NCBI GenBank assembly: GCA_031459385.1
Contig: JAVKIP010000002.1
Location: forward strand, 64,355 to 128,354
DNA from: Candidatus Fervidifonticultor secundus
GTDB taxonomy: Bacteria; Sysuimicrobiota; Sysuimicrobiia; Sysuimicrobiales; Humicultoraceae
Length of the DNA: 64,000 bases
Direction of reading: 5' to 3'
Below are positions 1-64,000 of the stretch, in pieces. The notes below the pieces were generated by a model. That model had not been told where the DNA came from, searched no databases, and saw nothing but the letters and a program-made list of their open reading frames with translations. Each line of letters begins with the position of its first letter. Position 1 is the stretch's first letter. Position numbers and translations under genes: made by a program.

Positions 1-1531
1 GGCGGCTAGGGCCGTGGGCGCGCGCGCCCTGAGCATCCTGGCCGACTGGAGCGTCGTAGAAGCGCGGCAGGGCCAGCCGGCGTGGGAAGATCTCGACCGG
101 GCCGTGGCCGCCGCGATGCAGGACGGTATGGCGCCGGTGCTGGTTCTGGCCCACACGCCACAGTGGGCGAGCCTCGCCACCGGCGCCGATCTCGCGCGAC
201 CCGAGATCTCTTCGCGGCAGCCGCCACGGCACGTGCGCGACTGGGAGCGCTTCGTGGGGCTGGCGGCCAGCCGCTACCGGGGCCGCGTGCGTGACTGGCA
301 GGTGTGGACGCGGCTCGGCCTGCCCGCATTCCGGGGCACGGGCGGGGAGTACCTCCAGTTACTGCAGGCAGCCGCCGCGCGGATCCGCGCCGTCGATCCG
401 CAGGCTCGCGTGGTCGCGGCGAGCCCGGGCGGCGTGGATCTCGGCTTCATCGTGCGCCTGGCCGAGAGCGCGCCCGGGGTCTTCGATGCCATCGCGGTCC
501 CGGCCGCCGGTATGGCCCCTGAGGCGATGCTGCGGCCGCTTGGGGTCCTGGCGGGGCGTCTGCGCGACCGCGGGAAGCCTGTGTGGCTCGAGTGGGCTCC
601 GGAGGCATCCCTGGGAGGGACGCGGGCGCGCGCCGAGTGGACGAAGATGCTGCTCGTGGCCGAGGCGACGGGCGTCCAGCGCCTGGTCGTCGCCGACCCG
701 GACCGGAACGCGGATCCCCTGCGCCAGGCCGTGAGCGGTCTCGGTGCCAGGTGGTTCGCGGGGTACCTCGCGCGCGATCCCGACGTGTTCGTGGCGGCCG
801 CAGGGTTTCCGGCCGACGCCGTCCTGCTGGCTTGGGCCCGCGCCGGCGAGCGGACCCTGGACCTGCCCGCCGCGCCGGGTCTCCAGGCGGCCACGGTGGA
901 CGGCCGCCCCGTGACCCTGGAGGTCCGCGACGGCCGCGTGGTCGCCCGCCTGAGCGAGATCCCCCTGGTCATCACCGGCGTGCCGGTCGGCCTCCTGGAA
1001 GAGGCCAGGGCGGCGGCCGTCCGGGCGCCGTGGCTTCCGGTGCCCCAGCGCGACTTCGGTCAGAGCCCTGAGGTCTTTGCCCGGCTCGGGCGGTCGGGGG
1101 AGGAGCGCGGCCTGTACAACGCGGCCTACCGCAGTCGGCCCAACGGCGCTGTCGAGGTGGTCGAGCTCGACGGTGGCGAGGCCGTGCGCACGGCCGTCGG
1201 CCGGGGGGTGGTCTACGTCTACTTCGACGTCGACGACACCTTCCTGTTCTTCAGCGAGGGACGCGTGCCGCTGGACGTAACTGTGGAAGTCTGGGGCGCG
1301 CGCGCCGCGCGCTCCCTCGGCTTCAACCTGCTGTACGACGCGGCGGGCGGATACCGCTTCACGCCGTGGGTGTGGGTCGATCCGGGCGAGGGCTGGCGCA
1401 GCTACACGATCCGCCTGCCCGACGCCAGCTTCGCGAACACCTGGGGCTACGACTTCGCGATCAACGCCGCCGGCAACCGCGCCGAAGACCTGACGGTGCG
1501 TGCGGTGCGGGTGCGCAAGGCGCTGCCCTAG
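1..1531 (+). CDS. Glycoside-hydrolase clan A (GH39/GH5-like) barrel protein with a C-terminal beta-sandwich carbohydrate-binding-like domain; 5' partial
   Basis: Frame is open from base 2, so the gene starts upstream of the window. Shows the W..LD..V..A...G....L.L..TP.WA and 'ASRYRGRVRDWQVW' patterns of GH-A barrels, but the NEP motif is absent. The aromatic-rich C-terminus reads YVYFDVDD...FANTWGYDF. Confidence 0.55.
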   Translation, partial: AARAVGARALSILADWSVVEARQGQPAWEDLDRAVAAAMQDGMAPVLVLAHTPQWASLATGADLARPEISSRQPPRHVRDWERFVGLAASRYRGRVRDWQVWTRLGLPAFRGTGGEYLQLLQAAAARIRAVDPQARVVAASPGGVDLGFIVRLAESAPGVFDAIAVPAAGMAPEAMLRPLGVLAGRLRDRGKPVWLEWAPEASLGGTRARAEWTKMLLVAEATGVQRLVVADPDRNADPLRQAVSGLGARWFAGYLARDPDVFVAAAGFPADAVLLAWARAGERTLDLPAAPGLQAATVDGRPVTLEVRDGRVVARLSEIPLVITGVPVGLLEEARAAAVRAPWLPVPQRDFGQSPEVFARLGRSGEERGLYNAAYRSRPNGAVEVVELDGGEAVRTAVGRGVVYVYFDVDDTFLFFSEGRVPLDVTVEVWGARAARSLGFNLLYDAAGGYRFTPWVWVDPGEGWRSYTIRLPDASFANTWGYDFAINAAGNRAEDLTVRAVRVRKALP

Positions 1532-1676
1532 CCTGCGCCGGCGCGTGCCGTCGTCTTGGCCCTGGCGGGCCGGACGCCCCCACCGGGGACTCCCAGGGCC
1601 TGCAGGGAGCCTTCTCGAACCCGCCGAAGCCAGGGGCACAACGCAGGGCCCTGGCTCTGGAGGGAGGGATGGTCCG

Positions 1677-2951
1677 GTGAAAGAACAGGTTCGTGGCCTC
1701 GCGTTCGCGCTCGGCGTCCTCCTGGCCATCGCGGTGATCCCCGCGGTCGCGCAACAGCCACCGCCGTTGCCGGCGAGCATCAAAGTCGGCGCGCTGTTCG
1801 ATCTTACCGGCCCCACGTCGGATGTGGGCGTCGACTACTCCAAGGGCGTGCTGGACCACGTCCGGTACATCAACGAGGTGCTGGGCGGCGTTCGCGGCAG
1901 GGTGAAGCTCGACCTGGTCTGGGCCGACTACGCCTACCGCATCCCCGAGAGCCTGAACCTCTATCGCAAGTACCGGGATGTGGACCGCGTGCAGGCCATC
2001 ATCGGGTGGGGGACCAACGACACCGAAGCGCTCAAGGAGCAGATCGCGGCAGACCAGATCCCGTTCATCTCGGCGTCGTATTCGTCCCACCTGAACGACC
2101 CGTCCAAGACGCCCTACAACTTCTACCCGGTGTCGTCCTACTCCGATCAGCTGCGGGCCGTGCTCAAGTTCGCCGCCGAGCTGGCTAAGAAGGAAGGCAA
2201 GGCCCGGCCCAAGTTCGTCTTCGCGTACCCCGACCACCCCTACGGCCGAGCACCGATCCCTGCAGGCAAGGACTACGCCAGGGAGCTGGGGTTCGAGGTC
2301 GGTCCCGACCAGTTCGTCCCGCTGACGGCCCTCGAGGCCCGCTCCCAGGTCGCGGCGATCCGGACCTTTGGTGCCGACTTCGCCTGGTTCGGCGGCACGA
2401 CCAACTCGGCGTCGGTGACGATCCGCGACGCGAAGCAGGCGGGCCTGACCACCCGCTGGTTCGTGAACGTGTGGGGGTTCGACGAGAACATGATCAAGCT
2501 CATCGGCGCGGCGGCCGAGGGCACGTACGGCAGCACCCCGCACGCCTACTACGGCGAGCCGGTATCCGGCATGCGGACGATCTACGATGCCTACAAGCGG
2601 TTCCAGGGCAAGGACGTGCCCCAGTTCCAGTGGGGCACGACCCAGACGCCGTACATCGCCTCGTACATCCGCGGCTGGCTCAACGTCTACCTCCTGCGCC
2701 GCGGGCTGGAGCAGATCGTGGACGGCTGGTCGTCCTACGGGCGCCTGGGCGGGTTCGCCGGCGTCAACGTGCGCTCGGCGCTGGAGCTGCTGAAGAACTG
2801 GGACCCCGAGGGCCTGGCCCCGCCCATCACGCTGGCCCGCGACGACCACCGGCCATCCACCACGACGCGCATCATGCAGGTTCGGGGGGGCCGCATCGTC
2901 GTGGTCGAGCCGGTGACGGTCGAGCGCCGCAAGGACTGGCTGGGGTACTAG
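1677..2951 (+). CDS. Liv-type (branched-chain amino acid family) ABC substrate-binding protein, likely for fatty or aromatic acids
   Basis: GTG start after GGAGGGAGG; signal peptide ending AVA-Q; IKVGALFDLTGPT and GWGT motifs; acyl-CoA ligase neighbours. Confidence 0.85.
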   Translation: MKEQVRGLAFALGVLLAIAVIPAVAQQPPPLPASIKVGALFDLTGPTSDVGVDYSKGVLDHVRYINEVLGGVRGRVKLDLVWADYAYRIPESLNLYRKYRDVDRVQAIIGWGTNDTEALKEQIAADQIPFISASYSSHLNDPSKTPYNFYPVSSYSDQLRAVLKFAAELAKKEGKARPKFVFAYPDHPYGRAPIPAGKDYARELGFEVGPDQFVPLTALEARSQVAAIRTFGADFAWFGGTTNSASVTIRDAKQAGLTTRWFVNVWGFDENMIKLIGAAAEGTYGSTPHAYYGEPVSGMRTIYDAYKRFQGKDVPQFQWGTTQTPYIASYIRGWLNVYLLRRGLEQIVDGWSSYGRLGGFAGVNVRSALELLKNWDPEGLAPPITLARDDHRPSTTTRIMQVRGGRIVVVEPVTVERRKDWLGY

Positions 2952-2959
2952 CCTGCGCG

Positions 2960-2983
2960 GGGGGGCGGCGTCCGCCGCCCCCC
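2960..2983 (+). other. Intercistronic GC hairpin after the SBP gene (mRNA stabiliser or attenuator)
   Basis: GGGGGGCGGCG-TC-CGCCGCCCCCC inverted repeat with no U-tract. Confidence 0.5.
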
Positions 2984-3016
2984 GCTGGTTCCGTTCCCCC
3001 TGCAGCGCCCCGGCCC

Positions 3017-3802
3017 GTGCTGACCCTGAACAACATCGAGGTCGTCTTCTGGGGCACGATCCTGGTGCTCAAGGGCGTGTCGCTGCGCGTCGAGCCCGGC
3101 AGTATCACGGCCCTCATCGGCGCCAACGGCGCGGGCAAGACCACCACGCTGAAGGCGATCTCCGGCCTCATCCGGCTCGAGCGGGGCGAGGTGACCCGCG
3201 GGAGCATCGAGTTCGAGGGGCAGCGCATCGAGAACCGGCTGCCCGAGGACGTGGCCCGGATGGGCATCGTCATGGTCCGCGAGGGCCGGCGCCTCTTCGA
3301 GGAGCTGACCGCCGAGGAGAACCTGCTGGTCGGTGCCGCAGTGCGGCGCGACGGACGGCGCGAGGGCATCGACCTGGTCTACACGTACTTTCCCCGGCTG
3401 AAGGAGCGCCGGCGGGTGCGCGCCGGCTATCTCTCCGGCGGCGAGCAGCAGATGCTGGCCATCGGCTGTGCGCTGATGGCCCGGCCCCGCCTGCTGCTGC
3501 TGGACGAGCCCAGCCTGGGGCTGGCCCCGATCGTCGCCCACGAGATCTTCGGTCTCGTCCAGCGGCTGAACCGCGACGAGACGATCACGATCTTCCTGGT
3601 CGAGCAGAACGCCCGCATGGCCCTGCAGCTGGCGTCGTACGGCTACGTGATGGAGAACGGGAAAATCGTCCTCGACGGCCCCGCCGAGCGCCTGCGCGAG
3701 GACGCTGACGTGAAGGAGTTCTACCTGGGGATGAGCAAGGCCGGCCGCCGGCGCTTCACCGAGGTGAAGAGCTACAAACGTCGCAAGCGCTGGCTGGCGT
3801 GA
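3017..3802 (+). CDS. livF: ABC transporter ATP-binding protein, LivF-like
   Basis: Walker A GANGAGKT, LSGGEQQMLA, LLLDEPSLGLAP, LVEQNA. GTG start at 3017 is inferred. Confidence 0.88.
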   Translation: MLTLNNIEVVFWGTILVLKGVSLRVEPGSITALIGANGAGKTTTLKAISGLIRLERGEVTRGSIEFEGQRIENRLPEDVARMGIVMVREGRRLFEELTAEENLLVGAAVRRDGRREGIDLVYTYFPRLKERRRVRAGYLSGGEQQMLAIGCALMARPRLLLLDEPSLGLAPIVAHEIFGLVQRLNRDETITIFLVEQNARMALQLASYGYVMENGKIVLDGPAERLREDADVKEFYLGMSKAGRRRFTEVKSYKRRKRWLA

Positions 3803-3824
3803 CCCGGCGCGGCGCGCGGTCTCC

Positions 3825-4868
3825 TCAGTGGGGGAACGGCCAGAGGTCCAGGTGGCGCTTCAACTTGCGGAAGAGCATGGCCAGCCCCCCCGGCTCCCAG
3901 ATCAGCAGGGCGATCAGCAGCGTCCCGAAGACGATCTCGCGCAGCGGCGTGGCCGCCTGGCCGAGCGCCGGAACCGCGGCCACCAGCAGGGGCGTCGCGA
4001 AGCGCAGCCCCTGGTTCAGCAGCGTGACGAACGCCGCGCCCAGGTGCGGGCCCCAGATGCTGGTGAGGCCGCCCAGCACGATGATCGCGATGTAGTCGAT
4101 GGACAGCCCGATGCTGAAGTGCTCGGCGCCGATGACGCGGTTGTAGTGCGCGAACAGACTCCCGCCGACCCCGGCGAAGAACGCCGCCAGCGCGAACGCC
4201 AGGGTCTTGTAGTAGAGCAGGTTCACCCCCAGCACCTGCGCCGCGTAGTCCCGGTCGCGCACGGCCATCAGCGCCAGGCCGATCCGCCCGCGTACCAGGT
4301 TGGCGGCGAACACTCCCGCCCCGAGCCAGAGGGGCAGCAGCAGGTACCGGTAGAAGTCGGCCTCCTGCTGGAGGACGCGGCCGCCGACGCGGGCCGGAGG
4401 GACCACGTTCCCGGCCATGCCTCCCGCCGTGTGGATGATGACGTACTCGGTGATGAACTGGAACGCCATGGTGGCGATGGCCAGGTACAGCCCTTTGATG
4501 CGCAGCGACGGGAGGCCCACGACGGCCCCGACCAGGAAGGCCACCACCCCCGCCAGCGGCAGGGCGGCCAGGAAGGGCCACTGCAGCCGGGTGGTCACGT
4601 ACCAGGACGTGTAGGCCCCCACCGCCATGAACGCCGCGTGGCCCAGCGAGATCTGTCCGGCAAAGCCCGTGAGCAGGGCCAGGCCCACGGCCCCGATGGC
4701 GAAAATGCCAATGGTGTTCAGCAGGAACAGGTACCGGCCGGCCCACACGGGCGCTGCCACCAGGACCGCCAGCAGTACCAGGAACCCCACCCGGTACGTC
4801 CAGGTGTCCAGCAGCGCCATGTCGGCGGCGTAGCGCGTCTTGAAGTCGCCGGCGGGGCGCACGCTCAT
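3825..4868 (-). CDS. livM: Liv-type ABC permease, LivM-like
   Basis: GQISLGHAAF, LRIKGLYLAIAT, AVRDRD and GGL.SI.G motifs; ATGA overlap with the upstream permease. Confidence 0.88.
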   Translation of the reverse strand: MSVRPAGDFKTRYAADMALLDTWTYRVGFLVLLAVLVAAPVWAGRYLFLLNTIGIFAIGAVGLALLTGFAGQISLGHAAFMAVGAYTSWYVTTRLQWPFLAALPLAGVVAFLVGAVVGLPSLRIKGLYLAIATMAFQFITEYVIIHTAGGMAGNVVPPARVGGRVLQQEADFYRYLLLPLWLGAGVFAANLVRGRIGLALMAVRDRDYAAQVLGVNLLYYKTLAFALAAFFAGVGGSLFAHYNRVIGAEHFSIGLSIDYIAIIVLGGLTSIWGPHLGAAFVTLLNQGLRFATPLLVAAVPALGQAATPLREIVFGTLLIALLIWEPGGLAMLFRKLKRHLDLWPFPH

Positions 4869-5785
4869 AGGCGCTCGATGTGCTCCGTACCGAACAGTCC
4901 GTAGGGTCGGACCAAGAGGACCAGCAGGATCACCAGGAACGGCGTGATGTCCTTGAAGCCCTGGAGGGGGATACCGAAGAGCACCACGTTGGCGTCGATG
5001 TAACCCCCGACGACCGTCTCCAGCACGCCGATGATGAGCCCGCCCAGGATAGCGCCCGGGATGCTGTCCAGGCCGCCCAGGATGACCGCCGCCAGGGCCT
5101 TCAGGCCCACGTGGGCCAGGGCGAAGTTGACGCCCAGCCACAGCCCGATGAGGACGCCGCCCACCGACCCGGCGATCGCGGCGAACGCCCACGCGTAGGC
5201 GAACACTCGTTTCAGACTCACCCCCAGCGTTGAGGCGGTGAGTTGCTCGTTGGCGGCCGCGCGCATGGCGATGCCCCACAGCGAATAGCGGAAGAACAGG
5301 GAGAACAGCGCCAGCAGCGCCACCGCCACGCCCGCACTCCAGACGCCGACCCGGGGAATGGGAATGCTCCCGAGCCGTACCACATCGGCGGCAATGACCG
5401 GCGGGAACTGCCGGGTATCCCCGCCCCACAGGCCCACCATGAGGCCGCGGATGACGTACCCCAGCGCCAGGGTCACGATGATGACCGAGAGCAGCGACTG
5501 GCCGAACAGCGGCCGCATGATCCCCCGCTCGACCACGAACCCCAGCGCCGCCGCGGCGGCCAGCGTCCCGGCCACACCCAGCCCGAACGCGGCCAGCACC
5601 GGCAGGTCCAGGGCCCGTGTCAGCGCGATGGCCAGGTAGCCGCCGAACAGGACCAGCTCACCGTGGGCCAGGTTCAGGATCTTCGTGGACTTGTACAGGA
5701 GGGCGAAGCCCAGGGCGATGAGCGCGTAGATAGACCCGACCGCGAGGCCGACGACGATCCCGTCGAGGACGAATGCCAGGGTCAC
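4865..5785 (-). CDS. livH: Liv-type ABC permease, LivH-like
   Basis: GSIYALIALGF..LY, LNLAHGE, AMRA, LGGLDSIPGA, RPYGLFG; GTGA overlap with the ligase gene. Confidence 0.88.
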   Translation of the reverse strand: MTLAFVLDGIVVGLAVGSIYALIALGFALLYKSTKILNLAHGELVLFGGYLAIALTRALDLPVLAAFGLGVAGTLAAAAALGFVVERGIMRPLFGQSLLSVIIVTLALGYVIRGLMVGLWGGDTRQFPPVIAADVVRLGSIPIPRVGVWSAGVAVALLALFSLFFRYSLWGIAMRAAANEQLTASTLGVSLKRVFAYAWAFAAIAGSVGGVLIGLWLGVNFALAHVGLKALAAVILGGLDSIPGAILGGLIIGVLETVVGGYIDANVVLFGIPLQGFKDITPFLVILLVLLVRPYGLFGTEHIERL

Positions 5786-7749
5786 GACGCCGCGGCGGAC
5801 TCGACGGTGACGATCCGCATGACCGGATGCAGTTCGGCGGTGCGGCCGTCCTCGTAACGGATGGTGACGGTCGCCTGGAACGTCTCGGCCCCAGCGTAGA
5901 TCGCAGCGATGAGGTCGTGGTAGCGCTGGTTGATATGGGCCCGCCGCAGCTTGCGCGTCCGCGTCAACTCGTCGTCGTCGGGATGGAACTCCTTGTAGAG
6001 CGACACGAACCGCGCGATCCGCCACCCGGGTTGCAGCCGGGCGTTGGTCTCCTGCACCAGCCCCTGCAGCAGCGCCAGCACCTCGGGGCGCTGCGACAGG
6101 TCGGCGTAGGAGGTGTAGGCGATCCCCCGGTCTTCGGCCCACTTGCCCACGTTGCGCAGGTCGATGTTCAAAATGGCCGCCAGCACCGGCTGCCCGTCGC
6201 CGAGGACACACGCCTCCTGGATGAAGGGCGTGAACTTCAACATGTCCTCGATAACCCGGGGCGCCACGCGGGTGCCGTCGGCCATCTGGATCATGTCGCC
6301 CATGCGGTCGAAGAGGATGACGTCGCCGCTGGGATCCAGCGTGCCGTAGTCGCCGGTGTACAGCCAGCCGTCGCGGAGCGCCTTGGCGGTGGCCTCGGGG
6401 TTCCGGTAGTAGCCGAGGAAGACCGAGGGACTGCGCTCCAGGATCTCGCCGTCGTCGGAGATGCGCACCTCGGTCTGCGCGATGGGAGCACCCATGGTCC
6501 AGAAGCGCACCTGGCCGTCACGGTGCACGCACGAGATGCCGGCGATCTCGGTCTGACCGTAGATCTGCTTGAGGTTCAGCCCCAGCGCCCGGAAGAACTT
6601 GTGGTAGTCGGGCCCCAGGGACGCGCCGCCGTTCCAGGCCACCCGCATGCGCACCATGCCCATTTTGTCCAGGATGGGCCGGTAGACCGTCCAGCGCCAC
6701 AGGAGCCGTAGCGCCCGGAGCCACCAGGGAATCGGCTTCCCCTCGGCTTCCAGCTCGACGGCGCGGATGCCGTGGCGCATGGCCGCCTCGTAGATCCACC
6801 GGCGCAGGGGCCCCGCGTCCAGGATGCGTACGGTGACCGCCGAGTGCATCCCCTCGTAGATCCGGGCCGGGGCGAAGGTGAAGTGGGGGCCGATCTCGCG
6901 GAAGTCGCGCTGGGCGGTCTCGGGCTCCTCGGGGAAGTTCACCGTGAACCCGACCCACTGGTGGAGGCTGTAGGCGAACATCTGCTCGCCGATCCAGGCA
7001 AAGGGCAGGTACGAGACGAACTCGTCGCCGGGGGCGATGTGCGGCTCGACGGCGTGAAAGTGCTCGGCCTGGGTGAGCAGGTTGGCGTGCGAGAGCATCG
7101 CCAGCTTCGGCATGGCGGTGGTGCCCGACGTCTGGCAGAGGATGGCCACGTCGTCGGGCCGCGTCTGCGCCACCAGCGCGGCGAACTGCCCGGGCGCCCG
7201 CGCGTGCACTTCGCGGCCCAGCGCCACCAGATCGGCGAAGGCCAGCAGCTTCGGGTGCCGGTAGCGCCACATCCCCCGCCAGTCCTCGACGATGATCCGC
7301 TCCACCGTGGGCAGGCGCGACTCCATCTCCAGGATCTTGTCGGCCTGCTCCTGGTCCTCGCAGAACACGAACCGGGCGCCGGCGAAGGCGATGAGTTCGG
7401 CCAGCTGCTCGGCCAGGCTGTCCTGGTACATCCCGCAGGAGATGGCGCCCAGGGCCTGCGCGCCCATGGCCATGTAGAACTGCTCGGGACGGTTGTCGCC
7501 GATGATCATCAGCACGTCGCCCCGCCGCAGGCCCAGAGCCTCCAGGCCCAGCGCGCAGGCGCGCGCGTGGTCCAGGTACTGCGCCCACGTGATCTCCCGC
7601 CAGATGCCGAACTCCTTCTCCCGGAAGGCGACGCGGTCGCCGAAGCGCGCGGCGTTGTAGACCAGGCGCCGGGGAAACGTGTTGGGGGCGTCCACTGTGG
7701 CGGCGACGGTGGCAGGATGGGCGCGTTCGAGGACCGCTTCGGCCGTCAT
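5782..7749 (-). CDS. Long-chain fatty-acid--CoA ligase (AMP-binding enzyme)
   Basis: TSGTT..PK, YGQTE, GWLYTGDYG and ELTRTRKLRR motifs. Confidence 0.88.
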   Translation of the reverse strand: MTAEAVLERAHPATVAATVDAPNTFPRRLVYNAARFGDRVAFREKEFGIWREITWAQYLDHARACALGLEALGLRRGDVLMIIGDNRPEQFYMAMGAQALGAISCGMYQDSLAEQLAELIAFAGARFVFCEDQEQADKILEMESRLPTVERIIVEDWRGMWRYRHPKLLAFADLVALGREVHARAPGQFAALVAQTRPDDVAILCQTSGTTAMPKLAMLSHANLLTQAEHFHAVEPHIAPGDEFVSYLPFAWIGEQMFAYSLHQWVGFTVNFPEEPETAQRDFREIGPHFTFAPARIYEGMHSAVTVRILDAGPLRRWIYEAAMRHGIRAVELEAEGKPIPWWLRALRLLWRWTVYRPILDKMGMVRMRVAWNGGASLGPDYHKFFRALGLNLKQIYGQTEIAGISCVHRDGQVRFWTMGAPIAQTEVRISDDGEILERSPSVFLGYYRNPEATAKALRDGWLYTGDYGTLDPSGDVILFDRMGDMIQMADGTRVAPRVIEDMLKFTPFIQEACVLGDGQPVLAAILNIDLRNVGKWAEDRGIAYTSYADLSQRPEVLALLQGLVQETNARLQPGWRIARFVSLYKEFHPDDDELTRTRKLRRAHINQRYHDLIAAIYAGAETFQATVTIRYEDGRTAELHPVMRIVTVESAAAS

Positions 7750-8543
7750 GCCACGCGATGCTCCTCCCCGAGGTAGGCCCGGATGACCTCCGGGTCGCAC
7801 TGGATCTCCTGCGGGAGCCCCTCGGCGATCTGCTTGCCGTAGTCCATGGCGATCAGTCGGTCGCACAGGTCCATGATGACGCCCATGTCGTGCTCGATGA
7901 GGATCATCGGGAGCCCGCGCACCTCGCGCAGCTCCAGGAGGTAGCGGGCCATGTCGGTCTTCTCATCGGCGCTCATGCCCGCCATGGGTTCGTCCAACAG
8001 GAGCAGGCGGGGCTCCATGGCCAGCGCGCGTCCCAGCTCCACCTTCTTCTGCACGCCGTAGGGCAGTTCGGCCACGCGGTGTCCGCGGTGCTCTTCCAGT
8101 TCCAGGAAGTCGATGATCTCCTCCACGCGGGCCCGGTGAGCGAGGAACTCGCGCTCGGCAGGCCCCCAGTAGATGCCCGAGGCCAGCACCCCCGCCCGCA
8201 TGTGGATCAGGCGGCCTGAGAGGATATTGGCCAGCACCGTCATGCCTGGGTAGAGCGCGATGTTCTGGAACGTGCGCGCCAGCCCCAGCGCCGCCCGCTG
8301 GTGGGGCGGCAGCCGGGTCACGTCGCGCCCGAAGAAGGTGATGCGCCCGTCCTGGGGATGGTAGAACCCGCTGATGGCGTTGAGGACGCTGGTCTTCCCT
8401 GCACCGTTGGGCCCGATGATACCCAGCAGCTCCCCGGCGCGCACGGTGAACGAGAGGTCGCTCACAGCGGTAATACCGGCGAACCGGAGCGTGATCCGCT
8501 CCACGGTCAGCACCGTGTCCGCGAGGGGGATCGGCGGACCCAC
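7746..8543 (-). CDS. livG: ABC transporter ATP-binding protein, LivG-like
   Basis: GPNGAGKT, RTFQN, LPYGVQK, LLDEPMAGM, IEHDM, VIRAYLG. Confidence 0.88.
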   Translation of the reverse strand: MGPPIPLADTVLTVERITLRFAGITAVSDLSFTVRAGELLGIIGPNGAGKTSVLNAISGFYHPQDGRITFFGRDVTRLPPHQRAALGLARTFQNIALYPGMTVLANILSGRLIHMRAGVLASGIYWGPAEREFLAHRARVEEIIDFLELEEHRGHRVAELPYGVQKKVELGRALAMEPRLLLLDEPMAGMSADEKTDMARYLLELREVRGLPMILIEHDMGVIMDLCDRLIAMDYGKQIAEGLPQEIQCDPEVIRAYLGEEHRVA

Positions 8544-8550
8544 GGCCTAC

Positions 8551-8556
8551 AGATTA
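8551..8556 (-). promoter_or_regulatory. Putative -10 element (TAATCT) 7 nt before the livG GTG; candidate leaderless transcript
   Basis: Minus strand reads TAATCT-GTAGGCC-GTG with no Shine-Dalgarno. Confidence 0.4.
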
Positions 8557-8642
8557 GGTCCGCCGGAGGCCCATTCCTGCCCGGCAGGAGGCCCAGGACC
8601 GCCGCGGAAGACCACGGCGTACCGCGGGAGACGGAGGCAGCG

Positions 8643-9890
8643 ATGGACGAACTCTGGAGCCCTGCGGAGGCGTGGTCGGCGGCCGTCCGGCGCACCTGGC
8701 AGGACCAGCGGTTGCGTGAGATCGTCGCCGCCGCCTGGCCCCACGCGCCGGCGCTGCGGGAGGCGCTCGAGGGCGCGGGTGCTTCCGCTGCGGAGATCTC
8801 GCTGGACCTGCTTCCCCGGTTGCCCGTGCTGCGGAAGGACGCGCTGCCGGCGCTGCAGCGGCAACGTCCCCCATTTGGGGGGTGGCTCGGAACGCCGCTG
8901 GCCGCGCTGGGGCGCATCTACCGGTCGCCCGGGCCGATCCTCGACCCGGAAGGCCGCGAGGAGGACTACTGGCGGTTCGCCCCGGCGCTGTTCGCGGCGG
9001 GCTTCCGGGCTGGCGAGGTGGTGCTGAACACGCTGGCCTACCAGCTGACGCCGGCAGGGCTGATGTTCGACGGTGCGTTGCGGGTGCTGGGTTGTCCGGT
9101 CGTGCCCGCCGGTCCCGGCAACACTGAGACGCAGGTGTCGCTGCTGGCGCAGGTGGGCATCACGGGCTACATCGGCACGCCGAGCTTCCTGGCGACGCTG
9201 CTCGACGCCGCGGCGACAGCCGGGCGGCCCGTGACGCTGCGGCGAGCGTTCGTGATCGCCGAGATGCTGCCCGAAGCGCTGCGGCAGCAGGTGCAGGCCA
9301 CCCACGGCGTGGAGGTGAGTCAGGGCTACGGCACCGCCGACGTGGGCTCGGTCGCCTACGAGTGCTCGCGCCGCCAGGGCATGCACATCTGGCACGAGCT
9401 GATCGTGGAGCTGCTCGACCCCCAGACCGGTCAACCGGTGCCGGCCGGCGCGCCGGGCGAGGTGGTCGTGACCGCGTTGAACCCCGTCTACCCGCTGCTG
9501 CGGCTCGCCACCGGCGATCTGGCCGTCATGGCCGAGGGCGCCTGCCCCTGTGGCCGCACGGCACCGCGCATCGGGCGGATCCTCGGCAGGGTCGGCGACG
9601 CCGTGAAGGTCCGGGGCATGTTCGTGCACCCCGCGGAGATCGACCTGATCATGGCTCGCCACCCCGAGGTGGCTCGCTATCAGGTCGCGGTGTCGCGCAC
9701 GGGACACCAGGACGAGATGCGCCTGCGCATCGAGCTCCGGCCCGGCGCCGTGGCCACCGATGGGCTGACCCAGCGCCTGCGGCAGGCGATCCATGAGGGT
9801 GTCCGGCTCCGGTGCGAGATCGACCTGGTTCCACCCGGCGCGTTGCCCGCCGACGCCAGGAAGATCGTAGACGAACGGCGCTGGGAGTGA
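8643..9890 (+). CDS. Phenylacetate--CoA ligase family (PaaK-like) protein
   Basis: GGAGG RBS; LPVLRKD, SPGP, GTPSFL, YGTADVG, YPLLRLATGD, GRVGDAVKVRGMFVHP. Confidence 0.82.
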   Translation: MDELWSPAEAWSAAVRRTWQDQRLREIVAAAWPHAPALREALEGAGASAAEISLDLLPRLPVLRKDALPALQRQRPPFGGWLGTPLAALGRIYRSPGPILDPEGREEDYWRFAPALFAAGFRAGEVVLNTLAYQLTPAGLMFDGALRVLGCPVVPAGPGNTETQVSLLAQVGITGYIGTPSFLATLLDAAATAGRPVTLRRAFVIAEMLPEALRQQVQATHGVEVSQGYGTADVGSVAYECSRRQGMHIWHELIVELLDPQTGQPVPAGAPGEVVVTALNPVYPLLRLATGDLAVMAEGACPCGRTAPRIGRILGRVGDAVKVRGMFVHPAEIDLIMARHPEVARYQVAVSRTGHQDEMRLRIELRPGAVATDGLTQRLRQAIHEGVRLRCEIDLVPPGALPADARKIVDERRWE

Positions 9891-10017
9891 GCCTGGAGGG
9901 TACGCGTCGCGGCTCCCCGAGGATGTTCCCCGCGGTCCCTGACGAGCCGCGGCGCATGGCGATCCGCCGTGCGCGGGAAGCCGCGGGTGATGGCGCAGGG
10001 CCGCGGGGACGGTCGCG

Positions 10018-10046
10018 TTGACACCCGGGGGCACGCGTGCTAGATT
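10018..10046 (+). promoter_or_regulatory. Sigma70/SigA promoter of the lysA operon
   Basis: TTGACA-17 nt-TAGATT with an extended -10 TG. Confidence 0.75.
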
Positions 10047-10078
10047 GGCACCGATCTCGCACACGGTATGCCTGCGCG

Positions 10079-11443
10079 ATGCCGGTCACCGATGACGCTG
10101 CGATGACGACGCCCCGCCGCCACGGCTTCGACGTCAACGGCCGCGGGCATCTCGTCATCGGAGGCGTGGACGCCGCCGAGCTCGCGGCACGGTTCGGTAC
10201 GCCCCTGCACGTCTTCGACGAGGCGCGCCTGCGCGCCAACTGCCGCACGTACCTCGAGACCCTGCGCGCCTCCTACCCTGGCCCGGGCCGGGTGCTGTTC
10301 GCCAGCAAGGCATTCTGTACCATTGCGTCGTGCCAGCTCGTCTACGAGGAAGGCCTGGGCCTCGATGTGGTCAGCATGGGTGAGATCCACACGACGCGGC
10401 TTGCCGGGGTGCCCGGGGACGCCCTGGTCTTCCACGGCAGCAACAAGACTCCTGAGGAACTCACCTACGCGCTCGATGCCGGCGTGGGCCGCTTCATGGT
10501 GGACAACGAGTACGAGCTGCAGACCCTCGACCGGCTGGCCCAGCACCGCGGCATCGTGGCCGACATCCTCCTGCGGGTGACACCGGGCATCGAGCCGCAC
10601 ACGCACAAAGCCATCCAGACCGGCGGCGTCGACACGAAGTTCGGGTTCGGACTCCTGGGGTCCGCGGCCGAGCGGGCGGTGCGTCAGGCGCTGGCGGCGC
10701 GCGGGCTGCGGCTGCGCGGCCTGCACTCGCACATCGGGTCGCAGATCCTCGACGTCGAACCGTTCCTGCTGGCTGCCCGCGCCGTCATCGCGTTCGCCGC
10801 CGAGATGCGGGGTGCCGGCCTGCAGCTGGAGGAGCTCAACCTGGGCGGCGGACTGGGCATCCGGTACGTCGCCGACCAGGCGCCGCCCGACCGGGCCGCG
10901 TTCGTGCGCACGCTGGCTGCCACGGTCCAGGCGCTGCTCCGCCAGCACCGCCTGCCCCTGCCGGCGCTGGCGCTGGAGCCCGGTCGCTCCATCGTGGGCG
11001 ACGCTGGGGTGACGCTGTACAGGGCAGGGGCCATCAAGACGATTCCGGGGATCCGCACGTATGTCTCCGTCGACGGCGGCATGTACGAGAACCCACGGCC
11101 CGCGCTCTACGGTGCCAGGTACGAGGCGGTGGTGGCCACGCGCGCCGATGCTGCCCCGACCCAGACCGTGGCGCTGGCGGGCCGTTGCTGCGAGTCTGGC
11201 GACGTTCTCATCTGGGACGCAGCGCTGCCGGACGTGCGGGAGGGCGACCTGATCGCCGTGTTCGCCACCGGTGCGTACACCTACTCGATGGCCGGCAACT
11301 ACAACCGGTACTCGCGGCCTGCGGTGGTCTTCGCGCGGGACGGCGAAGCTGACGTCGTGGTGGCCCGCGAGACGTTGGACGACCTGGTGCGGCTCGATCG
11401 GCCGCTGCGGCGCCGCGCCGTGGGGTCGGCCGCGCCGCGCTGA
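10079..11443 (+). CDS. lysA: Diaminopimelate decarboxylase
   Basis: FGTPL, FASKA (PLP lysine), HIGSQI, NLGGGLG, EPGRSIVG, CESGD, TGAY..SM..NYN. Start could be 10079 or 10103. Confidence 0.93.
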   Translation: MPVTDDAAMTTPRRHGFDVNGRGHLVIGGVDAAELAARFGTPLHVFDEARLRANCRTYLETLRASYPGPGRVLFASKAFCTIASCQLVYEEGLGLDVVSMGEIHTTRLAGVPGDALVFHGSNKTPEELTYALDAGVGRFMVDNEYELQTLDRLAQHRGIVADILLRVTPGIEPHTHKAIQTGGVDTKFGFGLLGSAAERAVRQALAARGLRLRGLHSHIGSQILDVEPFLLAARAVIAFAAEMRGAGLQLEELNLGGGLGIRYVADQAPPDRAAFVRTLAATVQALLRQHRLPLPALALEPGRSIVGDAGVTLYRAGAIKTIPGIRTYVSVDGGMYENPRPALYGARYEAVVATRADAAPTQTVALAGRCCESGDVLIWDAALPDVREGDLIAVFATGAYTYSMAGNYNRYSRPAVVFARDGEADVVVARETLDDLVRLDRPLRRRAVGSAAPR

Positions 11444-12060
11444 TGCTGGGTCTCGCGCCGCAGACGCTCGTCTTCCGTCTCGTCGCGCTGCTGGTGGCTG
11501 CCACCGTCCACGAGTTCGCCCACGCCTGGATGGCCAACCGGCTGGGCGACCCCACGCCGCGGCTGCGCGGACGCCTGTCGCTGAACCCGCTGGTCCACCT
11601 GGATCTGGTCGGCTCGCTCCTGCTGCTCCTCGTGGGGTTCGGCTGGGCGAAGCCGGTCGAGGTGAACCCGCGGTACTTCCTGCGCGGGCGGCAGGGGATG
11701 ATGCTCGTGGCAGCAGCGGGGCCGCTGGCGAACGTGACGCTGCTGTTCCTGCTCGGGCTCTTGGTGCAGGGCGGGCCGGTGGTCAGCGACACGGTGCTCG
11801 GCCGGCTCGTCTTCACCACCATGGTGATCAATGCAGTGCTGGCCGTGTTCAATCTGATCCCCATTCCGCCACTGGACGGGTCGAAGATCCTGGCCGGCCT
11901 GCTGCCGCCCCAGCAGGCGCTCGCCCTCGACCGGGTGCAGCAGTACGGCCCGCTGGTCCTCCTGGTTCTGATCGTGCTCCCGGGAAATCTCGTCGGGCGC
12001 ATCATCTGGCCGCCGACGCAGTGGCTCGTTCGGCTGGCCCTGGGCGCAGGGGCCTTCTGA
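11443..12060 (+). CDS. Site-2 protease family (M50) membrane zinc metalloprotease
   Basis: HEFAH, AAAGPLAN, FNLIPIPPLDG. Confidence 0.9.
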   Translation: MLGLAPQTLVFRLVALLVAATVHEFAHAWMANRLGDPTPRLRGRLSLNPLVHLDLVGSLLLLLVGFGWAKPVEVNPRYFLRGRQGMMLVAAAGPLANVTLLFLLGLLVQGGPVVSDTVLGRLVFTTMVINAVLAVFNLIPIPPLDGSKILAGLLPPQQALALDRVQQYGPLVLLVLIVLPGNLVGRIIWPPTQWLVRLALGAGAF

Positions 12061-12875
12061 TGCGCGAAGCCGGAGCCCCCCGGGGCCCGGCGGACGAGCC
12101 GCAGGGTGACGTGCGGGGGGGTGGGCCGGGTCGGGAGCCGGGCCCGGGGGGGCGCAGCGGCGCAGCCACCTATACCGTCAAGGTGCCGGGCTTCGAGGGG
12201 CCGCTGGATTTGCTGCTCGCGCTGGCCCATCGCGGCGACGTCGACCTCTCGAAGATCGCCCTGACCGACCTGGCGCGCGACCTCCTGGAGCGCGCCAGGC
12301 GTCAGCTCGATCTCACCGAGGCCACCGAAGCGCTGTGGATGCTGGCCGCCCTGGTCGAGATGAAGGCAAAGCTGCTGCTGCCCAAGCCGCCGCCGGCCGA
12401 GCCGCTGCCGGAACCCGAGGCCTCTGACCTGCCCGAGCGGCTGGAGGAGCAGTTCGCGGAGTACCGGGCGTTCCGGGACGCGGCGGAGGCGCTGCGCGCC
12501 CTGGAGGAGCTGCAGCAGCGTATCTTCCTGCGCCCGCCGCAGGACCCGGAGCCCTCGGCGCTCCTGCTGGTCGGCTTGAGCCTCGACGACCTGTTCCGGG
12601 CCTTTCAGACGGTGCTGGAGCGCGCGCGGCGCAACCAGGCAGCCGAGGTCGTCGCCGAGCCCGTGCGCGTCGCCGACCGCATGGCGGCGATTCTCGACGC
12701 TCTCCAGCGCGCGCCCGCCGGCGTCACCTTCGACGCGCTGTTTCCTGACCGCGTGACGACCGTCATGATCGTCGTGACGTTCCTGGCCCTCCTGGAGCTC
12801 ATCAAGGACCGGAAGGTCCGGGCCGAGCAGGAAGGGCCCCTGGCGCCGATTCGCGTGCGAGCGGTGGCGGCGTGA
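12060..12875 (+). CDS. scpA: Segregation and condensation protein A
   Basis: FEGPLDLLL.L, MKAKLLLP, IVVTFLALLEL; adjacent to scpB. Confidence 0.9.
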   Translation: MREAGAPRGPADEPQGDVRGGGPGREPGPGGRSGAATYTVKVPGFEGPLDLLLALAHRGDVDLSKIALTDLARDLLERARRQLDLTEATEALWMLAALVEMKAKLLLPKPPPAEPLPEPEASDLPERLEEQFAEYRAFRDAAEALRALEELQQRIFLRPPQDPEPSALLLVGLSLDDLFRAFQTVLERARRNQAAEVVAEPVRVADRMAAILDALQRAPAGVTFDALFPDRVTTVMIVVTFLALLELIKDRKVRAEQEGPLAPIRVRAVAA

Positions 12876-13462
12876 CCGACGAGGTCGTGCCCGCAGGCGT
12901 GGCCGTGGAGGCCGAGGCGACGGACGCCGCGCTGGTACACCTCGCTGCCGTCGTGGAGGGGATTCTCTTCGTGGCCGGAGGACCGGTGGCGGCACGGCAG
13001 CTGGCCGAGGTGACCGGCGCAGCGCCCGAGCGCGTGACGCAAGCCCTGGCCATGCTGCAGAGGCGCCTGACCGGCAGCGGGCTGCTCGTCCAGGCCGTGG
13101 CCGGCGGCTACCAGCTGGGAACGCGCCCCGAGCACGCCGAGGTCATCCAGCGGTTCCTCCAGGCTGAACATCGCGAGCGGCTCACGAAGGGTGCGCTGGA
13201 GGTGCTGGCCATCATCGCCTACCGCCAGCCGTGCACGCGCGGGGAGGTCGAGCAGATCCGCGGGTCGCGCAGCGACTGGCACATCGAGCGGTTGCTGGAG
13301 CGCCAGCTCATCCGCGAGGTCGGGCGGCGCGAGGCGCCCGGCCGTCCGGTCCTGTTCGGCACCACCGAGCTGTTCCTGCGGTACTTCGGCCTGCGGGATC
13401 TGAGCGACCTGCCGCCGCTCGGCGAGCGCGGCGTCCAGGTGCTGCTCGACACACTGCGCTGA
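12872..13462 (+). CDS. scpB: Segregation and condensation protein B
   Basis: LEVLAIIAYRQP.TR.E.E.IRG and PGRP.LFGTT..FL..FGL..L.DLP. Confidence 0.93.
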   Translation: MTDEVVPAGVAVEAEATDAALVHLAAVVEGILFVAGGPVAARQLAEVTGAAPERVTQALAMLQRRLTGSGLLVQAVAGGYQLGTRPEHAEVIQRFLQAEHRERLTKGALEVLAIIAYRQPCTRGEVEQIRGSRSDWHIERLLERQLIREVGRREAPGRPVLFGTTELFLRYFGLRDLSDLPPLGERGVQVLLDTLR

Positions 13463-14559
13463 TGCGACCGCGGCCTGTCGCCGCCCTCTGGCTGTCCGTG
13501 GCTGTCGTCCTGGCCGGCGCGGTCCTGGCTGGCGCTGCCTCCGGCGGGGTCGCACGTGGGGCGCCTGAGGCGTCGCTGGCGTCCGGTGCCGCGGCTGCCG
13601 TGCTGATGGACGTGCGCACGGGCACGGTGCTCTACGCCCTCGATGCGCACCGCCGGCTGGCACCGGCGTCCACCACGAAGATCCTCACGGCGGTCCTGGT
13701 CCTGGAACGGCTGCCGCTGTCCGCGACCGTGACCATCAGCGAGCGTGCAGCGGCGCAGCGCAACGGCGCCGCCGTGGGCCTGGAGCCCGGGGACCAGTGG
13801 ACGGTGGAGGACCTGCTGCACGCGATGCTGGTGCGGTCGGCCAACGACGCGGCCGTGGCGCTGGCCGAGGCCGCGGCCGGCAGCGTGGAGCGGTTCGTCG
13901 CGCTGATGAACGCCCGGGCGCAGAGCCTGGGTGCGCGCAACACGCGGTTCGCCAACCCCCACGGGCTCGACCACTCCGACCACTACAGCACCGCCTATGA
14001 CCTGGCGGTCCTCGCGCGGTACGGCCTGCACCACCCCGTGTTCGCCTCGCTGGTCCGCACGCGGGCGTGGGTGCTGCGGCGGCCCGGCCGCGAGCCCCAG
14101 GAACTCCCGTCCACCAACCGGTTCCTGGCGCGCTACGACGGTGCCGACGGCGTGAAGACCGGCTGGACCGCGCGCTCCGGCCCCTGCCTGGTGGCCTCGG
14201 CGACGCGGGACGGCTGGCAGCTCCTGGCCGTCGTGCTCAACAGCGCCGATGTCGTTTCCACCGCCGGGCGCTTGCTGGACTACGGGTTCTCGACGTTCGA
14301 GCCGGTGCGGGTGGCCGAGCGAGGCCAGCGCCTCGCGACGGTACCCGTCGGGCGCCGCGCGCAGGTCGAGGCCGTGCTCGCAAGCGATCTGTACGCGGTG
14401 ATACCACGGGGTGCCACCGTGACGCCACGCGTGCGCCTGCGCGAGCCGCTGGCCCCACCACTGGCTGCCGGTGCGGTCGTGGGGCACGTGGAGGTCGTCT
14501 CGGGCGGCACCGTCGTGGCGAGGGCGCCGCTGGTGGCGGCCCGCGGCGTCCCGCGGTAA
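13462..14559 (+). CDS. D-alanyl-D-alanine carboxypeptidase (peptidase S11)
   Basis: Signal peptide; STTK (SxxK), SAN (SxN), NPHGL and KTG motifs; C-terminal PBP5-type domain. Confidence 0.9.
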   Translation: MRPRPVAALWLSVAVVLAGAVLAGAASGGVARGAPEASLASGAAAAVLMDVRTGTVLYALDAHRRLAPASTTKILTAVLVLERLPLSATVTISERAAAQRNGAAVGLEPGDQWTVEDLLHAMLVRSANDAAVALAEAAAGSVERFVALMNARAQSLGARNTRFANPHGLDHSDHYSTAYDLAVLARYGLHHPVFASLVRTRAWVLRRPGREPQELPSTNRFLARYDGADGVKTGWTARSGPCLVASATRDGWQLLAVVLNSADVVSTAGRLLDYGFSTFEPVRVAERGQRLATVPVGRRAQVEAVLASDLYAVIPRGATVTPRVRLREPLAPPLAAGAVVGHVEVVSGGTVVARAPLVAARGVPR

Positions 14560-14565
14560 CACCGC

Positions 14566-15036
14566 ATGGCGGCCGACCGCCGGACGTGGGAGGCCCGCTC
14601 CCGGTCCCTGGCCTGGCCCCACGACGGCGCGCCCTCGGCCGTGCTGGTCCGGTGGGCCGCCCGCGTGCCGCCGGGTCGGGCACTGGACTAGATCGTGGCG
14701 GATCTCGATCGCTACCCGCTGGCGCGGGCGCGGTACGACCTGGTGGTGAACACGTTTTTCCTCAGGCCGCGCCTGGTGCCGCGGCTGATGGCTGCGGTGC
14801 GCCCCGGCGGGCTGCTGGTGGTGGAGACGCACCTGGTGAGCCAGCAGCCGTCCGCCGGCCCAACCCAGGAACGGGGCGCGCACGGGCTGCGGTCCGGCGA
14901 GTTGCGGCGGCGGTTCAGCGCCTGGGAGGTCCTCGAGGTGGCAGAGGGCTACTTCACCGAGGGGGGCTGGGGCCGGTGGCTGGGCCGGATCGTGGCGCGC
15001 CGGCCACGGCGCCGCGCCCGGCGGAGGAGTCCGTGA
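14566..15036 (+). pseudogene. Class I SAM-dependent methyltransferase (TehB-like) pseudogene with an internal deletion and in-frame TAG
   Basis: The ATG 14566 frame reads ...PPGRALD*IVADLDRYPL...YDLVVNTFFL...RPGGLLVVET. TAG is at 14689-14691 and the GxG SAM-binding segment is missing. Confidence 0.7.
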
Positions 15037-15716
15037 GCCGGCGGCCGCCGGTGGTGGCCATTGATGGTCGGAGCGCCTCGGGTAAGTCCACCGTGGCCGA
15101 GGCGGTCGCGATCCGGCTCGGCTTCCGGCACGTGGACACTGGCGCCATGTATCGGTCCGTGGCGCTGGCCGCCCTGCGGCGGGGGATACCGCTGCACGAC
15201 GCCGACGCCCTCGCGGCCCTGGCTGCCTCTCTGGAGATCGACCTGCGCGCCGCGGCAGGGGGCAGCCGTGTTATCGTCGACGGCGAGGACGTCACCGAGG
15301 CCATCCGCGCGCCGGAGGTCGGCGACGCCGCCTCCGTGGTGAGCGCCGTGCCCGGCGTGCGCGCGGCCCTCGTGGCGCGGCAGCGCCAGCTGGGGCAGAC
15401 CGGCGCCGTGGTCGTGGAGGGGCGCGACATCGGCACCGTGGTCTTTCCGGATGCCGAGGTCAAGGTGTTCCTCGACGCGTCGCTGGAGGAGCGCGCCCGT
15501 CGGCGCCACGAAGAGCTGGCCGCGCGCGGTGTTCGTGTGGATCTGGACGACGTGCGGCGCCAGCAGGCCGAGCGCGACCGTCGCGACGAGACGCGGGCCG
15601 TCTCGCCCCTGCGGCCGGCAGCCGACGCGGTCGTCATCGATACCACCGGACGCGACGCGCAGGACGTCGTCGAGGAGATCGTCCGGCTGGTGCGCGAGCG
15701 GACCCGTGTGGTATAG
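15033..15716 (+). CDS. cmk: Cytidylate kinase
   Basis: VAIDG..ASGKST, DTGAMYR, EGRDIGTVVFPDA, RD.RD..R..SPL. Confidence 0.93.
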   Translation: MSRRPPVVAIDGRSASGKSTVAEAVAIRLGFRHVDTGAMYRSVALAALRRGIPLHDADALAALAASLEIDLRAAAGGSRVIVDGEDVTEAIRAPEVGDAASVVSAVPGVRAALVARQRQLGQTGAVVVEGRDIGTVVFPDAEVKVFLDASLEERARRRHEELAARGVRVDLDDVRRQQAERDRRDETRAVSPLRPAADAVVIDTTGRDAQDVVEEIVRLVRERTRVV

Positions 15717-16371
15717 GCTCTGGAAGCGCTTCTTCCTGACCTGGTTCCGGCTGCAGTTCCGCTTCCGCGTGGAAGGCGCGCAGCACGAGCCCGCCGACGG
15801 GCCCGTCCTGGTCATCGCCAACCACACCAGCGCGGCCGATCCGGTGCTCGTGGCCGTCGCCCTGCGGCGCCGCGTGCTGACCATGGGCAAGGAGGAGCTG
15901 TTCCGCGTGCCGGTCCTGGCGTGGTGGCTGCGGTCCCTGGGCGGGTTCCCCGTGCGGCGCGGCGAGCCCGACCGCCAGGCGCTGCGGCTCGCTGCCGCCG
16001 AGCTGGCGCGCGGCGGGGCGGTCGTGATCTTTCCCGAGGGCACGCGCAGCACCGACGGTCGCCTGCAGCCGGCCGAGCCGGGCGCCGCCCTGCTGGCGTT
16101 GCGCAGCGGCGCGCCGGTACTGCCGGTGGCGGTGGTGGGCGCGCACCGCGTGCTGCCCAAGGGGGCGCGCCTGCCGCGCCCGCGGCCGATCGTCGTCCGG
16201 CTGGGCCCACTGCTGCACCCGCCCCGCCTGGAGGGCCGCATCGACCGCGAGGCGCTGGAAGCCTGGGGACGGCGCTTCATCGATGCGCTGACGGCGCTGC
16301 TCCCGCCCGACCAGCAGCCCGCGTCCGGGGCTACGGTGCCAGCACCGTCAGGGCCTGCGGCAGCACGCTGA
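15706..16371 (+). CDS. plsC: 1-acyl-sn-glycerol-3-phosphate acyltransferase
   Basis: NHTSAAD (HxxxxD) and IFPEGTRS; follows cmk. Confidence 0.88.
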   Translation: MWYRLWKRFFLTWFRLQFRFRVEGAQHEPADGPVLVIANHTSAADPVLVAVALRRRVLTMGKEELFRVPVLAWWLRSLGGFPVRRGEPDRQALRLAAAELARGGAVVIFPEGTRSTDGRLQPAEPGAALLALRSGAPVLPVAVVGAHRVLPKGARLPRPRPIVVRLGPLLHPPRLEGRIDREALEAWGRRFIDALTALLPPDQQPASGATVPAPSGPAAAR

Positions 16372-17200
16372 ACGTCGCGGGGAGACGGCCGACGAGCTCG
16401 CCGTCGGCCTGGATGGGCAGCGGCCGCACCCCGTCCACGCGAATCACGCGCCCGCGGACCTGCCGCACTTTGGCGTGGCCGAGGTGGCGGCCCGAGAACA
16501 CCTTCGGGAGCACCGCCAGCGTCTCGAGCCGGCCCAGGGGGCCCGCGACGACCGCGTCGAGCAGGCCGTCATCCGGCCGGGCGGCCGGGACGAGCCACAT
16601 GCCGCCTGCGTTCCACGCCGTGTTGCCCACCGCTACCAGGAAGACGCGCTCGCGCGTGCGGACGCCGTCGACGTCCAGGGCCACCTCGACCGGCGCGTAG
16701 GTCGCCAGCGTCGCGAGAATGCCGGCCACGTACAACAGCGTGCCGCCGACGACCTTCGGCCAGCGGTTCACCCGCGCCGCGACCTCGCCATCGAACCCGA
16801 CCCCGGCGACGGTGAGGAAGTACCGGTCGTTGACGCGGCCCACGTCGACCTGCCGGTGCTCGCAGCCCGGTAGCGCCCGGGCGGCGGCGATCGGATCACG
16901 CGGCATCCCCATCGCGCGGGCGAAGTCACACCCGGTACCCACGGGCACGATGCCCACCGGCACCTGCCCGCCCGCAGCCAGCACGCCGTTGACCACCTCG
17001 TGCACCGTGCCGTCCCCACCCACGGCCAGAATCAGGTCGGCGCGGGCGGCGCGCGCGACCTCCATGGCGTGGCCGCGACGCTCCGTGAGTGATGTCGTCA
17101 CCGACCAGCCCGCCTGCTCCAGCACCAGGCGAACCCGGGGCCAGATGCGGCCGCCGCGACCCCATCCGGCCTGCGGGTTGACGACGGCGTGGACGCGCAC
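16331..17200 (-). CDS. Diacylglycerol kinase family lipid kinase (YegS/BmrU-like)
   Basis: VNPQAG, GGDGTVHEVVNG, PVGTGCDFAR, QADGE. Confidence 0.88.
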   Translation of the reverse strand: MRVHAVVNPQAGWGRGGRIWPRVRLVLEQAGWSVTTSLTERRGHAMEVARAARADLILAVGGDGTVHEVVNGVLAAGGQVPVGIVPVGTGCDFARAMGMPRDPIAAARALPGCEHRQVDVGRVNDRYFLTVAGVGFDGEVAARVNRWPKVVGGTLLYVAGILATLATYAPVEVALDVDGVRTRERVFLVAVGNTAWNAGGMWLVPAARPDDGLLDAVVAGPLGRLETLAVLPKVFSGRHLGHAKVRQVRGRVIRVDGVRPLPIQADGELVGRLPATFSVLPQALTVLAP

Positions 17201-17224
17201 GGCTCCCTCCGAAGGGAACGTCCC

Positions 17225-17668
17225 ATGACAACTACGGAGGCCCGGGGGCGACTCCTGCTCCTGGCAGGAGTCGCGGGCTGCGGGAGCGGACTGTTACGCA
17301 CGGGGACGCTGATGGAGTTGCCGGTCGTGGTGGAAGTCCTGGCCCCGGGCCTCGCCGGTGCAGCGGTGGGCCGCCCGGCCCGTGGCGCGCCGATGGGCGG
17401 GTGCGACCTGGAGCGGTCGGACGACACCTTCCACCTGTTCCGCGTGCTGGATCGGTTGCGGGAAGTCTTCGCCGACCGCGTCGTGGTCCACTTGCTGGAA
17501 CCGTTCTCGCTTCCCTGGATCGTCCGCGTCGTGCGGTTCCGGCCGCGGCGCTACCCGGCCTTCATCGTGGGTGGCCACGAGCTGATCGCCGGGCTCGACG
17601 AGCGCACGCTCTTCCGGGCGGTGGACGCCCGGCTCGGGGCGATCTCGGGCGCGGGGCACACCGCCTGA
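17225..17668 (+). CDS. Hypothetical protein, possibly thioredoxin-like fold
   Basis: ORF with coding-like codon use and the C-terminal pattern RRYPAFIVGG. Start could be 17225 or 17312. Confidence 0.5.
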   Translation: MTTTEARGRLLLLAGVAGCGSGLLRTGTLMELPVVVEVLAPGLAGAAVGRPARGAPMGGCDLERSDDTFHLFRVLDRLREVFADRVVVHLLEPFSLPWIVRVVRFRPRRYPAFIVGGHELIAGLDERTLFRAVDARLGAISGAGHTA

Positions 17669-17809
17669 GCGGGGTGGGCGCACGCGCTAGCGCGGGACGG
17701 CGGCACGGCAAAGGAACCGCGTTCGACGTGGTGAAACGCGTGTACCGACGGCTCGAACGCGCCTGAGGCTGCTGAGGGAGGAGAGGAGATTATGCAGCGC
17801 GAGGAGACT

Positions 17810-18946
17810 ATGCAGCGCATCGTCAGACTGATCGTGGTGGCATTGGGCATCGCAGCCATCGTGGTGCCGGCGACGCGCACCTGGGCCCAGCCGGCCATCG
17901 AGGACCGGCTGGTGATCATCACACCCGTGGCGCGGACCGTGGCTGACCCCACCGTGGCCGCGTTTCGCGACTTCGCGCGGCGGCAGTTCAACGTCGACGT
18001 GCGGGTGACCGTGGTCTCGGCCGGGACCCCCGTGGCCTACGGGCGCATCCGCGAGTGGGGAGGCCGGCCGGAGGCCGACATCTTCTGGGGCGGCGAGCCC
18101 GCGCTGTTCGACGATCTGGCCGAGCGCAGGCTGCTGGCGCTCCTGGAGCTGCCCGAGGCCGTGTGGCGGGAGATCCCCGCCGCCATCGGCACGCCCAAGC
18201 AGGTCCTGCTCAAAGACCCCCGGGGCTTCTGGGTCGGGTGCTGCCTGACCCCCTACGGCCTCGTCTATCACCCGCGGCTGTTGAAGCGGCTGGGCGTGGA
18301 GGCGATCCGCGACTGGGATGACCTGCTGGACTGCCGGTTGAAGGGCCAGGTCGCGCAGGCGACGCCCGACCGCTCCAGTTCGAACCACGCCTCGTACGAG
18401 GTCATCCTGCAGATGCACGGCTGGCAGAAGGGCTGGGAGTGGGCCCAGCGTCTGGGCGCCAACACCGGCATCTTCGTGGCCCGCAGCCGCGACGTGCCGA
18501 CGGTCGTCGCCAAGGGCGAGTTCGCCGTGGGCTTTGCGGTACCGGCGTACATGGCGTTCGAGGACGTGCTGGACGGACACGACCTGAAGTACGTGCATCC
18601 CACGGCGGCGTTCGTGACGCCCGAGCCCCTGGCCATTCTGGCCGGGAGCCGCAGCCCCCGGGCGGCCCGCGCCTTCATCCAGTACGCGTTGAGTGACGAG
18701 GGGCAGCGCGTCATGATGGCGCGCGGCCAGTACGGGATCACGCCCAAGCACCGGATGGAGGGGCCGGCGGGCTCGCCGCTGGCGCGCATGGCCGAGTTCG
18801 CGGGCATCAAGTCGTTCTTCGACCGGCCCGTGCGCAACGTCTACGACGACAACGTGGCCCAGCAGCGCTACAGTCTGGTCAACGATACGTTCCGCAAGCT
18901 GATCGTGGAACGGCATGCCGAGCTCAAGCGGCTGTACTGCCCGTAA
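17810..18946 (+). CDS. ABC substrate-binding protein, FbpA/AfuA (iron, thiamine, sugar-phosphate) family
   Basis: Signal peptide; PEADIFWGG, DWDDLLD, TPDRSSS, VAKGEFAVG, ARAFIQYALSDEGQ. Alternative start at 17792. Confidence 0.85.
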   Translation: MQRIVRLIVVALGIAAIVVPATRTWAQPAIEDRLVIITPVARTVADPTVAAFRDFARRQFNVDVRVTVVSAGTPVAYGRIREWGGRPEADIFWGGEPALFDDLAERRLLALLELPEAVWREIPAAIGTPKQVLLKDPRGFWVGCCLTPYGLVYHPRLLKRLGVEAIRDWDDLLDCRLKGQVAQATPDRSSSNHASYEVILQMHGWQKGWEWAQRLGANTGIFVARSRDVPTVVAKGEFAVGFAVPAYMAFEDVLDGHDLKYVHPTAAFVTPEPLAILAGSRSPRAARAFIQYALSDEGQRVMMARGQYGITPKHRMEGPAGSPLARMAEFAGIKSFFDRPVRNVYDDNVAQQRYSLVNDTFRKLIVERHAELKRLYCP

Positions 18947-19015
18947 CCGCAGCGCCCGGCACGGGCCGCCGGGCCTGCCGTCGATGGAGGCACCGGGGGT
19001 GTCCGGGACGTCAGC

Positions 19016-20098
19016 ATGCAGGTTCGCCTGACCGACGTCGTGAAGCGCTTCGGCCCCGTGGAGGCCATGGCGGGCGTCTCCGTGACCATCGCCGACGGCG
19101 AGTTCTTCACGCTGCTGGGGCCCTCAGGCTGCGGCAAGACCACCACGCTGCGGGTGATCGCGGGGTTCTACGACCCGGATGCCGGCACCGTGCACTTCGA
19201 CGACGTGCTGATGAATGGCGTCCCGCCGGCCGAGCGCGGCATTGGCATCGTCTTCCAGAACTACGCGCTCTGGCCGCACATGACCGTGTACGAGAACGTC
19301 GCCTATGGCCTGCGCCTCAAACGCATCCCACCCGACGAGATCCGCCGCCGGGTCGTCGCGACCCTGGAGCAGGTCGGCCTCCAGGGGTTGGGCGACCGGT
19401 CCCCGGGCCAGCTCTCCGGCGGGCAGCAGCAGCGCGTGGCCGTGGCGCGGGCGCTGGTGCTGAACCCCCGGGTGCTCCTGCTCGACGAGCCGCTCTCGAA
19501 CCTCGACGCGAAGGTGCGCGCGCGGCTGCGCAGCGAGATCCGCCGCCTCCAGCAGGACCTGCGGATCACGACGGTCTACGTCACGCACGACCAGGAGGAA
19601 GCCATGGTCCTCTCCGACCGCATCGCGGTCATGGAGGCGGGCAGGATCCTTCAGATCGGGTCGCCGGTGGACCTCTACGAGCGGCCCGCCAGCCTGTTCG
19701 TGGCCGACTTCATCGGCACCAACAATCTCATTCCCGGCACCGTGGTAGCGTCCCGCGACGGCCAGACCGAACTGGAGACGCCGGCCGGTCTCCTGCGGGG
19801 GGTCGCAGGCCGGCCGCTCCCGCCCGGAAGCCGCGCCGTGGTGGCGGTGCGGCCCGAACACCTCGTCCTGCAGAGTGACGCCACGGGGCCCCTGGACGTC
19901 ACGCTCCGGGGCCGGGTGGTCCTCTCGCAGTACCTGGGCAACGTCGTCCGCTACGAACTGGAGGCCGGCGGCGGCGTCGTGCTGCTGGTGGACGTCCACG
20001 ACCCCCGTCGGCACCGGCTCCTGGCACCCGGCGCCGAGGTCACCGTGGGGTTCGCGGCCACCTCGGCGCTGGTCTTCCCCGAGGACCGGCGGTCGTGA
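19016..20098 (+). CDS. ABC ATP-binding protein, FbpC/PotA family with TOBE domain
   Basis: GPSGCGKT, FQNYALWPH, LSGGQQQR, LDEPLSNLD, YVTHDQEEA. Confidence 0.9.
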   Translation: MQVRLTDVVKRFGPVEAMAGVSVTIADGEFFTLLGPSGCGKTTTLRVIAGFYDPDAGTVHFDDVLMNGVPPAERGIGIVFQNYALWPHMTVYENVAYGLRLKRIPPDEIRRRVVATLEQVGLQGLGDRSPGQLSGGQQQRVAVARALVLNPRVLLLDEPLSNLDAKVRARLRSEIRRLQQDLRITTVYVTHDQEEAMVLSDRIAVMEAGRILQIGSPVDLYERPASLFVADFIGTNNLIPGTVVASRDGQTELETPAGLLRGVAGRPLPPGSRAVVAVRPEHLVLQSDATGPLDVTLRGRVVLSQYLGNVVRYELEAGGGVVLLVDVHDPRRHRLLAPGAEVTVGFAATSALVFPEDRRS

Positions 20099-21819
20099 CG
20101 CCGCCCGCGGTGGAAGCGGCACCCCTCCCCGCCGTCGCACGGCGATGGCGCGTGCCCGGCGTGGCGTGGGTCGTGCCGATCTATGCCTTCCTGTTCCTGT
20201 TCATCGTGTTCCCGCTGTGGCGCCTGTTCGCCGACGCCGTCTCCACCGACGAGGGGCAGTGGACGGTCCGGTTCCTGGTGGCCTTCGCCCGCGACGCCTT
20301 CTACCAGCGCGCACTGGCCAACTCCGTCGTGGTGGCTGCGGGCACCGTCGTCGGGTGCGCCCTGATCGGGTTCCTGGCCGCGTTCCTCCTGGTCCGGTAC
20401 GACTTCCCCGGCCGCGCGCTGTTCTCCTACCTGACCATGCTGCCCATTATCATGCCGCCGCTGGTGGGCATCATGGGCTTGGTCTTCATCCTGGGGCGGG
20501 CCGGCACGGTCAACGTGCTGCTCATGGACTACCTGGGGCTGCGGCAACCCGTCAACTTCATCTACGGCTGGCACGGGGTCCTGCTGGCCATGATCCTGCA
20601 CTACTTCCCCCTGATCACGCTCAACGTGGTCGATGGCCTGAGCAAAGTCGACGCCTCGATCGAGGAAGCGGCCGAAGCCGCGGGCGCCCGCGGGCTGCGC
20701 AAGATCGTCGACATCACCCTCCCGCTGGTCACCCCGGGGTTCATCTCGGGCGCCACGCTGGTCTTCATCTTGGCGTTTGCCGACTTCGCGACGCCGCTGG
20801 TGGTGGGCGTGCAGAACCTAATCGCCTCCCAAGCCTACCTGAACATCGTCCAGTTCATCGACCGGCGACTGTTCAAGATGGGCATCGTCATCGGCGCGCT
20901 GATGGGGGCCATGGCCATCGTCTTCCTCGTCGTGGCCCGGCGCGTGGTGGCCATGCGGGAGTACGCCATGGTGTCCTACCGCGCCGTCGAGCGCCGGACG
21001 CTGCGCGGTGGCTGGCGGTTCGCGGTGCCGGCGTTCTTCACCGCGGTGCTGACCCTGGCGTTCCTCCCGTACCTGGGCGTGGCGCTGGCGGCGTTCGGCC
21101 GCGCCTGGTCGCTGACGCCGTTCCCCACGCGCTTCACCCTGGCCCACCTCGACGCGGTGCTGCACCTGACGCCGATCTACGTCATCAATACTCTGCGGTG
21201 GAGCGCCCTGGCCGTGGTGATCATCCTGGCGGTGGGGGTACCGCTGGGGTGGGTGCTGGCCCGGAGCACGGTGCCCGGGCGGGGGCTGATGGACGCCATC
21301 GTCACGCTGGTCCTGGCGCTGCCGGGCACCGCCATCGGCATCGCCTACATCCGCGCCTTCCACTTCCCGCTGCCGCTGGTCGGGCTGGTCCTGAGCCGGC
21401 TGTGGATCATCATGCCGCTGGTGCTGGCCGTGCGCCGCATGCCCTACACGGTGCGGGCGACCTTCGCGGCCCTGCTGAACCTGCACCGCGCCATGGAGGA
21501 AGCCGCGGCGAGCGTGGGCGCCTCAGGGCTACGCACCTTCTTCGACGTCACCCTGCCCCTGATCTGGCGCGGCGTGCTGGCCGGCGCGCTCTTCTCCCTG
21601 ATGTTCGCCCTGCAGGAGGCTGCCGCGACGATCCTGCTGTTCCTGCCGGGCTGGGAGACGATGACGGTCGGGATCTTCACCTTCTATACGTCGGGCACGA
21701 TCGGGCAGGCCGCCGCCCTGGGCTTCGTGCTGATCCTGCTCTGCGCGGTCACGCTGTATGCCGTCTACCGGCTGACGGGCGCGCGCATGGGCGGGCTCTT
21801 CGGCGCGGGCGGCGGCTGA
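20095..21819 (+). CDS. ABC permease, FbpB/AfuB family (two fused TM domains)
   Basis: Two EAA loops (IEEAAEAAGA and MEEAAASVGA); about 12 TM segments. Confidence 0.9.
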   Translation: MTPPAVEAAPLPAVARRWRVPGVAWVVPIYAFLFLFIVFPLWRLFADAVSTDEGQWTVRFLVAFARDAFYQRALANSVVVAAGTVVGCALIGFLAAFLLVRYDFPGRALFSYLTMLPIIMPPLVGIMGLVFILGRAGTVNVLLMDYLGLRQPVNFIYGWHGVLLAMILHYFPLITLNVVDGLSKVDASIEEAAEAAGARGLRKIVDITLPLVTPGFISGATLVFILAFADFATPLVVGVQNLIASQAYLNIVQFIDRRLFKMGIVIGALMGAMAIVFLVVARRVVAMREYAMVSYRAVERRTLRGGWRFAVPAFFTAVLTLAFLPYLGVALAAFGRAWSLTPFPTRFTLAHLDAVLHLTPIYVINTLRWSALAVVIILAVGVPLGWVLARSTVPGRGLMDAIVTLVLALPGTAIGIAYIRAFHFPLPLVGLVLSRLWIIMPLVLAVRRMPYTVRATFAALLNLHRAMEEAAASVGASGLRTFFDVTLPLIWRGVLAGALFSLMFALQEAAATILLFLPGWETMTVGIFTFYTSGTIGQAAALGFVLILLCAVTLYAVYRLTGARMGGLFGAGGG

Positions 21820-21820
21820 G

Positions 21821-22630
21821 ATGCCCCATCCGCGGCCACGGCCGACGCGGCTGTACGCCGGGTACGCGTTCGATCTCGACGGCACCATCTACCTGGGCGA
21901 TGCGGCACTGCCGGGCGCGGCGCCCACGGTGGCCGCGCTGCGACAGGCCGGGGCCCGTGTCGTCTTCCTCTCGAACAACCCGTTGCGTACGCGCCAGGAG
22001 TATGCGGCCAAGCTCACCGCGCTGGGGATCCCCGCGACCGCCGACGACGTGATCAACTCGTCGTACGTCCTGGTGCGCCACCTGGCGGCGACGGCGCCCG
22101 GCGCAGCGCTGCTCGTCATCGGCGAGGAGTCGGTGAAGGCGGAACTCCGGGCGGCGGGCTTCGTCCTCACCGAGGCCCCCAGCCAGGTGGACTATGTCGT
22201 GGCGTGCTTCGACCGAACCTTCGACTACCGGAAGCTCAAGCTCGGCTTCGACGCCCTGCGGGCCGGGGCGCGCTTCATCGCCACCAACCGCGACCCGTAC
22301 TGCCCGACGCCCGACGGTGGCCTGCCCGACTGCGGAGCGATCATCGCGGCGCTGGAAGCCAGCAGCGGGCGCCGGGTGGAGACCGTGGTGGGCAAACCGT
22401 CGCCCATCACGGGACGGATGCTGCTCGAGCGGCTCGGCACCGCGCCCGCGCAGTCGCTGGTGGTGGGCGACCGGCTCGAGACCGACATTGCGCTGGGCGT
22501 GGCCACGGGCATGGCCACGGCCCTCGTGCTCACCGGCGTGACGACGCGCGAGGCAGCCCTCGCAGCGCAGCCGCGGCCCGACTACATCCTCGAGGGCATC
22601 GCCCAGGTGCTGCCGGAGTCCGACGGGTGA
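21821..22630 (+). CDS. HAD-IIA family phosphatase (NagD-like)
   Basis: FDLDGT, LSNN, ATN.D, GKPS, VGDRLETDI. Confidence 0.9.
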   Translation: MPHPRPRPTRLYAGYAFDLDGTIYLGDAALPGAAPTVAALRQAGARVVFLSNNPLRTRQEYAAKLTALGIPATADDVINSSYVLVRHLAATAPGAALLVIGEESVKAELRAAGFVLTEAPSQVDYVVACFDRTFDYRKLKLGFDALRAGARFIATNRDPYCPTPDGGLPDCGAIIAALEASSGRRVETVVGKPSPITGRMLLERLGTAPAQSLVVGDRLETDIALGVATGMATALVLTGVTTREAALAAQPRPDYILEGIAQVLPESDG

Positions 22631-23364
22631 GCCGGCCACAGGTGATCGCGCACCGGGGCGCCTCGGCGCAGGCGCCGGAGAACACGCTGGCCGCGTTCCG
22701 GCGCGCGCTCGACCTGGGCGTGGACGCGGTCGAGTTCGACGTGCACCTGTCGGCCGACGGCGAACCGGTGGTGCTGCACGACCCGGTGGTGGACCGCACC
22801 ACCGACGGCCAGGGGCTGGTGCGGGACCTGCCGCTGGCCGTGCTGCGGCGCCTGGACGCCGGCCGGTGGTTCGGGGAAGCGTTCGCGGGCGAGCGCATTC
22901 CCACCCTGGCCGAGGCGCTGGACCTGCTGCGTGGCGTGCGGGCGATCGTGGAGATCAAGAACGGGCCCGTGGCCTACCCCGGGATCGCCGCGCGGGCGGT
23001 AGCCGTGGCACGCGCGGTCGGACATCCTGCGGTTACGTTCTCGTCGTTCGACCATCCGGTGCTGCTCGAGGTGCGGCGCGCCGACCCCACCGCCGACACC
23101 GCTGCGCTGTTCATGGGCAGGCCGGTCGACCCCGGCGCGCTGGCTGCCGCGGCAGCGGCCTGCCGGCTGCACGCCCACTGGGCGTGGGTGACGCCCGAGT
23201 TCGTGCGCGAGGCCCACGCGGCGGGCCTGACGGTGGAGGTCTGGACGGTCGACGAGCCGGCGGCGATCGCACACGTGCTCCCGCTGGGGGTGGACGGCAT
23301 CATGAGCAACTACCCCGACCGGCTCCAGGCTGTCCTTGCCGGTCGCGAGGCGGCCGGAGGCTGA
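22627..23364 (+). CDS. Glycerophosphodiester phosphodiesterase (cytoplasmic, UgpQ/GlpQ family)
   Basis: IAHRGAS..APENTL.AF, EFDV, HD, EIK, WTVD, GVDGI.SNYPD. Confidence 0.92.
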   Translation: MSRPQVIAHRGASAQAPENTLAAFRRALDLGVDAVEFDVHLSADGEPVVLHDPVVDRTTDGQGLVRDLPLAVLRRLDAGRWFGEAFAGERIPTLAEALDLLRGVRAIVEIKNGPVAYPGIAARAVAVARAVGHPAVTFSSFDHPVLLEVRRADPTADTAALFMGRPVDPGALAAAAAACRLHAHWAWVTPEFVREAHAAGLTVEVWTVDEPAAIAHVLPLGVDGIMSNYPDRLQAVLAGREAAGG

Positions 23365-23371
23365 GACGGGC

Positions 23372-25036
23372 TCAGGGCGACGCCGCCTGCGCGGGCGGCA
23401 CCGCCGCCAGGGCTGCGTCGTCGCGGCGGCGGAGCGCCCGGTAGGCGTCCAGCTGGCGCGCGGTTTCCGCGTCGTCCCATCCCAGCACCCGCGCCATCAG
23501 CCGTGCCGCGCAGACGGCCGCCGCATCGGCAGCGCGCGCGTCGAGGACCGCCAGGCGCGTGCGCAGGTAGAGGCAGTCGGCCAGCGCCACGGCCTGCTCG
23601 GCCCGGCAGGCGTAGACGATCTCGGCGGCGACGTGCGGAAGGCCCTGCGCGAGCGGCGCGGCCAGCGACGGATCGTCGCGCACGAGCGCCGCGACCTCGC
23701 TGGCCAGGCTGCCGTAGGTCTCCAGGAGGTGCGCCCGCTGCTCGGGCGGCAGCCTGACCGCCTCGAGCGCCGCCCGCGCGTTGTCGAGCCCGGCGGCGCC
23801 AGCCAGGGGCAACGCGGCGGTCCGGCAGGGGCGCGCGGTGCCCTCACGCGCGGCGACCACGTTCACGGTGTCCTCGGCCATCTTGCGGTAGGTCGTCAAC
23901 TTGCCGCCGGTCACGGTCACCAGGCCACCGGGCGAGGTCACGACCAGGTGGTCGCGCGAGAGGGCGGCGGTCGAGCCGCCTGCGGTCGCGATCAAGGGCC
24001 GCACACCCGCGTAGGTCGCGGTGATGTCCACGGGCCGCAGCGGCCGCACCAGGTAGCGATTGGCGTGATCCAGCAGGTAGGCCACGTCGGCCGCCGTTGC
24101 CACCGGCGCCTCCAGGTCTCCGTCGTAGGGTTCGTCGGTCGTGCCCAGCACGAACCGTCCGCCCCAGGGCACGAGGAACGCCAGCCGTCCGTCGTCGGTC
24201 TCGGGGATCACGATGGCCGCGGTTGCCGCCACGGCCTGCGGGCGGAGCACCAGGTGCACGCCCTTGCTGTGGCGGATCCGGAACGACGGCGGGCCGTCCA
24301 GGGCGGCCACGCGCTCGGCCCAGATCCCCGTGGCGTTGACCACCGCCCGCGCCGGCACTTCGATCGTGCGGCCCGTGAGCCGGTCGAGCACCGCCGCGCC
24401 CCGGACCGCGGCGCCCTGCCGCAGCAGCGCGGTGACCTCGGCGTAGTTGACCGTGGTCGCTCCGTGCGCGCGGGCCGTCGCCAGCACCGCATGGGTCAGG
24501 CGCACGTCGTCCGTGCGGGCGTCGTAGTAGAGCAGCGCCGACCGCAGGCCCGCAGTGCGCAGGTCCGGTGCCAGCCGGCTCAGGTCGTCGCCCGAGAGGC
24601 GCCGGTGACGGAACGCGGGTGCGCGCGCGAACAGGTCATAAACGGTCAGACCGACCCGCACGCCCAGCGGCGCAAGCGGGCGCGCCAGGGCCGGCAGCCG
24701 CACGCCCAGCGGCCGACGGGCGCCAGCGTACAGGGGTACGACAAATGCCAGCGGGTGGACCAGGTGCGGGGCCAGGCGGAGCAGCCGCCCGCGTTCCCGG
24801 AGCGCGTCGCGCACGAGGCGGAGGTGCCCCTGGGGCAGGTAGCGGATGCCGCCGTGCACCAGCCGCGTGGACCGGCTGCTGGTACCGGCGGCGAAGTCCG
24901 CGCGCTCCACCAGGCCGACGCGGTAGCGGCGCGTGGCCGCGTCCAGCGCCACGCCCGCCCCCGTGATGCCCCCGCCGATGACGAGGAGATCCACGCCACC
25001 CGCCAGCACCCGGAACGCGTCATCGCGCGAGACCAT
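23372..25036 (-). CDS. glpD: FAD-dependent glycerol-3-phosphate dehydrogenase/oxidase
   Basis: IGGGITGAG, GTSSRST.LVHGG.RYL, NATG.W, SKGVHL, GGKLTTYR.MAE; GGAGG RBS. Confidence 0.9.
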   Translation of the reverse strand: MVSRDDAFRVLAGGVDLLVIGGGITGAGVALDAATRRYRVGLVERADFAAGTSSRSTRLVHGGIRYLPQGHLRLVRDALRERGRLLRLAPHLVHPLAFVVPLYAGARRPLGVRLPALARPLAPLGVRVGLTVYDLFARAPAFRHRRLSGDDLSRLAPDLRTAGLRSALLYYDARTDDVRLTHAVLATARAHGATTVNYAEVTALLRQGAAVRGAAVLDRLTGRTIEVPARAVVNATGIWAERVAALDGPPSFRIRHSKGVHLVLRPQAVAATAAIVIPETDDGRLAFLVPWGGRFVLGTTDEPYDGDLEAPVATAADVAYLLDHANRYLVRPLRPVDITATYAGVRPLIATAGGSTAALSRDHLVVTSPGGLVTVTGGKLTTYRKMAEDTVNVVAAREGTARPCRTAALPLAGAAGLDNARAALEAVRLPPEQRAHLLETYGSLASEVAALVRDDPSLAAPLAQGLPHVAAEIVYACRAEQAVALADCLYLRTRLAVLDARAADAAAVCAARLMARVLGWDDAETARQLDAYRALRRRDDAALAAVPPAQAASP

Positions 25037-25054
25037 CACGATGCCTCCGCGTGT

Positions 25055-25063
25055 AGCGTAGCA
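25055..25063 (-). promoter_or_regulatory. Putative extended -10 promoter of glpD
   Basis: Minus strand TGC-TACGCT just upstream of the RBS. Confidence 0.35.
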
Positions 25064-25187
25064 CGAGGATGCAGAGGAGCCCATCCGGCGCGTGCTGTAT
25101 CCCCCGGTCCGTGCCGTCACCCCGCGCCGCGCGCCGCACCCCGCCCGGCGCGGGGAGCCGCGGCCCGGCGCGGCTCGCGCGGCGCGG

Positions 25188-25216
25188 TTGCTGCGGGGGG
25201 TGCCGTCTGCTATCCT
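25188..25216 (+). promoter_or_regulatory. Sigma70-type promoter of ispH-der
   Basis: TTGCTG-17 nt-TATCCT with an extended TG. Confidence 0.55.
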
Positions 25217-25247
25217 GCGGACGACGGCCCGCGCAGGGAGGCACCGC

Positions 25248-26120
25248 GTGGAGATCGTGCTCGCCAGGCACCAGGGGTTCTGTGGCGGCGTCCGCCGGGC
25301 GGTGGAGATGTCCGAGGCCGCCGCGCATGAGAGCGGTGGCAAGGCCCAGACGTGGGGGCCGCTCATCCACAACCCGCAGGTGGTGGGCAGGCTCGAGGCC
25401 GCAGGCCTGGCGGTCGTCGAGGATCTGCACGACCTGGGCGGGGAGGCGTTCGTCGTCTCCGCCTACGGCGTGGAGCACGCCGTGCTGGACGCAGCCCGCG
25501 CGCGCGGCATGCGGATCGTGGACGCCACCTGCCCGGTGGTGATCCGCGCGCACTCGCTGGCCCACCGGCTGGTCGAGGAAGGCTACCAGGTCATCGTCGT
25601 CGGCGATCACGGGCACCCCGAGATGGTTACCCTGAAAGAGGTACTGGGCGAGAAGGTCACGGTCGTCCACACCCTCGAGGAGGCCCGGCGGGTCAAGCTG
25701 CGCGGAAAGATCGGCGTCATGTCGCAGACCACCCAGTCCATGGACAACTTCCGCGCCATCGTCGGCGACCTGGCCCTGCGGACCAAGGAACTGAAGGTGC
25801 TCAACACGCTCTGCCCGGCCATCACCGTGCGGCAGGAAGAGGCCGAGCGGCTGGTGGAGCAGGTAGATGCGCTGGTCGTCGTGGGCGGGCACCACAGCAG
25901 CAACACGACCCGCCTGGCCGAGATCGGACGCGCGCGGGGCCTGCCGACGTTCCACGTCGAGATCGCCGACGAGCTCGACCCGGCATGGGTACAGGGCCGG
26001 CGCCGGGTGGGCGTCATGTCCGGCGCGTCCACACCCGAGTGGATCATCGCCGAGGTGGTCCGCCGCCTCGAGGAGATCGGGGCGGAGCGCGAGGAGGCGG
26101 CTGCGTTGCCGGCTCCGTGA
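25248..26120 (+). CDS. ispH: 4-hydroxy-3-methylbut-2-enyl diphosphate reductase
   Basis: GFCGGVRRA, IHN, DATCP.V, HPE, QTT, TLC...RQ, SSNT, GASTP; GGAGG RBS then GTG. Confidence 0.9.
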   Translation: MEIVLARHQGFCGGVRRAVEMSEAAAHESGGKAQTWGPLIHNPQVVGRLEAAGLAVVEDLHDLGGEAFVVSAYGVEHAVLDAARARGMRIVDATCPVVIRAHSLAHRLVEEGYQVIVVGDHGHPEMVTLKEVLGEKVTVVHTLEEARRVKLRGKIGVMSQTTQSMDNFRAIVGDLALRTKELKVLNTLCPAITVRQEEAERLVEQVDALVVVGGHHSSNTTRLAEIGRARGLPTFHVEIADELDPAWVQGRRRVGVMSGASTPEWIIAEVVRRLEEIGAEREEAAALPAP

Positions 26121-27460
26121 GTCCCCGCGCCGGGTTGCCGGTCGTCGCCATCGTCGGCCGGCCGAACGTCGGGAAGTCTGCACTGTTCAACCGCCTGATC
26201 GGCCGGCGCGTCGCCATCGTCGAGGACGTCCCGGGGGTCACGCGCGACCGCCTCTATGCCGAGGCCGAGTGGCGCGGCCGGCGTTTCGTCGTGGTGGACA
26301 CCGGCGGCCTCGTCTCGGACGCCGCGACCGGCCTGCCCGGCCAGGTCCGTGCCCAGGCCACCCAGGCCGCGGCGGAAGCCGACGTCATCCTCCTGGTCGT
26401 GGACGCCCGCAGTGGCATCGTGCCCGAAGACCGCGCCGTCGCCGATGTCGTGCGCCGTGCGCGCGCCCCGGTGCTGGTCGTGGCCAACAAACTCGACGAC
26501 CCCGCCAGCGAGCCCGCGGCAGCGGAGTTCTTTGCGCTGGGCTTCGGCGATCCGCTGCCGGCCTCGGCTCTGCACGGCCGCGGCATGGGCGACCTGCTGG
26601 ACGCGGTCGTGGCGCTGCTGCCCGCCGGAGCGCCTGCCGATGTTGCCGCCGCGGACGCCGCGCCGGCCGTCGCCATCGTCGGGCGGCCGAACGTCGGCAA
26701 GTCGTCGCTGGTGAACGCCATCCTGGGCGAGGAGCGCGTGGTCGTGGACGCCGCCCCAGGCACCACGCGCGACGCCGTGGACACCGTGCTGGAACGCGGC
26801 GGCCGGCGTTTCGTGCTGATCGACACGGCGGGGCTCCGGCGCCCGTCGCGGGTGCGCGAGACCATCGAGGCGTCCAGCGCTGCCCGCACGCGGCGCGCCA
26901 TCGAACGCGCCGAGGTGGTCGTGCTGGTGCTGGACGCTTCCGACCCCGTCACCGACCAGGACCAGCACATCGCGCGGCAGGCCACCGACGCGGGCTGCGG
27001 CCTCGTCATCGCCCTCAACAAGTGGGACCTCGTGGCGTCCACGCCACGGCGCGACCCGCGTCGCGAGCGCGTGGTGCGCCACGCGCTGCGGTTCGTGGCG
27101 TACGCGCCGCTGGTGGTCACGTCGGCCGTGCGGGGGTGGGGGATCGAGGCGCTGCTGGAGACAATTGCGCAGGTCGCCGCGGCGCACCGCGCCCGTATCT
27201 CCACGGGCGTGCTCAACCGCATCGTGGGCGAGGCGGTCCAGCGGAACCAGCCGCCCGCCGACGCCGCCGGACGCCGGCTGCGCATCTACTACGCCACCCA
27301 GCCCGAATCCGCGCCGCCGCGCATCGTGCTCTTCGTCAACGACCCGCAGCGGATGCCCGAGGCCTACCAGCGCTACCTCGAGCGCGCGGTGCGCGAAGCC
27401 CACCCGCTGCCCGGTGTGCCCCTGCGCTTCGTGCTGCGGCGCCGCGGGGAGACGGCGTGA
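26117..27460 (+). CDS. der: Ribosome biogenesis GTPase Der (EngA)
   Basis: Two tandem GRPNVGKS / DT[G/A]G / NKxD G-domains plus a KH-like C-terminus. Confidence 0.95.
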   Translation: MSPRAGLPVVAIVGRPNVGKSALFNRLIGRRVAIVEDVPGVTRDRLYAEAEWRGRRFVVVDTGGLVSDAATGLPGQVRAQATQAAAEADVILLVVDARSGIVPEDRAVADVVRRARAPVLVVANKLDDPASEPAAAEFFALGFGDPLPASALHGRGMGDLLDAVVALLPAGAPADVAAADAAPAVAIVGRPNVGKSSLVNAILGEERVVVDAAPGTTRDAVDTVLERGGRRFVLIDTAGLRRPSRVRETIEASSAARTRRAIERAEVVVLVLDASDPVTDQDQHIARQATDAGCGLVIALNKWDLVASTPRRDPRRERVVRHALRFVAYAPLVVTSAVRGWGIEALLETIAQVAAAHRARISTGVLNRIVGEAVQRNQPPADAAGRRLRIYYATQPESAPPRIVLFVNDPQRMPEAYQRYLERAVREAHPLPGVPLRFVLRRRGETA

Positions 27461-27609
27461 TCGCCCTGCCGGCGACCCGTGGCGTCGCCGCGGCGTCCGG
27501 GTTGCTGGCGGCCCAGGCGGCTGCCGTGGCGAGGAACTCCGCCTCGACTGGCGAAGGGGGCGGCGCTGAGACCGTGGTGGCTTCGTCGGTCGAGGCGTGA
27601 GCGTTCGTC

Positions 27610-28413
27610 ATGCCTGAGCTCCCTGAGGTCGAGACCGCCCGCCGCACGCTGGCCCCGCAGATCCTCGGCCGCCGTATCGAGAGCGTTGCGGTCCACCGCC
27701 CGCCCGCGCTGCGCACCCACCGGCCGGCCGAGGCCGCGCGTCTGCTGCGCGGGCGCATCTTTCGTGACGTGCAGCGGCGCGGGAAAGCGCTGCTGCTGCA
27801 TCTTGACGAAGGCTGGACCCTCGTGTTCCACTACGCGCTGTGGGGCGTGGTCGCGGTGCGGCCTGGCCCTGTCGGCGACGCCATGACCGCCGTGGTGGTC
27901 GGCCTCGACGACGGACGGGTGATCGAGTTTCGCGAGCTCCAGCTGAGCAGCCTGCACCTGGTGCCCACGGCACGCCTCGACGGCGTCTCGTTCCTGGCAG
28001 CGCTCGGTGCCGACCCGCTCGATCGGTCCCTGACGTACCCTCGATTTCGTGAACTCCTGGCCGGGCGGGGGAGCGTGCGGGGTCTGCTGACCGACCAGCG
28101 GCGCCTGGCTGGCATCGGCAACCTCTGGGTGCAGGAGATCCTGTTCGCAGCCGGGCTGCGGCCGACGCGTGCGGCGGCCACCCTCGATGAGGCTGCCTGG
28201 CGGCGGCTCTACCGCGCGATGCGCACCGTGCTGGGCCGCGCCGTCCGCGCCGGGGGGGAGCCTGAGTTCCTCGATGCCACCGGCCGCACAGGACGCGCCC
28301 GGCTCTACGTCTACGGACGCGGCGGGCAGCCCTGCCGCGTCTGCGGCGCGCGCATCGTCGCCAGCAGAGCCGGCGGCCGCCCCGCGTTCTGGTGTCCGCG
28401 GTGCCAGCGGTGA
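27610..28413 (+). CDS. mutM: Fpg/Nei family DNA glycosylase/AP lyase
   Basis: N-terminal MPELPEV, RRGK, DQ..LAGIGN, C-terminal zinc finger CRVC...CPRCQ. Confidence 0.85.
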   Translation: MPELPEVETARRTLAPQILGRRIESVAVHRPPALRTHRPAEAARLLRGRIFRDVQRRGKALLLHLDEGWTLVFHYALWGVVAVRPGPVGDAMTAVVVGLDDGRVIEFRELQLSSLHLVPTARLDGVSFLAALGADPLDRSLTYPRFRELLAGRGSVRGLLTDQRRLAGIGNLWVQEILFAAGLRPTRAAATLDEAAWRRLYRAMRTVLGRAVRAGGEPEFLDATGRTGRARLYVYGRGGQPCRVCGARIVASRAGGRPAFWCPRCQR

Positions 28414-28453
28414 GGAGGGTGGCGATGGGATCGCGAGTGTGCGGGGTTCGGTG

Positions 28454-28798
28454 ATGCGCCCGCGGATGCCCACGCCCGTGGAGACCGGCAGCGTCGTCGA
28501 GCGGACGTTTCGCGTGACTTGGTCCGACGGCCACCGGTCCGAGTACGCATGGCGGACCCTGCGGATGCGCTGTCCCTGCGCGGCGTGCGCCGGCGAGTGG
28601 CGGTACCGGCCGCCGCCGTTGACCGAAGCCAGCATCCCTGCCGATATTCGCGCGATGAGCGTAGCGCGTGTAGGAAACTACGCGCTGCGCTTCGTCTGGT
28701 CCGACGGCCACGACACCGGCCTCTACACGTTCGCCACGCTCCGTTACGACCTGTGTGAGTGCGCGGAATGTCGGGCGGGGCGCCGGGAGACGCGGTAG
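28454..28798 (+). CDS. DUF971 / gamma-butyrobetaine hydroxylase-like N-terminal domain protein
   Basis: WSDGH.S.Y...LR..CPCA.C and VGNYALRFVWSDGHDTGLY; extra C-terminal CECAEC. Confidence 0.85.
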   Translation: MRPRMPTPVETGSVVERTFRVTWSDGHRSEYAWRTLRMRCPCAACAGEWRYRPPPLTEASIPADIRAMSVARVGNYALRFVWSDGHDTGLYTFATLRYDLCECAECRAGRRETR

Positions 28799-28934
28799 CG
28801 TGGAGGAACGTTGCACGCCGCGCCGCACATGGTGCCCCAGCACACCGCATCCTGCTGCCGGCATCGTGCCGGACCCCGGGCCACTCCCCTGGGCCGGGAT
28901 TCGGGATGTCCACGGACGCCCGTGGCCTGACCTG

Positions 28935-28943
28935 TGCTATACT
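28935..28943 (+). promoter_or_regulatory. Extended -10 promoter of tRNA-Pro
   Basis: TGC-TATACT, 14 nt before the tRNA 5' end. Confidence 0.55.
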
Positions 28944-28957
28944 CGCGGCAGAGACGT

Positions 28958-29034
28958 CGGGCCGTAGCGCAGCTTGGTAGCGCGCCTGAATGGGGTTCAG
29001 GAGGTCGGCGGTTCAAGTCCGCCCGGCCCGACCA
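28958..29034 (+). tRNA. tRNA-Pro(GGG)
   Basis: Cloverleaf: acceptor CGGGCCG/CGGCCCG, anticodon stem CCTGA/TCAGG with GGG, TTCAAGT T-loop, encoded CCA. Confidence 0.95.
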
Positions 29035-29048
29035 TGTAGCATGCGAGC

Positions 29049-29072
29049 AGAGCGCGGCTTCCGCGCTCTTTT
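29049..29072 (+). terminator. Intrinsic terminator after tRNA-Pro
   Basis: AGAGCGCGG-CTT-CCGCGCTCT followed by a T-tract. Confidence 0.75.
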
Positions 29073-29162
29073 GCGTTCCCGCCGCGCCCGGGGACCGACA
29101 GGGCCTGGCTGGCACGGCGGGCTGCGGACGGGTGGCGATCAGGGGGCCGGGGACGCCGGTGA

Positions 29163-30167
29163 TCAGACCGGCCCGTCCGCGGCCACGGGCAGCCGCCACT
29201 GGGCCTCCACCGCCGCGGGGGGCAGCGCCGCGAGCACCCGATTCAGCGCCGCGAGCACCCCCACGCCGTCCGCTGCCAGGGCGTGTGCCACCCGGCGCAG
29301 GTCAGGGTAGGCTGCCAGCGGCTGCCACCACACGGCGCGCCCCGCCAGGTATCCGCGCGCGCCGGCTGCCAGGGCGGCCCGCAGGGCCTCCACGAATCGG
29401 TCACCGGGCATGCCGCCGCTCAGCAACACCCACGGCGCGGGGAGGAGCCGCGTGATCTCGCGCATCACCTCGACGAGATCAGCCAGGCTGTAGCGCGCTC
29501 CGCCCCACTCCCGCACGTGCGCGGGGGTGCCGGGCAGGGCCAGCTTGTAGAGGTCGGCACCGTAGCCCGGGTCCGAGAACGCTTGCGCGATCGCCACCGA
29601 CAGACGCGGCAGTGCGTCGGCGTACTCGTCGGGAGACTGGCCGGGCAGCGGGTAGGGAAGCAGCTCGAGCACAAACGGCCGGTCGGAGGCGGCGCAGGCG
29701 TCGCCCACCTCACGGACCAGCCCCTGCTGCGCGCGTGCGACGGCCGGCGGGGCGTCGGGGTGGTAGAAGACCAGCAGCTTCAGCGCCTCGGCGCCCGCGC
29801 GGAGGGCCGCAGCGACGCTCCAGTCGGGAATCAGCCGGCTGATGCGGAACCCCGCGGGCGTGGTCTCCACGCGGTGGTCCTCCAGCGTCAGCAGCAGGCC
29901 GACGCTTCGCGGCAGCACCGGCACGACGCGATGGTAGCCGTATGTGGGATCCACCAGCAGCCCGGTGACGTGCCCCGACAGCGTCTCGGCCAGCAGCCGC
30001 TTCACGTCACCCAGGGCGGCGCTCGCCGCCGGCCCGGTGGTACCCACCGCTCGCGTCACCAGCGGGAGCAACTGCGCGCGCTGATCGATGGCCAGCATCG
30101 CGTAGCGTCCTTCGCCGTCCGAGATGCGGGCCAGGCCGCGAGCCTTCCCTGGGGTCGTGGGTGCCAT
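29163..30167 (-). CDS. LacD/YihT-family class I aldolase (tagatose-bisphosphate or sulfofructosephosphate aldolase-like)
   Basis: MLAIDQR, LLVDP.YG, LKLLVFY.PD, F.LE...Y, DLYK, PWVLLSGG, GYLAGRAVW; GGAGG RBS. Confidence 0.82.
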   Translation of the reverse strand: MAPTTPGKARGLARISDGEGRYAMLAIDQRAQLLPLVTRAVGTTGPAASAALGDVKRLLAETLSGHVTGLLVDPTYGYHRVVPVLPRSVGLLLTLEDHRVETTPAGFRISRLIPDWSVAAALRAGAEALKLLVFYHPDAPPAVARAQQGLVREVGDACAASDRPFVLELLPYPLPGQSPDEYADALPRLSVAIAQAFSDPGYGADLYKLALPGTPAHVREWGGARYSLADLVEVMREITRLLPAPWVLLSGGMPGDRFVEALRAALAAGARGYLAGRAVWWQPLAAYPDLRRVAHALAADGVGVLAALNRVLAALPPAAVEAQWRLPVAADGPV

Positions 30168-30201
30168 GGAATCCTCCGGAGCGTGCCGACGGTCACCCCC
30201 T

Positions 30202-30230
30202 ACCATACCGTGCGCGTTGGCGGGTGTCAT
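30202..30230 (-). promoter_or_regulatory. Putative sigma70 promoter of the aldolase gene
   Basis: Minus strand ATGACA-17 nt-TATGGT. Confidence 0.5.
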
Positions 30231-30288
30231 ATGTCTCCTGGTGCGGGACCTCGGGTGGTAGGCGAGTGCGCCTGCGACCCCGCGCCGG

Positions 30289-30317
30289 TTGCGCGGCACG
30301 CGCGAGGATGGTAGCAT
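30289..30317 (+). promoter_or_regulatory. Putative sigma70 promoter of the IclR operon
   Basis: TTGCGC-17 nt-TAGCAT with an extended TG, followed by an AT-rich patch. Confidence 0.55.
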
Positions 30318-30337
30318 CATTTAAATACAGTACAGCA

Positions 30338-30352
30338 TCCCACATCGTGAGA
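30338..30352. promoter_or_regulatory. Candidate IclR operator
   Basis: Near-perfect palindrome TCCCAC-ATC-GTGAGA downstream of the promoter, overlapping the GTG start. Confidence 0.45.
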
Positions 30353-31192
30353 CGTCGGCTATCTCTCAAGTCCCCCCGGCGCGCCGCAGGCTGGCGCGTC
30401 GACGGCACATCCAGCCTGGCCAAGGGCCTGCGGCTGCTGGATGCGTTCTCCCTGGAGCGCCCGGGGCTGACCCTGGCGGACCTCACGGCCGCCTCGGGGT
30501 TGCCCCGCGCCACGGTCCACCGGCTCCTGAGCGCGCTCCGCGGGCTGGGCTACGTACACTACGATCCGCCGACGCGGCAGTTCCGGCTGGGCTACAAGCT
30601 GCTGGAGCGCGGCTACCTCGTCAGCGAGCAGATCGACCTGCGCCCCGTGGCGCGGCCGCACCTGGAGCGCCTGCGCGATGAGACGGGCGAGACCGTGTCC
30701 CTGCAGGTCGTCGACGGCTACGAGGGGGTCTACGTCGAGAAGCTCGAGCCGCTGGCAGGGTTTCGGCTGTGGACGCGGGTGGGCATGCGGCGGCCGCTGC
30801 ACGCCGGATGCTCCATGAAGGTCCTGCTGGCGCACCTGCCGCCCGAGCAGATCGACGAGGTGCTGCAGCAGGGCCTTGCGCGCCTGACGCGGCTGACGAT
30901 CACCGACCCCGAAGCGCTGCGCCGTGACCTGGCCACGATCCGCGCGCAGGGCTACAGCGTGACCTTCGGCGAGTCGCATGACGGCGTGCACGGCGTCGCG
31001 GCGCCGATCCGCGACCACACGGGGCGTGTGGTCGCCAGCGTCAGCGTCCTGGCGCCCGCCGCGCGGATTCCTCGAAGCCGCATCCCGGAGCTCGTCGAGA
31101 AGGTGACGGAGGCCGCCCGGCGGATCTCGCGCGATCTGGGGTACGCCGGCCCGACGACCGGCACGGGCGGCGCTGGCAGGACGCGCCGATGA
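30347..31192 (+). CDS. IclR family transcriptional regulator
   Basis: SLAKGLRLL; HTH LPRATVHRLL; ETGETV, G.RRPLHA, R.QGYS, GVAAPI. Start could be 30308 or 30347. Confidence 0.9.
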   Translation: MRRRLSLKSPRRAAGWRVDGTSSLAKGLRLLDAFSLERPGLTLADLTAASGLPRATVHRLLSALRGLGYVHYDPPTRQFRLGYKLLERGYLVSEQIDLRPVARPHLERLRDETGETVSLQVVDGYEGVYVEKLEPLAGFRLWTRVGMRRPLHAGCSMKVLLAHLPPEQIDEVLQQGLARLTRLTITDPEALRRDLATIRAQGYSVTFGESHDGVHGVAAPIRDHTGRVVASVSVLAPAARIPRSRIPELVEKVTEAARRISRDLGYAGPTTGTGGAGRTRR

Positions 31193-32214
31193 GCCAGGCC
31201 CCGGCCGCGCGCGGCAGCGCGGTGGACTGCCACGCGCACCTGGCGCCGCGGGATGCCCTGGCGCGTCTTGGCTGGCTGCAGGTGGCAGACGGCCAGGTGG
31301 CGGTCCGCGTCGGCGATCGGTGGCAGCCGGTGCCGCGCGCGCTGGTGGAGCCCGATATGCTCGCAGACGACGGCGCCGCCCGGGGCATCGCGGTGCGCGT
31401 GGTGAGCCTGCCGCCGTTCCTCCTACGCCACGACCTGCCGCCCGCCGACGGGGCGGCGTACAGCCGGGCGATGAACAACGGCCTGGCGGCCCTGGCGCAG
31501 GCTGCGGGCGGCCGCCTGCGGGCGCTGGCGACGGTCCCGATGCAGGACCCGGCCGCCGCCGCCGCGGAGCTGCGGCGGGCGCGGGAGGATCTCGGCTGCG
31601 ACGGCGTGACGATCGCCGCCAGCGTGGCCGGCCGCCTCGAACTGGACGACCCGGCCCTCGAGCCGTTCTGGGAGGTCTGTGAGCGCCTGCGGGTGCTGGT
31701 CTTCGTGCACCCACACGATGTGGCCGGCGCCGGCCGCATGCAGCGCTATCACCTGCGCAACCTCGTCGGCAACCCGACCGAGACGGCCCTGGGCGCGGCG
31801 TACCTGATCTTCGGGGGCGTGCTGGATCGTCACCCCGGGCTGGTGGTGCTGCTTGCCCACGGCGGAGGCGCCCTGCCGTGGCTGGTCGGGCGCCTCGACC
31901 GTGGCGTCGATGTGCGTCCGGAGTGCAGGGGCATGGTCACTCCACCCAGCCAGCAGGCGCGGCGGTTCCTGTACGACACGGTGGTCTTCAGCCCGCAGAT
32001 CCTGCGCGCGCTGGTGGCGTGGGTGGGGCCGGCCCAGGTCGTGCTGGGCACCGACGCCCCGTTCGACATGTCGGATCCGCATCCCGTGACGACCGTCATG
32101 CAGGCACTGAGTGACGTCGGGGCCCGCCGGGCCGTGCTGGAGGGCAATGCCGCCCGACTGCTGGCATTCCCTGGCCCGACCAGCCGGCCGGCACCCCGGG
32201 CGCCGTCGGCCTGA
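31189..32214 (+). CDS. Amidohydrolase-2 family protein (ACMSD-like decarboxylase/hydratase)
   Basis: DCHAH, FVHP, GNPTET, LAHGGG..P, YDTVV, GTDAPFDM. Confidence 0.85.
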   Translation: MSQAPAARGSAVDCHAHLAPRDALARLGWLQVADGQVAVRVGDRWQPVPRALVEPDMLADDGAARGIAVRVVSLPPFLLRHDLPPADGAAYSRAMNNGLAALAQAAGGRLRALATVPMQDPAAAAAELRRAREDLGCDGVTIAASVAGRLELDDPALEPFWEVCERLRVLVFVHPHDVAGAGRMQRYHLRNLVGNPTETALGAAYLIFGGVLDRHPGLVVLLAHGGGALPWLVGRLDRGVDVRPECRGMVTPPSQQARRFLYDTVVFSPQILRALVAWVGPAQVVLGTDAPFDMSDPHPVTTVMQALSDVGARRAVLEGNAARLLAFPGPTSRPAPRAPSA

Positions 32215-32253
32215 GGGGCGGTGCGGCCCGTCACGAACGCCAAGGAGGGAACG

Positions 32254-33453
32254 ATGGCAGTCGCGGAGCGACCAGCCGAGGATATCTACCCGAAGTTCTC
32301 AGCCGACGAGTACCGGCGCCGCCACGCCCTGCTGCGCGACCTGCTGGTCGCCCGGGGCCTGGATGGCGCCATCGTCTACGGCGGGTACAAGGATCTGTAC
32401 CAGGCCAATGCGCGCTGGCTCACCGGCATGCGCGAGTCGATGCAGTTCTACGCCTTCTTCCCCAGAGACGGCGCGCCGGCAGCCTGGAACTCGCTCTACC
32501 CGCACCTGCATGCGGCCCGACGCATGTCGGCCATCGCCGACACGCAGTGGGGCGGCGCCAGCATCGGGCACACCGTGGCCCGGCACATCCGCACGCTCGG
32601 CCTCGACCGGGGGCGCATCGGCCTGGTGGGCGTGCACTCGCGGCGCGGGATCACCCTGCCCATGGATCACTACCTGATCTGGCGGGACGAGTTGCCGCAC
32701 GTCGAGCTGGTGAACATCACGCAGGACGTCGAGGGCCTCCAGCAGGTCAAGAGCGAGGAGGAGCTGGCGTTCTACCGCCGCGGGGCCGCCTACACCGACT
32801 ACGCCATGGCGGAGTTGATCACAGCCATCCGGCCGGGCGTCACCGAGGTGGCCCTCTACGGTCGCATCCTGTCGGCGGCGTACGAGTGCGGGGGCGACGC
32901 ACTGGACGTGGTGCTCATCGGCAGCACATCGCAGCGTGACGCCGACATGCCGTACCCCCGGCACGTGCCCAGCCAGCGGCTGATCCAGCCGGGAGACGTC
33001 GTGCTCAACGAGATCAGTGTGGGGTACGGCGGGTGCTCCGGCCAGCTCATCGTCCCCATCAGCGTGGGGGCCCCGACGCCGGAGTACCGCGACCTTTACC
33101 GTATCGCGCGCGAGACGTTCGAGCGGGTGCGGGCGGTACTGCGGCCCGGCGCCACGCAGGACGACGTCCTGGAGGCGGCGCGCCCCATCACCGATGCCGG
33201 CCTGGTGGCCGAGGCGCCCATCATCCATGGCTGGCCGAACCCGCCCATGTTCCCCATCCTGCCGGTGGGCAAGCCAGCGGAGACCTACAGCCCGGAGCCG
33301 TTCGCGCTCCGCGCGAATCAGCTGATCATGATCGAGCCCAACCCGACCACGCCCGATCTGCGGCGCGGCGTCTTCCTGGGGGCTCTGTGCGTGGTGACTC
33401 CGGAAGGCGGCCGGTGCCTGCAGGAGCATCCGCTCGACTTCGCGGTCGTGTAG
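32254..33453 (+). CDS. M24 pita-bread fold protein (Xaa-Pro peptidase/creatinase-like) with a degenerate metal site
   Basis: Creatinase-type N-domain (EYRRR...G.D); VKSEEE, RPGVTE, IQPGDVVLNE, IHG, MIEPN; AAGGAGG RBS. Confidence 0.8.
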   Translation: MAVAERPAEDIYPKFSADEYRRRHALLRDLLVARGLDGAIVYGGYKDLYQANARWLTGMRESMQFYAFFPRDGAPAAWNSLYPHLHAARRMSAIADTQWGGASIGHTVARHIRTLGLDRGRIGLVGVHSRRGITLPMDHYLIWRDELPHVELVNITQDVEGLQQVKSEEELAFYRRGAAYTDYAMAELITAIRPGVTEVALYGRILSAAYECGGDALDVVLIGSTSQRDADMPYPRHVPSQRLIQPGDVVLNEISVGYGGCSGQLIVPISVGAPTPEYRDLYRIARETFERVRAVLRPGATQDDVLEAARPITDAGLVAEAPIIHGWPNPPMFPILPVGKPAETYSPEPFALRANQLIMIEPNPTTPDLRRGVFLGALCVVTPEGGRCLQEHPLDFAVV

Positions 33454-33505
33454 CCGTTGCACGTGCAGGGAACCGACAACGCAGATGAACGCGGGAGGTG
33501 GGAGC

Positions 33506-35056
33506 ATGAGAGCATTGCGGTGGCTTCGCCGGGGATGGCCGCTGCTGGCGGTCCTCCTGATGGGAAGCTGGCCGGCGGCGCCCGGGTGGAGCCAGCAGAA
33601 GGACACGCTGGTCATCGCCCTGCCCTTCGAGGTGCCGACCCCTGATATCCACAAGGCCACCGGGCTGCCCATCTTGGGCATGCTGGCCCAGATCGGCGAT
33701 TCCTTGGTGGTGCTGGACGAGAAGGGGAACGTGAAGCCGTGGCTGGCCGAGTCATGGACGCAGGAGGACGGGGGGCGGTCCCTGGTCTTCAAGATTCGCG
33801 ACAACGTGAAGCTGCATGACGGCCGCACAGTGACCGCCGAGGACGTGGTCTACAGCCTCGAGCGCTTCCGCCGCATCTCCATCGGCCGGTCGGCATTCGC
33901 GGTGGTCGAGAGCATCACGGCGCAGCCCGGCAACCGGGTGAAGATCACCACGCGGGCCCCATTCGCACCGCTCCTGAAGACCTTCATCTACCAGACGATC
34001 ACCGTCTACAGCAAGGCCGCCATCGAGCGTGCCGGGGACGACGAGTTCTCCAAGCACCCGATCGGGCCGGGCCCGTACAAGTTTGTGCGCCTGGTACGGG
34101 GCGACCGCATGGAGCTCGAGGCGTTCGACGACTACTGGGCCGGGAAGCCCAAGATCAAGCGGATTGTCGTGCGCTACGTGCCCGACATCAGCGCCCGGGT
34201 GGCTGCCCTGGAGGCCGGCGACGTGGACGTGATCCACGACTTCACGCCCCAGGACGCCGAGCGCATCCGCAGCAACGCCAACCTGGTCTTCATCAACCCG
34301 CCGTCGGCCGGCTTCATCCGCTTCAACATGAACACCCAGCGGCCGCCCTTCAACGATGTCCGGGTCCGCCAGGCCATGGCCTACGCAATCGATCGTGACG
34401 CGATCGTGAAGCAGATCTTCCGCGGGCTCGCCCGGGTCTCGCGCTCGCTGGTGCCTGCCAACGCTGTGGGGTACGTCGAGACCTACGACGTGTACCGCTA
34501 CAACCCCGAACGCGCCAGGCAGCTGCTGCGGGAGGCCGGCGTTCCCGACCTGACGTTCACCTTCAGCTACGGTGCGGGCCGCTACCTCATGGACCGGGAA
34601 GTGGTGGAGGCCGTGCAGGCGCAGATGGCCAGGGCGGGCGTGACCGTGCGGATCAACCAGATGGAGTGGGGGCAGTTCTCGGCCATGATCCGCCTGCCGC
34701 TGGAGCGCAATCCCAGTCAGATGACGATGACCTGGTGGCGGACCGTGAACGGCGACGCAGACAACGCCATCGGCATCTACTCCCGGGCCGAGCTCCCGCC
34801 GCGCGGCAACAACGTGCCGTTCTACTCGTCCGACGAGTTCGAGCGGCTCTACGCCGCACAGCAAGTCGAGACCGACCCGGAGCGCCGGCGAGCGCTGATC
34901 CGCCAGCTGCAGCAGGTCTTGATGCACGACCTGCCGTCGATCCCCATGTACCAGCAGCCCATCTTCTGGGCCACCCGCAAGAACGTTGCGGGGTTCCCCA
35001 AGAAGGTCACGTCGTTGAGCACGGTGTGGCCGCTGTACGACGTGGAGTTCAAGTAG
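33506..35056 (+). CDS. Peptide/nickel (family 5) ABC substrate-binding protein
   Basis: Signal peptide; PWLAESW, HDG..VTAEDVVYS, PIGPGPY, DYW, PFNDVRVRQA..YAIDR. Confidence 0.9.
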   Translation: MRALRWLRRGWPLLAVLLMGSWPAAPGWSQQKDTLVIALPFEVPTPDIHKATGLPILGMLAQIGDSLVVLDEKGNVKPWLAESWTQEDGGRSLVFKIRDNVKLHDGRTVTAEDVVYSLERFRRISIGRSAFAVVESITAQPGNRVKITTRAPFAPLLKTFIYQTITVYSKAAIERAGDDEFSKHPIGPGPYKFVRLVRGDRMELEAFDDYWAGKPKIKRIVVRYVPDISARVAALEAGDVDVIHDFTPQDAERIRSNANLVFINPPSAGFIRFNMNTQRPPFNDVRVRQAMAYAIDRDAIVKQIFRGLARVSRSLVPANAVGYVETYDVYRYNPERARQLLREAGVPDLTFTFSYGAGRYLMDREVVEAVQAQMARAGVTVRINQMEWGQFSAMIRLPLERNPSQMTMTWWRTVNGDADNAIGIYSRAELPPRGNNVPFYSSDEFERLYAAQQVETDPERRRALIRQLQQVLMHDLPSIPMYQQPIFWATRKNVAGFPKKVTSLSTVWPLYDVEFK

Positions 35057-35084
35057 TTCCGGGCGACGTGCGGACCGGCGCGTT

Positions 35085-36005
35085 ATGAAGGCCTATCTCA
35101 CCCGGCGGGTGCTGGTGGCAGTGCCGAGCCTGCTGGCGGTCACCGTGTTGATCTTCGTCGCCATGCGGGTCGTCCCGGGCGACCCGGCGGTGCTGCTGGC
35201 GGGTGACTTCGCCACGCCGGACACGGTGGCCGCCCTGCGGGCCAGGTGGGGGTTGGACCGCCCGCTGGTGGTGCAGTACGCGGTCTTCATGGCGCGCCTG
35301 GTCCGCGGCGACCTGGGCGAGTCGATCGTCAGCGACCTGCCCGTCCTCGACGAGATCCTGCAGCGCTTTCGTGTGACCGTGGTCCTGGCGCTGGCAGCGA
35401 TCAGCGTGGCGGTCCTGGTGGGGCTGTCGGCGGGCATCCTGGGGGCCACCCGGCCGTACTCGGGCTGGGACTACGGCAGCATGGTCCTGGCACTGGTAGG
35501 CGTGTCGACCCCGATCTTCTGGTCCGGTATGTTGCTCATCCTCCTGTTCGCCGTGCGGCTGGGGTGGCTGCCGACGGGCGGGGTGGGGTCGTGGCAGAAC
35601 TTCATCCTGCCGGCGGTGAGCCTGGGGTTCTTCGCCGCGGGCATCATCGCCCGGCAGACGCGCGCGGCCATGCTGGATGTGCTCCGGCAGGACTACATCC
35701 GCACGGCGCGGGCGAAGGGCGTGGGGGAACCAGGGGTCATCCAGCGGCACGCGCTGCGGAACGCGCTGATCCCGGTGGTGACGATCGTCGGCCTGGAGTT
35801 CGGCCGCCTGCTGGGCGGCGCCGTGCTCACCGAGACGGTGTTCAGCCTGCCGGGGCTGGGCAGCTTCCTGGTCGTGTCGATCTTCAAGCGCGACTACCCG
35901 GTGATCCAGGGCGTGGTGCTCTGGCTGGCCCTGGCATTCGTGCTCATCAACATGCTGGTCGACGTGGTGTATGCGGCCCTTGATCCGCGCATCCACTACG
36001 CCTGA
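35085..36005 (+). CDS. Peptide/nickel ABC permease, DppB-like
   Basis: PGDPA, GLDRP, DYIRTARAKG, HALRNA, RDYPVIQG, LDPRI. Confidence 0.9.
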   Translation: MKAYLTRRVLVAVPSLLAVTVLIFVAMRVVPGDPAVLLAGDFATPDTVAALRARWGLDRPLVVQYAVFMARLVRGDLGESIVSDLPVLDEILQRFRVTVVLALAAISVAVLVGLSAGILGATRPYSGWDYGSMVLALVGVSTPIFWSGMLLILLFAVRLGWLPTGGVGSWQNFILPAVSLGFFAAGIIARQTRAAMLDVLRQDYIRTARAKGVGEPGVIQRHALRNALIPVVTIVGLEFGRLLGGAVLTETVFSLPGLGSFLVVSIFKRDYPVIQGVVLWLALAFVLINMLVDVVYAALDPRIHYA

Positions 36006-36903
36006 CGTCGCCGGACGGCGCGCGGCGGCTGCCGGGCGCGAGCGGGCCTGGGCCGGGCGTACGGGCTCGGCCTCGCTAGCCTGGCGGAGGTTCCGACGAC
36101 ACCGCGGCGCGCAGGTTGGCCTGGGCGTCGTGCTCGTGTTCGGGCTGCTGGCGCTGCTGGCGCCGATGGTGGCGCCGTACGGGCCGACCGACGCGGACCT
36201 GGAGCGGCGGCTCCAGCCGCCCTCGCGCCAGCACTGGCTGGGGATGGACCAGCAGGGCCGCGACCTCTTCTCGCGCATCGTGTACGGCGGGCGCGTCTCG
36301 CTGGTCATCGGCGTGATCGCCGTCGGCGTCGCAGCGGGCATCGGCATTCCCGTGGGGGCCGCCTCGGGCTTCCGCGGCGGCTGGCTGGGCCAGATCCTCA
36401 TGGGGCTGGTGGACGTGCTCCTGTCGTTTCCAGCCATCCTGGTGGCGATCCTCATCGTGGCCCTGGCCGGGCCGGGGTTGCGCAACGCCATGCTGGCCAT
36501 CGGCATCTCCCAGATGCCGGCCTACGCCCGGTTGATGCGGGCCGAGGTGATCCGGCTGCGCTCGGAGATGTTCGTGGAAGCGGCCCGGGCCATCGGCCTG
36601 CCGGAGGGGCGGGTGCTGCTCCGGCACATCCTGCCCAACGCCGCCGGTCCGCTGATCGTGCAGTCTACGCTGAACCTGGCCGGGGCGATCCTGTCGGCGG
36701 CGTACCTGGGCTTCCTGGGGCTGGGCGCCCAGCCGCCGACGCCGGAGTGGGGAGCGATGCTGTCAGACGGGCGCACCTACCTGCGCACCGCCCCTCACGT
36801 GGCGGTCTACCCCGGGGTGGCCGTGATGCTGGTGGTGCTGGGGTTCAACCTGTTCGGCGACGGGCTGCGGGACGCCCTCGACCCGCGCGCGACACGACGG
36901 TAG
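35971..36903 (+). CDS. Peptide/nickel ABC permease, DppC-like
   Basis: HWLG.DQQGRD, FVEAARAIG, HILPN, PPTPEWG.ML, GDGLRDALDP. Start is uncertain. Confidence 0.88.
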   Translation: MRPLIRASTTPDVAGRRAAAAGRERAWAGRTGSASLAWRRFRRHRGAQVGLGVVLVFGLLALLAPMVAPYGPTDADLERRLQPPSRQHWLGMDQQGRDLFSRIVYGGRVSLVIGVIAVGVAAGIGIPVGAASGFRGGWLGQILMGLVDVLLSFPAILVAILIVALAGPGLRNAMLAIGISQMPAYARLMRAEVIRLRSEMFVEAARAIGLPEGRVLLRHILPNAAGPLIVQSTLNLAGAILSAAYLGFLGLGAQPPTPEWGAMLSDGRTYLRTAPHVAVYPGVAVMLVVLGFNLFGDGLRDALDPRATRR

Positions 36904-36955
36904 ACGCCACCCGCGGTACCGTCCGCCCGCCGTCGCACTTGCACGTGGAGAGGAG

Positions 36956-37648
36956 ATGGAGATGGCGCTACCACCGGAAGTCGAATCCCAGATCGACTTG
37001 ACGCACAGCGCGGTGCTGCTCATCGACATGCAGCGCCGGCACGTGGATCCGGCCGTCGGCTACCACCTCATCGATCCACAGGCCACCGCCGACATCGTGG
37101 CAGCCGCCCGGCGGGCCCTGGAGGTGGCCCGGGCGCATGACGTGCCGGTCGTGCACGTGGCGACCTCCTCCCGGCGGCCGTCGCCGTGGGGGTTCGTCGA
37201 CCACCAGAACCCGTTCTGGGCCTACCAGACCGGGAAGATCATCCCGGGGATGGGACGGCCGCGGCAGAGCGGGAAGAACGTCGAGGGGTCTATCTACGCG
37301 GAGATCCTGCCCGAGCTGGCACCCCAGCGCGACGAGCCCGTGGTCGTCAAACGCCGCTACTCAGCGTTTTACGGGACCGACCTGGAGCTGGTCCTGCGCG
37401 GGCTGCGCACGGAGACCCTGTTCGTCCTGGGCGTGAACACCAACAACTGCGTGCTGGCCACGGTCTACGACGCCTTCAGCCGCGACCTGCGTGTGGTGGT
37501 GCTGGCGGACGCGTGCGGCTCGATGAACGGCGAAGAATACCACCGGGCCGCACTGCGGCAGGTAGAGGCCGCGCTGGGCTTCACGACCACGGTGCGGGAG
37601 TTCGCCGAGCTGGTGGCGCGCAAGCGCGGGGCGGAGGTGCGGGCATGA
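36956..37648 (+). CDS. Isochorismatase/cysteine hydrolase family amidase
   Basis: Asp-Lys-Cys triad: LLIDMQ, VKRRYSAF, GVNTNNCV. Confidence 0.88.
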   Translation: MEMALPPEVESQIDLTHSAVLLIDMQRRHVDPAVGYHLIDPQATADIVAAARRALEVARAHDVPVVHVATSSRRPSPWGFVDHQNPFWAYQTGKIIPGMGRPRQSGKNVEGSIYAEILPELAPQRDEPVVVKRRYSAFYGTDLELVLRGLRTETLFVLGVNTNNCVLATVYDAFSRDLRVVVLADACGSMNGEEYHRAALRQVEAALGFTTTVREFAELVARKRGAEVRA

Positions 37649-39417
37649 CCGGCACCCCGCTGGTCTCGACAGCGCAGCAGGCGCTGCGCGCGCGCGAGGC
37701 CGACGCCATCGCGGCCGTCTCGGGCCCTCGGCTGATGGCGTACACGCGCGACATCACGCGCTGGGTGCGGCTGTCGGGCGAGCCCGACGAGCGTCGGGCG
37801 TTCGAGTACGTGGAAGGCGTGCTGCGCGGCCTGGGTCTGCGCACGCAACTGCTGGAGCACGACGCCTTCATCAGCCTGCCCGGGCCCGCGCGGCTGCGGA
37901 TCACCTCGCCGGTGCGCGAACTCCTGCCGTGCATCACGCATGCGTTCGCCGCGCCCACCGGCGCAGACGGCGTGCAGGGCGAGCTGGTCTATGTGGGGCA
38001 GGGGACCGCGGAAGACTACGCGCGGGTCGACGTGCGGGGGAAGGTTGCGCTGGTCGAGGGCCTCGGGATCGGCGGCAAGGTGCGCCGGGGCGAGGAGCGC
38101 GGCGCGATCGCGCAGGTGTTTATCCACGGCGAGTACACCCACGAGACGAGCGTCTCCCCGCTGTGGGGACCGCCGACGCCCGAGACCGCGCACCTGCTGC
38201 CGCGCACCCCGAGTTTCTCCGTGAACCGGGCGGCCGGTGCCCGTCTCAAGGACCTGCTGGCGCAGGGCCCCGTACGCGTGCGGGCGTGGGGTGAGGTCAC
38301 CACAGGCTGGCGTATGATCCCGCTGCTGGTGGCCGACCTGCCCGGGCAGGTCGAGCCCGACCGGTTCGTGCTCCTCTCCAGCCACCTCGACTCGTGGCAC
38401 TACGGCGCCATGGACAACGGGGCGGCCAACGCCACCCTGCTGGAGGCGATCCGGGTGCTGGTCCCCGGACCGCGACGGCGCAGCCTGCGGGTTGCGTTCT
38501 GGTCGGGCCATTCGCACGGCCGCTTTGCCGGCTCGTCCTGGTACGCCGACCATTTCTGGTTCGACCTCTACCGGCACTGCGTGGCGCACGTGAACTCCGA
38601 CTCCACGGGCGGTCGCGGCGCTACCGTCCTGGAAGAAGCACCGGTGATGGCCGAGACCAGGGCGCTGGCTGCTGAGTTCATCCGGACGATCGGCGGCCAG
38701 GATCTGCGGGGCAAGCGCATCGGCCGGTTCGCTGACCAGTCGTTCGTGGGCGTGGGGGTGCCCTCGGTCTTTGGGACGTTCTCCGAGCAGGATGTGGCCG
38801 ACCCCGAGACGCGCCGCGGCCTCTCGCTTTTCGAGCACGCCCAGGGGCGCGCTGCCGGGCTGGGGTGGTGGTGGCACACCACGGAGGACACGCTCGACAA
38901 GGTGGACGAGGCCTTCCTGGTGCGGGACACGCAGATCTACACCGGCGTGATCTTCCGCCTGCTCAACGAACCCGCCCTGCCCCTCGAGTACGGGGCGACG
39001 GCGCGGGAGATCCGCGACCTGCTGACGCGGTACCAGACGGCGGCGCGCGGCCAGCTCGACCTGTCGGCTGAACTCGACGCGGCCCGCGCGCTGGAAGCCC
39101 GTACGGGCGACCTGCGGCGGGCACTGGCAGCTGCCGCCGCGGCCGGCGACGAGACCCGGCTACGGGTGTTGAACGATACCGTCATGCGGCTCGGCCGCCT
39201 CCTGGTGCCCGTCAACTACACGCTGCGCGGCCCCTTCGAACACGACCTAGGCACGGCGCTGCCGCCTCTGCCGGGCCTGGCACAGGCGGAGGCGCTGGGC
39301 ACGGCCGACCCCCAGAGCGCCCAGGCAAAGGCCCTCTACGTGGCCCTGCGACGGCAGGCCAACCGGGTGCGCTTCGCGCTGGAGGAGGCCTCCGCGATCA
39401 TCGAGGCGGTTATCTAG
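37645..39417 (+). CDS. M28 family metallopeptidase/amidohydrolase with a PA domain
   Basis: SHLDSW..GAMDN, FWSGHSHG, NSD, WWHTTEDT; PA-domain G..EDY...DV.GK. Confidence 0.82.
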   Translation: MTGTPLVSTAQQALRAREADAIAAVSGPRLMAYTRDITRWVRLSGEPDERRAFEYVEGVLRGLGLRTQLLEHDAFISLPGPARLRITSPVRELLPCITHAFAAPTGADGVQGELVYVGQGTAEDYARVDVRGKVALVEGLGIGGKVRRGEERGAIAQVFIHGEYTHETSVSPLWGPPTPETAHLLPRTPSFSVNRAAGARLKDLLAQGPVRVRAWGEVTTGWRMIPLLVADLPGQVEPDRFVLLSSHLDSWHYGAMDNGAANATLLEAIRVLVPGPRRRSLRVAFWSGHSHGRFAGSSWYADHFWFDLYRHCVAHVNSDSTGGRGATVLEEAPVMAETRALAAEFIRTIGGQDLRGKRIGRFADQSFVGVGVPSVFGTFSEQDVADPETRRGLSLFEHAQGRAAGLGWWWHTTEDTLDKVDEAFLVRDTQIYTGVIFRLLNEPALPLEYGATAREIRDLLTRYQTAARGQLDLSAELDAARALEARTGDLRRALAAAAAAGDETRLRVLNDTVMRLGRLLVPVNYTLRGPFEHDLGTALPPLPGLAQAEALGTADPQSAQAKALYVALRRQANRVRFALEEASAIIEAVI

Positions 39418-39503
39418 ACCCCGCGAGCCGTCCCCCGGGTCCCGACCGTTCTCGGACCACGCCGGTCTCGCTGCGGTCGTCCTGGCGCCCCCCGGGGCTC
39501 TAC

Positions 39504-39532
39504 TTGACCTCCTGGCCCTTCCCATTTATCCT
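39504..39532 (+). promoter_or_regulatory. Sigma70 promoter of csoR-copA
   Basis: TTGACC-17 nt-TATCCT. Confidence 0.7.
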
Positions 39533-39541
39533 GTTAACAGG

Positions 39542-39565
39542 ACCCCCTCCCAGTGGGGAGGGGTA
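39542..39565. promoter_or_regulatory. Candidate CsoR operator (C-tract/G-tract inverted repeat)
   Basis: ACCCCCTCCC-AGTG-GGGAGGGGTA just downstream of the -10, resembling TACCC..GGGTA-type CsoR sites. Confidence 0.65.
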
Positions 39566-39602
39566 TTACTAGAGGGACCATGGTTTGTGTAGGAGGGTCG
39601 CC

Positions 39603-39926
39603 ATGGATCCGGCAACTTCCCCCCAGATCCCGCACCGTCACGCCGCGGGCTCGGCGGAGATGCGCGCGAAGATCGTCGCCCGCCTGCGCAGCGTCGCCGG
39701 GCACGTGCGCGGGGTGGAACGTATGGTAGACGAAGGCGCGTACTGCGTGGACGTCATGCGGCAGATTCTGGCGATCCAGCGGGCGCTGGACCGCATCAAC
39801 GGCCTGGTGCTGGAGGACCATCTGCAGACCTGCGCGTCCACGGCGATCCGCTCCGACGACCCAGGCGAGCGCGAGCGGACGATCGCGGAGTTGCTGGAAG
39901 TCTTCGAGATGTCCAGCAAGCTCTAG
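39603..39926 (+). CDS. csoR: Copper-sensing repressor CsoR
   Basis: RL....GH..G..RM.....YC.D...Q and HLQTC (Cys-His-Cys Cu(I) site); AGGAGG RBS. Confidence 0.9.
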
Positions 39927-39954
39927 CCGCAGGCATGGTCTCGGGTGTCGCAGC

Positions 39955-42447
39955 ATGACCACCGCGTCTGACACGACCCTGTCCGCCGTCCGGCCCGGCC
40001 GGCGTGGAGTCCGCCGCGTCGACCTCCCGGTAGCCGGGATGTCCTGCGCGTCGTGCGTCGCGCGCGTCGAGCAGAGCCTGCAGCAGACGCCGGGCGTGGT
40101 CACCGCGCAGGTGAACTTCGCGGCCGAGCGAGCGGCGGTGACCTTCGACCCGGCGACGATCAGCGTCCAGGATCTGGTCACGGCGGTGCACGGCGCCGGT
40201 TACGAGGTGCCGCGTGCTCGCGCCGTGATCCCCATTGCCGGCATGTCGTGCGCCTCGTGCGTGACCAGGGTGGAAGCTGCCCTGCGCGGCGTGGACGGCG
40301 TGGTGGATGCATCGGTCAACCTGGCCCGCGAGCAGGCGACCGTGGAGTACGTGCCGGGCGTGGCTACCCTCGAGGCGCTGCGGCAGGCGATCCGCGAGGC
40401 CGGGTACGAGCCGCTGGCAAGCGAGGACGCGACGGTCGACCGGGAAGCGGAGCGGCGGGCGCGCGAGTTGCACAGCCTGCGGCTCCGGCTGGGCGTCGCG
40501 GCCCTGCTCAGCATACCGATCTTGTGGGGCAGCCTGCCGCACATGGGCATCGCCGTCTGGACGCCCCCGCTGCTCCACGCCTGGGTCGTGCAGTTCCTGC
40601 TGGCGACCCCCGTGCAGTTCTGGGCCGGGTGGCGCTTCTACCGGGGCCTGTGGGCCGCGCTGCGCCACCGCAGCGCCGACATGAATACGTTGATCGCCGT
40701 GGGCACCTCCGCAGCCTACCTGTACAGCGTGGCGGCCACGTTCGCGCCGCAGTGGTTCAGGGGCAGCGGCGTGGAGCCCACCGTCTACTATGAGACGGCA
40801 TCCATCATCATCGTCTTCATCCTGCTGGGACGCTATCTGGAGGCCCGGGCCAAGGGACGGACGAGCGAGGCGATCCGACGGCTGATGGGCCTGCGGGCCA
40901 AGACCGCGCGCGTCGTTCGTGGCGACGTTGAGGTGGATATCCCGGTGGAAGAGGTGCAGGTTGGTGACATCGTCGTCGTGCGCCCCGGCGAGAAGATCCC
41001 CGTCGACGGGGTGGTGGTGGCCGGCCAGTCCACCGTGGACGAGTCGATGATCACCGGCGAGTCGATGCCGGTCGAGAAGGGCGAGGGCGACGAGGTCATC
41101 GGCGCGACCATCAACAAGACCGGCGCGTTCCGGTTCCGGGCGACCCGCGTAGGCCGCGACACGGTCCTGGCGCAGATCGTCCGGATGGTCGAAGAAGCGC
41201 AGGGCAGCAAAGCGCCGATCCAGCGGCTGGCGGACCGCGTGGCCGCCTACTTCGTGCCCGCGGTCATCGCCGTGGCGCTGGTGACGGCCGTCGTCTGGCT
41301 GCTGGTCGGCCCGCAGCCGCGCGTGACGTACGCGCTGCTCACCTTCGTCGCGGTGCTGATCATCGCGTGTCCGTGCGCGCTGGGCTTGGCCACGCCGACG
41401 GCCATCATGGTCGGCACCGGCCGTGGCGCCGAGGCTGGCATCCTGATCCGCGGGGGCGAGGCCCTGGAGACGGCGCACCGTCTCACCGTGGTCGTGTTCG
41501 ACAAGACGGGCACGCTCACCCGCGGCGCGCCACGGGCCACCGATGTGCTGCCCCTGGACGGGATCGATGCGGCCAGCCTGCTGCGCCTGGCCGCGTCTGC
41601 CGAGCGACACTCGGAACACCCGATCGGGGAGGCGGTCGTGGTCTACGCGCGCGAGCGCGGCATCGTGCTGAGTGAGCCATCGGCGTTCGAAGCGGTGCCC
41701 GGGCACGGCGTCGAGGCGACCGTCGACGGACATCGCGTGCTGGTGGGCAACGTCGCCCTGCTGGAGCGGGCCGGCGTGACCGCCGATGGCCTGCGGGCCG
41801 AAGCCGAGCGCCTGGCGGCGGCCGGCAGGACCCCGATGGTGGTGGCTGTCGACGGTGTGCCCGCGGGGATCGTCGCGGTGGCCGACACCCTGAAGCCCCA
41901 CAGTCGCGAGGTCGTGGCGGCGCTGCGCCGCATGGGCGTGCAGGTGGTCATGCTGACCGGTGACACCCGGCCGACCGCCGAGGCCATTGCGGCGCAGCTC
42001 GGCATCGACCGCGTGCTGGCCGAGGTCAAGCCAGGAGAGAAGGCCGCGCAGATCCAGGCGTTGCAGCGCCAGGGCCATGTGGTAGCCATGGTGGGTGACG
42101 GGATCAACGACGCGCCTGCCCTGGTCCAGGCCGATCTCGGCATCGCCATCGGCGCCGGGACCGACGTGGCCATCGAGTCGGCCGACGTCGTGCTCATCGG
42201 CGACGACCTGCGCGGTGTCCTGGCGGCTGTAGCTCTGAGCCGGCGGACGATGCGAACGATCCGGCAGAACCTGTTCTGGGCGTTCGCGTACAATGTTGTG
42301 CTGATCCCGGTCGCGGCCGGCGTGTTGTACCCGTTCACGGGGACGCTGCTCAGCCCGGTGCTGGCAGCGCTGGCAATGGCTGCGTCGTCTGTGACGGTGG
42401 TGAGCAATAGCCTGCGCCTGCGGGCCTTTCGCGTGCCGGCGGCGTAG
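39955..42447 (+). CDS. copA: Cu(I)-exporting P1B-type ATPase with two HMA domains
   Basis: Two GMSCASC motifs, [26 protein letters not shown] and MAASS. Confidence 0.95.
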
Positions 42448-42586
42448 GTGTCGGCCCGGCTGCGGGCGGTCCGTCGGTGACAGGCATACGGATCGGTAGA
42501 AATGAGGAGCCCATGAGGGGCGTAGTCCGTCGGTGCGCCCGGCGCGAGGCTTGGGAACTACCCGGACAGGGAGGAGTGAGGACCCG

Positions 42587-42793
42587 ATGACGAGCAAGAC
42601 CTTCGATGTGCCGCAGATTCACTGCGATGGATGCGTGCAGACCGTCACCTCGGCCGTGCGGAAGCTGCCCGGCATCGCGAAGGTCGAAGCCAGCGCCGTC
42701 ACTAAGCGGGTGCTGGTCGAGTTCGATCCACAGGCGGTCGACGAAGCGCGCATTCGCGAGGCCCTGAAGACCGCTGGTTACCCGGCGGCCTGA
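42587..42793 (+). CDS. copZ: Copper chaperone (HMA domain)
   Basis: 68 aa with IHCDGC and a C-terminal GY; GGAGGAG RBS. Confidence 0.85.
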   Translation: MTSKTFDVPQIHCDGCVQTVTSAVRKLPGIAKVEASAVTKRVLVEFDPQAVDEARIREALKTAGYPAA

Positions 42794-42859
42794 GGCGTGG
42801 CCGACCGGGGTGCCGGCGCGGCCAGGCTGCTGGCGAGCCGGACGGAGGGACCCCAACGC

Positions 42860-43408
42860 GTGACGCGCACGCTCCATCCCAGGGTCCCGCTGCTGGCGGC
42901 TGTCGGGCTGGTGGTCGCCGCGCTCGCCTTCGTCACCGCACGCGCTGGCCGCCAGACATCGATCTCCGGGGCTCTGGCACGGGGACTGGCCCCCGAGGCA
43001 CCGCCGTTCACCCTGCCGCGGCTGGATGGCGACGGGACTTTGGATCTGGCAGCACTGCGGGGCCGGGTCGTCGTGCTCAACTTCTGGGCGTCGTGGTGCG
43101 TGCCGTGTCGCGATGAGGCACCGCTGCTGGAGGCAGCCTGGCAACGCTACCGCGACCGGGGCGTCGTGGTCGTCGGCGTGAACGTGCAGGACCTCACCGC
43201 CGACGCCCAGCGGTTCGTGCGGGAGACACGAACGACGTTTCCGGTCGTGCGCGATCACGACAACCGCGTCTATCGGGCATACGGGCTGACCGGCGTGCCG
43301 GAGACGTTCTTCACCGACCGCCAGGGTCGCATCGTGCGCAAGTTCCCCGGGGCCGTGCTCGAGGCGGCAGAGTGGTTCCGCGCCGTGGAGGACGTGCTGG
43401 CGCGGTAG
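42860..43408 (+). CDS. TlpA/ResA family membrane-anchored thiol-disulfide oxidoreductase
   Basis: N-terminal TM segment; NFWASWCVPC and GVPETF. Start could be 42797 or 42860. Confidence 0.88.
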   Translation: MTRTLHPRVPLLAAVGLVVAALAFVTARAGRQTSISGALARGLAPEAPPFTLPRLDGDGTLDLAALRGRVVVLNFWASWCVPCRDEAPLLEAAWQRYRDRGVVVVGVNVQDLTADAQRFVRETRTTFPVVRDHDNRVYRAYGLTGVPETFFTDRQGRIVRKFPGAVLEAAEWFRAVEDVLAR

Positions 43409-43461
43409 GCGGGGAGGTGGGCCGTGCGCTTGGCCGCCGCGGCCGGCGTGGCGCGGCACTG

Positions 43462-43470
43462 TGGTATACT
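43462..43470 (+). promoter_or_regulatory. Extended -10 promoter of tRNA-Arg
   Basis: TGG-TATACT, 10 nt before the tRNA. Confidence 0.55.
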
Positions 43471-43480
43471 CACGGCGGGC

Positions 43481-43556
43481 GCGCCCGTAGCTCAGCGGAA
43501 AGAGCAACTGGCTTCGAACCAGTAGGGCGGGGGTTCGACTCCCTCCGGGCGCGCCA
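43481..43556 (+). tRNA. tRNA-Arg(TCG)
   Basis: Acceptor GCGCCCG/CGGGCGC, anticodon arm ACTGG-CTTCGAA-CCAGT, TTCGACT, CCA. Confidence 0.95.
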
Positions 43557-43731
43557 GTTCCGCCGCCGTCTACACCCGGGGCGCAAGCGACGCACCGCCG
43601 CCAAGCCACAGCGCGCGGGGCATCCCCGGCCCGTGGTCCGTCTCGACTCGCACATCCCTCTTGCCGGCAGGCAGGAACGCGTTGCCCCGGCAGGACATGG
43701 CTGCCAGCGCGCCCAATCGTGACCCCGCGAC

Positions 43732-44805
43732 ATGGGACATCCGGGCGGCCACCAGAAGCCTCGTGTGGATGCTGACGCCCCCCTGGTGCACGCGGGGCGC
43801 GTGGCCTGCGCCTCCGGCGACGCTCTGACGCGCGACGACCTGCTGACGATCCTCTACTACATGCGCCTGCAGCGGGCCGTCGAAGACCGCGGGATCAAGC
43901 TCTACTACCAGGGGAAGATCCCGGGGGCCTACTTCACCGGGTGGGGACACGAGGCCATCGTCGTGGGCGCTACCTACGCGCTGGGTCCCCAGGACCTGAT
44001 CGCGCCCATGCACCGGGACCTGGCGGCCTACATCATGCGGGGCATCTCCGTGGCCCGCGTCTTCGCCCAGTTCCTCGACCGCGAAGGGGGGCCCACCCGC
44101 GGCCGCGACGGCAACGTGCACATGGGCGATCCGCGCCTGGGCATCCTGCCGTTCATCAGCCACATGGCCGCGTCGGTGCCGGTGGCGGCGGGGATGGCGC
44201 TGGCCTGCCGGCAGCGCGGCGAGGACCGGGTGGTGCTCACCTTCTTCGGCGACGGTGCCACCAGTACCGGGGCGTGGCACGAAGGGGTCAACTTCGCGGC
44301 GGTCATGCGGCTGCCGGTGGTGCTGGTGCTGGAGAACAACCAGTACGCGTACTCGACCCCGCTGGTCCGCCAGACGGCGGCACGCGCCCTGATGGACAAG
44401 GCGGTGGGCTACGGCATGCCCGGCGCGGCGGTGGATGGCAACGATGTCCTCGCGGTGTTTCGGGCCGCGCGCGAGGCAGTGGCACGGGCCCGCCGGGGGG
44501 AGGGGCCCACCCTGATCGAGTGCCGGACGATGCGGGTTCGGGGGCACAGCGAAGCCGACCGGTACGCGTACGTCCCGCAGGATCTCCTCGCGCAGTGGCG
44601 GGCGCGGGACCCCATCGCGCTCTTCGAGCGGCTGCTGCAGGGCGACGGCGTGCTGACCGCCGACATCGACCGCGCCATGCGCGACCGCATCGCCCGCGAG
44701 ATCGAGGACGGCCTCGCCTGGGCCGAGGCGAGCCCGGAGCCGTCGTCCGCGTCGGTGGCCGAAGGCGTCTACGCTGCACCGGAGGATGACTCGCCGTGGC
44801 GCTGA
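43732..44805 (+). CDS. TPP-dependent 2-oxoacid dehydrogenase E1 alpha subunit
   Basis: GHEA, HRD, TPP motif GDGA...ENN, R.RGHS. Start is uncertain. Confidence 0.88.
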   Translation: MGHPGGHQKPRVDADAPLVHAGRVACASGDALTRDDLLTILYYMRLQRAVEDRGIKLYYQGKIPGAYFTGWGHEAIVVGATYALGPQDLIAPMHRDLAAYIMRGISVARVFAQFLDREGGPTRGRDGNVHMGDPRLGILPFISHMAASVPVAAGMALACRQRGEDRVVLTFFGDGATSTGAWHEGVNFAAVMRLPVVLVLENNQYAYSTPLVRQTAARALMDKAVGYGMPGAAVDGNDVLAVFRAAREAVARARRGEGPTLIECRTMRVRGHSEADRYAYVPQDLLAQWRARDPIALFERLLQGDGVLTADIDRAMRDRIAREIEDGLAWAEASPEPSSASVAEGVYAAPEDDSPWR

Positions 44806-45770
44806 TGACCTACCTGGAGGCGATCCGCGACGCCCTGTTGGTGGCGATGCGCCAGGATCCCCGGGTCTTCCTCATCGGTGAGGACATCGGCGTCTACGGC
44901 GGCGCCTTCGGGATCACCCGCGGCTTCCTGGACGAGTTCGGGCCGCTGCGGGTGATCGACGGCCCGCTGGCCGAGACGGCCAACGTCGGCGCTGGCGTGG
45001 GCGCCGCCGTGATGGGCATGCGCCCGGTGGTGGAGATGCAGTTTGCCGACTTCGTCACGGATGCGATGACCCAGGTCGTGAACATGGCGGCGACGTTCCA
45101 CTACCGCACCGGGTGCCCGCTGCCGCTGGTGATCCGCCTGCCCTACGGGGGCGACGTGAAGGGCGGGCCGTTCCACTCGCAGTGCAAGGAGGCCTGGTTC
45201 GTCCACACGCCCGGCCTGAAGGTGGTGGCGCCGGCGTTCGCCGAGGACGCCAAGGGCCTGCTGCTCGCGGCGATCCGCGACCCCAACCCCGTGCTCTACT
45301 TCGAGCACAAGCACCTGTACCGCTACCAGAAGGAAGACGTGCCCGAGGGCGACTATACGACGCCTGTGGGCACAGCGCGCGTGGTGCGCGAGGGCTCGAC
45401 GCTCTCGGTGTTCTCCTACGGCTGGATGCTCCACAAGTGCCTGCAGGCCGCCGATCGGGTCGCGGCGGAGGGGATCCTCCCGGAGGTCGTGGACCTGCGC
45501 AGCCTGGCACCGCTGGATACGGGTACGGTCCTCGCGTCGGTGCGCCGCACCGGCAAGGCCCTCATTGCGTACGAGGCCAACCGCACCGGCGGTGTGGGTG
45601 CTGAAGTGGCGGCGCTCATCGCCGAGGAGGCGTTCGAGAACCTGGACGGGCCGGTCGTGCGGGTCGCCAGTGCGGATGCTCCCGTGCCGCACAGCCCGGT
45701 GCTGGAAGCCGCCTTCCAGCCGCAGGTGGAGGACCTCGCCACGGCGATGCGCCGGCTGGCTGCCTATTGA
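44796..45770 (+). CDS. 2-oxoacid dehydrogenase E1 beta subunit
   Basis: GEDIGVYGG.F, EMQFADF, HSQ, PGLKVV.P, EHK.LY, DLRSL.PLD. Confidence 0.9.
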   Translation: MALMTYLEAIRDALLVAMRQDPRVFLIGEDIGVYGGAFGITRGFLDEFGPLRVIDGPLAETANVGAGVGAAVMGMRPVVEMQFADFVTDAMTQVVNMAATFHYRTGCPLPLVIRLPYGGDVKGGPFHSQCKEAWFVHTPGLKVVAPAFAEDAKGLLLAAIRDPNPVLYFEHKHLYRYQKEDVPEGDYTTPVGTARVVREGSTLSVFSYGWMLHKCLQAADRVAAEGILPEVVDLRSLAPLDTGTVLASVRRTGKALIAYEANRTGGVGAEVAALIAEEAFENLDGPVVRVASADAPVPHSPVLEAAFQPQVEDLATAMRRLAAY

Positions 45771-45934
45771 GGGTCCGGCAGGTCCGCGTATCCGGGCATG
45801 GGCCTGCCCTGGGGCTGCTCGGGGGGCGGCCGACGTGTGGGTCGTCCGCGCCCACATGATCGCCACGCTGGACCCGGGCGCGAGGCTGGCGCTTTGCGAG
45901 GAGCGAGGGGACCACACGGTCGAATAGCGCTTCT

Positions 45935-48196
45935 ATGGCGCGCTCTGCCTATCGCGGCGCACGCATCAAGCGGCTGGAAGATCCACGGCTCCTTACGGGG
46001 CACGGGACGTACACCGGCGATCTCACCGCGCCGGGGCTTGGGTACGTGGCGATGGTGCGTAGCCCCCTGGCGCACGCTCGGGTGCGCGGCATCCGTGCGC
46101 CGGCGGGTATCGCGGTGATCACGGCGCGCGACATCCCTGACCTGCCCCACCTGACCGGAGAGATCAAGGGCGGTGCCGTCGTGCGGCACCCGGTGCTCGC
46201 CATCGACCGGGTGTGCTACGTGGGGCAGCCGGTAGCGATAGTGGTGGCGGACGATCCCCACGCGGCAGCCGACGCCGCGGAGCGCGTCGAGGTGGACTAC
46301 GAGGCCCTGCCGGTCCTGGCAGACCCGGAGGAGGCCCTGGCGTCGGGCGCCCGTGCCATCCACGACGGGCTCACATCCAACGTCGCCTACCGGCGGTACC
46401 GCAAGTGCGGCGACCCCGACGCCGCCTTCGCCGGCGCACCGGTGGTTGTCAGGCAGCGCATCAGGCACCAGCGCCTGGCGGCCGTCCCGCTGGAGCCCCG
46501 CGCGGTGCTGGCTGTGCCGCCGTCGGGCCGACGGTCGCGGCGCCTGACCGTCTGGTCGTCCACCCAGATGCCGCACGACCTAGGGGGGCTGCTGGCGGCG
46601 TTGCCCCACCTCGCGGGCCTGCGGATCAGGGTCATTGCGCCGGACGTGGGCGGCGGCTTCGGCGCCAAGATCAACATCTATCCCGAGGAGCTCCTCGTCC
46701 CGATCCTGGCGGTGCGCCTCGGGCGTCCCCTGAAGTGGGTGCAGACGCGCCGCGAGGACCTGCTGGCCACCAGCCACGGCCGGGCCCAGTTCGCCGATGT
46801 GGAGCTGGCCGCGGACCGCGACGGGCGCGTCCGGGGACTGCGGATGCGGATCGTCGCCGACGTGGGCGCCTACATGCTCTCCACCACCGCCGAGGTGCCC
46901 ACGCTGACAGCGCCCATGGCCTCCGGTCCCTACCACATCACGGACGCCGAGATCGAGCTGGTGGAAGTCTACACGAACCGGATGCCGACGGGCGCGTACC
47001 GCGGCGCGGGGCGGCCGGAGGCCGCGTTCTACCTTGAACGGATGCTGGATCTGCTCGCCCGCGATGTCGGCCTGGACCCTGCAGAGGTGCGGCGGCGGAA
47101 CTTCATACCGCCGGACCGGTTCCCGTACCGGAACGTCTCGGGGTACGTCTACGATAGCGGCGACTACGCCCGGGCCCTCGACCGCGCCCTGGACGCCGCA
47201 GACTATGCCGGATGGCGGGCGCGGCAGGCCGAGGGTCGGCAGCAGGGACGGTATCTGGGCATCGGCATCGCCAGCTACGTGGAGTGGTGCACCTACGGCG
47301 AGGACCGCGTGCGCGTGGAGGTGGACGCGGCCGGCATGATCACGGTCTTTACCGGCATCTCGCCGCACGGGCAGGGTACCGCCACCGGGCTGGCGCAGGT
47401 CGTAGCCGACGTGCTGGGCGCGCCGCTCGAGGCCGTGACGGTGGTGCACGGCGACACCGGGCGGGTCCCCCGGGGCGAGGGAACCGCCGGCAGCCGGTCG
47501 CTGGTCGTGGGCGGGACCGCCGCCTACCGTGCGTCGCAGAGCCTCCGCCGGAAGCTCCTGGCGCTGGCAGCGGCGCGCCTTGAGGCCCGCGTGGAGGATC
47601 TGGTTCTGGCCGACGGCCGTATCCACGTCGCCGGGACTCCCGAGCGCGGCCTGACCGTGGGAGGGCTGGTCGCCGATACCGGCCGGGGCCGGCTGTGGGC
47701 GCGCGGCGCATTCGACGCTGGTGACGCCACCTTCCCGTTCGGCACCCACGTGGCCGTCGTGGAGATCGATCCCGACACCGGGCAGGTCCGGCTGCTCCAG
47801 TACGTCGCGGTCGACGACTGCGGGGTCGTCATCAACCCGCTCCTGGTAGATGGGCAGATCCACGGCGGTGTGACGCAAGGTCTGGCCCAGGCGCTCTACG
47901 AGGATCTCGTCTATGACGGCGCGGGACAGCTGGTGACGGCGTCCCTGGCCGACTATGCCGTGCCACGGGCGCCCATGGTGCCCCGCGTCCAGGCCTACCG
48001 CACGGAGACGCCGACTCCCCGCAATCCTCTCGGCGCGAAGGGCGTGGGGGAAGCCGGCACGATCGGCGCCGCACCGGCCGTGGTGAACGCGGTCATGGAT
48101 GCCCTGGCGCCGTGGGGTGTGCGTCATCTGGACATGCCGCTGTGGCCTGGCACGATCTGGCGCGCGCTCCACGCGGCCCGGCGCGGCACGGTCTAG
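45935..48196 (+). CDS. Xanthine dehydrogenase family molybdopterin-binding large subunit (CoxL-like, AYRGAGR type)
   Basis: R.ED.RLLTG.G.Y, VGGGFG.K, AYRGAGRPEA, HGQG, GQIHGG..QG, KGVGEAG. Confidence 0.9.
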   Translation: MARSAYRGARIKRLEDPRLLTGHGTYTGDLTAPGLGYVAMVRSPLAHARVRGIRAPAGIAVITARDIPDLPHLTGEIKGGAVVRHPVLAIDRVCYVGQPVAIVVADDPHAAADAAERVEVDYEALPVLADPEEALASGARAIHDGLTSNVAYRRYRKCGDPDAAFAGAPVVVRQRIRHQRLAAVPLEPRAVLAVPPSGRRSRRLTVWSSTQMPHDLGGLLAALPHLAGLRIRVIAPDVGGGFGAKINIYPEELLVPILAVRLGRPLKWVQTRREDLLATSHGRAQFADVELAADRDGRVRGLRMRIVADVGAYMLSTTAEVPTLTAPMASGPYHITDAEIELVEVYTNRMPTGAYRGAGRPEAAFYLERMLDLLARDVGLDPAEVRRRNFIPPDRFPYRNVSGYVYDSGDYARALDRALDAADYAGWRARQAEGRQQGRYLGIGIASYVEWCTYGEDRVRVEVDAAGMITVFTGISPHGQGTATGLAQVVADVLGAPLEAVTVVHGDTGRVPRGEGTAGSRSLVVGGTAAYRASQSLRRKLLALAAARLEARVEDLVLADGRIHVAGTPERGLTVGGLVADTGRGRLWARGAFDAGDATFPFGTHVAVVEIDPDTGQVRLLQYVAVDDCGVVINPLLVDGQIHGGVTQGLAQALYEDLVYDGAGQLVTASLADYAVPRAPMVPRVQAYRTETPTPRNPLGAKGVGEAGTIGAAPAVVNAVMDALAPWGVRHLDMPLWPGTIWRALHAARRGTV

Positions 48197-50817
48197 CGGC
48201 CCGTCGCGCGCCCTGCCCAGGTGATGCGGCGCTGGAGGCGCGTGAGCGCCGCAGGCAGGTCGATGGCCCCGCGGAGCACCAGGGCCATCGGGTCGGCGAT
48301 GGCCGCGAAGCGCTTCGGCACCGTGGCCAGGGTGAACCGCGCCGGATCCAGGCGCCTGGTGACCTCGGACCAGCGCAGCGGGCAGGAAGCCGGCGCCCCG
48401 GGGGTGGGGCGGAGCGAGAACGGCGCCACGATGGTCCGACCGGGGCCGTTCTGCCCGAAGTCGATGTAGACTCGGCCGCCGCGGGCCTCCAGGGGCCGGG
48501 CCACCGTCGCGATCGCCGGTGCTACCTCCACGGCAAGCAACGCCAGCAGCCGGCCGAAGGTGCGTGCTTCCTCGTAGGTGTACCGGGCGCCGAGCGGCAC
48601 CAGGACGTGCAGGCCGCTGCCCCCGGACGTCTTCACGTAGTGTGAGAGGTGCATCTCCTCGAGGAGGCGATGCAGGACGCGCGCCACCGCCACGCAGTCC
48701 GCGAAGGGCGCGTCCTTGGGGTCGAGGTCCAGCACGAGCCAGTCAGGCCGCTCCAGGCTGCCAAGGCGCGACGCCCAGATGTGGAGCGGAATCGTGCCGA
48801 GGTTGGCGACGTAGCGCAGGGTCTCCACGTCGTTCACGATGAAGTAGTTGATCTCCCGCTCGGCGTCCGTGGAGTAGATCCGCTCGGTGCGTACCCACGC
48901 CGGCACGAAGGCCGGCGCATCCTTCTGAAAGAACGCCTTTCCGGCGATGCCGTCAGGGTAGCGCGTGAGCACCACAGGCCGGTTCTGGAGATACGGCAGG
49001 AGGACGTGGGCGACGGCCTCATAGTAGGCGATCAGGTCGCCCTTGGTGTAGCCCTCCTGTGGCCAGAAGACCTTGGTCGCGTTCGTGATGCGTACCCGCG
49101 GCAGCGCGGTCGGTCCCCGCACGCGACCGACGGCGCCCGCGCCGGCTGGCGCCTCCGCCGCCCGCGGCGGAGGCGCAGACTCGGAGACCTCGCGCCGGCA
49201 CTCTTCGGGCCTGCGGTCCGGGCGCAGTCCGAGGAACACCGGATGCCGCAGCCCGCCGTCCTGCGTCCACTCCGCGAAGCGCACCTCGCAGACCAGGCGC
49301 GGCTCCACCCACCGGTGCCCGCGTCCGGCCGGCGTGCCGACCTCGAACGGCGACGTGGGGCGCGCCAGCGGCCGCAGCGCGTCCCACACTCGGGTCAGCG
49401 CGGCATCGTCGAACCCCGCCCCGACCTTCGAGATGTAGACCAGGCGGCCGTCGTCGTACAGGCCGAGGTGGAGCGCGCCGAAGCAGCTCCGGGAGCCCCG
49501 CGGTTGGGTGTACCCGCCGATGACGAACTCCTGGCGCTGCTGGCACTTGACCTTCACCCAGTCGCGCGACCGCCCGGCCGCGTAGGCACTCGCGGCGCGC
49601 TTGGCCACGATCCCTTCCAGGCGCTGCTCCGCGACCAGCTCATAGAACGCCTCGCCGTGCTCCGCGACATGGTCGCCATAACGCACCACGCCCAGCGGGG
49701 GCACCACCAGGCGCAGGCACGCCTTCCGCACCACCAGTGGCAGGCGGCGGAGGTCGTGCCCCTCGAGCGCCAGACAGTCGAAGAAGATGCCCGCGACCGG
49801 CTGGGTGTGCAGCGCGGCCGCCACGTCGGCCGGCCGCCGCAACAGCATGCGGGCCTGGAGACGCTGGAAGCTCGGGTGCCCATGTTCGTCGAAGGCCACG
49901 ATCTCGCCGTCCAAGACGAAGCGCTGCACGGGGAGCAGGCGCAACGCCCGCACGATCTCCGGGTAGCGGCCGCTCACCGCCTGGCCGCTACGCCCGACCA
50001 GCTCCACCGCCTCACCCCGCCGCTCGGCCAGCACCCGCACGCCGTCGTACTTCACCTCGAAGATCCAGTCGGGGCGCGAGAACGGACGCGCGGCCGCGGT
50101 GGCCAGCATGAACTCCTGGGTCCTGGCCGACACCTCCCCGCGCGGTGCCCGGGCCATCCGCAGCTGTGTCGCGATGGCCTGCAGGCGCACCGAAGGGTCG
50201 CGCATCTCCTCCACCGTCAGCCCCGAGCGCACCGAGTGCGGGTACCGGGCGGTCAGTTCCTCGCCGCCGCTGCCGGGGCCGGCCTTCTTGATCAGCAGCC
50301 AGTCCCGTTCCGACCTCGCCATGCGGACCAGCATCCAGTGGCCGCGCAGCTTGTACCCGAAGAGCTCGACCTCGAGCCGGCCGCGCGCCAGGTGCGCCAG
50401 TGGATCGCCCGGCGTGACGAGGCGGTACGTCCCGGCATCCCAGACGATGACCGCGCCAGCCCCGTAGTTGCCCGGCGGGATGACCCCCTCGAACTCGGCG
50501 TACTCCACCGGGTGGTCCTCCACGTGCACCGCCAGGCGCTTCTCTTCCGGTTTCACCGACGGGCCGTGGGGGACGGCCCAGCTCTTCAGCACGCCGCCCA
50601 TCTCCAGGCGGAAGTCGTAGTGGAGGCGGCGGGCCGCGTGCTGCTGGACGACGAACCGCGGCGGGCCGGCACCGTGGAGTCCTTCGAACGGTTCGGGCGT
50701 CTGTTCGGGATCGCGCTTGCGCCGGTAGACGGCGAGCGGTCCCTCCGAGGGCGCGGCTGATCGTCCCGGCACCCCAGCCGGCCCGGGGGCGCGGGCTTGA
50801 GCACGCCGGGGCTTCAT
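48193..50817 (-). CDS. ligD: NHEJ DNA ligase D (phosphoesterase-ligase-polymerase domain order)
   Basis: PE domain: HAARRLHYDFRLE, SWAVP. Ligase: EVKYDG, DGEIV, EGIVAK, W.KVK. Polymerase: RYPDG, FFQK, LDLDP, KTSG..GLH. Confidence 0.95.
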   Translation of the reverse strand: MKPRRAQARAPGPAGVPGRSAAPSEGPLAVYRRKRDPEQTPEPFEGLHGAGPPRFVVQQHAARRLHYDFRLEMGGVLKSWAVPHGPSVKPEEKRLAVHVEDHPVEYAEFEGVIPPGNYGAGAVIVWDAGTYRLVTPGDPLAHLARGRLEVELFGYKLRGHWMLVRMARSERDWLLIKKAGPGSGGEELTARYPHSVRSGLTVEEMRDPSVRLQAIATQLRMARAPRGEVSARTQEFMLATAAARPFSRPDWIFEVKYDGVRVLAERRGEAVELVGRSGQAVSGRYPEIVRALRLLPVQRFVLDGEIVAFDEHGHPSFQRLQARMLLRRPADVAAALHTQPVAGIFFDCLALEGHDLRRLPLVVRKACLRLVVPPLGVVRYGDHVAEHGEAFYELVAEQRLEGIVAKRAASAYAAGRSRDWVKVKCQQRQEFVIGGYTQPRGSRSCFGALHLGLYDDGRLVYISKVGAGFDDAALTRVWDALRPLARPTSPFEVGTPAGRGHRWVEPRLVCEVRFAEWTQDGGLRHPVFLGLRPDRRPEECRREVSESAPPPRAAEAPAGAGAVGRVRGPTALPRVRITNATKVFWPQEGYTKGDLIAYYEAVAHVLLPYLQNRPVVLTRYPDGIAGKAFFQKDAPAFVPAWVRTERIYSTDAEREINYFIVNDVETLRYVANLGTIPLHIWASRLGSLERPDWLVLDLDPKDAPFADCVAVARVLHRLLEEMHLSHYVKTSGGSGLHVLVPLGARYTYEEARTFGRLLALLAVEVAPAIATVARPLEARGGRVYIDFGQNGPGRTIVAPFSLRPTPGAPASCPLRWSEVTRRLDPARFTLATVPKRFAAIADPMALVLRGAIDLPAALTRLQRRITWAGRATGR

Positions 50818-50825
50818 GCTATCGT
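50797..50825 (+). promoter_or_regulatory. Putative sigma70 promoter of ku, overlapping the 5' end of ligD
   Basis: TTGAGC-17 nt-TATCGT with an extended TG. Confidence 0.5.
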
Positions 50826-50861
50826 ACGAGACACCTTTCGGTGCCTCCGGGGGAACCGCCG

Positions 50862-51719
50862 ATGCCACCGCATGCGATCGGTTCCGGGACGATCTCGTTC
50901 GGGCTCGTCGCCATTCCGATCAAACTCTACACTGCCACTGCGCCAGGGGGAATCCGGTTCAACATGCTCCATGCCCGCTGCGGGACCCGTGTCCGGCAGC
51001 AGTACGTCTGCCCCGTAGACCAGGTGGTCGTGGACCGCGCCGAGATCGTCAAGGGCTACGAGTACGCCAAGGACCAATACGTGCAGGTGACCGACGAGGA
51101 GCTGAAGGCGCTAGAGGGCGACGCATCCCGCGTGATCGACATCGCCGAGTTCGTGCCGCTACCGCACGTGGACCCGATCTACTTCGAGAAGACCTACTAC
51201 CTGGGGCCCGACAAGGGCGGCGAGAAGGCGTACCGGCTCCTGGCAGACGCCATGGTCAAGACGAACCGCGTGGCGCTCGCGACGTTCGTCATGCACGGGA
51301 AAGAGAGCCTGGTGTTGATCCGGGCAGCTCAGGGCGGGCTCATGCTGCACACGATGTACTTCGCCGACGAGGTGCGCAGCTTCAAGGAAATCGGCCGCAG
51401 CGAAGACGTCAAAGTCAGGGACGGCGAGTTGCAGCTGGCGGTCAAGCTCATCGACGAACTGGCGACGGATGGGTTCGCGCCCGAGAAGTACCGGGACGAG
51501 TACCGGCTCCGTGTCCTCGACCTCATCAACACCAAAGTGGCGGGCAAGGAGGTCACGCCGGTGGGCCCGCAGGTACAGCGCGCCCAAGTGATCGATCTCA
51601 TGGAGGCGCTGAAGAAGAGCCTGGAGACGCGCATGTCGCGAGAGAGGAAGCCGGCCGCGCGGGCTCGGCGCCCAGCGGCGGCGCCTGCGGCGGGGAGGGC
51701 GCGGGCTGCCAGGAAATGA
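50862..51719 (+). CDS. ku: NHEJ DNA end-binding protein Ku
   Basis: GTISFGLV.IP.KLY, IVKGYE, Y...YYLGP, Y.D.Y, VIDLMEALKKSL, basic C-terminal tail. Confidence 0.95.
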   Translation: MPPHAIGSGTISFGLVAIPIKLYTATAPGGIRFNMLHARCGTRVRQQYVCPVDQVVVDRAEIVKGYEYAKDQYVQVTDEELKALEGDASRVIDIAEFVPLPHVDPIYFEKTYYLGPDKGGEKAYRLLADAMVKTNRVALATFVMHGKESLVLIRAAQGGLMLHTMYFADEVRSFKEIGRSEDVKVRDGELQLAVKLIDELATDGFAPEKYRDEYRLRVLDLINTKVAGKEVTPVGPQVQRAQVIDLMEALKKSLETRMSRERKPAARARRPAAAPAAGRARAARK

Positions 51720-52549
51720 TGCACTTCACCACCCGTGAGGTGGCGAAGATCCTCGATCTGCCTGCATCCCGCATCCGTGCCTGCGTGCGCGCCGGTCTCG
51801 TCAGCCCGCGAAAGGGCCGGGGCCGGTCCCTGGAGTTCTCGTTCCAGGATCTGCTGCTCCTGAAGACGACCAGACGCCTGCTCGAAGCGCGGGTGCCGCT
51901 GGGGCGCATCCGTCGCCTGCTGCACTCGCTGCGGCGCCAGCTGCCAGACGACCGGCACCTGACCAGCCTGACGATCTACGCCGATGGCCGGCGGATCGTC
52001 GCCTGGGACGGGCAGGCTCGCTGGCAGCCCGACTCGGGACAGTTCTTGTTCAACTTCGACGTGCAGGATGTGGCGGAGGAGGTGGCGTTCCCGGTGCCCG
52101 GGCCAGGGCCCGGGAGTGCCCTGGGCGCCGAGGAGTGGTTCAACGTGGCCATTGAACTGGAGGGTGCCTCACCCGAGGAAGCCCGCCTCGCGTACCGGCA
52201 GGCGCTGGAACTCGATCCGGGGTTCGCGGACGCGCACACGAACCTGGGCCGGCTCTACCACCAGGCCGGGAACGTCGCGCAGGCCGAGGCGCACTACCGG
52301 CAGGCGATGGTCCACGCGCCTGATGACCCGATTCCCTGCTTCAACCTGGGAGTGCTCCTCGACGACCTGGGGCGTCGGGAGGAGGCGGCGCGGATGTACC
52401 GGCAGGCGCTGGCGCGCGATCCGCAGCTCGCCGACGCCCATTACAATCTGGGCCTGCTGTACGAGGCGATGGGCAGGCGCGCCGATGCCATCGCGCACCT
52501 CCGCACCGCCCGCGCGCTCTACGCCCGGCCGGTTGGGGCGCGCCGCTGA
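51716..52549 (+). CDS. MerR-type HTH plus tetratricopeptide-repeat protein, coupled to ku
   Basis: ATGA overlap with the ku stop. N-terminal FTTREVAKIL...GLVSP...FSFQDL; TPR motifs (AHTNLG, CFNLG, AHYNLG). Confidence 0.82.
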   Translation: MMHFTTREVAKILDLPASRIRACVRAGLVSPRKGRGRSLEFSFQDLLLLKTTRRLLEARVPLGRIRRLLHSLRRQLPDDRHLTSLTIYADGRRIVAWDGQARWQPDSGQFLFNFDVQDVAEEVAFPVPGPGPGSALGAEEWFNVAIELEGASPEEARLAYRQALELDPGFADAHTNLGRLYHQAGNVAQAEAHYRQAMVHAPDDPIPCFNLGVLLDDLGRREEAARMYRQALARDPQLADAHYNLGLLYEAMGRRADAIAHLRTARALYARPVGARR

Positions 52550-52638
52550 AGCTGCGCTTTGGGGGAGTCACCCGGGGAATAGTCGAACCAGGGGAGAGCG
52601 TTGACGCCGACAGTAGCGTCGCCAGCCGGGAGTGCCTC

Positions 52639-53994
52639 ATGACCGACCCGCCATCCCGTGCACCCGCGTCGTTCCACTACGCATGGATCGTGCTGGGCGC
52701 AGTCATGCTCGTCCTGTTGACCGCCTCAGGCGTGCGGTCGTCGTTCGGCATCTTCATCAGGCCCATAGAGGCCGACTTCCAGACCGGCCGCGCGGCGCTC
52801 TCGCTGGTGGCCTCGCTGTCCCTGTTCCTCTATGGCGCCGCCGGGCCGGTGGTCGGGTACCTGGCGGACCGGTGGGGCCCGCGCTGGGTACTCGCCGGGG
52901 CCGTAGCGCTCCTCGGGGCAGGGGCCGTCGCGTCGTCGTTCGTCACGAGCCTGTGGCAGGTCTACGTGACCGCCGGCGTGCTGACGGCGCTGGGCGCGGG
53001 TGGCGCGGCAATGTCCGTGGCGGCCTCCCTGGCGGCCCGCTGGTTCGATACCCGGCGAGGACTGGTGCTGGGCCTGGCCGGGGCGGGCATGGCAGGCGGC
53101 CAGCTGCTCATCGTGCCCCTGGTCATGGCCGTGACGCTGACGTGGGGCTGGCGCATGGGTTACCTGGGGCTGGGGATCGGGTTCCTCGCGGTCATCCTGC
53201 CCGTGGTGCTCCTGCTGGTGCGCAACGATCCCCAGGACGTCGGGCTCCGGCCGTTTGGTGCCGCCGCCGACGCGCGGCCGGTCACCGCCGCGTCGCGCGC
53301 CGCCGCGCGGACTGGAGTGCGCGACGCGGCCCGTACGGTGCCCTTCTGGCTGCTGGCCGGATCGTTCTGGGTGTGCGGCTACACCACGTCGGGGCTCGTC
53401 CTTACCCACCTGGTGCCCCACGCGACGGAGCATGGCTTCCACGCGGGTCAGGCGGCCCAGGCGCTGGGCCTCATGGGCGCGCTGAACATCCTGGGCACCG
53501 TGGGGTCAGGCTGGATCTGCGACCGATACGGCGCGCGCGCGCCGCTGGCAGCTTACTACCTGCTGCGGGGCCTGTCGCTGGTCTTCCTGCCCTTCGTGGG
53601 TACCGCGCCAGGGTTGTTTGCGTTTGCCGCCGTCTACGGGTTGAACTACATTTCCACGGTTCCGCCTACCACGGCTCTCACGGCCCAGGTCTACGGACGC
53701 TACTCGGTCGGTGAGCTCTCGGGCTGGATCTTCTTCTCCCATCAGATCGGGGCGGCTGTCGGCGCGCTGGTGGGCGGGGTCTTCTACGATCGGTTCGGGA
53801 ACTACGTGCTGGCGTTCCATTCCGCCGCGGCACTGGCGCTGGTCGCCGTGGTGATGGTCCTGGCGATCCGCCCCGAGCCGCTCGGAGGATCGGCCCGCCC
53901 GCCGCGCCCGCAGGCCGTGCCGGCGCCCGCGGGCGGTCGCCCGCACGGGGTGGTCGTGACCGACCGCCCGGTCGTGGTCCGCGCGAGGCGCTGA
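52639..53994 (+). CDS. MFS transporter (MCT/OFA-like)
   Basis: About 12 TM segments; G.LADRWGPR, WF..RRGL..G, GWICDRYG. Confidence 0.9.
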   Translation: MTDPPSRAPASFHYAWIVLGAVMLVLLTASGVRSSFGIFIRPIEADFQTGRAALSLVASLSLFLYGAAGPVVGYLADRWGPRWVLAGAVALLGAGAVASSFVTSLWQVYVTAGVLTALGAGGAAMSVAASLAARWFDTRRGLVLGLAGAGMAGGQLLIVPLVMAVTLTWGWRMGYLGLGIGFLAVILPVVLLLVRNDPQDVGLRPFGAAADARPVTAASRAAARTGVRDAARTVPFWLLAGSFWVCGYTTSGLVLTHLVPHATEHGFHAGQAAQALGLMGALNILGTVGSGWICDRYGARAPLAAYYLLRGLSLVFLPFVGTAPGLFAFAAVYGLNYISTVPPTTALTAQVYGRYSVGELSGWIFFSHQIGAAVGALVGGVFYDRFGNYVLAFHSAAALALVAVVMVLAIRPEPLGGSARPPRPQAVPAPAGGRPHGVVVTDRPVVVRARR

Positions 53995-54974
53995 TGGACG
54001 CGGCGTTCCTCTGGCCCTCGGCGCTGTGGCTGCTCTGGCTCGTGCCCGGGGTGGCGCTAGCCTACCGCCGGGCGCGTCGGCGGGCGCCCGCCGGCCAGGT
54101 CATGTTTCCGCACGTGGGCTTGCTGGCCGAGGCCGCGGGCCATGCGCGGCCCGTGCGCCAGCACCTGGCGACGGCGTTATTCCTGGCCGCGCTGGCGTTC
54201 GTCGTAACCGGGCTGGCCCGCCCCCAGGTACCCTTGCCGGTGCCGGCCGACCGTTCGGCGATCGTCCTGGCCATCGACATCAGCGGTAGCATGCGGTCCA
54301 CGGACGTGCTGCCCAACCGGCTGGCGGCGGCGCAGGAGGCGGCGCGCGCATTCCTCCGCACGGTGCCGGCCAGTGTCCGCGTGGGCCTGGTGAGCTTTGG
54401 CGGGTACGCGTCATTGCTCGTGCCGCCCACCACCGAGCGCCAGCCGCTGTTCGACGCGATCGACGGGCTGCGCTTCATCCGCCGGACCGCGATCGGCGAG
54501 GGGTTGCTGGAGGCGGTCGCCGCGCTTCCGGGGCGCGTGCGCGCCCATCCCGATGGTACGCTGGCGGCGCGGCCGCCCGGCCCGCTGCCTCCCGGCGTGG
54601 TGATCCTGCTCTCCGATGGCCGCAGCAACACCGGTATCGACGCGGTGCAGGCGGCGGCCATCGCCCGCCAGCAGGAGGTCGTCGTCTACACCGTCGGCGT
54701 GGGGCAGCCGCAGACTCCCGACAACGCCTGGACCATCGGTGGCCCGCTGGACGAGGCGGAGTTGCAGGCGGTGGCGCGGGAGGCCGGCGGCAAGTACTTC
54801 CGCGCCACCTCCGCAGCAGGTCTGCGGGAGACCTATGAGCGCCTCGCCCGCGCCGTCGGGTGGGAGCGTCGGCCGCAGGAAGTCACCGGAGTGGTGGGGC
54901 TGCTGGGGGGGCTCGCCCTCGCCGCGGCGGTGGCCGTCTCCGGCGTGCTCACGCACCGGCTGGGCGTTCCGTAG
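53994..54974 (+). CDS. Membrane-anchored VWA-domain protein (BatA-like)
   Basis: N-terminal F.WP..L / LARP domain; MIDAS DISGS, TAIG, LLSDG; C-terminal TM segment. Confidence 0.85.
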   Translation: MDAAFLWPSALWLLWLVPGVALAYRRARRRAPAGQVMFPHVGLLAEAAGHARPVRQHLATALFLAALAFVVTGLARPQVPLPVPADRSAIVLAIDISGSMRSTDVLPNRLAAAQEAARAFLRTVPASVRVGLVSFGGYASLLVPPTTERQPLFDAIDGLRFIRRTAIGEGLLEAVAALPGRVRAHPDGTLAARPPGPLPPGVVILLSDGRSNTGIDAVQAAAIARQQEVVVYTVGVGQPQTPDNAWTIGGPLDEAELQAVAREAGGKYFRATSAAGLRETYERLARAVGWERRPQEVTGVVGLLGGLALAAAVAVSGVLTHRLGVP

Positions 54975-55075
54975 CTGCCACAGCGGCCCCTCGCGCAGGG
55001 CCCGCGTGCAATTCCTCCGATGTCGGTCTGCGAGTATTCCATGAACCCACGGGGGCGCGCGCGCATCCGTGGCTG

Positions 55076-55104
55076 TTGCGCGTGCGCCACCCGGAGGCTA
55101 TGCT
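55076..55104 (+). promoter_or_regulatory. Sigma70 promoter driving the riboswitch leader
   Basis: TTGCGC-17 nt-TATGCT, ending 19 nt upstream of P1. Confidence 0.6.
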
Positions 55105-55123
55105 GGAAACAGCACCGAGAGGC

Positions 55124-55269
55124 CGCAGCCTTCCGGGGCAGGGTGAGACGCTGGATGACGGCGTCAATTCCCGATCGGCGGTAACAGCCCGTGAGACCGG
55201 CGCGGAGCCGGTCGTGGCCCGGTGGAACTCCGGGGCCGACGGTAGAGTCCGTATGAGGTGAAGGCTGCG
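55124..55269 (+). ncRNA. FMN (RFN element) riboswitch, variant
   Basis: P1 CGCAGCCTTC/GAAGGCTGCG (10 bp). RFN blocks in order: GGGGCAGGGTGA, AATTCCCGA, GGCGGT, AGCCCG, CCGGTG..ACTCCGG, GCCGACGGTAGAGTCCG, ATG. Confidence 0.88.
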
Positions 55270-55298
55270 AGGTCCTGGCGCGTTCGCACCGCCCCGGG

Positions 55299-55328
55299 GG
55301 ACGCCCGAGTTCGGGCGTCTTTTGCTTT
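55299..55328 (+). terminator. Riboswitch expression-platform intrinsic terminator
   Basis: GACGCCCG-AGTT-CGGGCGTC followed by TTTTGCTTT, between the aptamer and the RBS. Confidence 0.8.
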
Positions 55329-55347
55329 GCGCCAGAAGGAGCCGACG

Positions 55348-56487
55348 ATGGTGGCTGGTACGCGTCGCACGACCGCCCTCCTGCTGGCGGGCCTCGGCCT
55401 GCTGTTGGCCCTCCCCCGGCCGGCGCCCGGCCAGGCGCTGGAAGATCGGCTGGTCGTGATGACCCCCATCCCGCGCGAGGTCGCCGATACCGTGGCCGAC
55501 CGCTTCGCCGAGCACGCGCGGCAGCGGTACGGCGCGCCCCTGCGGCCGACGCTGGTGTTCCTGGGCGGTCCCACGATGTATGCCCGCGTCCTGGAGTGGC
55601 GCGGCCGCCCTGATGCCGATCTGCTGTGGGCCAGCGAGGCTGAGGTGCTGGACGACCTCGTCAACCGTCGGCTCCTCGTCCTCCACGAGCTGCCCGAGGC
55701 GCTGGTTCGGGACGTCCCGCAGGCGATCGGCGGGCCCCGGGCGATCCCGTTGCGCGACGGTCGCGGCTACTGGATCGGGACCGCCCTGACGCCCGCTGGC
55801 ATCGTGTACCACCCACGGCTGCTGCGGCGCCTGGGCCTCGATCCGCCGCACGACTGGGACGACCTGCTCGACTGCCGCCTGCGAGGCCAGGTCGTGCAGA
55901 CCACGCCCGACCGCTCCGCGACGAACCACAGCTCGCTCGAGGTGATCCTGCAGCTCCGCGGCTGGCAGCGCGGGTGGGAGTGGGCCCAGCGGCTGGCCGC
56001 GACGACCGGCATCTACGTCACTCGTAGCCGCGACGTGCCGACGTTCGTGGCGCGCGGCGAGTTCGCCGTGGGCTTCGCCGTGCTCAGCTACATGGCGTTC
56101 CAGGAGGTGCTCGGCGGCCACGATATCCGCTTCGTGAGCCCGCCCTACGCCTGGATCTCGCCGGCGCCGTCTGCCGTGCTGGCCGGTGCCCGGTCGCCGC
56201 GTGCCGCCCGCGCGTTCCTGCAGTTCCTCCTCAGTGACGAAGGGCAGCGGCTCATGATGGCTCACGGGCTGTTTCCGATCGTGCCGCGCTTCAAGATGGA
56301 GGGCCCACCCGGGTCCGTCGCCGCGCAGGCCGCGACGTTCGCCGGCATGCGGTCGTTCTTCGACCGGCCCGTCCGGACGATCTACGACGACGACCTGGCG
56401 CAGAAGCGCTACCAGGAGGTGAATGAGCTCTACCGCAAGCTCGTCTTCGAGCGACACGACCAGCTGAAGCGGCTGCACTGTCCCTGA
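55348..56487 (+). CDS. Orphan FbpA/AfuA-family ABC substrate-binding protein under riboswitch control; paralog of 17810-18946
   Basis: AAGGAG RBS; signal peptide. Long stretches match the first SBP (DWDDLLDCRL.GQV, GWEWAQRL, RSRDVPT, GEFAVGFAV, SFFDRPVR, LKRL.CP). Confidence 0.85.
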   Translation: MVAGTRRTTALLLAGLGLLLALPRPAPGQALEDRLVVMTPIPREVADTVADRFAEHARQRYGAPLRPTLVFLGGPTMYARVLEWRGRPDADLLWASEAEVLDDLVNRRLLVLHELPEALVRDVPQAIGGPRAIPLRDGRGYWIGTALTPAGIVYHPRLLRRLGLDPPHDWDDLLDCRLRGQVVQTTPDRSATNHSSLEVILQLRGWQRGWEWAQRLAATTGIYVTRSRDVPTFVARGEFAVGFAVLSYMAFQEVLGGHDIRFVSPPYAWISPAPSAVLAGARSPRAARAFLQFLLSDEGQRLMMAHGLFPIVPRFKMEGPPGSVAAQAATFAGMRSFFDRPVRTIYDDDLAQKRYQEVNELYRKLVFERHDQLKRLHCP

Positions 56488-56499
56488 GACCGTCGCGCA

Positions 56500-56537
56500 C
56501 GGCAGAGGCTGGACATGCCTCTGCCGGTGACTATAAT
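56500..56537 (+). promoter_or_regulatory. tRNA-Lys promoter with its -35 inside a 10-bp inverted repeat
   Basis: TGGACA-16 nt-TATAAT; inverted repeat CGGCAGAGGC-TGGACAT-GCCTCTGCCG. Confidence 0.65.
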
Positions 56538-56551
56538 GTGAACCGGAACGA

Positions 56552-56627
<76 letters not shown>

Positions 56628-56644
56628 GAGGGAGTACAGCCGGC

Positions 56645-56676
56645 GATGCGGGTCGCTGCCCGCGTCTCTCGTTTCT
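56645..56676 (+). terminator. Possible terminator after tRNA-Lys
   Basis: GATGCGGG-TCGCTG-CCCGCGTC followed by the pyrimidine run TCTCGTTTCT. Confidence 0.35.
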
Positions 56677-56833
56677 CACGGATGCATGCCAACGTCCCCA
56701 GCCGTCGGGCACAGCTGACGCCGTTCCGCTGCGCGACGAGTGGTGCCATAGGGATGCGGGTCTTGCGCCCCGATCGGCGTCACAGCGCCCTCCGGTGAGC
56801 GTACGCTGTGGCTGAGGAGGGAGATCCGGCCCG

Positions 56834-58039
56834 GTGGCCCTGCCGAGGTTGCGTCCGGCCCTGGATGCGTATCCCGTCCGCCTGAACGGGCGCGACCTGA
56901 TCGCGGTCCGTGATCCCGAAGGTGTAGCCGAGAAGCCGGTACTGCTGTCGCCGCAGACCTTCTTTGTCGCGCTTCTGCTCGACGGCACCCGCGACGTCCT
57001 GGACGTGCAGGCGGAGTACGCACGTCGGTCAGGCGGCACCCTGCTGTTCTCCTGGGACCTTCAGCGCATCGTCGAGGACCTCGACCGTCACGGGCTCTTG
57101 GAGAGCGAGACGTTGCGCGCCCGCCGCGAGGCTATCGACCGGGAGTTCCGGGCATCACCCGTTCGGGCGCCGTTCCACGCCGGCACGGCCTATCCGGCGG
57201 AGGCCGGCGCACTGCGCCGGATACTGGCAGAGTACCTGGCCGGTGTGGCACAGGACGAGCTGGCCAACCTTGAGCCCCGCGGTATCGTCGCGCCGCACAT
57301 CGACCTGGCCCGCGGCGGCTGGTGCTACGGCTGGGCGTACGCAGCACTGGCCCGCCGCCTGCCCCAGACCTGCTTCCTGCTCGGCGTCGCCCACAGCGCG
57401 CCGCCGGCGCCGGTCGTCCTCACCACCAAGCCGTTTGTGACGCCCCTGGGGGCGATCCCGGTGGACCATGAAGCTGTGGCGCAGCTCCAGGATCGGCTCG
57501 GTGACCTCACGGTTCACGAGGTCATCCATCGGACCGAGCACTCGCTGGAGTTCCAGGTGCTCTTCCTGCAGGCGATCGGGCAGGATCGGCCGCCGGCGAT
57601 CGTCCCGCTCCTGGTCTCCCCGCTGGAGCAGTGGGTTCCGGCGGGGGAGTCGCCCCGACGGGTCGATGTGGTGGAGCGCGTGATCCAGGCGCTCCGGGAT
57701 GTGGCCACCGCCCGCTCCGGCGCAAGTGCGGTGGTCGCCGCTGTGGACTTCAGCCATGTCGGCCCCCGGTTTGGCGACGCCGAGCCGCCCTCGGTGGCGC
57801 TGGCCGCACGGACCTCGGCCCGCGACCGGGAGGTCCTCGAAGCCATCATCCTGGGTGACGCTGAGGCCTTCTGGGCGTCGGTCACCGCCGGCGGCAACCC
57901 CCAGCGGATCGACGCCCTGTCAGCGGTCTACGTCACCCTGCGGGTCCTCGAACCGGTGCGCGGGCGACTGCTGCGGTACGGGACCGCCGAGGACCCTGCG
58001 GGAGGGATCGTCTCGTTCGCCAGCCTGGCCCTGCTGTGA
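56834..58039 (+). CDS. MEMO1-family protein (AmmeMemoRadiSam system protein B-like) with an N-terminal extension
   Basis: R.PFHAG.AYP, GIVAPHID, LGVAH, TPLG, H..EHSLEFQ..FL, DFSHVG.RFGD. Confidence 0.85.
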   Translation: MALPRLRPALDAYPVRLNGRDLIAVRDPEGVAEKPVLLSPQTFFVALLLDGTRDVLDVQAEYARRSGGTLLFSWDLQRIVEDLDRHGLLESETLRARREAIDREFRASPVRAPFHAGTAYPAEAGALRRILAEYLAGVAQDELANLEPRGIVAPHIDLARGGWCYGWAYAALARRLPQTCFLLGVAHSAPPAPVVLTTKPFVTPLGAIPVDHEAVAQLQDRLGDLTVHEVIHRTEHSLEFQVLFLQAIGQDRPPAIVPLLVSPLEQWVPAGESPRRVDVVERVIQALRDVATARSGASAVVAAVDFSHVGPRFGDAEPPSVALAARTSARDREVLEAIILGDAEAFWASVTAGGNPQRIDALSAVYVTLRVLEPVRGRLLRYGTAEDPAGGIVSFASLALL

Positions 58040-58121
58040 GCCGCGTTCCCCGCTGGCTCCGCACTGGCCTCGGGAGATTGTGACGAGTCCCGTTTGTTTT
58101 TTTTGACGGGTGCCCGAGGCA

Positions 58122-58151
58122 TGGACATCCGGACGGGACCTGCCGTAGAAT
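58122..58151 (+). promoter_or_regulatory. Putative promoter of tRNA-Leu-tig-clpP-clpX
   Basis: TGGACA-18 nt-TAGAAT, preceded by a T-tract (possible UP element). Confidence 0.5.
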
Positions 58152-58263
58152 GGTCCGGGGTAGGAGCGGTCGGGCCGGCAGGGTCATCCGCCGGCCTGTC
58201 TGTTTCCGACCCCGGCCTGTCGGCGGAGGCGCAAGGAGCTGCTGCCGGGTTGGATGAGGGTGG

Positions 58264-58350
58264 GCGGGCGTAGCCGAACTGGTAGAGGCGCCAGACTTAG
58301 GCTCTGGTCGGCGTGAGCCGGTGGGGGTTCGAGTCCCTCCGCCCGCACCA
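58264..58350 (+). tRNA. tRNA-Leu(TAG)
   Basis: Acceptor GCGGGCG/CGCCCGC, anticodon arm CCAGA-CTTAGGC-TCTGG, long variable arm, TTCGAGT, CCA. Confidence 0.95.
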
Positions 58351-58385
58351 GGCAGCACCCCCGGACATCGGCCAGGAGGCGGTCG

Positions 58386-59639
58386 ATGAAAGTCGAGTGG
58401 AGGCGGGAGTCGCCCAGTCGGGCGGTTCTGGACGTGGAGGTGCCGGCCGGAGACGTGGGCCGGGAGGTCCAGGCTGCCGCGGCGCGGCTCGCTCGTCAGG
58501 TCCGCGTGCCGGGGTTCCGGCCGGGACGGGCGCCCCGCGCAGTGCTGGAGCGATACGTCGGGCGCGATGAGATCTACAGCGAGGCGCTGGAGGGCCTGGT
58601 CGCGGCGGCATACCGGCGCGCCGTTGCGGAAGCCGGTGTCGTCCCCGTGGGACGCCCCGAGTTCGAGGTCCCGGCGCTCGACGAGACCCAGCCACTGCGG
58701 TTCACGGCGCGGGTGGACATCGCGCCCGACGTGGACCCGGGCGACTATGCGGCGGTGCGCGTCCCGTACGCCGCGCCGGTCGTGGCGGACGCCGATGTCG
58801 ACGCGGCGATCGAGGACCTTCGCCGGCGGCGCGGTCGCCTGGTGTCGGTGCAGGAGCGAGCAGCCCGCGGCGACTTCGTGCTCGTCCGCCCCACGACGGT
58901 GGACGGGGTCGAGCGGTTCGCGGTCGGGCGGGAGGTGCTGGTCGAACTCGGCGCCGGCGTGCTCCCTCCCGAAGTGGAAGCCGGGTTGGAGGGCGTCGCG
59001 GCTGGCGATGAGCGGACGCTGACGGTCGGCGAGGCCGGGCGCCTCGTCCTGGCCGTCATCGATGTGCGCCGGCGCGAGTTGCCGCCACTGGACGACGCGT
59101 TCGCGCGCGGGGTGGGGAACGTCGCCTCCCTCGACGAGCTGCGCGCGCAGCTGCGCCAGCAGCTCGAACGCGAGGCGGCCGCACGCGCCCAGGAGGCCTA
59201 CGAAGAGCAGGTGCTGACGGCGGTGCTCGAGCGCGCGGCGGTCGAACTCCCGGTGAGCATGGTGGAACACGAACTCGACCACCTCGTCGAGGAGTTGCAG
59301 GAAGCCCTCCAGCGCCGCGGCATCACGCTGGAGCGGTACCTGGCGTCCACCGGGCAGGGGCTGGACGCTCTGCGGGCAGAGCTGCGTCCCCGCGCCGAGC
59401 GCCGGCTGAGAGTACGGTTGGTGTTGGACGCGATCGCCGACCGGGAGGGGCTGGCGCCGACGCAAGAGGAGATCACTGCCGAGGAAGAGAAACTCGCCGC
59501 GGACCTGGGGCTGGATCTCCCGCGGGTGCGGGACTGGCTGGCAGAGGGTACCCGGCGGGATGCGATGCAGGCCGTGCTCCGCCGGCGCACGACGATCGCC
59601 ACGCTGGTGGCGCGCGCGAGAGGCGAGGTGGACGGATAG
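58386..59639 (+). CDS. tig: Trigger factor
   Basis: Ribosome-binding signature [10 protein letters not shown]; lies upstream of clpP; AGGAGG RBS. Confidence 0.92.
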
Positions 59640-59640
59640 C

Positions 59641-60243
59641 ATGACCCTGGTACCCATCGTCGTCGAGCAGACGCCCCGCGGGGAGCGCGCCTACGACATC
59701 TACTCCCGGTTGCTAAAGGAGCGCATCATCTTCCTCGGCGGACCGATCGACGACGACGTCGCCAACCTGGTCATCGCCCAGCTGCTCTACCTGGAGGGTG
59801 AGGACCCCGACAAAGACATCATGCTGTACGTCAACAGCCCGGGTGGCGACCTGATCGCGTCCCTGGCCATCTACGACACGATGCAGTACGTCCGTCCCAG
59901 TATCGCCACCATCTGCGTGGGACTGGCGGCGAGCGGAGGGGCGCTGGTCCTCGCCGGCGGGACGAAGGGGAAGCGCTCGGCACTGCCATACTCGCGGATC
60001 ATGATCCACCAGCCGTGGGGTGGCGCGCAGGGCCAGACCACTGATATTGACATCCAGGCCCGGGAGTTCCTCAAGATGCGGGCCATCATGAACGAGATCC
60101 TGGCCCGGCACACGGGGCAGCCCCTGGAACGGATCGAACGCGACACCGACCGCAACTTCTGGATGAGTGCCAGCGAGGCGAAAGAGTACGGTCTGATCGA
60201 CCAGGTGATCCAACCGCGGGAGCGCGTGTCGAAAGGCGGATGA
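59641..60243 (+). CDS. clpP: ATP-dependent Clp protease proteolytic subunit
   Basis: LVPIVVE...[26 protein letters not shown] (Ser), MIHQP (His). Confidence 0.95.
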
Positions 60244-60250
60244 ACACGTC

Positions 60251-61519
60251 GTGTTTCGTGGCAGCGATGAGCGTGAGCGCATGAAGTGCTCCTTCTGCGG
60301 CAAGCCCCAGGCCCAGGTTCGCAAGCTCGTCGCCGGCCCGGGCGTGTACATCTGCGACGAGTGCATCGAGCTCTGCAGCGAGATCGTCGAAGAGGAACTG
60401 GCTGCAGAGGAGCCGCGGCCGGGGCTGCGTCCGACGCCCAAGCCACGGGAGATCTACGAGGCGCTCTGCGAGTACGTCGTCGGCCAGGATCGGGCCAAGA
60501 AGGCCCTGTCGGTTGCGGTCTACAACCACTACAAGCGCATCGGGAACCGGCGACCCTCGGACGTCGAGCTCCAGAAGTCCAACATCCTGCTGATCGGCCC
60601 GACAGGATGCGGGAAGACTCTCCTGGCCCAGACGCTGGCCCGGATCCTGGACGTGCCGTTCGCCATCGCCGACGCCACGTCCCTCACCGAGGCCGGATAT
60701 GTCGGGGAAGACGTCGAGAACATTCTGCTGCGGCTCATCCAGGCCGCTGACTACGAGATCAAGAAGGCCGAACGCGGGATCATCTACATCGACGAGGTCG
60801 ACAAGATTGCCCGGAAGAGCGAGAACCCCTCGATCACGCGTGATGTCTCCGGCGAGGGGGTCCAACAGGCGCTCCTCAAGATCCTGGAAGGCACGGTGGC
60901 CAACGTGCCCCCCCAGGGTGGCCGGAAGCATCCGCATCAAGAGTTCATCCAGATCGATACCACCAATGTCCTCTTCATCTGCGGCGGTGCCTTCGAAGGG
61001 CTCGAGCGCATCATTGAGTCGCGCGTGCGGCAGACCAGCATGGGGTTTGGGGCGCCTGTGGCGTCCCGCACCAAACAGGACGTGGCGGCGCTGCTGGCGC
61101 AGATCATGCCGCAGGACCTGCTGCGGTTTGGACTGATTCCCGAGTTTATCGGGCGCCTGCCGATCATCGTGCCGCTGGAGCCCCTCGACGAGGACGACCT
61201 GGTCCGCGTACTCGTCGAACCGAAAAACTCGCTGGTGCGGCAGTACCAGACGATCCTCGAGATGGACAGCGTGGAACTCTCGTTCACCGACGAGGCGCTG
61301 CGCGCGATCGCCCGCGAGGCGATGGCGCGGAACACCGGGGCGCGGGGCCTGCGGACCATCATCGAAGAGGTCATGCTCGACATCATGTACGAGATCCCGT
61401 CCCGTGCCGACATCCGGCGGTGCGTCGTCACCGAGGACGCGGCGCTCCGCCGCGCAGGGCCGCTCCTGCTGACCGCCACCGACCTCAAGAAGCACGGTCG
61501 GGAGCGCTCGGCTTCCTAA
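60251..61519 (+). CDS. clpX: ATP-dependent Clp protease ATP-binding subunit
   Basis: Zinc finger CSFC...[37 protein letters not shown] loop, GARGLR. Confidence 0.96.
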
Positions 61520-61777
61520 GGACGTTCCCCGCGATCGTGCCGCCGGCCCTGGTCCGGGTCGCGCATGGAGTTCGCCACTATAGAACTTTTTAGGCGATGG
61601 ACCTCCGGTCCAGGCCGGGGCGCCGGGAACAGGACCGGGATGGGCATCGTTTTGTTAATACGAGCACCGCGTGGCATCCCCACCGGTCCGCGTCATCGCT
61701 GGTAGGCAGGCTCAAAGGAGAGCGTGCCGAGCCAGCGGAGGTTCGCTCGTGGCCCGGGAGGGCCAGAGGAGGCACCT

Positions 61778-64000
61778 GTGACGGCTCCCGGTATTCCGAC
61801 GCAGATTCCGGAGCGGCTCCCGCTGCTCCCGCTGAAGGGCACGGTGGTCTTTCCATCCCAGGTCCAGGGGCTGGGCGTGGGACGGCCCAAGTCGCTGCGC
61901 GCCCTGGAGGCCGCGCTTGAGCGCGACCGGCTCATCGTGCTGGCGGCGCAGCGCGATGACGATATCAACGATCCGCGGCCCAAGGACATCTACACCGTCG
62001 GCACGGTGTGCCGGGTGCTCCAGATCGGCAAACAGCCCGATGGCGTGCTCCAGGTCATCGTGGAGGGTGTGCAGCGGGTGACGATCGATGGGTTCCCCCA
62101 GGAGGAGCCGTACTTCGAGGTGGCGGTCACGCCACGGCCGGATGTCCTGGAGAAGACGCCCGAGGTCGAGGCGCTCATGCGCGCCGTGCTGTCGCAGTTC
62201 GAACGGTTCGCGCGGCTCGCCCGGACCGTCCCGCCCGATCAGCTCGTGACGGCCAGCCAGGCCGAGGAGCCGGGGCGTCTGGCCGACCTCATCGCTCAGC
62301 ATCTCTCCCTGAAGTTGGAAGAGCGACAGAGCCTGCTGGAAGCCGACTCCAAGGCCCGGCTGGACCGGCTCAACACGATCCTGACCCGCGAACTCGCGGT
62401 GATGGAGCTGGAGCGCAAGATCCACAGCCGCGTGCGGAAGCAGATGGAGAAGTCGCAGCGTGAGTACTTCCTCAAGGAGCAGATGAAAGCCATCCAGCAG
62501 GAGCTCGGGGAAAGCGACGAGCGGCAGGCCGAGGTCAACGAGTACCGGAAGAAGATCGAGGCCGCGAACCTGCCCGAGCACGTGAAGCAGAAGGCGGTGG
62601 AGGAACTCGGCCGGCTGGAGAAGATGCCCCCCATGGTGGCCGAGGCGGTGGTCGTGCGCACCTACCTCGACTGGATCCTGGCCATCCCGTGGACCGTGCG
62701 CACCGAGGATCGTCTGGACATCGATGAGGCGCGACGAATTCTCGACGAAGACCACTATGGGCTGGAAAAGGCCAAGGAGCGCGTCATCGAGTACCTGGCG
62801 GTCCGCAAGCTGTCGCCGGAGTCGCGCGGCCCTATTCTGTGCTTCGTTGGGCCCCCAGGCGTGGGGAAGACCTCCATGGGCAAGTCCATCGCCCGCGCGC
62901 TGGGCCGCAAGTTCGTCCGCGTGTCGCTTGGTGGCGTCCGGGACGAGGCCGAGATCCGCGGACACCGTCGCACCTACGTCGGCGCCCTGCCGGGACGCAT
63001 CGTCCAGGGCCTCAAGCAAGCCGGCAGCCGCAACCCCGTGTTCATGCTCGATGAGATCGACAAGCTCGGCGTGGACTTCCGGGGGGATCCGTCCGCGGCG
63101 CTGCTGGAGGCGCTCGACCCCGAGCAGAACCATGCCTTCAGCGATCATTACCTGGAGCTGGCGCTGGATCTCTCCGAGGTGATGTTCATCACCACCGCCA
63201 ACATCTTGGAGACCATTCCTCCGGCGCTGCGCGACCGCATGGAGGTCATCCGGTTCCCGGGCTACATCGAAGAAGAGAAGGTCAAGATCGCCGAACAGTT
63301 CCTGGTGCCGAAGCAACTGAAGGCCAACGGCCTGACCCCCGCGCAGGTGAGCTTCGCCGCGGACGCCCTGCGGCTCATCGCCCGGGAGTACACCCGAGAG
63401 GCGGGCGTGCGGAACCTGGAGCGCGAGATCGGCGCGATCTGCCGCAAGGTGGCCACCGGCGTCGCGCGGGGCGTGGTGAAGAGCGCACGTATCACCCGCG
63501 CCAACGTCCACAAGTACCTCGGCCCGCCCAAGTTCAGGTTCGGCACTGCCGAGAAGCAGGACGAGGTGGGCGTCGCCACCGGCCTGGTCTACACGGAAAT
63601 GGGGGGCGACGTCGTCTCGGTGGAAGCCACCCTCATGCGCGGCGACGGGAAGCTGGTCCTCACGGGCCAGCTGGGTGACGTGATGAAGGAATCGGCGCAG
63701 GCCGCGCTCTCGTACGTGCGTGCCCGCGCGCGACGCTTCGGAGCCGACGAGGAGTTCTACCAGAAGACCGACGTGCACATCCACGTGCCCGCGGGCGCCG
63801 TGCCCAAAGACGGGCCCTCGGCGGGCATCACGATGGCGACGGCGCTAGCCTCGGCGGCAACCGGACGGCCTGTCCGCCGCGATGTGGCCATGACCGGGGA
63901 GATCACCCTCCGGGGCCGCGTGCTGCCGGTCGGCGGGCTGAAGGAGAAGATCCTGGCGGCCCACCGCGCAGGCATCCGGACGGTCATCGTGCCCAAGGAG
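61778..64000 (+). CDS. lon: Lon protease (3' partial, runs off the window)
   Basis: GAGGAGG RBS then GTG; LPLLPL...[35 protein letters not shown] (Ser), GGLKEK (Lys). Confidence 0.95.

Follow-up and report, generated by a model that had tools for sequence, protein, structure and literature searches.

A type B variant of the FMN-riboswitch fold associated with vitamin B6 genes and an orphan AfuA/P5PA-type binding protein: pyridoxal phosphate as a candidate ligand

In excerpts of two reviews from 2022, pyridoxal 5'-phosphate (PLP) is counted among the near-universal coenzymes without a validated riboswitch (PMC9971707; PMC10043782). A full-text literature search for the phrase "PLP riboswitch" returned no report, and none linking a riboswitch to pdxS or pyridoxal, or an FMN riboswitch to pyridoxal, was apparent from titles and the opening lines of abstracts. 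About 10% of genomes rely on salvage of vitamin B6, and the mostly unidentified importers are described as a major gap (PMC9997740). According to the same paper, no prokaryotic B6 transporters other than PdxU, PdxU2/HmpT (PF07155) and P5PA (PF13531) have been characterised. P5PA is reported from Pasteurellaceae only, and P5PAB has no ATPase of its own, borrowing AfuC from another operon (PMC8427247). Two described systems come close on the RNA side. In the rare FMN riboswitch variants, guanosines that bind the phosphate and the ribityl chain are replaced by adenosines and FMN is rejected (Atilho et al., 2019); their ligands are lumichrome or lumiflavin, they stand before efflux pumps, and some of them are ON switches (PMC6298564, excerpt). 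In Deinococci, a monocistronic ribY stands behind an FMN riboswitch (PMC4418817, excerpt).

The locus described here lies in a 64,000-nucleotide stretch of the genome of Candidatus Fervidifonticultor secundus (the window). It joins an FMN-fold leader to a gene for a solitary substrate-binding protein (SBP), P0001 (Table 1). The explanation favoured here, to which about even confidence is attached, is that of a variant riboswitch over a vitamin B6 regulon, with PLP as the likely ligand, together with a binding protein for phosphorylated B6; both ligands are candidates.

Table 1. Features of the SBP locus and of the paralogous ABC operon (window coordinates).
Feature	Positions	Strand	Basis and remarks
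Paralogous SBP	17792..18946	+	58% identical to P0001; first gene of ABC operon
ABC ATPase	19016..20098	+	ABC_tran + TOBE_2; NCBIfam PhnT2/PotA/UgpC-like, all below cut-offs
Fused two-domain ABC permease	20095..21819	+	BPD_transp_1 twice
FMN-fold aptamer, type B	55125..55268	+	RF00050, 70.0 bits, E 8.4e-14, full length
Linker between aptamer and terminator	55269..55299	+	Sequence; GCCCC complementary to aptamer J1/2 GGGGC
Intrinsic terminator	55300..55329	+	MFE folds; G+C hairpin of 8-9 bp (55300-55319), UUUU (55320-55323)
Ribosome-binding site GGAG	55338..55341	+	6 nt before ATG at 55348
SBP P0001, 379 aa	55348..56487	+	Translation; Pfam SBP_bac_11 63.7 bits, SBP_bac_6 58.0 bits

The first-pass annotation had described a promoter, an RFN-fold aptamer, an intrinsic terminator, a ribosome-binding site and a single secreted gene for a lone AfuA-type SBP, and all but the promoter stand: a sigma-70 scan found no site at about 55076-55104. 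The aptamer aligns with the entire RF00050 model (positions 1-138 of 138, cmscan of the window) above the gathering score of 66.2 bits, and neither it nor its relatives are assigned to any other Rfam family. RNA and protein co-occur: among 61 related genomes an aptamer precedes 15 of the 16 SBP orthologues and none of the 25 paralogues. Seven of these 15 aptamers score at or above the gathering threshold; the others lie at 59.6-65.8 bits, save one copy clipped by a contig end, at 43.5 bits. The terminator, a G+C-rich hairpin with a U-run between aptamer and ATG, is missed by a simple terminator scan of the window but is accepted because MFE folds show it and relatives conserve it, a hairpin with UUUU lying 53-68 nt behind most type B aptamers (defined below), ahead of all three kinds of gene that follow them. 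The open reading frame behind the ribosome-binding site encodes a signal-like N-terminus. Its neighbours are a VWA/BatA gene (53994-54974) and a tRNA (56552-56624), neither a permease nor an ATPase, and the order of SBP gene and then tRNA recurs in six of seven orthologous loci (L004-L009, L011), L007 having no tRNA match. Contigs from one metatranscriptome run include one of 200 nt identical to 55944-56143 and none over the leader.

In folds of the truncated transcript, the 5' end of the aptamer pairs with the GCCCC of the linker, and GGCGC and GCCCC blocks are conserved among related leaders. The linker is a candidate for an alternative, ligand-free pairing, a role suggested by complementarity. 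A convincing antiterminator was not found: in constrained and truncated folds the pairing of the aptamer 5' end with GCCCC is weak (-94.5 versus -107.8 kcal/mol).

Two aptamer subtypes are present in the phylum. Type A reads NGA at J4/5 and GAUGG[G/A]A at J6/1, while type B reads UGG and UAUGAGG and has lost the P1-closing pair to a mismatch. The window aptamer is of type B (UGG at 55215-55217, UAUGAGG at 55252-55258, followed directly by an unpaired U at 55259). Among 46 distinct sequences of type B, the junctions never vary and compensatory changes affect 18 of the 40 predicted pairs. The Rfam consensus is upper-case at the G preceding the A of J6/1 and at the GA of J4/5; in a Pseudomonadota sample of 27 RF00050 matches, 26 have GGAU at the J6/1 position and none GUAU, and about 24 have AGA at J4/5. 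In type B three near-invariant junction features are changed: the G before A99 to U, the A after G62 to G and the P1-closing pair to a mismatch. The 40 type A loci from the phylum keep the first two. A low Rfam score was considered as a mark of type B and discarded, the type A copies of family f5 also scoring low (41.7-64.7 bits) because of long insertions.

Which ligand would such an RNA sense? The nucleotides named as FMN contacts or pocket triples in excerpts of PMC6298564 and PMC12219259 are all kept in type B (G10, G11, G12, G32, G47 and A48, as well as G62, C83, G84, A85, G93 and A99), if the cmscan alignment is converted to the published numbering as we have done here. Eight of these (G10, G11, G32, A48, G62, G84, A85 and A99) are present in 57 distinct type B sequences. 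The type B changes adjoin the contacts and leave the contacts themselves unchanged. On sequence alone, therefore, the RNA could still bind FMN.

The genes behind the two subtypes point elsewhere. A pattern scan located the type B signature at 42 sites in 36 of the 94 genomes of the phylum; the reversed pattern gave no match. Downstream lie the SBP family of the window (16 sites), a PF07155 ECF S-component of the PdxU/HmpT type (16) or pdxS-pdxT, encoding PLP synthase (7), and the remaining three sites are clipped by contig ends. At none of the 39 readable sites does type B precede a rib gene or a RibU homologue, and no TPP-related gene was seen behind it. The pdxS gene is bona fide (508.6 bits, cut-off 395). 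Among 41 metagenome loci with the type B pattern, 19 lead to an S-component, 14 to pdxS and 5 to the binding protein; the others are an AA_permease_2 gene, a locus too short to read and a chance match. In genomes and metagenomes alike (7 sites and 14 loci), no biosynthetic operon other than pdxS-pdxT stands behind type B. By contrast, 32 of 40 type A loci carry ribD/ribE motifs and 7 a RibU-like PF12822 S-component, with 1 unassigned.

Three genomes (G043, G049 and G055) hold both arrangements, type A before RibU and type B before PF07155. The PF12822 protein of one type A locus (L059) matches the RibU structures 3p5n/5kbw (E 7.7e-25), and the sole match of the PF07155 S-component is 4hzu_S (E 2.8e-19), the HmpT/PdxU2 transporter. 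The title of PMC4860826 names pyridoxamine as the substrate of HmpT/PdxU2. The transporter families behind type B, PF07155 and PF13531, are those of the characterised B6 transporters. PF07155 also includes transporters of the thiamine precursor HMP, and PF13531 is a broad family. The S-component gene is followed by a gene of the AIR-synthase family resembling ThiL/HypE/SelD.

Type B is represented by examples from a single phylum; these are related, and the counts therefore overstate their independence. The metagenome scan recovered only the same high-G+C lineage and the one chance match; as its pattern is rigid over the L6 loop and most of P6, variants in other phyla could escape it. Betaproteobacterial homologues of the SBP (L014-L016, 49-51% identical) have no RF00050 match at the gathering score in their loci, nor did a search of genomes G094 and G095 give one.

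The gene content of the phylum is in keeping with a need for B6. No pdxJ was found in any of the 94 genomes, and pdxS, pdxJ and pdxH were not found in the genome of the window (G000, 97.6% complete), where the sole kinase of PF08543 is scored as ThiD, with the PdxK/PdxY models below their cut-offs. The same genome has ribD, behind a type A aptamer. It makes riboflavin but seems not to make vitamin B6 and, having ribD, would need flavin uptake less than B6. In families f4, f5 and f7, all of them without type B, pdxS is present in 34 of 36 genomes; in f1 and f2 it is present in 8 of 55 (G000, which also lacks it, not counted), and in 7 of those 8 it stands directly behind type B. The absence of pdxS from 15 of the 16 SBP carriers is little above background, because 27 of the 33 f1 genomes are without it. 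Several near-complete f1 genomes (e.g., G004, G009, G010 and G018) have neither pdxS nor type B, and other B6 routes must therefore exist.

P0001 begins with a hydrophobic, signal-like stretch and has a predicted mature form of 351 aa. A sequence search of the PDB retrieves P5PA (6wce, E 2.8e-15) and AfuA (4r72, E 3.6e-12), and Foldseek with the AF2 model (pLDDT 86.3) retrieves 4r72 (E 1.3e-21), 8x1a (2.1e-21) and 6wce (5.0e-21) at target-normalised TM scores of 0.80-0.84. In both kinds of search the iron binders (FbpA types) rank below AfuA, VcA0625 and P5PA. The modelled fold is of the class II periplasmic binding type, closest to AfuA/P5PA, and places P0001 in their subgroup of SBPs for organophosphates (cluster D, PF13531/PF13343). 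The phosphate ligands of P5PA (G36, S147, T149 and S183, in the sites G36/T37, S147-G148-T149 and S183) correspond to G73, S190, T192 and S227 of P0001, with S190-A191-T192 in the middle site; across the 26 members of the clade, G73, S190 and S227 never vary and position 192 is either T or S. The ring ligands of P5PA are replaced, Y103 by A146, H203 by S247 and Q267 by P310. Identity to P5PA and AfuA is about 19%, against a threshold of >65% set by the authors for P5PA proper; as its ring contacts are not conserved, P0001 is not filed as P5PA. It is proposed from its context to be a receptor for PLP or another phosphorylated B6 vitamer.

A paralogue of P0001 heads an operon elsewhere in the window. 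Behind it come genes for an ABC ATPase, a fused permease and two enzymes, a HAD-IIA phosphatase and a GDPD phosphodiesterase; a GlpD-like gene lies on the opposite strand. This fits the glycerophosphodiester/G3P operon named in the first-pass annotation. That annotation went on to propose duplication and repurposing of this protein for flavins. The first part fits the tree, in which the riboswitch-linked clade is the monophyletic sister of the paralogue clade; flavin is not the best-supported ligand. An orthologue of the permease (identity at least 76%) is encoded in 14 of the 16 genomes with a riboswitch-linked SBP and was not found in the other two, G007 and G012. The permease and ATPase at 19016-21819 are a candidate shared partner of P0001.

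It is nevertheless conceivable, if unlikely, that type B senses FMN and that P0001 scavenges FMN, FAD or another flavin through the permease and ATPase of its paralogue. The window aptamer does exceed the gathering score and keeps the FMN contacts, P0001 keeps its phosphate site, the small A146, S247 and P310 in place of Y, H and Q would fit a larger ring, and the clade has aromatics of its own (Y267 and W269, for A and F in the paralogue). However, less than half of the upstream aptamers reach that score, the genome already holds ribD, and type B precedes a genuine pdxS. The flavin ligand first proposed for the locus is disfavoured by the 39 readable sites without a flavin gene, the ribD and RibU genes of the same genomes carrying type A instead.

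Alternatively, type B could sense FMN, perhaps at a shifted set-point, and place a B6 regulon under flavin control, P0001 being a PLP binder switched by flavin. This is rather improbable, even though it would reconcile the conserved FMN contacts with the B6 nature of the regulon (pdxS, PF07155 and the missing B6 synthesis genes). An excerpt of PMC4418817 likewise places an "FMN riboswitch" with "no obvious role" before the PLP synthase gene yaaD of Thermaerobacter marianensis, but the S4 dataset of that paper lists this species among bacteria with neither a riboflavin pathway nor a known riboflavin transporter, so that flavin sensing would be odd there too. There is no evident metabolic reason for such control, and PdxH, a salvage enzyme that depends on FMN, was not found in G000. 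A change of ligand, on the other hand, predicts the conserved split in sequence that tracks gene function in the genomes with both subtypes. Very improbable is a different phosphorylated ligand of the RNA, the protein or both, such as PNP/PMP, a phosphate of HMP or thiamine, or a sugar or polyol phosphate as for AfuA and the paralogue, the B6 link of part of the regulon then being indirect: the HMP transporters of PF07155, the AIR-synthase-family protein after the S-component, the amino-acid-permease-family gene at one metagenome locus and the sugar phosphates bound by AfuA (PMC8427247, excerpt) would suit it, but the sole biosynthetic operon seen after type B is pdxS-pdxT, no TPP-related gene was seen there and Rfam offers the element no other family.

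The B6 interpretation is therefore retained: since the type B relatives of the window RNA precede B6 genes and never flavin genes, it may be a sensor of B6 (PLP). In this hot-spring phylum, type B would govern the acquisition of B6 rather than flavin metabolism. The leader would act as a terminating OFF riboswitch on an FMN-aptamer fold. With ligand plentiful, most likely PLP or a close phosphorylated B6 vitamer, helix P1 would be locked and the terminator (55300-55323) would form, ending the mRNA before the gene; with ligand scarce, read-through would yield the secreted AfuA/P5PA-type SBP. The protein would then capture the phosphorylated vitamer outside the cell and pass it to an ABC permease and ATPase from another locus, the neighbours of the paralogue being the most plausible. 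A stronger proposal is put forward tentatively, with confidence somewhat short of even: that type B is a natural class of PLP riboswitch, and the P0001 family a second family of PLP-binding ABC receptors, outside Pasteurellaceae. Such a class would descend from the FMN aptamer, its pocket reshaped around a retained phosphate site, and would control PLP synthesis (pdxS-pdxT) and two kinds of B6 importer; the receptor family would be unrelated in detail to the known PLP-binding receptors. The locus is a directly testable candidate for the missing PLP riboswitch and for a B6 transporter, with an RNA of 144 nt and a mature protein of 351 aa. Should FMN be the ligand after all, a flavin switch over PLP synthesis and uptake would be a still undescribed link between two vitamins.

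Compared with the FMN riboswitch (RF00050), type B has the full-length six-helix match, the junction architecture, the FMN contacts and a terminator-type expression platform, but the 3' half of J6/1 is rewritten, the P1-closing pair is lost and neighbours of the pocket are changed. Its partners are pdxS-pdxT, PdxU/HmpT-type S-components and the present SBP, not rib genes or RibU. The rare FMN variants (subtypes 1 and 2) are likewise FMN folds with altered conserved nucleotides and partners outside flavin biosynthesis (PMC6298564, excerpt), and the same inference, from altered nucleotides and partners to a changed ligand, has been drawn for them as is drawn here. Unlike them, type B keeps the guanosines and is partnered with B6 genes. 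The PdxU/PdxU2 (HmpT) S-components (PF07155, 4HZU) stand behind type B in sister genera and, being absent from the window locus, bear on it through the regulon. The PLP-binding P5PA from Actinobacillus (PDB 6WCE) and AfuA (4R72-75) share with P0001 the class II fold, the best matches and the Ser/Thr of the phosphate site; P0001 differs from P5PA in its low identity, its A/S/P at the ring positions, its riboswitch control and the lack of an adjoining permease. In this last respect it resembles the RibY (of RibXY) found in Deinococci, a lone ABC SBP under an FMN-fold riboswitch with its permease elsewhere (PMC4418817, excerpt), although RibY is a flavin binder of the NMT1/ThiY-like nitrate/sulfonate/taurine family, whereas P0001 belongs to the AfuA/FbpA cluster. 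Together, the borrowed ATPase of P5PAB and the monocistronic ribY therefore provide precedent for orphan binding proteins.

The leader of the binding-protein gene matches the FMN aptamer model RF00050 over its full length and exceeds the Rfam gathering score (cmscan: 70.0 bits, threshold 66.2, E 8.4e-14), which bears out the RFN-fold aptamer proposed by the first-pass annotation. A G+C hairpin followed by UUUU, read in the sequence and in MFE folds, begins 31 bases after the aptamer; a simple terminator scan of the locus does not list it. The gene encodes a protein of 379 residues with a hydrophobic N-terminus and the Pfam families SBP_bac_11 and SBP_bac_6. Its neighbors are a VWA/BatA gene (5') and a tRNA (3'), so neither permease nor ATPase adjoins it. 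The tRNA follows in the same order in 6/7 orthologous loci fetched (the other, L007, has no tRNA match). The anatomy originally described, of aptamer, terminator, RBS and lone binding protein, thus stands except for its promoter, a sigma-70 scan having found none at the proposed position.

Features of the window and of related loci (G, genomes, G000 being the window's own; L, fetched loci)
Feature	Location	Strand	Remarks
FMN aptamer, RF00050	55125-55268	+	type B
Terminator hairpin	55300-55319	+	
RBS	55338-55341	+	GGAG, ahead of ATG 55348
Binding-protein ORF	55348-56487	+	
tRNA genes	28958-29031, 43481-43553, 56552-56624, 58264-58347		third follows the binding-protein gene
Paralogue	17792-18946		first gene of its operon
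HAD-IIA phosphatase	21821-22630	+	end of paralogue operon
GDPD phosphodiesterase	22204-23364	+	end of paralogue operon
GlpD/GlpO-like gene	23372-25372	-	opposite paralogue operon
ribD loci of G000 (L001, L002)	G000:C8:10088-10243; G000:C46:3630-3776	+; -	near-syntenic
Decayed aptamer copy	L009/L065 (G005:C4:81500-83300)		
Type B, S-component, AIR-synthase-related protein	L052:230-1858, L053:296-1866, L057:354-1920, L060:294-1851		sister genera
AA_permease_2	L105:3-983	-	~285 nt behind type B aptamer

The link between RNA and gene is conserved. Coordinates were compared in 61 related genomes including G000, taking at least 69% identity for an orthologue and RF00050 E <=1e-6 for an aptamer. Sixteen genomes hold an orthologue, and for 15 of these (one in G019, an unpublished genome) a match lies directly 5' on the same strand, against 0/25 for paralogue-class matches (55-66% identity); the co-occurrence anticipated by the first-pass annotation is therefore found. 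The remaining orthologue, in G005, follows a decayed aptamer (26.6 bits over ~100 nt, signature with one mismatch), and the riboswitch may have been lost in this species. In a tree of 119 homologues, the 26 proteins of at least 68% identity form a single clade (support 1.0), whose sister under midpoint rooting is a 60-protein clade that includes the window's paralogue (support 0.98).

Alignment to the Rfam consensus and a parse of every fetched aptamer reveal two fixed forms in the phylum. Junction J4/5 is NGA in type A and UGG (few GGA) in type B; J6/1 is GAUGG[G/A]A in type A and UAUGAGG, followed by an unpaired U, in type B; and the C-G pair that closes P1 in type A is lost in type B. The Rfam consensus gives the altered positions in upper case. 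Among 27 RF00050 matches from 26 of 121 Pseudomonadota genomes, J6/1 starts with GGAU in 26 and with GUAU in none, while J4/5 is AGA in ~24. By our own mapping of the published numbering, type B keeps every nucleotide named as an FMN contact or member of a pocket triple (A48, A85, A99, G10, G11, G12, G32, G47, G62, C83, G84 and G93, in the available text of PMC6298564 and PMC12219259). Across 46 distinct type B sequences, 18 of 40 predicted pairs (P1, P2 extension, P4) carry compensatory changes and the junctions are invariant, a pattern that marks type B as a structured RNA maintained by selection. Ahead of all three kinds of type B gene stands one shared module: the aptamer, a linker with GGCGC/GCCCC, a common hairpin and the U-run. 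G000 has three RF00050 matches, of which the two besides the window's precede ribD. At both ribD loci an M28 peptidase gene, then a gene for a small conserved protein, come before the type A aptamer and ribD; with assembly contamination at 5.5%, the pair stems either from duplication or from the binning of a second strain.

The two forms precede different genes. A search of 94 genomes of the GTDB phylum with the type B signature (at most one mismatch) returned 42 sites in 36 genomes, every one in a single order; the reversed pattern gave 0 matches. By family, type B occurs in 19/33 genomes of f1, 16/22 of f2, 0/23 of f4 and 0/12 of f5. Its partner is the binding protein at 16 sites (by orthologue coordinates), a PF07155 ECF S-component at 16 (by peptide-motif classes, with Pfam scores of 121.7-137.7 bits on four representatives) and pdxS-pdxT at seven (in a representative, PdxS 508.6 bits against a cut-off of 395, PdxT 235.7 bits); at three, one of them in unpublished G019, the downstream gene is unread at a contig end. 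At the four loci examined, from sister genera, the S-component is followed by an AIR-synthase-related protein, ThiL/HypE/SelD-like and under every NCBIfam cut-off, a candidate non-orthologous B6 kinase. A metagenome scan, in which classes are short peptide motifs and some loci are possibly from the same organisms as the genomes, gave 41 type B loci: 19 with the PF07155 S-component, 14 with pdxS, five with the binding protein, one with AA_permease_2 (a fourth partner kind, single case), one of insufficient length and one chance match (31% G+C, without aptamer core). For type A, 32 of 40 loci carry RibD and/or RibE motifs, seven PF12822 S-components (one, L034, from the unpublished G010), and L026 is unassigned. 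One of these seven proteins matches solved RibU structures (3p5n, E 7.7e-25; 5kbw, E 2.6e-24); the sole match of a type B-linked S-component is 4hzu_S (E 2.8e-19). Three genomes (G043, G049, G055) carry both forms, A before RibU and B before the PF07155 protein, with an additional type B before pdxS in G049.

According to the text available of PMC9997740, the only transporters for B6 vitamers yet characterized in prokaryotes are PdxU and PdxU2/HmpT (COG4720, PF07155) and P5PA (COG1840, PF13531), and pyridoxamine is given as an HmpT substrate in the title of PMC4860826. Both families (PF07155, P5PA-type), together with PLP synthase itself, stand behind type B. PdxJ was found in 0/94 genomes, which leaves PdxST as the only known de novo B6 route of the phylum. 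Families f4, f5 and f7, where type B is absent, have pdxS in 34/36 genomes, and in all 17 covered by both searches pdxS and RF00050 matches never share a contig; f1 and f2, where type B is present, have it in 8/55. In seven of these eight, all but G014, a type B aptamer immediately precedes pdxS, and in the remaining 29 type B genomes the aptamer is ahead of a transporter part. No pdxS, pdxJ or pdxH was found in G000 (completeness 97.6%, contamination 5.5%), PdxK and PdxY models stay under their cut-offs, and the one PF08543 kinase that matches strongly is ThiD by score (357.7 bits against 204.95), while ribD is present; G000 therefore looks like a B6 auxotroph, possibly needing the phosphorylated cofactor itself, and a flavin prototroph. 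Several near-complete f1 relatives (G004, G009, the unpublished G010, G017, G018 and others) show no pdxS, pdxJ or type B signature, so an additional B6 route must exist in that family.

In sequence, the nearest solved chains to the binding protein are P5PA (6wce, E 2.8e-15) and AfuA (4r72, E 3.6e-12). Its AF2 model (mean pLDDT 86.3) is closest to AfuA, the G6P-binding VcA0625 and P5PA (E 1.3e-21 to 5.0e-21), with ferric-ion binders lower. Ligand residues of P5PA, as given in the portion available of PMC8427247, were mapped by phmmer alignment (numbering offset 38, checked at five motifs). The phosphate-site residues S147-G148-T149 and S183 correspond to S190-A191-T192 and S227, and G36, which makes a hydrophobic contact and adjoins the phosphate ligand T37, to G73; the phosphate site is retained in 26/26 clade members. 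The pyridine-ring ligands Y103 and H203 are not kept, being A146 and S247 here, and Q267, a hydrophobic contact with PLP, is P310. The ligand is thus very probably a phosphate ester; homology cannot tell which ring it carries. The riboswitch clade and the paralogue clade have different fixed residues at positions that include 146, 247, 267 (Y vs A) and 269 (W vs F).

The paralogue (58% identical) heads an operon of ABC ATPase, fused permease, HAD-IIA phosphatase (phosphoglycolate/PLP-phosphatase family, below cut-off) and GDPD phosphodiesterase, adjoined by the GlpD-like gene. These neighbors agree with the glycerophosphodiester/G3P operon recognized earlier, and the paralogue probably takes up such compounds. 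We can only infer that its permease also serves the binding protein, because G000 has several further fused permeases and an orthologue of this one occurs in 14/16 genomes with a riboswitch-linked binding protein. P5PAB is described as taking its ATPase from a different operon (PMC8427247, in part).

What do the RNA and the protein recognize? Single genomes contain both subtypes, each with its own gene set; together with the regulon and the phyletic pattern, this is as expected if the ligand had changed. We put at about even chances that RNA and protein both bind a PLP-class ligand and that the regulon is one for B6. Against it stand the retained FMN pocket nucleotides, the missing P5PA ring ligands and examples from one phylum only. 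Flavin sensing with flavin uptake, as first proposed, would fit those nucleotides and seems unlikely: rib genes and RibU carry type A, type B precedes B6-related genes and the binding protein, and G000 has ribD. FMN sensing that governs a B6 regulon, for which the retained nucleotides also speak, appears slightly less likely again. Other ligands are improbable.

In the accessible part of PMC4418817, an 'FMN riboswitch' is placed ahead of a PLP synthase gene of Thermaerobacter marianensis, listed (S4 dataset) among bacteria with neither riboflavin pathway nor known riboflavin transporter, which hints that the phenomenon extends further. A full-text literature search returned no paper on a 'PLP riboswitch', and searches combining riboswitch with pdxS or pyridoxal, and 'FMN riboswitch' with pyridoxal, leave such an element unreported as far as titles and abstract openings show; 2022 reviews, in the passages available, count PLP among coenzymes without a validated riboswitch (PMC9971707, PMC10043782). 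The known FMN variants, as described in the text available of PMC6298564, have lost phosphate-binding guanosines and precede efflux pumps. Type B differs from these in kind, and is filed here as a putative new variant of the FMN-type riboswitch.

Follow-up and report, generated by a model that had tools for sequence, protein, structure and literature searches.

The window analysed in this study, a stretch of 64,000 nucleotides from contig JAVKIP010000002.1 of Candidatus Fervidifonticultor secundus, carries on its forward strand a gene for a secreted solute-binding protein, and the leader of this gene contains a full-length match to the FMN riboswitch family RF00050 (covariance model positions 1-138, 70.0 bits, E 8.4e-14). 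As listed in Table 1, the leader would fold into an aptamer of FMN-riboswitch architecture, followed by a terminator-like hairpin and the ribosome-binding site of the gene. The score lies above the RF00050 gathering score of 66.2 bits, while ordinary members of the family score 85-125 bits; when the corresponding variants of 20 relatives were scanned with the same model, 10 reached the gathering score and 10 fell below it, at 57.9-65.8 bits.

Table 1. Features of the variant leader and its gene (positions in the window)
Feature	Position	Strand	Basis or remark
Aptamer, FMN-riboswitch architecture P1-P6, variant class	55125-55268	+	RF00050; RNAalifold
P1 5' strand GCAGCCUUC, partner 55260-55268	55125-55133	+	9 complementary pairs
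Extra J1/2 nucleotide C, in the spacer between P1 and the GGGG run, class-specific	55134	+	
J1/2 GGGGC (G9-G12, C13)	55135-55139	+	invariant in 57/57 variants
P2 extension hairpin GACGCUG-GAUGA-CGGCGUC, lineage trait, not specific to the variant	55147-55165	+	
U30 (GAUCGG), lineage trait	55175	+	
P3 with 7-nt loop, closing wobble G33-U46 (G55178, U55192)	55178-55192	+	
G47 A48	55193-55194	+	invariant in 57/57 variants
P4 hairpin	55195-55213	+	all 4 outer pairs changed on both sides
J4/5 U61 G62 G63, with G63 in place of the FMN-aptamer A63	55215-55217	+	
P5 stem-loop	55218-55234	+	100% of cells paired, 57 variants
J5/6 G81 C82 C83 G84 A85; C82 retained here, U82 in most variants	55235-55239	+	
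P6 stem-loop	55240-55251	+	pairs invariant in 57/57 variants
J6/1 U98 A99 U100 G101 A G G U: G98U and one extra nucleotide	55252-55259	+	
P1 3' strand GAAGGCUGC	55260-55268	+	complementarity; covariation
CUGGCGC, can pair with 55329-55335, bracketing the terminator beside the ribosome-binding site	55275-55281	+	complementarity
GCCCC element shortly before the terminator, complementary to J1/2 GGGGC	55291-55295	+	
Intrinsic-terminator-like hairpin GACGCCCG-AGUU-CGGGCGUC (55300-55319), then UUUUGCUUU	55300-55328	+	minimum-energy fold
GCGCCAG, 3' partner of 55275-55281	55329-55335	+	complementarity
Ribosome-binding site AAGGAG, 6 nt 5' of the ATG	55336-55341	+	
Regulated gene, secreted solute-binding protein, 379 aa, PF13531 family	55348-56487	+	

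Core changes and conservation of the variant class

Our comparison revealed that the aptamer belongs to a class which differs from canonical FMN aptamers by G98U, A63G, a G33-U46 pair and one extra base in each of the junctions J1/2 and J6/1, mostly together with C82U. U98 was the selection criterion of the variant set. Of the 61 variants, 58 have G63, whereas this base is A in all 28 diverse aptamers and in 33 of the 35 canonical ones of the lineage; U82 occurs in 54 of the 61 and C82 in the other 7, the window included, against C82 in 28/28 and 34/35 canonical aptamers; and G98 is kept in 28/28 and 34/35, where the parsed canonical set includes at least one odd row and anchor-based parsing left 7 of the 35 diverse hits unparsed. 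Moreover, the J6/1 tail after G101 has 4 nt in 59 of 61 variants and 3 nt in every canonical aptamer surveyed (28/28 diverse, 35/35 lineage), while 57 of the 63 variant rows, 4 of which were left unparsed, have a J1/2 spacer of 2-3 nt. Among canonical aptamers this spacer is a single nucleotide in 42 of 44 from the lineage and in 24 of 25 from the diverse set. The window shows a 2-nt spacer and a 4-nt tail along with U98 and G63. The 33/46 pair is G-U in all 57 aligned variants and G-C in all 39 parsed lineage canonical aptamers, and the loop L3 is one base longer in the variant than in canonical FMN aptamers. Positions 63 and 82 could pair as G-U (45), G-C (9) or A-U (3) across the 57 variants; in 54 of them, no pair is possible between the extra bases of J1/2 and J6/1.

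Some of these changes had been pointed out in the original prediction, which read six deviations from the FMN consensus as marks of a variant. All six are present in the sequence, namely a 19-nt hairpin in the P2 loop (55147-55165), U55175 giving GAUCGG, U55192 giving CCCGUGA, G55217 giving UGGCCCGG, U55252 giving CCGUAUG, and one base more in both junctions next to P1 (C55134; 8 nt instead of 7 in J6/1, 55252-55259). As marks of the variant, however, they differ in value. The last three are absent from ordinary aptamers, and the objection that such substitutions may be common among canonical FMN aptamers does not apply to U98, G63 and the extra junction bases. The first two had been wrongly taken for variant character: the genome's two canonical FMN aptamers have P2-loop inserts of 27 and 21 nt and GAUCGG (C30U) as well, the same holds for many relatives, and U30 is also seen in some unrelated FMN aptamers. 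U46 for its part is not unique to the class, the 33/46 pair being A-U in 3 and G-U in 1 of 25 diverse FMN aptamers. The changes recur in 62 unique sequences and are hence not private to this genome.

With respect to the ligand pocket, the bases reported to contact FMN by hydrogen bonds or direct stacking (G10, G11, G12, G32, G62, G84, A48, A85 and A99; according to the available text of PMC6298564) do not vary among the 57 aligned variants, and G62 and A99 are retained in 61 of 61. Among them, the J1/2 run GGGGC is described as supplying the phosphate- and ribityl-side contacts (PMC6298564; PMC12219259, from the portions available) and A48 as stacking on the ligand (PMC6298564). Beneath the flavin of the FMN complex lies a G98-A85 pair, as described in part of bioRxiv 10.1101/389148; because G98U replaces this purine pair, an A85-U98 pair is expected, and the Watson-Crick pairing which had been predicted for U55252 is in fact possible in all 57 aligned variants. 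None of the FMN-riboswitch papers searched names a role for A63. Taken as a pocket, the variant retains all of the phosphate-holding guanines, while the floor of the aromatic ring and its surroundings would be remodelled by A85-U98, G63, G33-U46 and the extra J1/2 and J6/1 bases.

The tree places all 58 variant rows on one side of one branch (support 100/99, stem length 1.04), and the variant class is one discrete clade. In the alignment of 57 variants, the paired fraction of cells is 95.4% and both sides have changed in 21 pairs, a degree of pairing and covariation which none of 500 shuffled controls reached; RNAalifold on the same 57 variants independently recovers P1-P6 with 20 compensated pairs. 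For example, all 9 pairs of P1 changed on both sides, as did all 6 outer pairs of the P2 extension, where 98.8% of cells pair. Only the loops of P2 and P4 accept large insertions, the long P4 ones occurring in five metagenome examples. Judging from these alignments, selection acts on the class. That the element is an FMN riboswitch in decay or without function would agree with the low family score of the window and with the relative G005, which has a 5'-truncated remnant ahead of the same gene; however, 62 unique sequences retain the fold, their stems showing compensatory changes and their core being invariant, and the putative expression platform is conserved too, so that we regard decay as highly improbable. 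The pattern points instead to a conserved variant, probably with a changed ligand, and neither to a decaying copy nor to an ordinary FMN switch.

Apart from metagenome contigs, the 62 unique examples are confined to two families within a single uncultivated phylum (35 of 94 genomes); since the two families are related and the contigs may be so too, the counts given here are not independent events, and at most about three gene recruitments are shown. Longer patterns were used for this census, while a 15-base pattern scan gave at least 119 matching stretches, with FMN-like context in 13 of the matches listed and chance for the rest, and carries no information on the absence of the class outside the phylum. 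We found no published riboswitch of this kind in the literature searched.

Associated genes and putative expression platform

Enough downstream DNA is available for 59 of the 62 variants, the other 3 being without it, and all 59 precede genes related to vitamin B6. Twenty-eight are followed by a PdxU/PdxU2-type ECF S-component (PF07155), 16 by orthologues of the P5PA-like binding protein of the window, 14 by pdxS-pdxT, and the one left over by a reading frame which is a truncated pdxS, that is, a remnant. PdxS scores 508.6 bits against NF003215 (cut-off 395), and pdxT follows pdxS in 13 of 13 cases. The riboflavin gene ribD, in contrast, is found after none of the 59 assessable variants, while it lies downstream of 41 G98-type aptamers including both canonical copies of the window's genome; another 25 G98-type cores have no query gene downstream, and one G98-type match inside the L198 coding region was counted as an artefact.

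As for the S-component, its only match in the Protein Data Bank is 4HZU chain S, which is PdxU2/HmpT with pyridoxamine as substrate according to the available part of PMC4860826. Together with PdxU (also PF07155) and P5PA (PF13531), PdxU2 makes up the only characterised prokaryotic B6 transporters in the account of PMC9997740, as far as its accessible text goes. PF07155 bears a 'riboflavin' label in Pfam, and it also includes HMP-type transporters for the thiamine precursor (PMC4860826, same part). An uncharacterised AIR-synthase-like enzyme is predicted to be co-transcribed with the S-component in 24 of the 28 cases. The gene of ThiT adjoins the ECF operon, and ThiT has a TPP riboswitch of its own. 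A thiamine reading of the operon, suggested by this neighbour, was rejected in view of that riboswitch and because pdxS and the P5PA-like protein would not fit it.

The window's binding protein matches PF13531 at 63.7 bits. P5PA (6WCE) is its best match in the Protein Data Bank both by sequence (E 2.8e-15) and by fold (E 5.3e-14, followed by the sugar-phosphate binder AfuA at 2.1e-13, with a query model of moderate quality, mean pLDDT 70). P5PA and PdxU2/HmpT (4HZU) are the nearest solved relatives of the two regulated transporter families, though with only 16-18% identity in structural alignment. P5PA holds the phosphate by T37, S147, G148, T149 and S183 and the ring by Y103 and H203 (PMC8427247). 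In a low-identity HMMER alignment, which is possibly shifted, the window's protein has S-A-T at S147-G148-T149 and S at S183, and A, S and P at Y103, H203 and Q267; thus, on such an alignment, the phosphate-binding residues would be kept and the ring-binding ones would not. P5PA is reported only in Pasteurellaceae (PMC8427247), so that the protein of the window would represent a separate and distant instance.

No match to PF01680 (PdxS) or PF03740 (PdxJ) was found in the window's genome, which is 97.6% complete, or in its two congeners, and the organism appears, on the basis of its gene content, unable to make PLP. Therefore the switch would here serve to stop the uptake of B6 once it is abundant. 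In the two families as a whole, the variant lies directly upstream of pdxS in 7 of the 8 genomes having pdxS.

The GC-rich hairpin at 55300-55319 does not overlap with the 3' strand of P1, and therefore the leader has the geometry of an OFF switch: with the ligand bound and P1 closed, the hairpin and its U run would end transcription ahead of the gene. By eye, a near-identical terminator stem with its U run recurs in the leaders of all three gene classes, the GCCCC element in nearly all leaders listed, and segments matching like CUGGCGC/GCGCCAG at other loci of the binding-protein class. A simple consensus terminator scan gave no site and did not call this hairpin. At low ligand, formation of the terminator would have to be prevented; no consistent antiterminator appeared across 23 leaders in constrained folds and in a duplex search against the 5' arm of the terminator. 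Two candidates are left, namely the J1/2 GGGGC with GCCCC, which pair in several constrained folds, and CCGGGGUC of P5/J5-6 with GAC(G)CCCG; the C82 of the window does not co-vary with the terminator arm. Moreover, a promoter scan showed no sigma-70-like site, and one metatranscriptome run contained small parts of the window, among them a single 200-nt contig identical to 55944-56143 within the gene, with no match across the leader.

The ligand of the variant

Because all 59 assessable contexts are vitamin B6 genes, a change of specificity to B6 suggests itself. We think it likely that the class is a conserved, lineage-restricted offshoot of the FMN riboswitch which senses vitamin B6 and not flavin, PLP being the most probable vitamer, and which acts as an OFF switch of the terminator type. 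In the window it would shut off B6 uptake through the P5PA-like protein, and in the relatives the same aptamer and terminator would likewise control pdxS-pdxT or the PdxU-type ECF uptake component. The original prediction had also suggested a changed ligand, and the comparative evidence of 62 recurrences and compensated stems lends support to this part of it; the FAD, riboflavin and flavin breakdown products which it named gain none, as no flavin gene lies downstream, and only its phrase 'or another ligand' fits the gene contexts.

It might be argued that the class still senses FMN or a flavin, that its substitutions are neutral or merely tune affinity, and that the lineage has put B6 genes under flavin control. 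In fact the window scores above the gathering score of RF00050, FMN could still be bound because all the bases of its hydrogen-bonding and stacking contacts are invariant, only G98 among the FMN-contacting bases being changed, and an A85-U98 pair could still serve as stacking floor. Second-shell changes are also known to tune FMN riboswitches within the same ligand class, for example A61 in Streptomyces davawensis, as the available part of PMC3458559 describes. On the other hand, half of the 20 relatives tested (10) score below the gathering score; the canonical aptamers of the same genomes precede ribD, which none of the 59 assessable variants does; and neutral drift would not be expected to give a single, long-branched clade that is conserved internally and shows five core changes in concert. 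The chemistry of PdxS and PdxT is not known to require a flavin, which also speaks against flavin control of these genes. We consider flavin sensing unlikely on the whole.

The class may also respond to a small phosphorylated compound other than a B6 vitamer, for example an intermediate of a pathway or a metabolite common to the three gene sets, to which B6 would be linked only indirectly. The retained phosphate-binding guanines would suit such a ligand; the family of the binding protein also binds hexose phosphates, PF07155 extends to the HMP-type transporters mentioned above, and the AIR-synthase-like enzyme accompanies most of the S-components. However, PLP is the direct and only known product of pdxS-pdxT, the remnant case is also a pdxS, and three unrelated protein families which all map to B6, as far as the cited transporter literature goes, are hard to explain otherwise, so that this possibility seems to us rather improbable.

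Several of the points given above speak against B6 sensing itself, namely the retained FMN contacts, the non-independent counts, the HMP-type transporters and the 'riboflavin' label of PF07155, the ThiT gene beside the ECF operon, the differing residues at the ring-binding positions of P5PA, the almost equal score of AfuA, the lack of a consistent antiterminator and the negative terminator scan. In addition, the distance from ring to phosphate is much smaller in PLP than in FMN, which makes it hard to picture how PLP would reuse the FMN contacts. A more far-reaching version, which we would give about an even chance, is that the variant represents the first natural class of PLP riboswitch, with a single origin in the common ancestor of the two families of an uncultivated and thermophile-rich phylum, by remodelling the flavin side and keeping the phosphate pocket; its targets would be pdxST and two kinds of B6 uptake system, one with a P5PA-like binder, in organisms auxotrophic for B6, and one with a PdxU-type transporter, in whose transcript a putative new B6 kinase of AIR-synthase fold would also be encoded.

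Comparison with known systems

PLP is one of the few near-universal coenzymes without a validated riboswitch in the account of a 2022 review from the Breaker laboratory, which in its available text names this gap and asks whether it has an evolutionary reason (PMC10043782). With its roughly 145 nt and a simple terminator read-out, the variant is a concrete candidate which can be tested at low cost. If PLP is bound, a coenzyme aptamer would have been retargeted via its ring side with the phosphate side kept, and a B6 sensor would be gained for synthetic biology; the class would also aid the annotation of B6 transporters, of which only three are characterised by the account of PMC9997740 (as available), and of a possible new B6 kinase. 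Moreover, RF00050 matches near the gathering score would contain functionally different classes.

Compared with the FMN aptamer (RF00050; Fusobacterium nucleatum 3F2Q), the variant has the same six-helix architecture with an end-to-end model match, identical phosphate- and ribityl-side guanines, A48, A85 and A99, and probably likewise a terminator-based platform; it differs in A85-U98, G63 (mostly with U82), G33-U46, and a longer L3, J1/2 and J6/1, and it stands always with B6 genes and never with riboflavin genes among the 59 assessable cases. The ribB FMN riboswitch of Streptomyces davawensis, as far as described in the available part of PMC3458559, alters ligand discrimination by A61 at the base of P4, outside the direct contacts; that is a single-nucleotide change in a switch which still senses FMN and controls riboflavin genes, whereas the present class has several coordinated changes and another regulon.

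The closest parallel is found in the FMN variant subtypes 1 and 2, which according to the available text of PMC6298564 are likewise rare offshoots of RF00050 with altered gene associations and changed or suspected ligands, recognised by the same reasoning from core substitutions and gene context. As described there, their phosphate- and ribityl-contacting guanines became adenines while the flavin contacts were kept; they reject FMN, one subtype binding riboflavin, lumiflavin and lumichrome, and they control COG3601 or multidrug efflux genes (EmrB/NorM-type), subtype 2 being an ON switch. The terms CCGUAUGAGG, 'pdxS' and 'pyridoxal' are absent from three supplementary files of that study. In contrast to these subtypes, the present variant keeps the guanines and alters the floor on the flavin side, is associated with B6 genes and has OFF-switch geometry; such a retargeting through the ring side would be the mirror image of the known FMN variants.

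A U98 variant beside the canonical aptamers

The Rfam FMN model RF00050 spans 55125-55268 of the plus strand from end to end with 70.0 bits (gathering score 66.2; E 8.4e-14), and all six deviations from the consensus named in the original prediction are present both in the sequence and in the RF00050 alignment. As unusual features, however, they do not stand on the same footing. In fact the genome has three RF00050 matches in total, the other two (87.2 and 86.3 bits) each lying upstream of a ribD gene, and since both of these canonical copies carry a P2-loop insert (27 or 21 nt) together with GAUCGG, the P2 hairpin and C30U are habits of the lineage. Unlike the window's variant, both copies have CCCGCGA, GAUCCGG and CCGGAUGGGAGAAGG, and G98U, A63G and the extra bases proved variant-specific when larger sets were compared. 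For the diverse canonical set, chance pattern matches led to 100 unrelated genomes, of which 28 hold RF00050 matches, 35 in all (80-125 bits). The second canonical ribD aptamer of the assembly (L002, G000:C46:3630-3776) lies on a 6-kb contig, and its core is identical to that of L030 from G031, a genome of another genus; this contig may be foreign to the organism, the contamination of the assembly being estimated at 5.5%.

Coordinates of features, in window positions unless an extracted locus (L) is named; Fusobacterium numbers are assigned by register only, from the Rfam alignment, the helix ranges of PMC10809319 and the contacts of PMC6298564, bioRxiv 10.1101/389148 and PMC12219259
Feature	Position	Strand	Remark
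19-nt hairpin	55147-55165	+	in P2 loop
U55175	55175	+	C30U
U55192	55192	+	C46U
G55217	55217	+	A63G
U55252	55252	+	G98U
C55134	55134	+	extra base, one side of P1
J6/1	55252-55259	+	extra base, other side of P1; 8 nt, usually 7 nt
GCCCC element	55291-55295	+	3' of P1
Hairpin GACGCCCG-AGUU-CGGGCGUC	55300-55319	+	3' of P1
UUUUGCUUU run	after hairpin 55300-55319	+	
AAGGAG	55336-55341	+	
ATG	55348	+	binding-protein gene
AIRS/AIRS_C protein	L053:1262-2248	+	
AIRS/AIRS_C protein	L090:1024-2025	+	
AIRS/AIRS_C protein	L041:1062-2249	+	
TPP riboswitch (RF00059)	L090:2028-2140	+	67.0 bits
TPP riboswitch (RF00059)	L081:766-878	-	57.6 bits

Features of canonical and variant aptamers, counted with two parsers, one of which parsed 28 of the 35 diverse matches (figures for 63, 82, 98 and the J6/1 tail)
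Feature	Diverse canonical	Lineage canonical	Variant
A63	28/28	33/35	3/61 (G63 in 58)
C82	28/28	34/35	7/61 (U82 in 54)
G98	28/28	34/35	none (set defined by U98)
J6/1 tail after G101	3 nt in 28/28	3 nt in 35/35	4 nt in 59/61
J1/2 spacer	1 nt in 24/25	1 nt in 42/44	2-3 nt in 57/63
33/46 pair	G-C 19, A-U 3, G-U 1 (n=25)	G-C 39/39 parsed	G-U 60/63

Recurrence and conservation of the class

The low-scoring RF00050 matches of relatives share the changes of the variant. The recurrence in related genomes to which the original prediction had looked is indeed seen: of the phylum's 94 genomes, 35 contain a 19-base signature of the variant, and these belong to a single order; it occurs in 18/33 of family f1 plus the window's genome and in 16/22 of f2, while it is absent from families f4 (0/23), f5 (0/12), f3, f6 and f7 (0/1 each), and a reversed-pattern control over the phylum's genomes gave zero matches. 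Named public records among the matches are Candidatus Fervidifonticultor, Candidatus Calidihabitans (Candidatus Sysuimicrobiota) and 'Armatimonadota bacterium'. Metagenome contigs added 52 further stretches with the variant pattern, and the unique variant cores amount to 62. Row L049 and one or two signature matches belong to the unpublished genome G019, and the canonical L021 to the unpublished G010; no claim depends on these alone.

For 57 of the 62 cores an alignment (A1) was made, with five long-insertion cores excluded. These five, from metagenome contigs (L203, L242, L243, L210, L247), have P2 and/or P4 loop insertions of short repeated words, e.g. GGCAGT and CGACC, which extend the aptamer to 230-281 nt with the core intact. 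Standard pairs are found in 95.4% of the cells of A1 and both-sided changes at 21 pairs; none of 500 shuffles and no slid register approached this pairing, and RNAalifold recovered P1-P6 unaided with 20 compensated pairs. The core does not vary across A1, and every reported FMN contact apart from G98 is retained. Moreover, the Watson-Crick pair with an adenine that U55252 had been predicted to permit is borne out, as A85-U98 is A-U in 57/57 variants, and 63/82 pairing is possible in all 57 (G-U 45, G-C 9, A-U 3). A maximum-likelihood tree with 124 aptamers, resting on few columns of which one itself defines the variant label, places its 58 variants alone on one side of a branch (support 100/99, stem length 1.04). 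Altogether these comparisons show the variant to be a selected class, likely with a single origin. It had also been considered that the changes could be private to this genome and the element decaying; this is contradicted by the recurrence of the class, by the compensated pairs of a fold under selection and by the invariant core, and a decaying copy is thus highly improbable.

Vitamin B6 genes downstream of the variant

Gene context was assigned by tblastn of representative proteins against the DNA downstream of each unique core. The first gene is an ECF S-component (PF07155) for 28 cores, an orthologue of the window's binding protein for 16 and pdxS for 14; three cores have under 400 nt of downstream DNA, and the one core with none of the query genes is followed by a reading frame with a PdxS N-terminus and a stop after 24 codons, then by an amino-acid permease. 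The representative PdxS scores 508.6 bits against NF003215 (cut-off 395), and a SNO-family pdxT comes after pdxS in 13/13 loci with enough DNA. Among solved structures the sole match of the S-component is 4HZU chain S (E 5.4e-15), the Lactobacillus 'HmpT', since renamed PdxU2 and shown to take pyridoxamine as substrate (PMC4860826). Among solved structures compared with the window's PF13531 protein, 6WCE, the PLP-binding P5PA, comes first in sequence (E 2.8e-15) as well as in fold (E 5.3e-14, from a moderate model with mean pLDDT 70, and with the sugar-phosphate binder AfuA close behind). Since a 2023 survey (PMC9997740) gives only PdxU, PdxU2/HmpT (PF07155) and P5PA (PF13531) as characterised prokaryotic B6 transporters, it follows from these family matches that the three gene sets are vitamin B6 genes, none of them flavin. 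Among the G98-type aptamers of the collection, 41 lie upstream of ribD and 0 upstream of the variant's B6 genes, a count that sets aside one match within a coding region, an artefact of the regex, and 25 cores with other downstream genes.

Comparative genomics thus favours the changed ligand of the original prediction and speaks against its flavin derivative, all gene sets being B6. That flavin sensing is simply retained draws on the direct FMN contacts other than G98, all unchanged, which form the main argument against a B6 ligand; but the variants are linked solely to B6 genes, without any flavin gene, and we regard it as unlikely. Sensing of some other ligand seems quite unlikely.

In f1 and f2, pdxS is present in 8 genomes, with the variant immediately upstream in 7; the exception is G014, where three CAGUACUACUG repeats stand in place of the variant. 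The upstream region of this locus (L281, G014:C134, minus strand) has three copies of CAGTACTACTG, repeats which look like a protein operator in the riboswitch's stead. In f4 and f5 pdxS is present and the variant absent. As the window's genome (97.6% complete) has no match to PdxS (PF01680) or PdxJ (PF03740), and two congeners, one assembled in 4 contigs, none to PdxS, the organism is predicted to rely on imported B6; the regulated binding protein is likely its acquisition route. The gene of this protein stands alone, with a tRNA next (56552-56624) that adjoins it also in many relatives (L034-L051), therefore the single-gene unit is syntenic across genera. The neighbours, an MFS transporter (PF07690) and a BatA/VWA protein upstream (52639-54974) and a Memo-like protein 3' of the tRNA, have no evident link to the switch. 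Locus L282 (G005:C4:82315-83416, minus strand) is a decayed copy of the variant, with the 3' half alone left from J4/5 onward and P6 altered; it lies directly 3' of an ABC permease gene and upstream of the same binding-protein gene, with the terminator retained.

At the ECF loci, a protein of ~330 aa with AIRS and AIRS_C follows the S-component in 24/28 cases, and in 23/23 with at least 900 nt downstream. Against the curated models for thiL, hypE and selD it stays below the cut-off, and it could be a candidate kinase, so far unrecognised, that acts on imported B6 vitamers. Immediately 3' of the ECF operon under the variant's control come a TPP riboswitch and a ThiT-type thiamine S-component, thus two vitamin switches stand in tandem.

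Predicted mechanism and relation to known riboswitches

Judged from the sequences, the variant is rather probably a B6-responsive OFF switch. The leader hairpin is present in the minimum-energy fold, and comparison of the leaders by eye places a near-identical stem with a U run 3' of the aptamer for each of the three gene classes; as the terminator stem does not overlap the 3' strand of P1, closed aptamer and terminator can coexist. Such a layout is a putative OFF-switch geometry and would suit synthesis and uptake genes, with the bound ligand, a B6 vitamer and likeliest PLP, favouring termination. Three results keep this mechanism provisional: a simple terminator scan called no site, constrained folds and duplex searches across 23 leaders gave no consistent antiterminator, and the single RNA library with a piece of the locus contained nothing across the leader. 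In the binding-protein class, CUGGCGC (55275-55281) is complementary to GCGCCAG (55329-55335) beside the ribosome-binding site, a pairing which may add translational control.

Among the B6 vitamers PLP is the likeliest: the guanines that bind phosphate are retained, PdxST yields PLP directly, and P5PA, the closest relative of the window's protein, is a PLP binder; for PLP itself as the ligand we put the chances at roughly even. The changes of the variant cluster on the ring side and beside the phosphate site. G98 is within 4 A of FMN (PMC3201879) and forms with A85 a platform in the FMN complex (bioRxiv 10.1101/389148), and G33, which binds the phosphate-bridging Mg2+ through its N7 (PMC12219259), is in the variant a partner in a wobble pair. 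Conjecturally, an A-U floor of smaller width, together with the base added to each of the two junctions, would fill the room left by a one-ring ligand.

In a literature search confined to work outside subscription journals and older than the very recent, no PLP, pyridoxal phosphate or vitamin B6 riboswitch was found, nor, among the matches listed, any FMN-riboswitch element linked to pdxS, pdxST, PdxU2 or P5PA. If the B6 reading is true, a named gap among coenzyme riboswitches would be filled. The FMN variants of Atilho 2019 (PMC6298564) have phosphate-side guanines changed to adenines with the flavin side kept, control COG3601 or efflux genes, and in one subtype bind riboflavin, lumiflavin and lumichrome; the searchable part of the supplements contains neither the variant motif nor pdxS. 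Set against these variants the present class is a mirror image, with 0 of their defining features, and set against RF00050 it shares the fold but departs in the platform pair (G98-A85) and in the regulon.
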